Assembly (NCBI RefSeq): GCF_001194135.2
Contig: NC_068981.1
Span: forward strand, 16,367,206 to 16,400,041
From: Octopus bimaculoides
Lineage: Eukaryota
Length of the DNA stretch: 32,836 nucleotides
Reading direction: 5' to 3'
The translations under genes were made by a program, and so were the position numbers. This document shows, piece by piece, positions 1 to 32,836 of this stretch. The notes under the pieces are model-generated. The model saw only the letters and a program-made list of their open reading frames with translations, did not search any database and was not told where the DNA came from. Position 1 is the stretch's first letter; every line of letters begins with the position of its first letter.

Positions 1-216
1 GAAGAGAGGAGGAAGAGGGGAGGAAGAGGGGAGGAAGAGGAGGGGGAGGAGGACGAGGAGGAGAAGAAAAAAGGAAGAAGAGGAGGTGGAGGAAAAGATG
101 ATGAAGAAGAAGAAATAGAAGAAGAAGAAGAAGAAGAAGAAGAAGAAGAAGAAGAAGAAGAAAAGAAGAAGAAAAAGAAGAAATAGAAGAAGAAGAATGA
201 GAAGATGATGATGATG

Positions 217-248
<32 letters not shown>

Positions 249-249
249 A
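1..249. repeat. Compound purine-rich microsatellite (GAG/GAA)n then (GAT)n(CAT)n
   Basis: Directly visible trinucleotide runs. Confidence 0.95.
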
Positions 250-390
250 ATGTTGAGGAAGAGAGATGGGGAAGGCCTGGATGCGAGGGCGATGTGGAGT
301 GCAGAAGGAGGAGGGCGTATATATTTCGACGTTGTTTTAGTCCCATCTAATGTTTCTGTAGCTTGAGGTTAATATAATCAGTGGCTTCAC

Positions 391-420
391 TGACCTCAAA
401 CTGACCTTTCATTGACCTTT
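391..420 (-). promoter_or_regulatory. Three nuclear-receptor half-sites (AGGTCA) in DR5-DR5 spacing
   Basis: TGACCT at 391-396, 402-407 and 413-418, each separated by exactly 5 nt. The last two read AAAGGTCA on the minus strand. Motif is directly seen; function is unproven. Confidence 0.3.
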
Positions 421-753
421 CCTGCTCGTTCTATTATTAGACTCAAACAGACAGTGTGATAGTAAACACTGCACATTTTACTACTCCGGCAGAACTAAGC
501 TTATTCACCTCTCCATTTTATATTTTCCTTTCTTTCTATGCCTTAGACGCCGGCAACAATTATGAACTGATGAACAAAAGGAAATGCTTCCTTGTATTCC
601 GCAACTTCTCTGCTACTGCTGCTGCTGCTGCTGTTATTGTTGTTGTTGGTGGTGGTCTCGTTTCTGATGGATTTCCGTCGTTCGACAATAAACATTCAGT
701 GGTTCGATCAACTGAATTATCTGCTCCTGAATTAGTCTGTGAGTGGCTGAGAA

Positions 754-1231
754 ATTCCGCAGACCCGTATGGCCTTAATGTAATTCGCAGGTACAATCAG
801 TGTGTCTCGCTCTGTGACAAGAGCTGTTCCAAATTCAACTGCTCTTGTCACACAGATACAATCCATCAGCCGGTTGCCATGTGCTGCTCTACATCCAGTT
901 AACTCGAGATATTAGAATAGTACATGAGCCGAATGTGCGATTCGAACCCGGACCTCATGGTTGCGAGGTGAATTTCATTCCGAAGACCCATATGGCTTTA
1001 ATGTAATTCGCAAGTACAATCAGTGTATCTCGCTGTGTGACAAGGGCTGTTGTAGTTTCAACTGCCCTTGTCACACAGATACAATCCATCAGCCGGGTGC
1101 CTACATCCAGTTTCACTCAAAACCAATGGGTTGACTCGAGATATGAGCATAGTACATAAGCTCAATATGCGATTCGAACCCGGACCTCATGGTTGAGAGG
1201 TAAATTTCATTGACCATACGGTTGTGTTGCG
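754..1231 (-). mobile_element. Tandem dimer of a tRNA-related SINE-like unit (copies ~754-976 and ~977-1231)
   Basis: Two ~225-bp direct repeats alignable end to end. Each has a minus-strand pol III B-box (GGTTCGAATC; plus GATTCGAACC at 939-948 and 1171-1180) and an internal hairpin. Confidence 0.65.
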
Positions 1232-1325
1232 CAAAGACGTTCGACCATAATCACGTTATAAAATGTGTGGCTTTCTCTCAAGTTTAGATAGAAATCTTAG
1301 AAATTGTGGCTCCAAATTTTGGCCA

Positions 1326-1532
1326 GCAACTTCAGGAGAGGGTGTAAGCCGATTACATCGACCCCAGCAATCAACTGGTGTCTATTTTATCTACACTGAA
1401 AAAAGACAAAAGAAATAAAAAGCAAGATGAAAGGCAAAGTCGGCTGCTGCTGAATTTGAACTCAGAACGTAATGCGTAACGAATTGATGTTAAGAAATGT
1501 GTCCCGAGTGCTAACGATTGTGCCAGCTCACC
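1326..1532 (-). mobile_element. Degenerate tRNA-derived SINE (same family as 21965-22199)
   Basis: Shares gattacatcgacccc, gatgaaaggcaaagtc, aatttgaactcagaacgta and gctaacgattgtgccagctcacc blocks with the better-preserved copies at 16889-17044 and 21965-22199. Confidence 0.8.
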
Positions 1533-1860
1533 AACTTGAGACTTTGTCTAATTTTGCACAAGATATATTTTGCTTCTTTGGGAATAATTTCAGCCTAAGC
1601 CCTCACCAGTTATTTCTTCAACTGAGGTCGGAATGTCTTGTTAATAGTAGCAGCAGAATCTGTTTAAATGTTGAAAAAATACTTTACTGTAATTGTTCCG
1701 AATGAGACGACTACCTTCCGAAGTCAGCACCGCCTTTAACCCTACTGCGGTCGATTACGAGCGAAATGCTGGAGTCAATTATATCAATTAACTCACCCCA
1801 CAAAAATTTATGATGTTCTTACGTCATGACGTTCTTACGTTAGAAACAATTGTTGTTTCA

Positions 1861-1886
1861 GAGAGGGAGAGAGAGAGAGAAAGGGA

Positions 1887-1933
<47 letters not shown>

Positions 1934-1944
1934 AGAGAGAGAGA
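1861..1944. repeat. (GA)n microsatellite
   Basis: Directly visible. Confidence 0.95.
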
Positions 1945-2297
1945 TAGGGAGGAGAAGAGAATGATTGAATGAGAAGTATGGCGGCAAAAAGATAAGGTGA
2001 AACAAAGAAATTCACTGCTGCGACATCAGTATGTTACTAATAATATCAGAAAATAATTTTGCATAAAACTACTGAATATATTCGAGATAAGGTTAATATA
2101 CCTAGCGTATCTAATAAATTTAAACATGATTAAGTTATGAATAATAATTTAATTATGATTAAATTAATTAGATATGTAACAGTTAACTTAGTTTTCGGTC
2201 ATTATTGGCCCAGGCCTTGCTTAACTTAATAACATCACTCTGGACAGATTTTAAGTCATATTGTGAGACACCATAATCCACTCGAGTAGTGATTATA

Positions 2298-2355
2298 GGC
2301 GTAGGAGTGGCTGTGTGGTAAGTAGCTTGCTTACCAACCACATGGNNNNNNNNNN

Positions 2356-2397
<42 letters not shown>

Positions 2398-2624
2398 TCG
2401 TGTGTGTCTGTGTCTGTCTGTGTCTGTCTGCGTTTGTCCCCCCACCCAACATCGATTGACAACCGGTGCTGGTGTGTTTACGTCCCTGTAACTTAGCGGT
2501 TCGGCAAAAGCGCCCGATAGAATAAGTACTAGGCTTACAAAGAATAAGTCCTGGGGTCGATCTGCTCGTCTAAAGACAGTTTTCCAGCATGGCCACAGTC
2601 AAATGACTGAAACAAGTAAAAGAG
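2298..2624 (+). mobile_element. tRNA-derived SINE with internal (TA)n(TG)n tract, interrupted by a gap
   Basis: Head ggcgtaggagtggctgtgtggtaagtagcttgcttaccaaccacatgg (A-box TGGCTGTGTGG). 3' body ends cagcatggccacagtcaaatgactgaaacaagtaaaagag, matching the copy at 3035-3454. Confidence 0.9.
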
Positions 2625-3034
2625 CAATTATAGCAGATACAGATGTATGCAACTCTCCCGTCTCTACGCCATTAGTACTGCCTAAAGGGAGGCAAGTAAC
2701 GACGAGCTGGCACTTGTGTCCTCGTTGGCATTACCATCACAACACAAACAATTCAAACACGTCCCGCAAGGAATCCCATCATTGCGGTGCTGTAACGTTT
2801 TCAATGCATCGCCTTGTATTCGTACTTTGTTTATCGACCATGAAATTATTGCAAGAAAGGCAAGATAATATTAATAGAATTACAAGTTAAAACGCAGAGG
2901 GCTAAAAGAAATACCGAAGGGTATTTTTACCTGACGATTAAACCACTCTGTTAGTTCCTTTCTTGTAGCTATGCACTTCCAGTTAACAAAAAAAAAAAGC
3001 CGTCTGATATTTGTTTTTCATAAACATCGGATAA

Positions 3035-3454
3035 GCGCGGTAGTGGCTGTGTGGTAAGAAGTTTGTTTCCCAACCACATGGTTCCAGGTTCAATCCCACT
3101 GCATGGCACTTTTGAGCAAGTGTCTTCTACTATAGCCTAGGACCGTCCAAAGCCTTTTGGGTGGATTTGGTAGAGGGAAACTGGAAGAAGCCTGTCGTAT
3201 TTATATATATGTATATATTTGTGTGTGTGTGTGTGTGTGTGTGTCTCCATGTTTGACACTCCTGCCATCACTTGACAACCGATGGTGGTGTGGTTTATGT
3301 CCCCGTAACTTAGCTGTTCGGTAAAAGAGACCGATAGAACAAATACCAGGCTTGCAAAGAATAAGCCCTTGCAGCGAATTTTTCGACTAACCCCCTTTAT
3401 GGCACTGCTCCAGCATGGCCGCAGTCAAATGACTGAAACAAGTAAAAAAAAAAA
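3035..3454 (+). mobile_element. Near full-length tRNA-derived SINE
   Basis: A-box TGGCTGTGTGG 3044-3054, B-box GGTTCAATCC 3087-3096, ttgagcaagtgtcttc segment resembling the start of the CORE domain, internal (TA)(TG) microsatellite, 3' end gcagtcaaatgactgaaacaagt plus A-run. Confidence 0.9.
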
Positions 3455-4422
3455 CGAAGAATATATACAGATATATATGTATATATATGTTCACACACAC
3501 ACACACACACACATACACACACACATGTACGCATGCATGTGTAGAAGACGCAGAATATAAAAGAAGAAACGGATACGAGGCCGCATAGATAATTAAAACA
3601 CTAAAGAGAAATATTTAGGTTCCGGAAAATTGAAACAACTGTAGCAATAATTACATCAGAGCAGAAAAGGAAATGGCAGATGATGAGGAAAATAGAGTTA
3701 AGCATCTTGCCTAAAGTCGCAGTGCAATCGTAATAGAATTCTTTTAATGGGTCCTGACCTTGTCACCTTTATGCCTGAAGATTTCGCGTTGTAACATTTA
3801 TTCCTGTTGATGAAAGTTAGCGAACATGTTGGGGTTAAAATAACCGTCTTGAATAATTTCGTTTAAGCAACCAGTAGGCTGACTGGCTGGTTTGGTAGAT
3901 GAGTTGTAACCATGGTAACATGGCTGATCTTTTATTTTTATTATTTTTTTGCTATTGCGTTACTTTATAGTTTCTCCTTTTTCTCTCATTTTCTTTCTCT
4001 GTTTCTCGCTTTCTTCCCCATACATATTCACCCATTATTGTCAGCTCCAATGTCCTCCTCCCCTCCTCCCCTCCTCCTTCTTTTCTCCTCCCATACATCA
4101 TTCACCCCCACCCATTGTCCCATTCTTTGTCCTCTACTTCACCATGCATAAATCTAGTTTGATTTTATTTCTAATTTTCTTCCCTTCTTCCACACACTCT
4201 TCAACGTTCCATCATAAATATGAGAAAAACATCAAACTTTCAGTCATATTTGATCTCCTTCAAGGATGCTTTATTTGTAATTAAAAATTTATGATCCGGT
4301 AAGCACTACCATACATTTTGTTATTGTTATTATTAACAACATTATGACTACATTTATTAATATTTTTTATTATTGCGATCATTGTTCTTATTACATTTCT
4401 TCTCCTTTTTCTTCTTCTAATC

Positions 4423-4444
4423 ATTATTATTATTATTATTATTA

Positions 4445-4488
<44 letters not shown>

Positions 4489-4513
4489 GTTGTTGTTGTT
4501 GTTGTTGTTGTTG
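4423..4513. repeat. (TAT)n(TGT)n microsatellite
   Basis: Directly visible. Confidence 0.95.
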
Positions 4514-5946
4514 ATGTTATAGCTGGTTGTTGGTTTTTGTTGTTGTTAACAAAAGCTGCGTTAACACATCATGGTTTCCCTCTTCAAAGTAGGAAGCAAG
4601 GTAACTTCAGAAAGAGAAAACAAAAATGAAAAGGTGTATGATTTGTTTATATTTTTGCCCTTGTAGGTGATATTGCTCTATTATTCTTTCGGCTTTTTTT
4701 TTCTCTTTAACGTTATTGCTATTGTTGTTATTTTAATTGGCTTCTAACCAACACTTTTAATGGACTATCTAAATTACTTTGATGATTTTCTGCCAAGATG
4801 AAGAAAAAGAAGAAAAAAAATGACTTAACTTAAAACTTGGACATCATCCTTGCACAATGAAACACATACACGTTCACACGTAGATTCATATGTACATAGA
4901 TATACACATACATCCACACTCACATACACATAAAAACTTATATATACATACATATAATAGTCGACTCATCTCCAACATCATATATCAAATGTCACCTCCA
5001 CCATCACAAATCCCACTAAAACACACCAGCACCACCACCGCATAAACAAGAACCTGAAACCCACTCACTACCAACACAGCGCGTGCAGAAAAAATGGTAA
5101 TTAATTTCTCTATTGTATTCCTGCTGACTATTCAATTTATTACAATTTAGTATTGTGTATGTATTTTTTAATGCTGTTTCAAACATCGTCTACAATAGTT
5201 AGGACGCAGATAAAGGTGTTCGCGATGATAGGATAGAAAAAAAAAAAGAAACAATATAATCTCTCCAATGAGACCCATTTCCTGATAAGCTATTTATTTT
5301 AATCATGAATGTGCAGTCTTTAAATAGAAAATAATGTACTGTCAATGTTTGTCTTATCGTGGATTGTTTTTTGCTGTTACAACATCACAATCCTTCATGT
5401 ATCAAATGTTGGCTACGAGAATGCATTTTATTTTCCTTTGAACCAAACAACCATACAGAACGAGCCAACGATGAGGCAACGAAAGAACTTCTCTAAGAAA
5501 ACACCTACACAGACTCTCGATCTGGCTTCCATATATCTTCCATATATCAGACTCTCGCTAGAACTGGCTACCATATATCTTTGAAATCGCCCCATCCTCC
5601 AGTGTCATTAAAACCGGATACGTTCGATAGTGAAAGGTCGTAAATATATAGCTTCTGTTCAGCAGTTTTGATCAAACTAAGGCTAAACTACAATATCAAG
5701 TACTTAAGGAGGGAGCATTTATGCTAGAAGCAGCAGTTGTTAAATTTACACATACACTACTATTGTAGAAAGAGCACTAGGTATTTTTATGCCTCGAAAA
5801 ATGAAGTGAGCGAGATTAACATGGTCCGATTGTCTTTTGATAATAGGTTGGCCTCATCAAGGCTAAGGCAAGGCTAAATCATAAGAACATCAAATGTTAC
5901 GCATTTAGAACTTTAGCTTATTTTATATCTACATAGGAAAAAACGA

Positions 5947-6822
5947 GGATCTTTATGGTTTGACGGGCAACATTTGTTTTCGTAGCGAAACACTTTCAAA
6001 CTTGGGATACTGGTAGAATGTGTCATATAAAACATCTTTTTCTCTTAGCCTTCTTAACAAAAGTTAGTTCTTAATAAGTTATTTCATGTTAAAGTTGTCG
6101 TATTTCTGTAATTTCAACCAATCACTGACGTCTATTCAGCTGAATACAGTTACTGCTCTTTTTATAAACAATAAATTTTTACCGGTGTCAAGAGTGTTAT
6201 TCCCTATTTAATTATTCCCTAGTAAGGGTTTAGGGTTTTAGGGTTAGTGTTCGGGTTTTAGAGTTAGGGTTAGGGTTTTAGGGTTAGGGTTGGGGTTAGG
6301 GTTAGGGTTCGGGTTTTAGGGTTAGGGTTTTAGGGTTAGGGTTGGGGTTAGGGTTAGGGTTAGGGTTATGGTTATGAGTTATAGGATTAGGGTTAAGGTT
6401 ATGGCAAAAATAATCATAACCCTAACCGTAATCCTAAAACTAACCCTAACTCTAAAACCCGAACCCTAACCCTAAAACCCTAAAGCTAAAACCAGTACAA
6501 ACGCACGAACGATGTCATAAATAAGAGTAACACGGGTAGTTGTTGTTGACAAACAACGGGACTAATTTTATTCAAGGGAAAAGATCCCGTAACACCGTTG
6601 TTTACATTCCACGCCATTAATTGTTTTCACCTCAATAGACGTCAGTGATTGGTTGAAATTACCGAAATACGACAACTTTTTACATGAAATAACTTCGAAT
6701 CCCAAATTTTTGTGTTCTATAATACAAAATATACAAGTATACAAAGTTTGAAAGTGTTTCAGTACCAAAAACATTACATAAAACATTAATGAAAAATGTT
6801 GCCCATCAAACCATAAGGATCC
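5947..6822. mobile_element. Non-autonomous fold-back DNA transposon (MITE), Merlin-like termini
   Basis: TIR 27/29 identical (5947-5975 GGATCTTTATGGTTTGACGGGCAACATTT vs reverse complement of 6794-6822). Exact 8-bp TSD AAAAACGA at 5939-5946 and 6823-6830. Further inverted blocks: 6078-6136 vs 6634-6693, and 6229-6273 vs 6440-6484. No transposase ORF. GG..CC ends with an 8-9 bp TSD fit Merlin; the superfamily call is inference. Confidence 0.85.
6223..6492. repeat. Interstitial telomere-like arrays head to head: (TTAGGG)n ~6223-6404, (CCCTAA)n ~6412-6492
   Basis: Canonical TTAGGG units mixed with TTTTAGGG, TTCGGG and TTGGGG variants, followed by the complementary-strand array. Lies at the centre of the MITE. 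Confidence 0.9.
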
Positions 6823-7729
6823 AAAAACGATAAAATTACGTGGTTATTATTGTTTTATTTTTTTGTTTATTTTTTGCTGCAATAACTTGTGTAGCTCGAG
6901 TTCAGCCCTCATTGAGTAGAATTATAATAAAAGGTTATACCAGCTATGACCATCCCAACAATAAATCAAACGCAATTCATTCAAAGGCTGTGGATTTGAG
7001 AGATTTTACGGCAATATCAGAGCTGGTCAACTAATCACGGTGTGATTTTTCTCGTTTTGCGTGACACCACAATGGTTGGAAATGAGAAAAAATATCTTAG
7101 TGTTGTGTGGAAAACAATTCCCTTTAACAAAGTAGTAGCAGACTGTCTTTTTAATGACAAGGAAATAATCGATTAATTAAGAAAAAAAAGAAGGAAAAAT
7201 CAGTTTCCCACTCAAAATCTAATAGTTGTCTTCGATTAGTACTCATTTTCTTTCAATAGACACACGTGTGTCTATAAAAGATATGTAGCTCTCAGACTAT
7301 TTTAAAGTCCTCCAAGTTGTGTATAAGTAGTATCAGTAGATAAAACTGTCATCAAATGATATAGTTCTTTCGTCTGTGCATCTCCACTTATGCTCATAGC
7401 ATTCAACCAGTTAAACCGATCTGGCAGCGCTTACATTCCGTTAGCTCTAAAGGTAGATAACGGAAAGGCACGAATGAAATTGCAAAACATTACTATAGCT
7501 GCTGTATTTAAGAAACCTGTTGTATAAGAATAATAAGCTTATAGATTCAGACACAGACACACACGACATGTACACATACACACGCGCACGTATATTTATA
7601 AATACAAACACGCGTACACGTACATTTACATATTAATACATATATATACAAAGACTCGCGAACAAATTGCAGGTGTTAATTATATACTTTGATTTCTGAG
7701 GGAAGGTATCAAACAATAAGGACTGGAGT

Positions 7730-7763
<34 letters not shown>

Positions 7764-7975
7764 NNNNNNNNNNNNNNNNNNNNNNNNNNNNNNNNNNNNN
7801 NNNNNNNNNNNNNNNNNNNNNNNNNNNNNNNNNNNNNNNNNNNNNNNNNNNNNNNNNNNNNNNNNNNNNNNNNNNNNNNNNNNNNNNNNNNNNNNNNNNN
7901 NNNNNNNNNNNNNNNNNNNNNNNNNNNNNNNNNNNNNNNNNNNNNNNNATATATATATATATGTATGTATGTATA

Positions 7976-9290
7976 TACAAAAATGGGACAAGAACGCAAA
8001 ACATCCAGACAGTTAGGTGATACAAAAAAAGGGACAACAAAATATCAGAAAGACGATACAAGGAAAAGAAGGACGGGTCACCCGGAGTTTTCTGACCTCA
8101 ATCGAGTTCCAGATTATCTTTGCAATTTTGGCTGGCTATACTCGAGACTGCTCCAATCTGGCCAGCCCCAAGGAAAAAATAAGCTAAGAGCATCAGATTC
8201 CCTGGAAGAAAGCAGCGAATGTATACGGAAACAGGGACGGGAGAAAAAACCCAGAAAACTGTTACACAAATACAAATGCAATTAACAGGACATAAGAACA
8301 GGTGTCTTTCGACTAAGGACGAATTAGATAAAGCTGGCGTGTGTGGAAGTAAAGCTTTAGGCTGGTGATGATGACGATGTCGATGCTGCTGGGGATGCCG
8401 CTGCTGTTGTTGTTAGTGATGCTGCCATCTATGGGGGTTATGGTGGCGATGGTTGCTGTGTTACTGGTTCTGTTCTCATGTCTACATCCGTTAAAGGCAT
8501 GTGTTGTGTTAGAACCTCGGCTTGATATACGACCCTTTTGGTTTCGCAGCAGCCTCCTACTGGGCTTCGGATCCTGTGTCCTAGGGGTGCTAACTTTGCT
8601 CTTAATGTTGGGAGTGCAGCTAAACGAGAACCTGTTGAATACAGGACCGTACCTATGGGAGCTAGTGAAACGCTTATCTATTAATTGAAAGAAAAATTTA
8701 CCTATGGGTGTTATTGTGTTAAAATAGTAGGGAGGAACCAGATCGTATTTCTGCGGCGCTTCCTTCTGCGGCTGTTGCGTTCCGGTATGTAGGAGATGCG
8801 GTCCTTGACCACGCTGGCAGCTAGGGCGTCGTTATAGTAGGGGCTGCTGCGTTAAAGGCTTCTTGACTGAAAGAAAGGCTCGAAATCCTCTTGCTGACGC
8901 TCGTGCCAGGCAGCATCCTGAACTCCAGGACGTAAATTTTGAGACCATGCTTGCAATTTAGAAAATTCCTGCTAGCTTTTTGGAACCAGTGGCCAAGGAC
9001 GAAGAGTAACAATCGTCTTACGTCGTGTTGTTTTGGTGACTACATGATGGCAAAGCGGCCGACGATCGATGGACAATGGCAACGAGAGATAACCACCTCG
9101 GTTTTTACCCTTACAAACAAGGCTTTTCCCCTCCATATATTAAAGCGGTCGCAGGCCAGTAGTACTTGGAGTCTGAAGATACGCCGTAAAGCTAAGCGCA
9201 TTATGAGCGAGAAACCCAGGGTAACCCCATAAACCGGCCTACGCCTCTATAATATTAACAGCTCTACATCTTAGAGTTTGCTTCTCCTCC
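7976..9290 (-). mobile_element. Decayed Penelope-like retroelement (RT C-terminal/linker remnant, no GIY-YIG seen)
   Basis: Minus-strand translation across two frameshifts (~8900-8590): SVSKRISSLSFSQEAFNAAAP / YNDALAASVVKDRISYIPERNSRRRKRRRNTIWF / PYYFNTITPIGKFFFQLIDKRFTSSHRYGPVFNRFSFSCTPNIKSKVS. This matches the PLE pattern RLS..S...F..A.P.Y..AL...R.R.IIWFNPP....IG..F..LIDKHF...IFNR..SYSC..N. Outer boundaries approximate. Confidence 0.8.
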
Positions 9291-9316
9291 AGGTTTATGT
9301 ATTTCTACAAACGATC

Positions 9317-9317
<1 letters not shown>

Positions 9318-9374
<57 letters not shown>
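9318..9374. repeat. (TA)n(TG)n microsatellite
   Basis: Directly visible. Confidence 0.95.
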
Positions 9375-9376
<2 letters not shown>

Positions 9377-9813
9377 ACCTTTCCATGTATATTTCTGTCT
9401 TTTTGATTTATTTACATGGAGACACACAGTATTCATAGCTGGATATTTTTATGTATACAAATACACATGTATCACTACGCAAATTTGTGGAAAAATACTT
9501 GGATACGTATATACATGCATAAATGCATAAAATAGATACACTTACATACGTATACCTATATAGTAATATCTAGTGCCTGTTTTGTGCAAACCTATATCCA
9601 TATGTATATTCAGAATTGCATGGATGCATAGGCAAATGGTCTATACACACATGCATGCACTCATACATCCCTTATACCCACATACACACCCACTTATTTA
9701 CTGATCGCAGGTATGTGTTGTGTGTGTCTGTGTCTGTGTCTGTGTATCTGCGTGTGTGCGTGTATGTATATGTATGTATATATATATTTATATATATACA
9801 TATATTCATATTC

Positions 9814-9863
<50 letters not shown>

Positions 9864-12800
9864 NNNNNNNNNNNNNNNNNNNNNNNNNNNNNNNNNNNNN
9901 NNNNNNNNNNNNNNNNNNNNNNNNNNNNNNNNNNNNNNNNNNNNNNNNNNNNNNNNNNNNNNNNNNNNNNNNNNNNNNNNNNNNNNNNNNNNNNNNNNNT
10001 ATATATATATATATTCACACACATGCATACATATATACCTTTATGTATGGAAAGACTGGGAAAAGGAGGAGGAGGAAGAAGAGGGAGAAGTAAGATATAC
10101 GCTAATAATTATGTTTTCAATATATATCAAGATATAATTAATCTGAAACCATACAGATATCTTCAAGTAATAGAATCGTAGGTGTTAATTACTATCATCA
10201 CCACAACCCGCACAATCAACATTCTGCCAGAATGATTTATCAATTTCATGAAGTGGAAAATATTCAACACAATCATTTAAATAAATAATTCGTTAAGTTT
10301 CCCAGATTAATATATATATATATTTTTTTCTTCTTAATTATCTAGCTTCCCAAATTAATCATGCCATTCACGCAGAATGTTTCAACAATATTTTACTTTA
10401 GTGGGGCTAAATTACTTCATAATTTATTGATAAACTGATACAGTGGGTTTGCTTTTTGGGGTACTTCATCATTATCGTCTTTATCCTAACTATCACAGCA
10501 GTTGCAGCAACAACAGCGGTGATATCAACAACAGCTTCAGCAACAGAGACTTTGATAAATTTGCAGCATGGCATAACCATATCTTCCATCCATCAGATAC
10601 AGCATCCTGAAATGTGACCTCATCAATTCATACATGCCTACCTTGAACGTTTAATACAAATACACTTCAATGCCTGAAGTGACCTTTAAATGTTCCCACA
10701 ACCTGCTAGAAATAAGTGTCAAACTTCCCTTAAATCTTACTGTTATTACCATGAAAAATAGGACAGCAGCTATGATTATATATCTACTCAAACATACCTA
10801 AGCTGAGGTAAAACAATCACTTTTTACACAAGGCAACATTCCAATACGTTCATTTCTCTTACACATTTAACTTACCTTGTCTATTAGTTATCTCCCCTGA
10901 TTTTGATATGACTTTTCTTTTTCTTTGTGTCTTCACCGTGTTACTTTTATTATGGAGTGAAAGAACATACCTGCCTTCCTCTGTGTATTTGTTTACCACT
11001 TTTTAGTTTAAATATTCCTATATAAGAAAGTACATGCCAACTTCAGTAATATATCACAACGTTCGAAGTTGTACTCTTTGCTAGGTTGAAGAATTTATTT
11101 CTCTCACCCCAAAAATGTTTCCTAATCCCTAAATTCAACCGATCTGTGATGGTGTCTTATGTACATTCGAAATAATCAGTTCCACTTATTTATACTTTAA
11201 ATGCGTGGTGAGTGCCAATTTATGATTAAATTATGAATTAAACTCAATTCCGGTGGAACTTGATCTTTTTATTCAACATTTCTATACAACAAGCTAGTTG
11301 TTAATGTGCCACCAAAACAAAGGCAAACGTTATACTTCTGCCGATTGAGCCTGATAAACGAGAAAAGCTCTGACGTATTACACTTGACTATTTCTCGGAG
11401 AATAATGCTAATTAACATAAAGCTTCCCTAATCTTACATTTGACCCTGCTCTGATTATTCTTGATGTTGAAACTATTTGAAATAATTAACCCTCCACCTA
11501 TTTAGTATTTAAGTATATGGTCAGTAAGCCTTTATAATTAAAGTATCAATTAATATTATTTCCTGGTAGCACTTAATATTTTGTTTTTTATTAATATCCC
11601 TTTATAGCAAACAAGAGCTACAATATGAGCGAAATAATGGAGAATTATTGACCTATAAATGACTCCTTCATGGGAAAAATTTATGTTTTAATGGCAACAA
11701 AATATTCAACCTAGGACACGATCGCCATAATTGAGACAGATGTGAACATAAACATCACCAGGGTAAATGAATTAATCTATGCAATAAAAATGGCAGTGGA
11801 GAGGGGCTTAATTATGTCAAACTGCGAGTCATCTAATAAATTATCCTTCTTCCTGTCTTGGTATTCTGTCAAAATAAAAGTTGGGCGAATAAAAACAAAA
11901 AAATATTTTCCCAATTTCTTCTGTAAAATTGACAATTACCAATGATATTTTGGCGAACTCAAACTCTTAGTGTTTAGTGGTGGGAGTGTAACCTTCTACA
12001 GAAAAAATACCAAAATAAATTTGGTTGGCATAAATGGAAAAGCAAGCCCAAAACAGATATATAAAATCGATATTCTATAACGTCTGCAAAGAAAATGCAT
12101 GGTTATTTGTTCACAGTAAATGTTTTCCAAATTCTCAGAAGAATATCACGAATTGCGAAATGATAGGTCATATGTGCAATGACTCCAAGTTCGTACGGGT
12201 TTGCCAGTGTATGTTTTCCTAACAATTCAGGGCAGGTAGCATGAGGAAGGTGTGAGGGCCATATGATGGGTCATATGAGATAGTAGAATAAAGCACAGTT
12301 TAATTTATGACGTGTCAATTCAACTGAATTCATGTAGTCTATTCGAAGACAAAATGAAAAATGACAAAATTATCACCCTTCGGTATAAACAACGGAATAA
12401 TGAACACTAATTGCTTAACGGCGTTAATAAATTATGAATTTATTAATATACTAGAAGTAAAAAGACAATCTGAACACGCACACACGACGCATTTGTATTC
12501 ACATCTCTGAGTTTCTCGGTACCATCGAATGCGATTTCCTTCGATTTGTTACCGTTATACACTTGTCCTGAGGTGTTTGCTTCATGCTTGTGGAATTAAG
12601 TTTAGACCTTTACTTCTAACGATATAGAGGCTTACTTTTGTTAGTATGTAGTGTGTCGACATAAGTATGCATGTATTTACATAAATGTGTATACATATCC
12701 ACATATATATTTATTTATATACATGGATAGATATATGAGTGTATGTGTGAACTTATGTGTGCATATATATATGTGTGTGTTTGTACTTATGTGTGCATAT

Positions 12801-13217
12801 ATATATATGTGTGTCTGTGTGAATTATATATATATATATATAGAAAGAGTTAGATGCGTAGATACATGCATAAATACATTCATAGATGATGATGATTAAT
12901 GTAGAATATCAGAGCCATTTCGACACATGCGGAACCAACTGCACTCACCATTAATCCGATACTTGTCTTAACAATGGCACATCAAATCAGCTTTGAATAA
13001 GCAATATGTACGAAATTAACCTTTCCACACCAGCGATTAGATTAGAGTGATGGACACTTGAGTGTAACTGTTATCAGTTTTGGAGAGCACCAAGTTTAAG
13101 GAAACTAGAGTAGGACTTCAGGATATTTTTGTGATAGTGAACAACGACTAAATATCACTTCCTCTGCAGCCTTCGTCTCTTCTTAGTGATGGTTTTGAAT
13201 TGCGTCTAGCCAGCTTC

Positions 13218-13240
13218 ATTATTATTATTATTATTATTAT

Positions 13241-13296
<56 letters not shown>
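13218..13296. repeat. (TAT)n(TAG)n microsatellite
   Basis: Directly visible, immediately 5' of a SINE. Confidence 0.95.
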
Positions 13297-13300
13297 TGAA

Positions 13301-13631
13301 GGCGCATGGCTCTGTGGTTAGAGCGTCAAACGTACGATCGTGGTGTTGTGAGTTCGAATCCCGGATCGGGGTGCGTGTTGTGTTCTTGAGCAAGACACTT
13401 TATTTCACGTTGCTCCAGTTCACTCAGCTGTAGAAATGAGCTGCGACGTCACAGGTGCCTAGCTGTATCGGCCTTTGCCTTTCCTTTGGATAACACTGGT
13501 GGCGTGGAGAGGGGAGGCCGGTATGCATGGACGACTGCTGGTCTTCCATAACAGAACCTTGCCCGGACTTTTGCCTGGGAGGGTAACTTCTAAGGTGCAA
13601 TCCCATGGTCAGTCATGACCGAAGGGGGTCT
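13301..13631 (+). mobile_element. tRNA-derived CORE-type SINE, apparently full length
   Basis: A-box TGGCTCTGTGG 13307-13317, B-box GTTCGAATCC 13352-13361. Segment 13386-13440 (ttgagcaagacacttt...ccagttcactcagctgtagaaatgag) aligns by eye with the MIR CORE (ttgggcaagtcactt...cagtttcctcatctgtaaaatggg). Followed by a (CTT)n tract. Confidence 0.85.
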
Positions 13632-15964
13632 GAGCATTCTTCTTCTTCTTCTTCTTCTTCNNNNNNNNNNNNNNNNNNNNNNNNNNNNNNNNNNNNNNNN
13701 NNNNNNNNNNNNNNNNNNNNNNNNNNNNNNNNNNNNNNNNNNNNNNNNNNNNNNNNNNNNNNNNNNNNNNNCATTATTTTTTTTTTTATTATATGTGTGC
13801 GTGTGTGTTTGTGTGTGTGTGCGTACATACATGGTGGTTGTCTATTCCTTATACAGAGTTTGACCACTTCCTGTACCTACACCTCACAATCATGGATTGC
13901 ATCTGATGTGACTTTTTAAACCAGACACTGTTCTGAAATGACACCCGCAAAGATTGCACCTCCGATTTCAGTACATATTGTATTTTAAAGAGTTGAAACT
14001 TATTCCATCAGAATCTTTTGCCGAACAGCTAAGTTACAGGGAGCATGAACAAGCCAGAATCGAGTCATGCGCTGGATGTCAAACACAAACAAACACACGT
14101 ACCTAGATTAACACACATACATATACGGATTTTATAAAGTTTCCTTATACCAAATTTCCGCACACGTGATCGATCGAACCAGGGATATGTCATTAGACAT
14201 TTGCCCAAAAATCTCATGCTAATTCTACCCTTTTGCAAAGCAATACCCTTTTGGACATATATGTGCATATATATGCACACGTACCCTGACACATAAGTAC
14301 ACACACATATGCATGTAAATGCATATAGAAAAAAAACGGGTTTCGTATATATGCCTTATAAACATTCACGGGTTTCAGCGAATTATGGTTATAATTACGC
14401 AAGTGATGTTCAAGCATTAACTAATCATATTTGAAAATACTTCTTCAGTGTCGAGCTTAGTAGCCTATTCCGCAGTTTGTTCTCCCGCGTCTTACTGCAT
14501 TTGATATGAGAGGAGCGTGAGACCCACTGTTGATACTGAACTTTGGTTAAGGGTCACGCTTCAAGTGTATATCTTCTCTGCACATAAATATGATTGTGTG
14601 TATACGTGTCTGCATGCATGTATCTATGTAAATATGTATGTATGTACGTATGTGTGATTCTTTCCTTCGAGAACGACGTATGATCGTCCACCTGTTTGAT
14701 CAACTGAACGTCATATTCATTGAATTATCGTGTGACGTGTACATGTGCTTGTATGAGTGTAGTTCTTTATATATGTGCATTCTATATATATGTATGTAGG
14801 ATGTATGCATGTATCTATCGATCTATCTATGTGTTTATCTATGTATATAAATTAAGAATAATATAATACGATAAAAGGAATACAATTAGATTTTCCATTA
14901 TAGTCATTTTTTCTGCTTTACTCCCAGATAAGGTTCAAAGATTACCATTGGCGGGTACAAATTAGATAATTTTCCAGCTCACTAGATACTATCTTACTAG
15001 CTTAGGTTCGGCTTCAACTCATCGCCCATCAAATTTTATGGGAAGAAAAGCAGTTATTTACTTTTTAAAACCACAACCTACGCACATGATTTAATATTCG
15101 AAACTGGTGTGAAAACAGAAATTTCATTCACATTTATCTAAACGATATCAGCATAAAGTTGCAATTTTTTTTCTCTTTCTTTCCAGATAATATAAAAGGG
15201 CGTAAAATGTACTCTTTAACGTATTTTTGAATGACTAGTTGGCAGTGACAAGTTTACTGCTTCGAACAATCATATCACAATTCTAGATATTGACCGCTTC
15301 CAGAGAATATGGCGGACAGATCCCCACCCTCTTAATCCATAAAAAGGAAAGTGTGGTTATTTCATGAATACAATCACATTGCTGAAATATCTCTTCTCTC
15401 TCCCTCCCTCTCTCTCTCTCTCTCACTCGTATTCTTACGTGAATAATACCACCGTCAACTAATCACAAGAAAGTGGTTATATGACCTATGACCCATCTTT
15501 CTTTACACCCACTTATTTTAAAGTGCTATCACTTAACCATATTCTTTTTGGTAGTTGATTTACGCCCCTACTAAACTTTTGCTTTATATTTTTCCCCAAT
15601 AAATGCATTCAGCAAACTCCCTTGTCGACTATTTATCGTACACATATCGATTTCTGCAATGCACATAAGGCACCGGATTTATAAAGCAACAGAAATCAGA
15701 GGGTTGTGATATTCCAATCTTTTTCAGGAGTATTAACAACTAAATGGAATTTTAATACCTGCTCGATGCTATTGTACATTGCTCAGGCAGGTGAATCTGT
15801 CTGTTAAGGCATCAATGTCACAATAACCCTTACGTCTCTACTTATTAGGAATCGAAATGAAGTACTCTCAACCTTTGTATAAGATATTGAATATTCTCTA
15901 AAGACAGGATGCTATACACAATGGCGTACTGTACTATATTTTTAACTATTCAAAATGTACATTC

Positions 15965-15969
15965 ACACA

Positions 15970-16021
<52 letters not shown>
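15965..16021. repeat. (CA)n microsatellite
   Basis: Directly visible. Confidence 0.95.
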
Positions 16022-16078
16022 ATGTAAGAGAACTTCTTAGAATCAAGAGCCCTGTGCGTGAATTGGTTTTTGTGGGGG

Positions 16079-16114
16079 TAAAGTGTTGTACGGCATTGAA
16101 CGTACAACACTTTA
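16079..16114. repeat. Perfect 14-bp inverted repeat with 8-nt loop
   Basis: TAAAGTGTTGTACG-gcattgaa-CGTACAACACTTTA. Confidence 0.9.
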
Positions 16115-16499
16115 ACAAATAGCTAAAAACACTAATGGAAAAAAAAATCAGGTTGAACCGACAGAAAAAGTCTTCCAAGCTAATCTGGATGTGTTGTTTC
16201 TAAAGTCGTAAGCTGGTAAACGTCCCAGAAAATCATTTCGTATAGACAACAAAAGCTAAAAGCCATTGAAATTCTACCAGTTGACTAGATTTAGACACAA
16301 CTGGTGAATGACACTACTGTATCACGTGTTTTAACAAATAGCAAGAATACCACTGGCCAAACAGCTCAGCTACACTCAGCTTCTCTGAGTTGCTAACCAG
16401 TTTATATTGACATTAAAACAACTTTTGTATCACCCTGTACTTTTTAATATTTAGATAAAAATTAAGGCTTTGCAGCATTTTGCCCGTGTTTAGATCATG

Positions 16500-16630
16500 A
16501 GTTCAAAATCTTTTGTCTATCATCATTTTCTGGTCGATCAAATAAGTACTTGTTGAACATTGAGGTCGATGCAAATAATTCACCACACCCCTGAAATTGC
16601 TGGCCGTGTGCCAAAATTTGAAACCAACAT
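16500..16630 (+). mobile_element. Highly degenerate SINE fragment
   Basis: gagttcaaa (B-box-like), ggtcgatcaaataagtac, gaggtcgatg, and tail ccctgaaattgctggccgtgtgccaaaatttgaaacc resembling other copies here. Confidence 0.55.
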
Positions 16631-16888
16631 TTTAATAAAACTAGTGGTCTATGTGGACAGGCAAGACTTCAGACAAAATACCTTGCAGTACTTGTTCCGA
16701 GTTTTATGATCCGAATTCAAATCCGGTCAGGGTTGTCTTTGCCTTTTATTCTCCCGAGATTCGATAAAATAATATACCAAACAAGAACTGGCATGGGTAT
16801 GATCAAACGTTGCTTCACCTTCAATTTGACGTATTCTACATACTTAAAAAACAAACGACATTTTGTTGGCAAGATCATGGTAACATTC

Positions 16889-17044
16889 TTTTCTACTCTA
16901 GGCACAAGGCCCGAAGTTTATCGACCCCGAAAGGATGAAAGGCAAAGTCGACCTCGGCGGAATTTGAACTCAGAATGTAAAGACAGACGAAATACGCTAA
17001 GCATTTCGCCCGGCGCGCTAACGTTTCTACCAGTTCGCCGCCTT
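16889..17044 (-). mobile_element. tRNA-derived SINE with internal deletion
   Basis: Near-identical to 22072-22198 (tttatcgaccccgaaaggatgaaaggcaaagtcgacctcggcggaatttgaactcag...ccagttcgccgcct). Joined directly to the tail tctactctaggcacaaggcccgaa. Confidence 0.9.
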
Positions 17045-17103
17045 AAGATCATGATAACATTGAATAAATTGTCTGGTGGAATTGTATTGATATATTTTAT
17101 AAA

Positions 17104-17172
17104 ATGAGTTCAAATCCCGCTGAAATCGTATTTGCCTTTCATCATTCCGAGGCTGATAGAAAAACGTACCAG
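17104..17172 (+). mobile_element. SINE fragment
   Basis: gagttcaaatcccgctgaaatcgtatttgcctttcatcattccgaggctgatag...gtaccag is a degenerate plus-strand version of the same family. Confidence 0.6.
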
Positions 17173-17299
17173 CCAAATGCTGTTGTCAATTTAATCACTT
17201 TTACTGTTCCTGAATACGTATGTCCTGACATTGATGTCTGAAATCAATAACAAGTCTTGTAATTTTGAGGAGTTATATTATGGATCCCAGTATTGGATA

Positions 17300-17440
17300 G
17301 GTACTTTCAGTTATCGACCACGGAGGGATGAAAGACAAGTTTGACCTCGGTGACATTTGATCTCAGAAACTAAAGAGCCGGAACAAATATCACAAGGCTT
17401 TCATTCCAACGCTCTAATAACTCAGCTTCTTCACCGTCCA
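17300..17440 (-). mobile_element. Degenerate SINE
   Basis: ttatcgaccacggagggatgaaagacaagtttgacctcggtgacatttgatctcagaa aligns to the family core. Confidence 0.65.
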
Positions 17441-18098
17441 TCCGTGATAATAATAATGAGAAGATTCGTTAATTAATCATTGTTCACTAATTGATGTTGA
17501 TTTTGTTGCTCACCCAAATAAACATACATTCCGAATCAATTAAACTACTTAATTGAATTGTACACTATTGTAATTCGAGTTTTGTTTTTACACTTGTGTT
17601 ACCACCGCTGCCGCCGCCGCCACCACGAGCACCAGCACCACCACCATCGCCAACATCATCATTGCCATCATCATCATCATCACTAAGTGATAACGCTGAT
17701 AAATCAAATTCACAACAGTCACGCGCTCATCAAATTAACCAGATCCGGATCCATCAAGATATGCAGGTGTATAGAAGTAGATTGGACATTGGATAGAATA
17801 CAACGCGTCCAGACTGCAAACGCTGGACTTCAAATGTATTAGCATCGTGCAGTATGGTCGAAGGTAAGGAGGACACAAGGCATAAATTCATAAACAGAAA
17901 TACTCATTGCCTCAAGTTGTACGACCGACAATCTCAATACCATGGCTACAATCAGAAATTGTTGTTGTTGTTGTTATTATACATCTCAGAGCTCTCGGTC
18001 TTCCTCTAGTTGATTCTGTGACAGCAGACAGCAACCTGTTGTCAAATTATATTGAAATCTTTCAATATGTCTGGCCTATTCGCATTTATCTTTCTGTC

Positions 18099-18151
<53 letters not shown>

Positions 18152-19435
18152 TATTGTCTTTGCACAGCTTCTATCGCTGGAGATGTACTACGGTAGAAGC
18201 TGTTCACTACCAGTGAACTAAGATAACACCCCTTATTTTTCGAGCACCATCCGGAGTATTCGAGCGGTTCCAAGCAGTGCTGTTTCTGCAAGTGTTGCAC
18301 CCTTATTGCAGCCCATATTTGTTCCATGTATTTCTCAAGATTTTACTCACTGTTCCTAGGGCTCCGACAATTATTGGTATTACTACCAACTTTTTTAGGG
18401 ACTACAATTCCAGAACTGCTTAACCTCTCAAGCTAACCTGTTATATCTATCGAACTGTTTGTTTTGTTCAAAGAAACGTTGGTGCTTTTCATACCGGAGG
18501 ATTCTTTGTGCTGTCGCCAAGATATCTTGTTTTAGCTTTTCTTTTACCTCAGGTGTACCTTGTTCTGTAATTTTGCATCTACTAAGTATTTTCCTTCTCC
18601 TATTTCTGTTTAGTAGTGTTGATCGTCAATTAGTTTCATTAAGGATTGACAGACCCTCTCTCTATTTTCATCTATTTTTCTGGATATTATTTATATGTTG
18701 TTTCCAATTTATTCTGGATATTATCTATATGTTGTTTTACTATTAATTTTCATGTTTGGGAGGTATAATCGGTGGTCAATACTGAGATCTGTGGCTTTCA
18801 ATTTTTTGATTCTGCTCATTTTTAGAGTACAGTAATCATTAGTTTCACCATCACTGTTTCCAGGTTTTAGATTTGTTTCGTATTCCCTCTCGTTCATTTT
18901 CTGTTGTGTGTGTGCGCGCGCGCGTGTGTAGTTTTCTGGTTTGGTGAATTTTGTTCATCATTATACATTCCTAAGTTCTGGGTTTGTTATCTTTGGTTTT
19001 TCCTTAATTTTTGTTGGACATGTTACGTATGTCTTTGTGTTTTACAGTCCCAGTGCTTATGATATTATTTGGCATTACTATGCAGTTATTATCTACGTTT
19101 TCCTGATATATCTTTCCTTTTAAGTGTTCTATTTCTATTTCTGATATATTTTTTTGTGTTTGCTTTGAGAATATATCTTCGTATGTTAGCTAGTTTATTA
19201 GTGTTCATTGCTGCATCCAAATCTTTATCTAAGTTATTTTTCTTCCAGATTTTATATGCATATGTTGTCGCGTTTTTTTTTTCTGTGGGTAGAGCACTGC
19301 TGTAAAATAAAGGTGTAGGATTGAAATATATTCCTCACGTCCACTTATGCATTTTTGATTTTATTTGCGAAACATGAGGAATAACGTCCAGCCTTTTATT
19401 TTGATAGTCATCATTTTCGTAAGGTACCGGTCTGT
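18099..19435 (-). mobile_element. Internally deleted R4/Dong-like (REL-endonuclease) non-LTR retrotransposon
   Basis: Minus strand with frameshifts. N-terminal region (19360-19100): HKWT/REEYIS...YAYKIWKKNNLDKDLDAAMNTNKLANIRRYILK.../ISEIEIEHLKGKI. Pre-RT region (~18550-18452): EKLKQDILATAQRILRYEKHQRFFEQNKQF. C-terminus (18450-18233): DRYNRLA*EVKQFW.../LVVIPIIVGALGTVSK/NLEKYMEQIWAAIRVQHLQK/TALLGTARILRMVLEK*. Short 3' UTR and (TAA)n tail at 18099-18154. Confidence 0.8.
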
Positions 19436-19454
19436 ATTATTATTATTAGAATTA

Positions 19455-19912
19455 GCCGTCTTATAGGAGTACACTAGGTACATGCATCACAACCATATGT
19501 GCACGACATGATAAACAGCGCATGACCTTGTAGATGGGGCCCAGTTAGAATTTTCTTCAGGTCGAGTAGTCCATCTTGCCCAAAAGGTCCCTGAACAAGG
19601 CTTATTTAAGGATGTTGAACGAAACACCCATGTTTCCAGACGTGAATTATTCAAATAGCAAATAATTTCTCTGAACATATGGCTGTGATGTTCCCCCACT
19701 GTTTCTGCCGTGACCAGAAATGCACATACCATCAGCCTCCGAGAGACATACTCAACTAGTCAAGGTCAGACAACGGAAAGCAAATCTGTTGTGTTGAGCA
19801 GAATATTTGCTGTCGCCCATCTTTCATATTGAGACAAAACATGTACATGATAACACTTCCAATCAAGTTAAAATGGGAAGCCATGAGAGACAGTGCCTGA
19901 TACTGCGTCATG
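19455..19912 (-). mobile_element. Unclassified interspersed repeat ending in (AAT)n on the minus strand
   Basis: GC-richer, complex, non-coding block bounded by (TAT)n at ~19437-19448 and (TGT)n at ~19915. Resembles an abundant octopus repeat as I recall it (unverified). No clear A/B box or ORF. Confidence 0.5.
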
Positions 19913-20838
19913 TATTGTTGTTGTTGTAGTTGTTGTTTTTGTTGCTGTTGTTGTTCTTGTTCTTGTTGTATATGTATATGTACACGCACACACATACACA
20001 CAAAATTCTTGATATTATAGATCAATCATTTCAAATATATCATATGTGGAGGTACTTGCAGCGTAGCTGCAGACCACAGATGACAAATGATATAATGGCA
20101 ACTGAGAGCATGTGATAGACAACTCCAAGAAGCCTCATCGACTTCTATATAACAAATTTAAACTCTATAACATATATTGAGCGCTCTTTATCACATGACG
20201 ACGCTGACACATTTTCTTCACACCGCCATTATATTCTCATTCAATTCTTCTATCCCATCATTCAAATATTCAAACACAAATTTTTTGATGCCTTTCACGC
20301 AATTTCAGCAAAATTTTTTCAACATTTTCCAATATATTGAATGATAAAATTTCTTTCACAATCGCATAGCAAGATTTCTTTAACAATTGTTATTATCATT
20401 ATAATTATTATTTTGATTGACTCTGCTGCTGCTGTTGGGATTATTGTTGCTGTTGTTGATGTTGTGATGGTGGTGCTTTGTGGCAATACTGGTTATAATA
20501 AAATTACACACATTATCATTAATGTAACTTTTTTCATGCTTTGATTCCAAAGCCAGTTTCAAAAAAATAACAAAGAAATTTTGACATTCAAAAATAAGAA
20601 AACAATTCTTTTCTTATTTCACATCCACCTCTTCCTCTCTTTTTCTCTCATATCTTGTGTCTCCGATGACAATACAATTTGATAAGCACTATTATCTGTT
20701 TTGTTATTAAGTTTTTGTTATTCCTTTCTCCTTGTGACTTATAATTTCAAACGAATATTTACCTTCAACCATTTCCAACCTCTTATTTCACACATCATAA
20801 ACATCGTCATCATCGACTTTGTCATCATCATCATCATC

Positions 20839-21190
<352 letters not shown>

Positions 21191-21884
21191 ATTTTCCATT
21201 GCATAATCTGTATTCAGTATTGTTTCTCATATATTTCCCCTGCTCGTTTTTCTTTCATTGTATTTTCCTTATATTCAATTTTCGTGTTAAGATATATCTT
21301 TTTGCTTCTATCCCAAGATTACTGACTTCAGTTTTCAATTAAATATTCATTATTTCCTATATTCGATCATGTTTCATTAATATTTTATGAGATTACTGAG
21401 TTTCGGAGTGAGTGCGGAAAGAAAGACACACACATACATACATATACACACTTACGCATACACACACACACACTCACACACACATACACACACTCACACA
21501 CAACATACACACACATATACACGCAAGTACACGAACAAACAATGTATTGTAATAAACATACCGAATATTACAATACATTGTAAAGCTTATATTTGCGAAG
21601 GCGTACAGCTGTTTTTGTTATTGTTTTGTTTAGCCTTATTCATCCAAGGTCGAAAATAATCTTTATTCAGATGGAACCAGCCGTGACCATCCCTTCATTA
21701 TTTGAAATATAATATATTTTGGATCTGTACTCGCCAACATATGTGCAAGTATGTAGGTACACGTACATGTACGTTCGAATGCAAATAGATGCATAGATAT
21801 TTTTTAACAAGGAACAGTAACCATGGCCTTAGTACACCCAACTAAACATCTGAGACTGACATTGTTAATATTATTACTGAAGTT

Positions 21885-22342
21885 GGCGTGATGGCAAAAT
21901 CGTTAGAACGCCGGGCTAAATGCAGAGCGACATATCATCCGTCGCTGCGCTCTCATTTCAAATTATTATTTCTTTATTGCCCACAAGGGGTTAAATATAG
22001 AGGGGACAAACAAGGATAGACAAAGGGTTAAGTCGATTACATCGACCCCCAGTTCGTAACTGGTACTTAATTTATCGACCCCGAAAGGATGAAAGGCAAA
22101 GTCGACCTCGGCGTAATTTGAACTCAGAAGGTAACGGCAGACGAAATACCGCTAAGCATTTCGCCCGGCGTGCTAACGTTTCTGCCAGCTCACCGCCTGA
22201 TTTCAAATTCTGCCGAGGTCGACTTCTCATTCTTTCAAGGACGATGGAAAAAGTATCAATCGAATACTGAGGTTAATGAAATCGACTATTCCCCCTACCA
22301 CCACCACTAATTTCAGACCTTGTGCCTATAGTAGAAAGGATT
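21885..22342 (+). mobile_element. Older plus-strand SINE split by a nested insertion
   Basis: Head ggcgtgatggcaaaatcgttagaacgccggg...ctcatttcaaatt (21885-21964) resumes at 22200 atttcaaattctgccgaggtcgact and ends ...ccttgtgcctatagtagaaaggatt. Confidence 0.75.
21965..22199 (-). mobile_element. Young full-length SINE with 10-bp TSD
   Basis: Minus-strand head ggcggtgagctggcagaaacgttagcacgccgggcgaaatgcttagcgg, B-box GAGTTCAAATT, short (AAT)n tail. TSD ATTTCAAATT at 21955-21964 and 22200-22209. Confidence 0.92.
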
Positions 22343-22367
22343 AATATTATTATAGAACCTGAATACA

Positions 22368-22580
22368 GTGACCTAGCAGGATCGTTAATGCAACTTGCAA
22401 AATGTCTAATGGCATTCCAACCGCCTGTACGCTCTGAGTTCAAATTCCGCCGAGTTCGACTTTGCCTGTCATCCCTTTCGGGGTCGATAAAACACACAAC
22501 AGGAAAGTACTGATATCGATGTAATTGACATACACTCTCACCCACAATTTCTGACCTTGTGTTAAAATTATGAACCAACA
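22368..22580 (+). mobile_element. SINE, same family, plus strand
   Basis: tctgagttcaaattccgccgagttcgactttgcctgtcatccctttcggggtcgataa (22433-22490) is the near reverse complement of 22072-22128. Confidence 0.85.
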
Positions 22581-22917
22581 TTATTATTGAACTTTTGCAA
22601 GTCAACTTTTGCAGAAATAAAAATAAACTAGTACGACTTATAAAACATTAGATTCAGGCTTTTCCTTCTCCCAAATTCGGAATAACTATCTATTTGATAT
22701 ACAAAATATTTAATTGGTCACTATCCATCCACGTTTTAGTTGAAAATGTCAACAACTTATCAGTTCACTAATGTCTGTCTAACATAACAAGATAATTTAT
22801 CTTAATTTGATTTAGCGACAGTAATTAAGTGAAACGATGTGATGAATTGTAAAAATAACAACCAAATTTTAGTGTAAACAGTACTGAAAATTTTAAACAT
22901 GTAAACAAACAGACATA

Positions 22918-23076
22918 GGTAAGATTGCGTGGTTGAGAACATCACTTTGCAAATATGCGATTTCGTATTCGGTTCCATTGTCTAGAATCTTGAACAAGCG
23001 TCTTTTTCTATAGCATCGAATCGACCAATGTCTTATAAGTGAAATTTAGTAAATGGGAACTGTACGGAAACCCGTA
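22918..23076 (+). mobile_element. Degenerate SINE head (family of 3035-3454)
   Basis: cgtggttgagaac...ttcggttcca...cttgaacaagcgtcttt..ctatagc...gaccaatgtctt..aagtgaaatttagt..gggaactg parallels 3035-3190. Confidence 0.55.
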
Positions 23077-23310
23077 ATTGAGGTGTGTGTAAGTGTCCAT
23101 ATTCTTATTTGCGATATATTTTTCTTAATGACCAGTAAGGATCGACAAGTAGATTTTGATGGAACATATATGAGATCTACAATTATGTACCTCAATTGAT
23201 ATGATTGATCAAATCTATGAAGCAGATGCTCCTACTATCTCGCAGTTTAACAAGTAAAATTAGTACAAAAACATAGAATTAATTAAAAGATTTTGAAACT
23301 GAAAATTAAG

Positions 23311-23344
<34 letters not shown>

Positions 23345-23559
23345 NNNNNNNNNNNNNNNNNNNNNNNNNNNNNNNNNNNNNNNNNNNNNNNNNNNNNNNN
23401 NNNNNNNNNNNNNNNNNNNNNNNNNNNNNNNNNNNNNNNNNNNNNNNNNNNNNNNNNNNNNNNNNNNNNNNNNNNNNNNNNNNNNNNNNNNNNNNNNNNN
23501 NNNNNNNNNNNNNNNNNNNNNNNNNNNNNNNNNNNNNNNNNNNNNNNNNNNNNNNNNNN

Positions 23560-23925
<366 letters not shown>

Positions 23926-24218
23926 ATCACCGACATACATGCACATACACACACATGAATGCTTGCTCGAAGTGAAGATTCCTTGTGCATATATAAGTAG
24001 GTATTTATCAATTATGATTCATATTTCGATTACTTTCGCTCCCAGTTATAGGGAACTTCAACTCTTCAAGTCAGCCATGTTTCTAATTTTTGGGGGATAG
24101 TTTACGAAGAACTTGCACTAATAGGATTGCCTTGTAGCTTACTCATTTACTAGAAATAGCAGTGAAATATCCTGCAAATCACTGGACAGTAGGTCAGACG
24201 CAATGTCAAGTACAGTAA

Positions 24219-24436
24219 GAGAAGAAGACGAAGAAGAAGAAGAAGAAGAAGAAGAAGAAGAAGAAGAAGAAGAAGAAGAAGAAGAAGAAGAAGAAGAAGA
24301 AGAAGAAGAAGAAGAAGAAGAAGAAGCAGAAGAAGAAGAAGAAGAAGAAGAAGAAGATGAAGAAGAAGAAGAAGAAGAAGAAGAAGAAGAAGAACAACAA
24401 CAACAACAACAACAACAACAATAGCAACAACAACAA
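24219..24436. repeat. (GAA)n(CAA)n microsatellite
   Basis: Directly visible; source of the poly-E/K/S/L/F ORFs. Confidence 0.97.
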
Positions 24437-25345
24437 CTCGGTATTTCACTGGTATAGTTTTTCTTGTCTCCAGCAAAAGTTGAACTCAGATAGCAGGGCA
24501 GATAGAACAATATTAGATGCATATTACATACCGGGTGCTGTTGTGATTTTTACAATCGATTACCTTATGTCGATAGTTTCCTATGCATTCTCTCACATAC
24601 CTTTTCAGAGACTCGCAAGTTGTGTACGCCCTGGGTTTACTTTTACAATGCGTATGTTTTATTGGAAGAATTAACGCTCATGTGTTATCTCGATAGCTCG
24701 AGCTTTCGACTGGAAGTAAATCTATTTTGATCCCATCTGAGAATTTTGATGAGATATTATTTTCCTGTTATTGCTGCTAAATGTTTACTTATGCTTTTGA
24801 TTTCAAATGTTTGCAAGTATTTATGTCTACATCCTGAATCATAAATATACCATAATAATATTTCTATCCATACAAATGACTATATACCCTAGTGGATGAA
24901 AAACACTTTCTATTATTATTCTTCGAAATATAACAAACGAATATTTAACATTCCACTTCAGCGAATTGATTCGGACCATTTACAATGCTATACAAACAAA
25001 ATCCCAAGACACAGCATCAGAGTAAGATCGAACCCTTTTTACACGAAAGTTATCGAATGCAATAGTTTGATGGAAGTGCCACTTGATCAAATGTCTTGCT
25101 TCAAAAATCAATAAGGACTAATGCCCAGGATTTACACGCCACATAGTCTGCTTTGTCTATATTCACGGTTCAAAGATCAAATCTCAATGACATTAATTCA
25201 TGGAATCTAATAATTCATACCTGAACACGTTCGCGATGCATTTATGAGATGCAGCAATATTGTGACATCGTGTTTATCTATCTGGCTGTCAATCTATCTA
25301 TTTATAATATATATGGATGTGTATTTTATATATATATATATAAAA

Positions 25346-25515
25346 TATTATTGAGATTAAAATTAAAAAATCATCTCCTCAAAAAAGGCATCTCTACTCA
25401 GTCGTTCAAATACCTACATACATACATACATACATACATACATAGACACACACACACATATATATATATATATATGTATATAGGCGCAGGAGTGGCTGTG
25501 TGGTAAGTAGCTTGC
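25346..25515 (+). repeat. Inverted duplicate of 26483-26640 (flank, microsatellites and SINE head)
   Basis: Non-microsatellite sequence is an exact reverse complement of 26483-26640; only microsatellite copy numbers differ. Confidence 0.92.
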
Positions 25516-25704
25516 AGGCGGGAGAGATATGTAATAATATACATATGGAAAATACTGGAAGGACTGGTGCCAAACTTTGGTATCAAGTACTACAGGAATG
25601 CCCGCACGGGTCGCCACTGCATGGTGCCAAAGGTACCGTCCACTGCATCTCACATAAGAACGAGATACTGCAGCAGCCTCGGTTTCAGAGGACCTCAGCT
25701 CTTC
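25516..25704 (+). mobile_element. 5'-truncated LINE fragment (post-RT C-terminal region, CR1/L2/Jockey-like group)
   Basis: Uninterrupted 63-codon frame RRERYVIIYIWKILEGLVPNFGIKYYRNARTGRHCMVPKVPSTASHIRTRYCSSLGFRGPQLF. RRERYxIIYxWKILEGLVPN and GPxLF are typical of invertebrate APE-type LINE C-termini. Runs into the gap; clade uncertain. Confidence 0.8.
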
Positions 25705-26358
25705 NNNNNNNNNNNNNNNNNNNNNNNNNNNNNNNNNNNNNNNNNNNNNNNNNNNNNNNNNNNNNNNNNNNNNNNNNNNNNNNNNNNNNNNNNNNNNNNN
25801 NNNNNNNNNNNNNNNNNNNNNNNNNNNNNNNNNNNNNNNNNNNNNNNNNNNNNNNNNNNNNNNNNNNNNNNNNNNNNNNNNNNNNNNNNNNNNNNNNNNN
25901 NNNNNNNNNNNNNNNNNNNNNNNNNNNNNNNNNNNNNNNNNNNNNNNNNNNNNNNNNNNNNNNNNNNNNNNNNNNNNNNNNNNNNNNNNNNNNNNNNNNN
26001 NNNNNNNNNNNNNNNNNNNNNNNNNNNNNNNNNNNNNNNNNNNNNNNNNNNNNNNNNNNNNNNNNNNNNNNNNNNNNNNNNNNNNNNNNNNNNNNNNNNN
26101 NNNNNNNNNNNNNNNNNNNNNNNNNNNNNNNNNNNNNNNNNNNNNNNNNNNNNNNNNNNNNNNNNNNNNNNNNNNNNNNNNNNNNNNNNNNNNNNNNNNN
26201 NNNNNNNNNNNNNNNNNNNNNNNNNNNNNNNNNNNNNNNNNNNNNNNNNNNNNNNNNNNNNNNNNNNNNNNNNNNNNNNNNNNNNNNNNNNNNNNNNNNN
26301 NNNNNNNNNNNNNNNNNNNNNNNNNNNNNNNNNNNNNNNNNNNNNNNNNNNNNNNNNN

Positions 26359-26517
26359 TATATATACATATATACGACGGTCTTCTTTCAGTTTCCGTCT
26401 GCCAAATCCACTCACAAGTCTTTCGTCGGCCCGAGGCTATAGCAGGAGACACTCGCCGAACACGGAACCATGTGGTTGGTAAGCAAGCTACTTACCACAC
26501 AGCCACTCCTGCGCCTA
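26359..26517 (-). mobile_element. SINE 5' half (family of 2298/3035) with small internal deletion
   Basis: Minus strand: ggcgcaggagtggctgtgtggtaagtagcttgcttaccaaccacatggttccgtgttc...ctatagcctcgggccgac...gtggatttggcagacggaaactgaaagaagaccgtcgtatatatg. Confidence 0.9.
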
Positions 26518-26573
26518 TATACATATATATATATGTGTGTGTGTGTGTGTGTCTATGTATGTATGTATGTAGG

Positions 26574-26753
26574 TATTTGAACGACTGAGTAGAGATGCCT
26601 TTTTTGAGGAGATGATTTTTTAATTTTAATCTCAATAATAATGTTTACAATAAGTTACTCTGATATGAGTTTCAAGCTTCAACTCATTGTAAACATTATT
26701 ACAAAAAATATATCCCTTCAAAAAAAAGCCATCTCTACTCATTCTTTCAAATA
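26574..26753. mobile_element. Old ~180-bp palindromic MITE-like element
   Basis: Ends TATTTGAACGACTGAGTAGAGATGCCTTTTT vs reverse-complement TATTTGAAAGAATGAGTAGAGATGGCTTTTT. Inner perfect 15-bp inverted repeat at 26637-26651 / 26686-26700. TA at both termini. Confidence 0.6.
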
Positions 26754-26798
26754 TTTATAATACTACACCAAGAACCTTCTCTTTACTATTCGACAATC

Positions 26799-26836
<38 letters not shown>

Positions 26837-27510
26837 ATGTATACATGCATGTATATATATGCACGCACGCATTTATGTATGTATATGCATATGTGCATGT
26901 ATATATATATATTTGTATTTCACCACTGTTAAGAATATCTCGTAAGAGGCATGGTTTTTCGTTTCTCTTATCTGTTTTTGTAAGTAAGATGTCCCTGTTA
27001 GATTGAATAAGAATCCAGCTTCCTTTAGAAAAACGTACTTTATAACTTGTCATCGACAGAGCAGGTCCACTACTGCGCTGATGACGCCCAGAGTCATAGA
27101 GATTTGCGTTCATAAGCTGCATTTGATCTCCAGTTAATAAGAATGCCTTTTCCGTAGAGGCTAGTATTTTTTAAATTCTTGATATTATCTCCCTTTATCA
27201 TTTAACCTTTGGAAAGGAAGATGATATCAATAAATCAAAACTATCTTATATAGTATTCGATATATCTTTTTGTGTATGTATGTAATGCGTGTGTCCATAT
27301 ATAATAATACACATACAAATATATTGATATAAATATTTGCTTTTATGTGAAAAAGTAGTTTAAAACGATTTGAGATAAGAATGACAGTGACTTCAAAGTG
27401 TTGTCTTACCTATTTATTTTGCAATACTGATAAACATATTAAAACGAACAAAAGAGGAAGAACAAAATTTGACAAAATTCTATGTAAAAATATCATTATG
27501 TATATATAAA

Positions 27511-27700
27511 TAGGGTCGCCCAAAAGTAGGTTTACAGTCATTCAACTATCTCTTTCGTATTCATATATTAACCGTTTAAATCTTAATTATAAGAAAATGA
27601 AACTATTATTCATTGCTAATTTAGTTACTTGTAAGATAGAAATTTAAATATAATAAAATGTTTTAAAAGAAATTTAAAGTGCCTACGTGATAACTGTATA
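27511..27700. mobile_element. Possible Tc1/mariner-type MITE remnant
   Basis: Left end (ta)gggtcgcccaaaagtaggtttacagt resembles Tc1/mariner cagggtg..ccaaaagt termini. The right side has only a partial inverted match (taactgtatac) before a (TACA)n tract. Confidence 0.3.
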
Positions 27701-28216
27701 CATACATACATACATACATACATACATGCATACATACATACACATACATTGCCTAAATACCAATCTTAAGAAATTAGGCTTCTCAAAACCAGAAAGGAGA
27801 AAGCTAATTCGAAGACTACAGATCCAATCCATTACTGGAACTGTAAAAATCTGTAAAACTTTCCAGAAGTTTAGCATTTAAATATATATATATTAGCATG
27901 TCTAGCTTTGCAACTATATGCATGAGAATACATACATAAAGCAAAACATACAAATCTGCACATGTACATACACACAAACATAAAATACCCTGTTGTTGAT
28001 GTTAAAATTCCAATGAAGGAGACTTGAATCTAAGTTAGAAACCGGCTCTTTCTCTACTGACAAGAAATCTTGAAATAAAAGTGAACAATGACATGCATAT
28101 ATACAAACACTCGCATATACACACGTAAGCACATACAAACACACACATGCACACACACATATATATAAATATATATATATACATATATAATCGAGCATAT
28201 ACAAACAGACACACTC

Positions 28217-28253
<37 letters not shown>

Positions 28254-29106
28254 CACGTGTGTGTGGGAGATAGAGAGAGTATTTATGTGTTCGAGACACC
28301 TGAACTGGCTAGTGAAAACCGAAATCATTGTAGCTTTGTCATGCACTTTCATAAAACTGTGACTACAGTAGCACTTTATTCCTGTATTCATATATGTCAG
28401 CATTACAGATCTTCCTAATATACTTCACGTACCAATTGACTAACGTTATGGAAGATAATCTCAGAGAGAAACTGCTTATGTTCTTAAAGGAAATTGATTT
28501 GCTAAGTAATAAGTATCACTCACGTTTTCTATTTAGTTAGAAGCTACCTCACACATATACAGCGGAAATCGACAACAAAGTAAGTATATAGATCACAAAT
28601 TTCAACGTAGCTGTGTTACATCTTGCTTTGCCGTGTGCTTATAAAAAGTGGATCATATTGATCATGTCACAAGCTGTACGAACTCACCTTACGAGCAAAA
28701 CTAAGACAGGTCTACGACCTCATAAAGAACATTTTGTTGTCTAGTCATTGCAAATCTAGTATACTCTTTCAGACAAGTCAATACGTTATTGTAAAGCACC
28801 TCAATGTTCTCTCTCATAAGAGAAACTTCGGTGTGTGGGAGCTGTCTCGGATTTATCATCAGGAATTACATCAGCCACTCGAGTTTCTTTTTATTTTATT
28901 TATGTATTTATTTATTCTATTTTAGGGCATCAGTCATTGCAGTACGACCTTTCTGGGGCAAAATCTTCAAATGCTTAGTTGATCGATCGTATCTACAGTA
29001 AAACCTATTTTCAGTTCAGTTTGAATTTTATTGTAATCTGTTTATAAAGCCGCTTAATTAGTTTTAGACACAGCAGTTACAAAGGTACATAAACATCATC
29101 ATCATC

Positions 29107-29140
<34 letters not shown>

Positions 29141-30544
29141 TCGTCATCATCATCATTGGTAAAGCACACTCCCGCTCTAATAGAATAGCACATCAATCAG
29201 ATTCTTGGCACAAACGGGAATCGATATACATATTCGTTCATATCTAAACGCATGCACAAATACATGGATATACGTATGAATGAGTGTATGTTTGTATTTA
29301 TGCGTGCGTGTTTGTGAATATATATATATATATATATATGTATATGTATGACTGCGCACACACAATAACACACACGCATATATATGTGTGCATATATATA
29401 TATATANNNNNNNNNNNNNNNNNNNNNNNNNNNNNNNNNNNNNNNNNNNNNNNNNNNNNNNNNNNNNNNNNNNNNNNNNNNNNNNNNNNNNNNNNNNNNN
29501 NNNNNNNNNNNNNNNNNNNNNNNNNNNNNNNNNNNNNNNNNNNNNNNNNNNNNNNNNNNNNNNNNNNNNNNNNNNNNNNNNNNNNNNNNNNNNNNNNNNN
29601 NNNNNNNNNNNNTATATACACACACACATATGCTATTGGACGATTCTGAAGGCTTACCCATTAATCCAATTTATTTCTGCTGACTAAAAGTTCCACAAAT
29701 TACAATATAATGATTTAAAAGGTATTCAACAAATCAAGAATATTGTTTTGTTTATATTTCATTTCTTTATTTAATTTTCCCGCGTAAATTACGCTCGGCA
29801 TGTTTAATCTCATATAACCAACTTTCATACCAATTCGGAACATTCAGATACTCCGACTACGAATCTGTTCTGTTTTATTTGTTGGAGTAATCAAATAAGT
29901 GCGCTGTCAAATATTCGATACAACAACAAATTATTGTCATGAAATTATATTAACGATATATTTGCCTATTGTTTACATTGTACAGAGTTGATTTAGCTAA
30001 AAATAAAAGACCAACCTATCACTCATACGAAATTAAGATCTGCGTTAAAAAATTGAAGCAAAACAATAGTATAGATGTATTTAGGTCAAATCTAGTTAGA
30101 GGAAGTTAAATCTTTTTATCAAATGATTATATGTAGATACTGGCACAAGTCTTAAACTAATTTTTGTGGTTCCTAAATTGACAATAGCCAGTCCCAAACC
30201 AAAAATAGTCGTTTGTGTTTTTATTTGCTTTGATTCTTTTTTTTTTTTTGTATTATTTTCTTTCTGGTGGAGAAGGTTTCTGTGGTTTTTATTTATGAGG
30301 AAACAGAAAAGAATACTCATTGATATAATTATATTTTCTGCACCATAGCTTTTGATCCCTTAAAAAATTTTAAAGCATTTTGTATATATTAAATATGGCC
30401 CTTTGCAATCATCAAACCTTCCCCTACCTCATTACAAGAAACACTGGACTAATTCGCTTCGGGTTTCACATTTCACTAAGCCTATCCACTACAAACTATA
30501 CAGATGAATGAAATTGCATGAGGTCGAAGTGAACTGTCTTGGGC

Positions 30545-30632
30545 TATAGTAGACAATATCTGCTCCTGGCGTCGCGCAGTGTCACTAAACTCGAAACCAC
30601 GTGATTGCAAAACAAGCCTCTAAAACATACAG
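30545..30632 (-). mobile_element. Degenerate SINE head fragment
   Basis: gggctatagtagacaatatctgc...gcgcagtgtcactaaactcgaaaccacgtgattgcaaaacaagcctctaaaacatacagc parallels the reverse complement of 3040-3140. Confidence 0.55.
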
Positions 30633-30859
30633 CAATGATTAAAACTGAAGAACAGAATTGTTTATGTTTTTAAATGCAAAGGGGGCTGGTCGAATGTCCA
30701 CCATGTCACATTTGGTAGGAAAGTAGTATATATATATATATATATACATATATATTAATTAGAAGGGAAGGCAGCGAGCGATTAAGGCTCTCTGCTAAAG
30801 ACGACCGAGGTGTATCAGGTTGTCGTGTTAAACTTAATCTAGGTCTCCCACTTTAGTGG

Positions 30860-31030
30860 GCCATGGCGGGATCCGAAATCAGAACGCAAAGAGTCGCAAC
30901 AAATACCAGAAAGCATCTGGTCTAACGGTATTAAAGTGCCGCCAATCCACCGCCTTAGATTAGTTCTATTTTATCGATATCGGAAAGACGAAAGACAAAG
31001 TTCAGCTCAGCGGGACTCGAACTCAGCGCT
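30860..31030 (-). mobile_element. Two adjacent degenerate SINE fragments
   Basis: gatccgaaatcagaacgcaaagag...caaatacc...gccaatccaccgcctt, then ttttatcgatatcggaaagacgaaagacaaagttcagctcagcgggactcgaactcag. Confidence 0.55.
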
Positions 31031-31989
31031 CATATATATATATATAGTCGGAATAAATTCGATGATCAAAGGATTCTGCCAGTAAGCTGCTTAAATGTTC
31101 TGATATATCTATGCCAAGGTATATTTGCCAGCAGACGAGTTATATCGACCTCACTGAGAAGTTAAAAATTCTCAGAAGTTAACAAAAGAAGCGTTTAGTA
31201 AGTTAAGACATGATAAAATCAGTACAATAAGCCACAATTCTCATTTATCTAAAATATACATCTTACGTGGTGAGAGAAAACGCAGACTTAGGCGTAGAGT
31301 TTAATGGCTTTATTAGTAACAATAAAATTGTTTTAAGAAACTATAACTTAATAGCGTGTGGCTAATTTCTCTACCTGCAAGAAAATCTTACTGTTTGTTT
31401 GCAATCAATGGATTACATTGGACATGTAACAACCTATCGGAAAAGTCAGTAGAGTATAGTTTACAGCTTGTTTGATCATTGACAGGCAATTTAGTTGCCT
31501 ATAATTTTTCGTAAATATGATTTACATAATTAATAGATGAAATATGCTAAGGGAAATTAAACGACTAAGGCAATGGTATAAATTTACACTTAAAGACTAA
31601 ATGGTTATGTACAGAATGGAGTACACAAAAACATTCTAAATCAATTGAAAATTAGTTTATGTAAAGAAACAAAGCAAACGAAAAAAAGAAGACGTAATTG
31701 TAATTATTATTGACTTTCAAAGAAAAAGTAAACATATTTTCCAGAAGTTAAGAAACAAATTTTAAAGTTAATCAAAGTTAATTTGCATCATTGTATGAAA
31801 AACCTGGTCTTTGGTTCTAGAGAAAAGAAGAGAAAGGAAGAAAGTACCCTGGCTTGAGTGGATAATATTTTGTTGATGAGGAATACTACACATAAATATG
31901 TCACATATGTCTCTTCATTGCAATAAAAAGGTAAGACATAACTTCCACTAAACATGTAAATTAAGTTTAGGTGATTAATCTTTAATTAA

Positions 31990-32228
31990 ATCACTTGATT
32001 TGCAAGAACGTGTATGTATGTATACAGACACACAGACACACATACACACATATTTATATATGTATGTATGTATTTATGTATGCATGTATGTACGTATGTA
32101 TGTACACAGACACAGAGACATATACACACACACACACGCACACATACACACATATTTATGTATGTATGTATGTATGTATGTATGTACACAGACACATAAA
32201 CATACACACGCACACATACACACATATT

Positions 32229-32262
<34 letters not shown>

Positions 32263-32270
32263 TGCATGAT
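31990..32270. repeat. Higher-order compound microsatellite, about three copies of a (TATG)n-cacagacaca-(CA)n-catattta unit
   Basis: Anchors tacacagacaca and gcacacatacacacatatttat recur between (TATG)n runs. Confidence 0.8.
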
Positions 32271-32576
32271 GTCACGAACTATAACCACTTATTTTGAAAT
32301 TGCTCCTCAGAGATATCGAAAATCTAATTCGTAATTCTTTATCGTAGACACGGCTTTTCTATTTTGTTTGTGAAGTATAAAGCAACGAATATTTTATCTT
32401 AAGCGCCATCTTTAAAACCTATAAAATCTGGTAATCGCTATCACACACATACACAATGCATATTAGTATACGCTTATATATTTATATATACACATATGTA
32501 CATACAATAATATATATAAATGAATATATATATATATGTATATATATGTATGTATACACATGCATATATATATATA

Positions 32577-32787
32577 GAAAAAAAATTAAGGTACCCAGAA
32601 ACCTGGATGTTTGTACATTTACAGATTTTTATTAATGTCACATATTAAATGAAGCGCTTTTCACCTAGTCGTGTAGGTTTTTCAAATTACACGACTAGGT
32701 GAAAAGCGCTTCATTTAATATGTGACATTAATAAAAATCTGTAAATATACAAACACCCAGGTTTCTGAGTTCCTTAAAAATTTTTTC
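32577..32787. mobile_element. Near-perfect 211-bp palindrome (hairpin MITE-like), TA-flanked
   Basis: Arms 32577-32675 and 32688-32787 around the 12-nt spacer GGTTTTTCAAAT. The inner 59 bp (32617-32675) are perfectly complementary, with a few mismatches further out. TA on both sides (32575-32576, 32788-32789). Confidence 0.8.
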
Positions 32788-32836
32788 TATATTATTTCTG
32801 TACATCACCTCCAAACCTTCAAATATATATATATAT

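What the first reader, a model, noticed from the sequence alone, without database searches (positions are those of the whole stretch)
5939..6830. Fold-back transposon carrying mirrored head-to-head telomere arrays
Seen: an 876-bp element with 27/29 TIRs, an exact 8-bp TSD (AAAAACGA), and inverted symmetry continuing inward to a central (TTAGGG)n-(CCCTAA)n junction. The variant units are mirrored too: 6229-6273 matches the reverse complement of 6440-6484 at 44/45, including TTCGGG and TTTTAGAG. So the two arrays are copies within the element's arms, not two independent chromosome ends. Known: molluscs use TTAGGG telomeres, and GG..CC ends with 8-9 bp TSDs characterise Merlin transposons. Inference: a mobile DNA element that disperses fusion-like interstitial telomeric sites. 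If the family is abundant it could explain interstitial telomere signals and act as fragile or rearrangement-prone sites in a heavily rearranged coleoid genome.
Basis: partly seen in the sequence, partly recalled or inferred. Interest (0 to 1): 0.72.

Follow-up and report, generated by a model that had tools for sequence, protein, structure and literature searches.

The report
Octopus transposon carrying mirrored telomere repeats
This is a small non-coding mobile DNA element of an octopus genome, most likely moved by a Merlin-type transposase, whose centre holds two telomere-repeat arrays facing each other; it can therefore plant sequences that look like chromosome-fusion scars at new places in the genome.

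Summary
Window 5947-6822 is an 876-bp element with 27/29 terminal inverted repeats (TIRs) that start 5'-GG. It has an exact 8-bp target-site duplication (TSD), about 250 bp of imperfect inverted arms, and a central (TTAGGG)n / 11-nt spacer / (CCCTAA)n core whose variant units are mirrored.

I found a second copy at another locus, Octopus bimaculoides scaffold LGKD02092233.1 (L007:5575-6284). It is 92% identical, with perfect 28-nt TIRs and a different exact 8-bp TSD (CAACGTTA). It has the same spacer and a nearly identical C-strand array, but a G-strand array about 125 bp shorter. The head-to-head core is therefore shared by both known copies and moved with them, and its length is unstable.

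That copy lies about 1.5 kb from a Merlin (DDE_Tnp_IS1595) transposase pseudogene. About 470 bp downstream of that gene's natural stop is a terminus (GGATCTTT...) homologous to the element's right end over about 100 nt.

A chromosome-fusion scar is excluded. A local misassembly is unlikely.

Not tested: copy number, empty sites, read support and any effect on fragility.

The parts
5939..5946 (.). Left copy of the 8-bp target-site duplication, AAAAACGA
   Evidence: Read directly. Identical to 6823-6830.
5947..5975 (+). Left terminal inverted repeat, GGATCTTTATGGTTTGACGGGCAACATTT (starts 5'-GG)
   Evidence: I15, 93% complementary to 6794-6822; only these two matches in the window, 0 expected by chance.
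5947..6224 (+). Left arm: TIR plus subterminal inverted repeat, homologous to the right arm
   Evidence: Orthologous to the left arm of the L007 copy.
6108..6136 (+). 29-nt block GTAATTTCAACCAATCACTGACGTCTATT, invariant in all four arms of both copies (left-arm instance)
   Evidence: it is the longest exact block shared by the four arms. It contains CCAAT and TGACGTC motifs. Its role is unknown.
6225..6404 (+). G-strand telomere-like array (TTAGGG with the variants TTTTAGGG, TTCGGG, TTGGGG, TTTTAGAG) with a 52-nt higher-order period
   Evidence: 21 runs of three or more G.
6248..6369 (+). Part of the G-strand array that is absent from the second copy (expansion here or contraction there)
   Evidence: Pairwise alignment of the two copies. 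52-nt period with 3.1 copies.
6405..6415 (.). Central 11-nt unique spacer CAAAAATAATC between the two arrays
   Evidence: Identical in the L007 copy.
6416..6495 (-). C-strand telomere-like array (reads as TTAGGG-type units on the - strand); mirror image of the outer and inner parts of the left array
   Evidence: (I7). One mismatch from the L007 copy.
6496..6575 (.). Right-arm-specific segment with no counterpart in the left arm; contains a small GTTGTT/AACAAC hairpin. Boundaries are approximate.
   Evidence: Four-arm alignment. Conserved in the L007 copy.
6576..6822 (-). Right arm: subterminal inverted repeat plus TIR. It includes a 22-nt block (TTCATTAATGTTTTATGTAATG on the - strand) that the left arm lacks.
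   Evidence: Its terminal ~100 nt are homologous to the terminus downstream of the Merlin transposase gene in L007.
6634..6662 (-). Right-arm instance of the invariant 29-nt block
6794..6822 (-). Right terminal inverted repeat (GGATCCTTATGGTTTGATGGGCAACATTT on the - strand)
6823..6830 (.). Right copy of the 8-bp target-site duplication, AAAAACGA

Best explanation
The feature is one copy of a non-autonomous, MITE-like DNA transposon family of an Octopus genome (O. bimaculoides or a close relative). It most probably belongs to the Merlin superfamily.

Structure. It codes for nothing. It consists of 28-29-nt TIRs beginning 5'-GG, about 250 bp of imperfect subterminal inverted repeat on each side, and a palindromic core. 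The core holds two degenerate telomere-repeat arrays head to head, with the G-rich strand running towards the centre from both sides, separated by an 11-nt spacer.

Movement. It is moved in trans, by cut-and-paste, by a Merlin (IS1595-like DDE) transposase, which makes 8-bp target-site duplications. Each transposition therefore places a ready-made 'fusion-like' interstitial telomeric site at a new locus.

After insertion, the arrays change length by slippage or unequal exchange: the G-strand array is 180 bp here and about 45 bp in the other copy.

Shown: the anatomy; a second copy with its own TSD; a core shared by both copies; variable array length; Merlin-type termini and TSDs; proximity and end homology to a Merlin transposase pseudogene.

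Inferred:
- Merlin transposase is the mobilising enzyme.
- The palindrome arose once in a master copy. The two arms of one copy are only 71-75% alike, whereas the same arm is 87-94% alike between copies.
- It probably arose by fold-back (snap-back) inverted duplication of a half-element that ended in a telomere-like array. The short unique spacer flanked by GGTTAT/ATAACC fits this.
- The element itself has no host function.
For: - Anatomy and significance.
- No coding capacity: the longest open frame is 84 codons, and its 72-aa ORF has no homologue.
- Host is Octopus: a SINE-derived ORF in the window hits O. bimaculoides LOC106868243, and SINE copies are 88-95% identical to O. bimaculoides chromosome sequence.
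- Second copy at L007:5575-6284: perfect 28-nt TIRs, exact 8-bp TSD CAACGTTA, 648/704 = 92% identity, same spacer and same C-strand array.
- Merlin hallmarks from the literature: TIRs of 24-462 bp, conserved terminal 5'-GG, 8- or 9-bp TSDs (PMC8101967).
- Control with the same tools: three Merlin copies (L009, L011, L012) encoding a transposase about 60% identical to P0004 have GGAAC...GTTCC ends and exact 8-bp TSDs in 3 of 3.
- Merlin is present and plentiful in the host. O. bimaculoides has 191 Merlin protein hits, the most among the protostomes surveyed (PMC8101967). O. vulgaris has Merlin families with recent insertions (PMC13282606). At least four O. bimaculoides proteins are 90% or more identical to P0004.
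- Link to a transposase. L007:3223-4056 encodes P0004, which matches DDE_Tnp_IS1595 at E = 5e-17. L007:4503-4602, about 470 bp past the gene's natural stop, ends GGATCTTT... and matches the element's right end at 89% over 80 nt. It includes a 22-nt block found only in right arms.
Against: - Only two full copies are known, and the second came from a contig chosen because it carries a Merlin gene. Copy number is unknown.
- The putative autonomous copy in L007 has no detectable 5' TIR and no matching TSD. The related 3' end could therefore be a solo fragment of a sister MITE that lies there by chance.
- TIR positions 9-17 differ between that end (TTTTAAAAC) and the element (ATGGTTTGA / GGGGTTTGA). 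That Merlin copy is at best a related subfamily, not the exact mobiliser.
- An 8-bp TSD alone also fits hAT, P and a few other superfamilies.
- No empty site was found and no reads were examined.
- The fold-back origin is pure inference. The arms are asymmetric (about 80 nt extra on the right), so later indels have to be assumed.
Confidence: 0.78

Rival explanations
1. It is a MITE of another superfamily with 8-bp TSDs or fold-back shape (hAT, P, or MuDR/Foldback), and the neighbouring Merlin gene in L007 is a coincidence.
For: An 8-bp TSD is also typical of hAT and P (own knowledge). Long arms whose inner parts are tandem repeats recall Drosophila FB elements (own knowledge). The Merlin copy in L007 lacks a 5' end, and its TIR differs at positions 9-17.
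Against: The termini are 5'-GG...CC-3', as in all described Merlins (PMC8101967; control). They are not the YARNG of hAT or the CA of P (own knowledge). FB and MULE elements typically make 9-10-bp TSDs (own knowledge), whereas both copies here have exactly 8. About 100 nt of the end are homologous to a terminus in the right place and orientation downstream of a Merlin transposase ORF.
Confidence: 0.15
2. It is a real Merlin MITE, but a low-copy curiosity. The telomeric core is confined to a small subfamily and has no genome-wide role in interstitial telomere signals or rearrangements.
For: Only two copies were found. There is none in 76 kb of O. bimaculoides chromosome (L006) or in the rest of the window. 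The copies differ by 8%, so there is no sign of very recent activity.
Against: Meeting a copy in a 33-kb window, and another in an 8-kb scaffold, is unlikely for a very rare family. That scaffold was not a random sample, however.
Confidence: 0.4
3. It is a relic of an ancestral telomere-to-telomere chromosome fusion, like the human 2q13 site.
For: Head-to-head (TTAGGG)n-(CCCTAA)n orientation with degenerate units.
Against: The arrays lie inside an element bounded by TIRs and an 8-bp TSD. Their variant units are mirror copies. The same junction, spacer and arms occur at a second unrelated locus with a different TSD.
Confidence: 0.01
4. It is an assembly artefact: a spurious palindrome made by a short-read assembler at a telomere-like repeat.
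For: The window is a draft assembly with seven N gaps next to microsatellites. Array lengths in such assemblies can be wrong. No reads could be examined.
Against: The same centre (identical 11-nt spacer, C-strand array with 1 mismatch) is assembled independently in another scaffold with different flanks. The arms are diverged enough (71-75%) to assemble unambiguously.
Confidence: 0.03

Closest known systems
Merlin superfamily DNA transposons and their non-autonomous derivatives (Feschotte 2004, as summarised in PMC8101967)
   Same: Terminal 5'-GG...CC-3'. TIRs within the 24-462 bp range. An exact 8-bp TSD in both copies. A host rich in Merlin transposase genes. Terminal ~100 nt homologous to an end next to a DDE_Tnp_IS1595 gene.
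   Different: The element carries a palindromic head-to-head telomere-repeat core. My searches of the paper library found no Merlin or MITE described with one. A complete autonomous partner with identical TIRs has not been seen.
Drosophila Foldback (FB) elements (MuDR/Foldback group; own knowledge)
   Same: Long inverted arms whose inner parts are tandem arrays of short repeats of variable copy number. Strong hairpin potential. Often non-coding.
   Different: FB elements make 9-bp TSDs and have their own arm repeats, not telomere repeats. Here the TSD is 8 bp, the termini are Merlin-like, and only the innermost 80-180 bp of each arm are tandem repeats.
Fusion-type interstitial telomeric sites, such as human 2q13-q14 (PMC6410037)
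   Same: Head-to-head (TTAGGG)n-(CCCTAA)n with degenerate units.
   Different: Those sites mark one historical fusion point and are flanked by subtelomeric DNA. This one is bounded by TIRs and a TSD, is mirrored unit for unit, and occurs at two or more loci.
Short interstitial telomeric sites inserted at double-strand breaks (own knowledge of the telomerase-repair model; PMC6410037 for the class)
   Same: A small telomere-repeat tract inside a chromosome. An example of the ordinary kind lies at L006:69677-69701, inside a SINE and between GTGCTTAG repeats.
   Different: Those tracts run in one orientation, are single-copy insertions, and have no TIRs.
Telomere-associated retroelements: TRAS/SART of insects, and Athena / Terminon Penelope-like elements of rotifers (own knowledge)
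   Same: Mobile elements physically linked to telomere repeats.
   Different: Those are retroelements that target or end in telomere repeats in one orientation. This is a cut-and-paste DNA element that carries the repeats internally as a palindrome.

Membership tests
Merlin superfamily (non-autonomous member) | Termini 5'-GG ... CC-3' | tested here: met
   GGATCT... / ...GGATCC in the window copy and GGATCT... / ...AGATCC in the L007 copy. The rule is taken from PMC8101967. Control Merlin copies show GGAAC...GTTCC.
Merlin superfamily (non-autonomous member) | Target-site duplication of 8 or 9 bp | tested here: met
   AAAAACGA and CAACGTTA, both exact and both 8 bp. The sample is only two copies.
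Merlin superfamily (non-autonomous member) | TIRs of 24-462 bp | tested here: met
   27/29 and 28/28 terminal repeats, extending imperfectly to about 250 bp.
Merlin superfamily (non-autonomous member) | Shares its ends with an autonomous element that encodes a DDE_Tnp_IS1595 transposase | tested here: inconclusive
   L007:4503-4602, downstream of the P0004 gene (Pfam E = 5e-17), is homologous to the right end: 89% over 80 nt, same GGATCTTT tip, and a shared right-arm-only 22-nt block. However, TIR positions 9-17 differ, and no 5' TIR or TSD partner was found.
Merlin superfamily (non-autonomous member) | Merlin transposase genes present in the host genome | tested here: met
   P0004, P0021, P0122, P0123 and P0002 of O. 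bimaculoides. 191 Merlin sequences reported in PMC8101967.
MITE (miniature inverted-repeat transposable element) | Short, non-coding, with TIRs and a TSD | tested here: met
   710-876 bp. The longest open frame is 84 codons, and its 72-aa ORF has no homologue. The size is at the upper end of what is usually called a MITE.
MITE (miniature inverted-repeat transposable element) | High copy number with homogeneous copies | not testable with these tools
   No octopus genome or reads could be searched. Scans of the metagenome, prokaryote-genome and viral collections found nothing related. Two copies are known, 92% alike.
Drosophila-type Foldback (FB) elements | 9-bp TSD and arms built of FB-type tandem repeats | tested here: not met
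   The TSD is 8 bp in both copies. Only the innermost part of each arm is tandemly repeated, and the unit is the telomere hexamer. The defining features themselves are from my own knowledge.
hAT-derived MITE | 8-bp TSD with short TIRs that start YARNG | tested here: not met
   The TSD length fits, but the termini are GGATC, not YARNG. The hAT terminus rule is from my own knowledge.
Fusion-type interstitial telomeric site | A unique locus where two independent chromosome ends joined | tested here: not met
   The arrays mirror each other unit for unit. They lie inside TIRs and a TSD, and they recur at a second locus.

The most novel reading that the evidence does not exclude
The palindromic core is a molecular fossil of a break inside or beside a Merlin end. 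The break was capped with telomere repeats and then underwent fold-back or sister-end fusion. This created two inverted TIRs around a telomere-telomere junction, which Merlin transposase could then mobilise.

On this reading the family is abundant enough to be a main source of head-to-head interstitial telomeric sites in octopod genomes. It would seed hairpin- and G-quadruplex-prone fragile sites, and would confound the use of such sites as evidence of chromosome fusion.
Probability: 0.12. Interest if true: 0.8.

Novelty: new variant of a known kind. Interest (0 to 1): 0.6.

Why it matters
[quoted passage not shown] This element is a concrete, sequence-resolved case: a cut-and-paste element that carries a complete head-to-head telomere junction, with two independent insertions to show that it moved.

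Two things follow.

- In chromosome-scale assemblies, head-to-head telomere arrays are read as scars of chromosome fusion. A mobile element that copies such a junction is a source of false positives in any lineage where it exists. TIRs and TSDs around such sites should be checked.
- The element combines a roughly 400-bp-per-side hairpin with a G-rich array of variable length. This makes it a natural test object for whether palindromic telomere-like sites are unstable or break-prone in a heavily rearranged genome.

If the family turns out to be rare, it remains a curiosity of transposon structure.

Tried and rejected
I did not try to get around this.
- DNA pattern scans. The invariant 25-mer had no hit in the metagenome, prokaryote-genome or viral collections. 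A TIR 21-mer gave 5 metagenome hits; the three I read (L001-L003) are ordinary bacterial sequence with no further similarity, so chance matches.
- A protein search with the 72-aa ORF of the right arm found no homologue.
- A search for more copies in the rest of the window, in 76 kb of O. bimaculoides chromosome (L006) and in L007, using blastn and an nhmmer profile built from the two copies, found nothing beyond the two copies and the one related end.
- 5' end of the Merlin copy in L007: no inverted partner of the 3' end and no second GAGGTATT.
- P0021, a second O. bimaculoides transposase 92% identical to P0004, is not on record with a contig.
I did not pursue it.
- P0010 and P0011 loci (L008-L012) are from other eukaryotes and hold no related MITE. 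I used them only as a control for Merlin structure.
- Paralogous empty sites: the flanks of both insertions are unique in the DNA at hand.
- Rfam gave only sub-threshold generic miRNA-hairpin matches to the centre, which I rejected as noise from any hairpin.
- Literature searches found no description of a MITE or Merlin with internal head-to-head telomere repeats and no printed copy of the TIR. The mudminnow paper (PMC8557787) attributes its interstitial telomeric sites to fusions, not to transposons.
- The O. vulgaris repeat paper holds no sequence library as text.
Full report
**1. What is in the sequence**

Window 5947-6822 is an 876-bp element. It is flanked by the exact direct repeat AAAAACGA at 5939-5946 and 6823-6830.

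Its ends are inverted repeats. GGATCTTTATGGTTTGACGGGCAACATTT pairs with the reverse complement of 6794-6822 at 27/29 (pair I15). Within 3 mismatches there are no other matches in the 32.8-kb window, and none in 100 shuffles.

Further in, the arms remain inverted copies of each other:
- 5977-6034 against 6713-6770, at 79%.
- 6091-6155 against 6615-6679, at 91%.

The centre has three parts:
- A TTAGGG-type array at 6225-6404, with about 25 units and a 52-nt higher-order period.
- An 11-nt spacer, CAAAAATAATC, at 6405-6415.
- A CCCTAA-type array at 6416-6495.

The G-rich strand therefore runs towards the centre from both sides. This is the orientation of a telomere-to-telomere junction.

The variant units are mirrored. 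6229-6273 matches the reverse complement of 6440-6484 at 44/45 (pair I7). The innermost units next to the spacer are mirrored too. When the unit order of the right array was shuffled 2000 times, only one shuffle reached 44/45; the mean was 34.4.

As single-stranded DNA the element folds into one long hairpin of -204 kcal/mol, against -85 +/- 4 for shuffles (z = -28).

The symmetry has one gap. About 80 nt of the right arm (about 6496-6575) have no partner on the left, and the adjacent stretch aligns only weakly.

The element has no coding capacity. The longest open frame is 84 codons, and the 72-aa ORF within it has no homologue.

**2. Host**

A SINE-derived ORF in the window (16622-17104) hits only 'uncharacterized protein LOC106868243' of Octopus bimaculoides. 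SINE copies in the window are 88-95% identical to copies in that gene's locus on O. bimaculoides chromosome CM046612.1 (L006).

The window is a gapped draft assembly rich in microsatellites. I take the host to be O. bimaculoides or a close relative.

Octopus telomeres are reported as (TTAGGG)n (Adachi et al. 2014, as cited in PMC6160780).

**3. A second copy, and what it settles**

No octopus genome or reads could be searched directly. Scans of the other DNA collections gave only chance matches.

I therefore took Merlin-related O. bimaculoides protein fragments from the supplement of PMC8101967 and aligned them (A1). I used that alignment for the last protein search. One hit, P0004 (LOC106883699), has a contig on record. 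It is the 8-kb scaffold LGKD02092233.1, fetched as L007.

That scaffold holds a second copy of the element at L007:5575-6284, in the opposite orientation. Its features:
- Perfect 28-nt TIRs, GGATCTTTGGGGTTTGACGGGCAACATT.
- Its own exact 8-bp duplication, CAACGTTA (TAACGTTG on the + strand).
- 92% identity to the window copy, 648/704.
- The same 11-nt spacer, and a C-strand array that differs at one position.
- A G-strand array of only about 45 bp. The 122 bp at window 6248-6369 are missing from it.

Three conclusions follow:
- The element is mobile, because there are two loci with two different duplications.
- The head-to-head core is part of the unit that moved, and both known copies share it. 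It is neither a local accident nor a chromosome-fusion scar.
- Array length changes after insertion.

A local assembly artefact is also unlikely, because the same centre was assembled twice with different flanks.

**4. History of the palindrome**

In a four-arm alignment, the same arm is 94% (right) and 87% (left) identical between copies. The left figure is depressed by the array-length difference. The two arms of one copy are only 71-75% identical.

The master copy was therefore already an imperfect palindrome when these two copies were made. The palindrome did not form anew at each locus.

The ancestral arrays were probably about 77 nt on each side. The window copy later gained about two 52-nt blocks on the left, and the L007 copy lost part of its left array.

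The short unique spacer lies between GGTTAT and ATAACC. This is what fold-back (snap-back) priming at a broken end would leave. I propose that a half-element ending in a telomere-like array was duplicated in inverted orientation in this way. This step is inference. An alternative is an autonomous ancestor with long TIRs whose inner ends were telomere-like arrays, followed by an internal deletion. I cannot exclude it.

**5. Superfamily**

Published Merlin hallmarks are TIRs of 24-462 bp, a conserved terminal 5'-GG, and 8- or 9-bp duplications (PMC8101967). Both copies meet all three.

As a control with the same tools, I examined four copies of a Merlin from an unidentified eukaryote (ENA ERZ26052287), whose transposase is about 60% identical to P0004. 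The three I inspected (L009, L011, L012) end GGAACTTC...GAAGTTCC and have exact 8-bp duplications: CAATTTTA, GGGAATTT and AATGTTAT respectively.

The host is rich in Merlin:
- PMC8101967 counts 191 Merlin sequences in O. bimaculoides, the most among the protostomes surveyed.
- PMC13282606 lists Merlin families with recent insertions in O. vulgaris.
- At least four O. bimaculoides proteins are 90% or more identical to P0004.

The most direct link is in L007:
- The P0004 gene (3223-4056) matches DDE_Tnp_IS1595 at E = 5e-17.
- It has one premature stop at the conserved EFMW motif. Its natural C-terminus would be ...LYPCV, near position 4131.
- About 470 bp further on, at 4503-4602, lies a terminus ending ...AAAAAAGATCC. 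It is homologous to the element's right end over about 100 nt (89% over 80 nt).
- That homology includes a 22-nt block that only right arms have.

This is the usual relation between a MITE and its parent: shared ends and unrelated interiors.

The link is incomplete in two ways. TIR positions 9-17 differ, and no 5' end or partner duplication was found. That copy is therefore a truncated relative, not the exact mobiliser.

I put the Merlin assignment at about 0.8 and any other superfamily at about 0.15.

**6. What it does**

The best-supported reading is a selfish non-autonomous transposon with no host function. Its side effect is to place palindromic, telomere-like, G-quadruplex-capable sequence at new sites; the left array has 21 runs of three or more G.

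One feature remains unexplained. A 29-nt block, GTAATTTCAACCAATCACTGACGTCTATT, is invariant in all four arms, which is better conservation than the TIRs themselves show. It sits about 160-190 nt from each end and contains CCAAT and TGACGTC motifs. It could be a subterminal transposase-binding site or a promoter-like element. I could not test either idea.

**7. What remains open**

- Copy number.
- The share of copies that carry the core.
- Empty sites.
- Read support.
- Any association with fragile sites or synteny breakpoints.

Finding one copy in a 33-kb window hints that the family is not very rare. The second copy came from a non-random contig, and 76 kb of chromosome held none.

**8. Novelty**

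The element is a new variant of a known kind: a Merlin-type MITE with an unusual cargo. My searches of the paper library found no description of a DNA transposon carrying a head-to-head telomere junction, and no printed copy of these sequences. A review does name transposition as a hypothetical source of interstitial telomeric sites (PMC6410037).

Noticed in passing
window 6108-6136 (+) and 6634-6662 (-); L007 5728-5756 and 6095-6123: A 29-nt block, GTAATTTCAACCAATCACTGACGTCTATT, is identical in all four arms of the two copies, so it is more conserved than the TIRs. It contains a CCAAT box and a CRE-like TGACGTC. It may be a subterminal transposase-binding site or a promoter-like element.
   Followed up: partly
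L006:69677-69701 (O. bimaculoides CM046612.1): An ordinary short interstitial (TTAGGG)4 tract lies inside a SINE copy, between GTGCTTAG direct repeats. This is the pattern expected from telomerase-type repair of a break. It is unrelated to the Merlin element and makes a useful contrast.
   Followed up: partly
L007:1374-1988: A different palindromic, fold-back-like element of about 615 bp (73% self-complementary) lies on the same scaffold. Long-hairpin elements may be common in this genome.
   Followed up: no
L007:3223-4140: The Merlin transposase gene behind P0004 is a near-intact pseudogene. It has a single in-frame stop at the conserved EFMW motif, 24 codons before the natural end (...LYPCV). 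(GATA)n and (CAGA)n microsatellites lie between the gene and the related terminus.
   Followed up: yes
window 16917-17045 and 22031-22204; L006 13085-12919, 58671-58539, 66042-66215: These are copies of an abundant SINE whose translation gives ...RKDERQSRPRRNLNSE.... The last part of the annotated O. bimaculoides gene LOC106868243 (P0001; a 152-aa product spread over 56 kb) overlaps such a copy, so that gene model is probably partly SINE-derived.
   Followed up: partly
window 441-899 and 928-1131: Two adjacent copies of an unidentified repeat. Their translations share ...NVIRxYNQCxSLCDKxCxxFNCxCHTDTIHQP.
   Followed up: no
window 20860-21172 and 24220-24394; N gaps at 2346, 7764, 9864, 13661, 23345, 25705 and 29407: Very long trinucleotide arrays, (TAT)~104 and (AGA)~58. 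Seven assembly gaps also occur, most of them next to AT/TG microsatellites, which is typical of a short-read draft scaffold.
   Followed up: no
L006:53242-53553 (-) and L006:28043-28327 (+): A relic of a mariner-type transposase (WPPNFPDYNPFDYYVWG), and a C2H2 zinc-finger ORF that abuts a large N gap.
   Followed up: no
L009:4348-6879, L011 and L012 (ENA ERZ26052287, organism unknown): A young Merlin family of about 2.5 kb (copies 97-99% alike) with roughly 120-bp TIRs, GGAAC...GTTCC ends and exact 8-bp duplications. It lies among reverse-transcriptase genes in long contigs of an unidentified eukaryote.
   Followed up: partly
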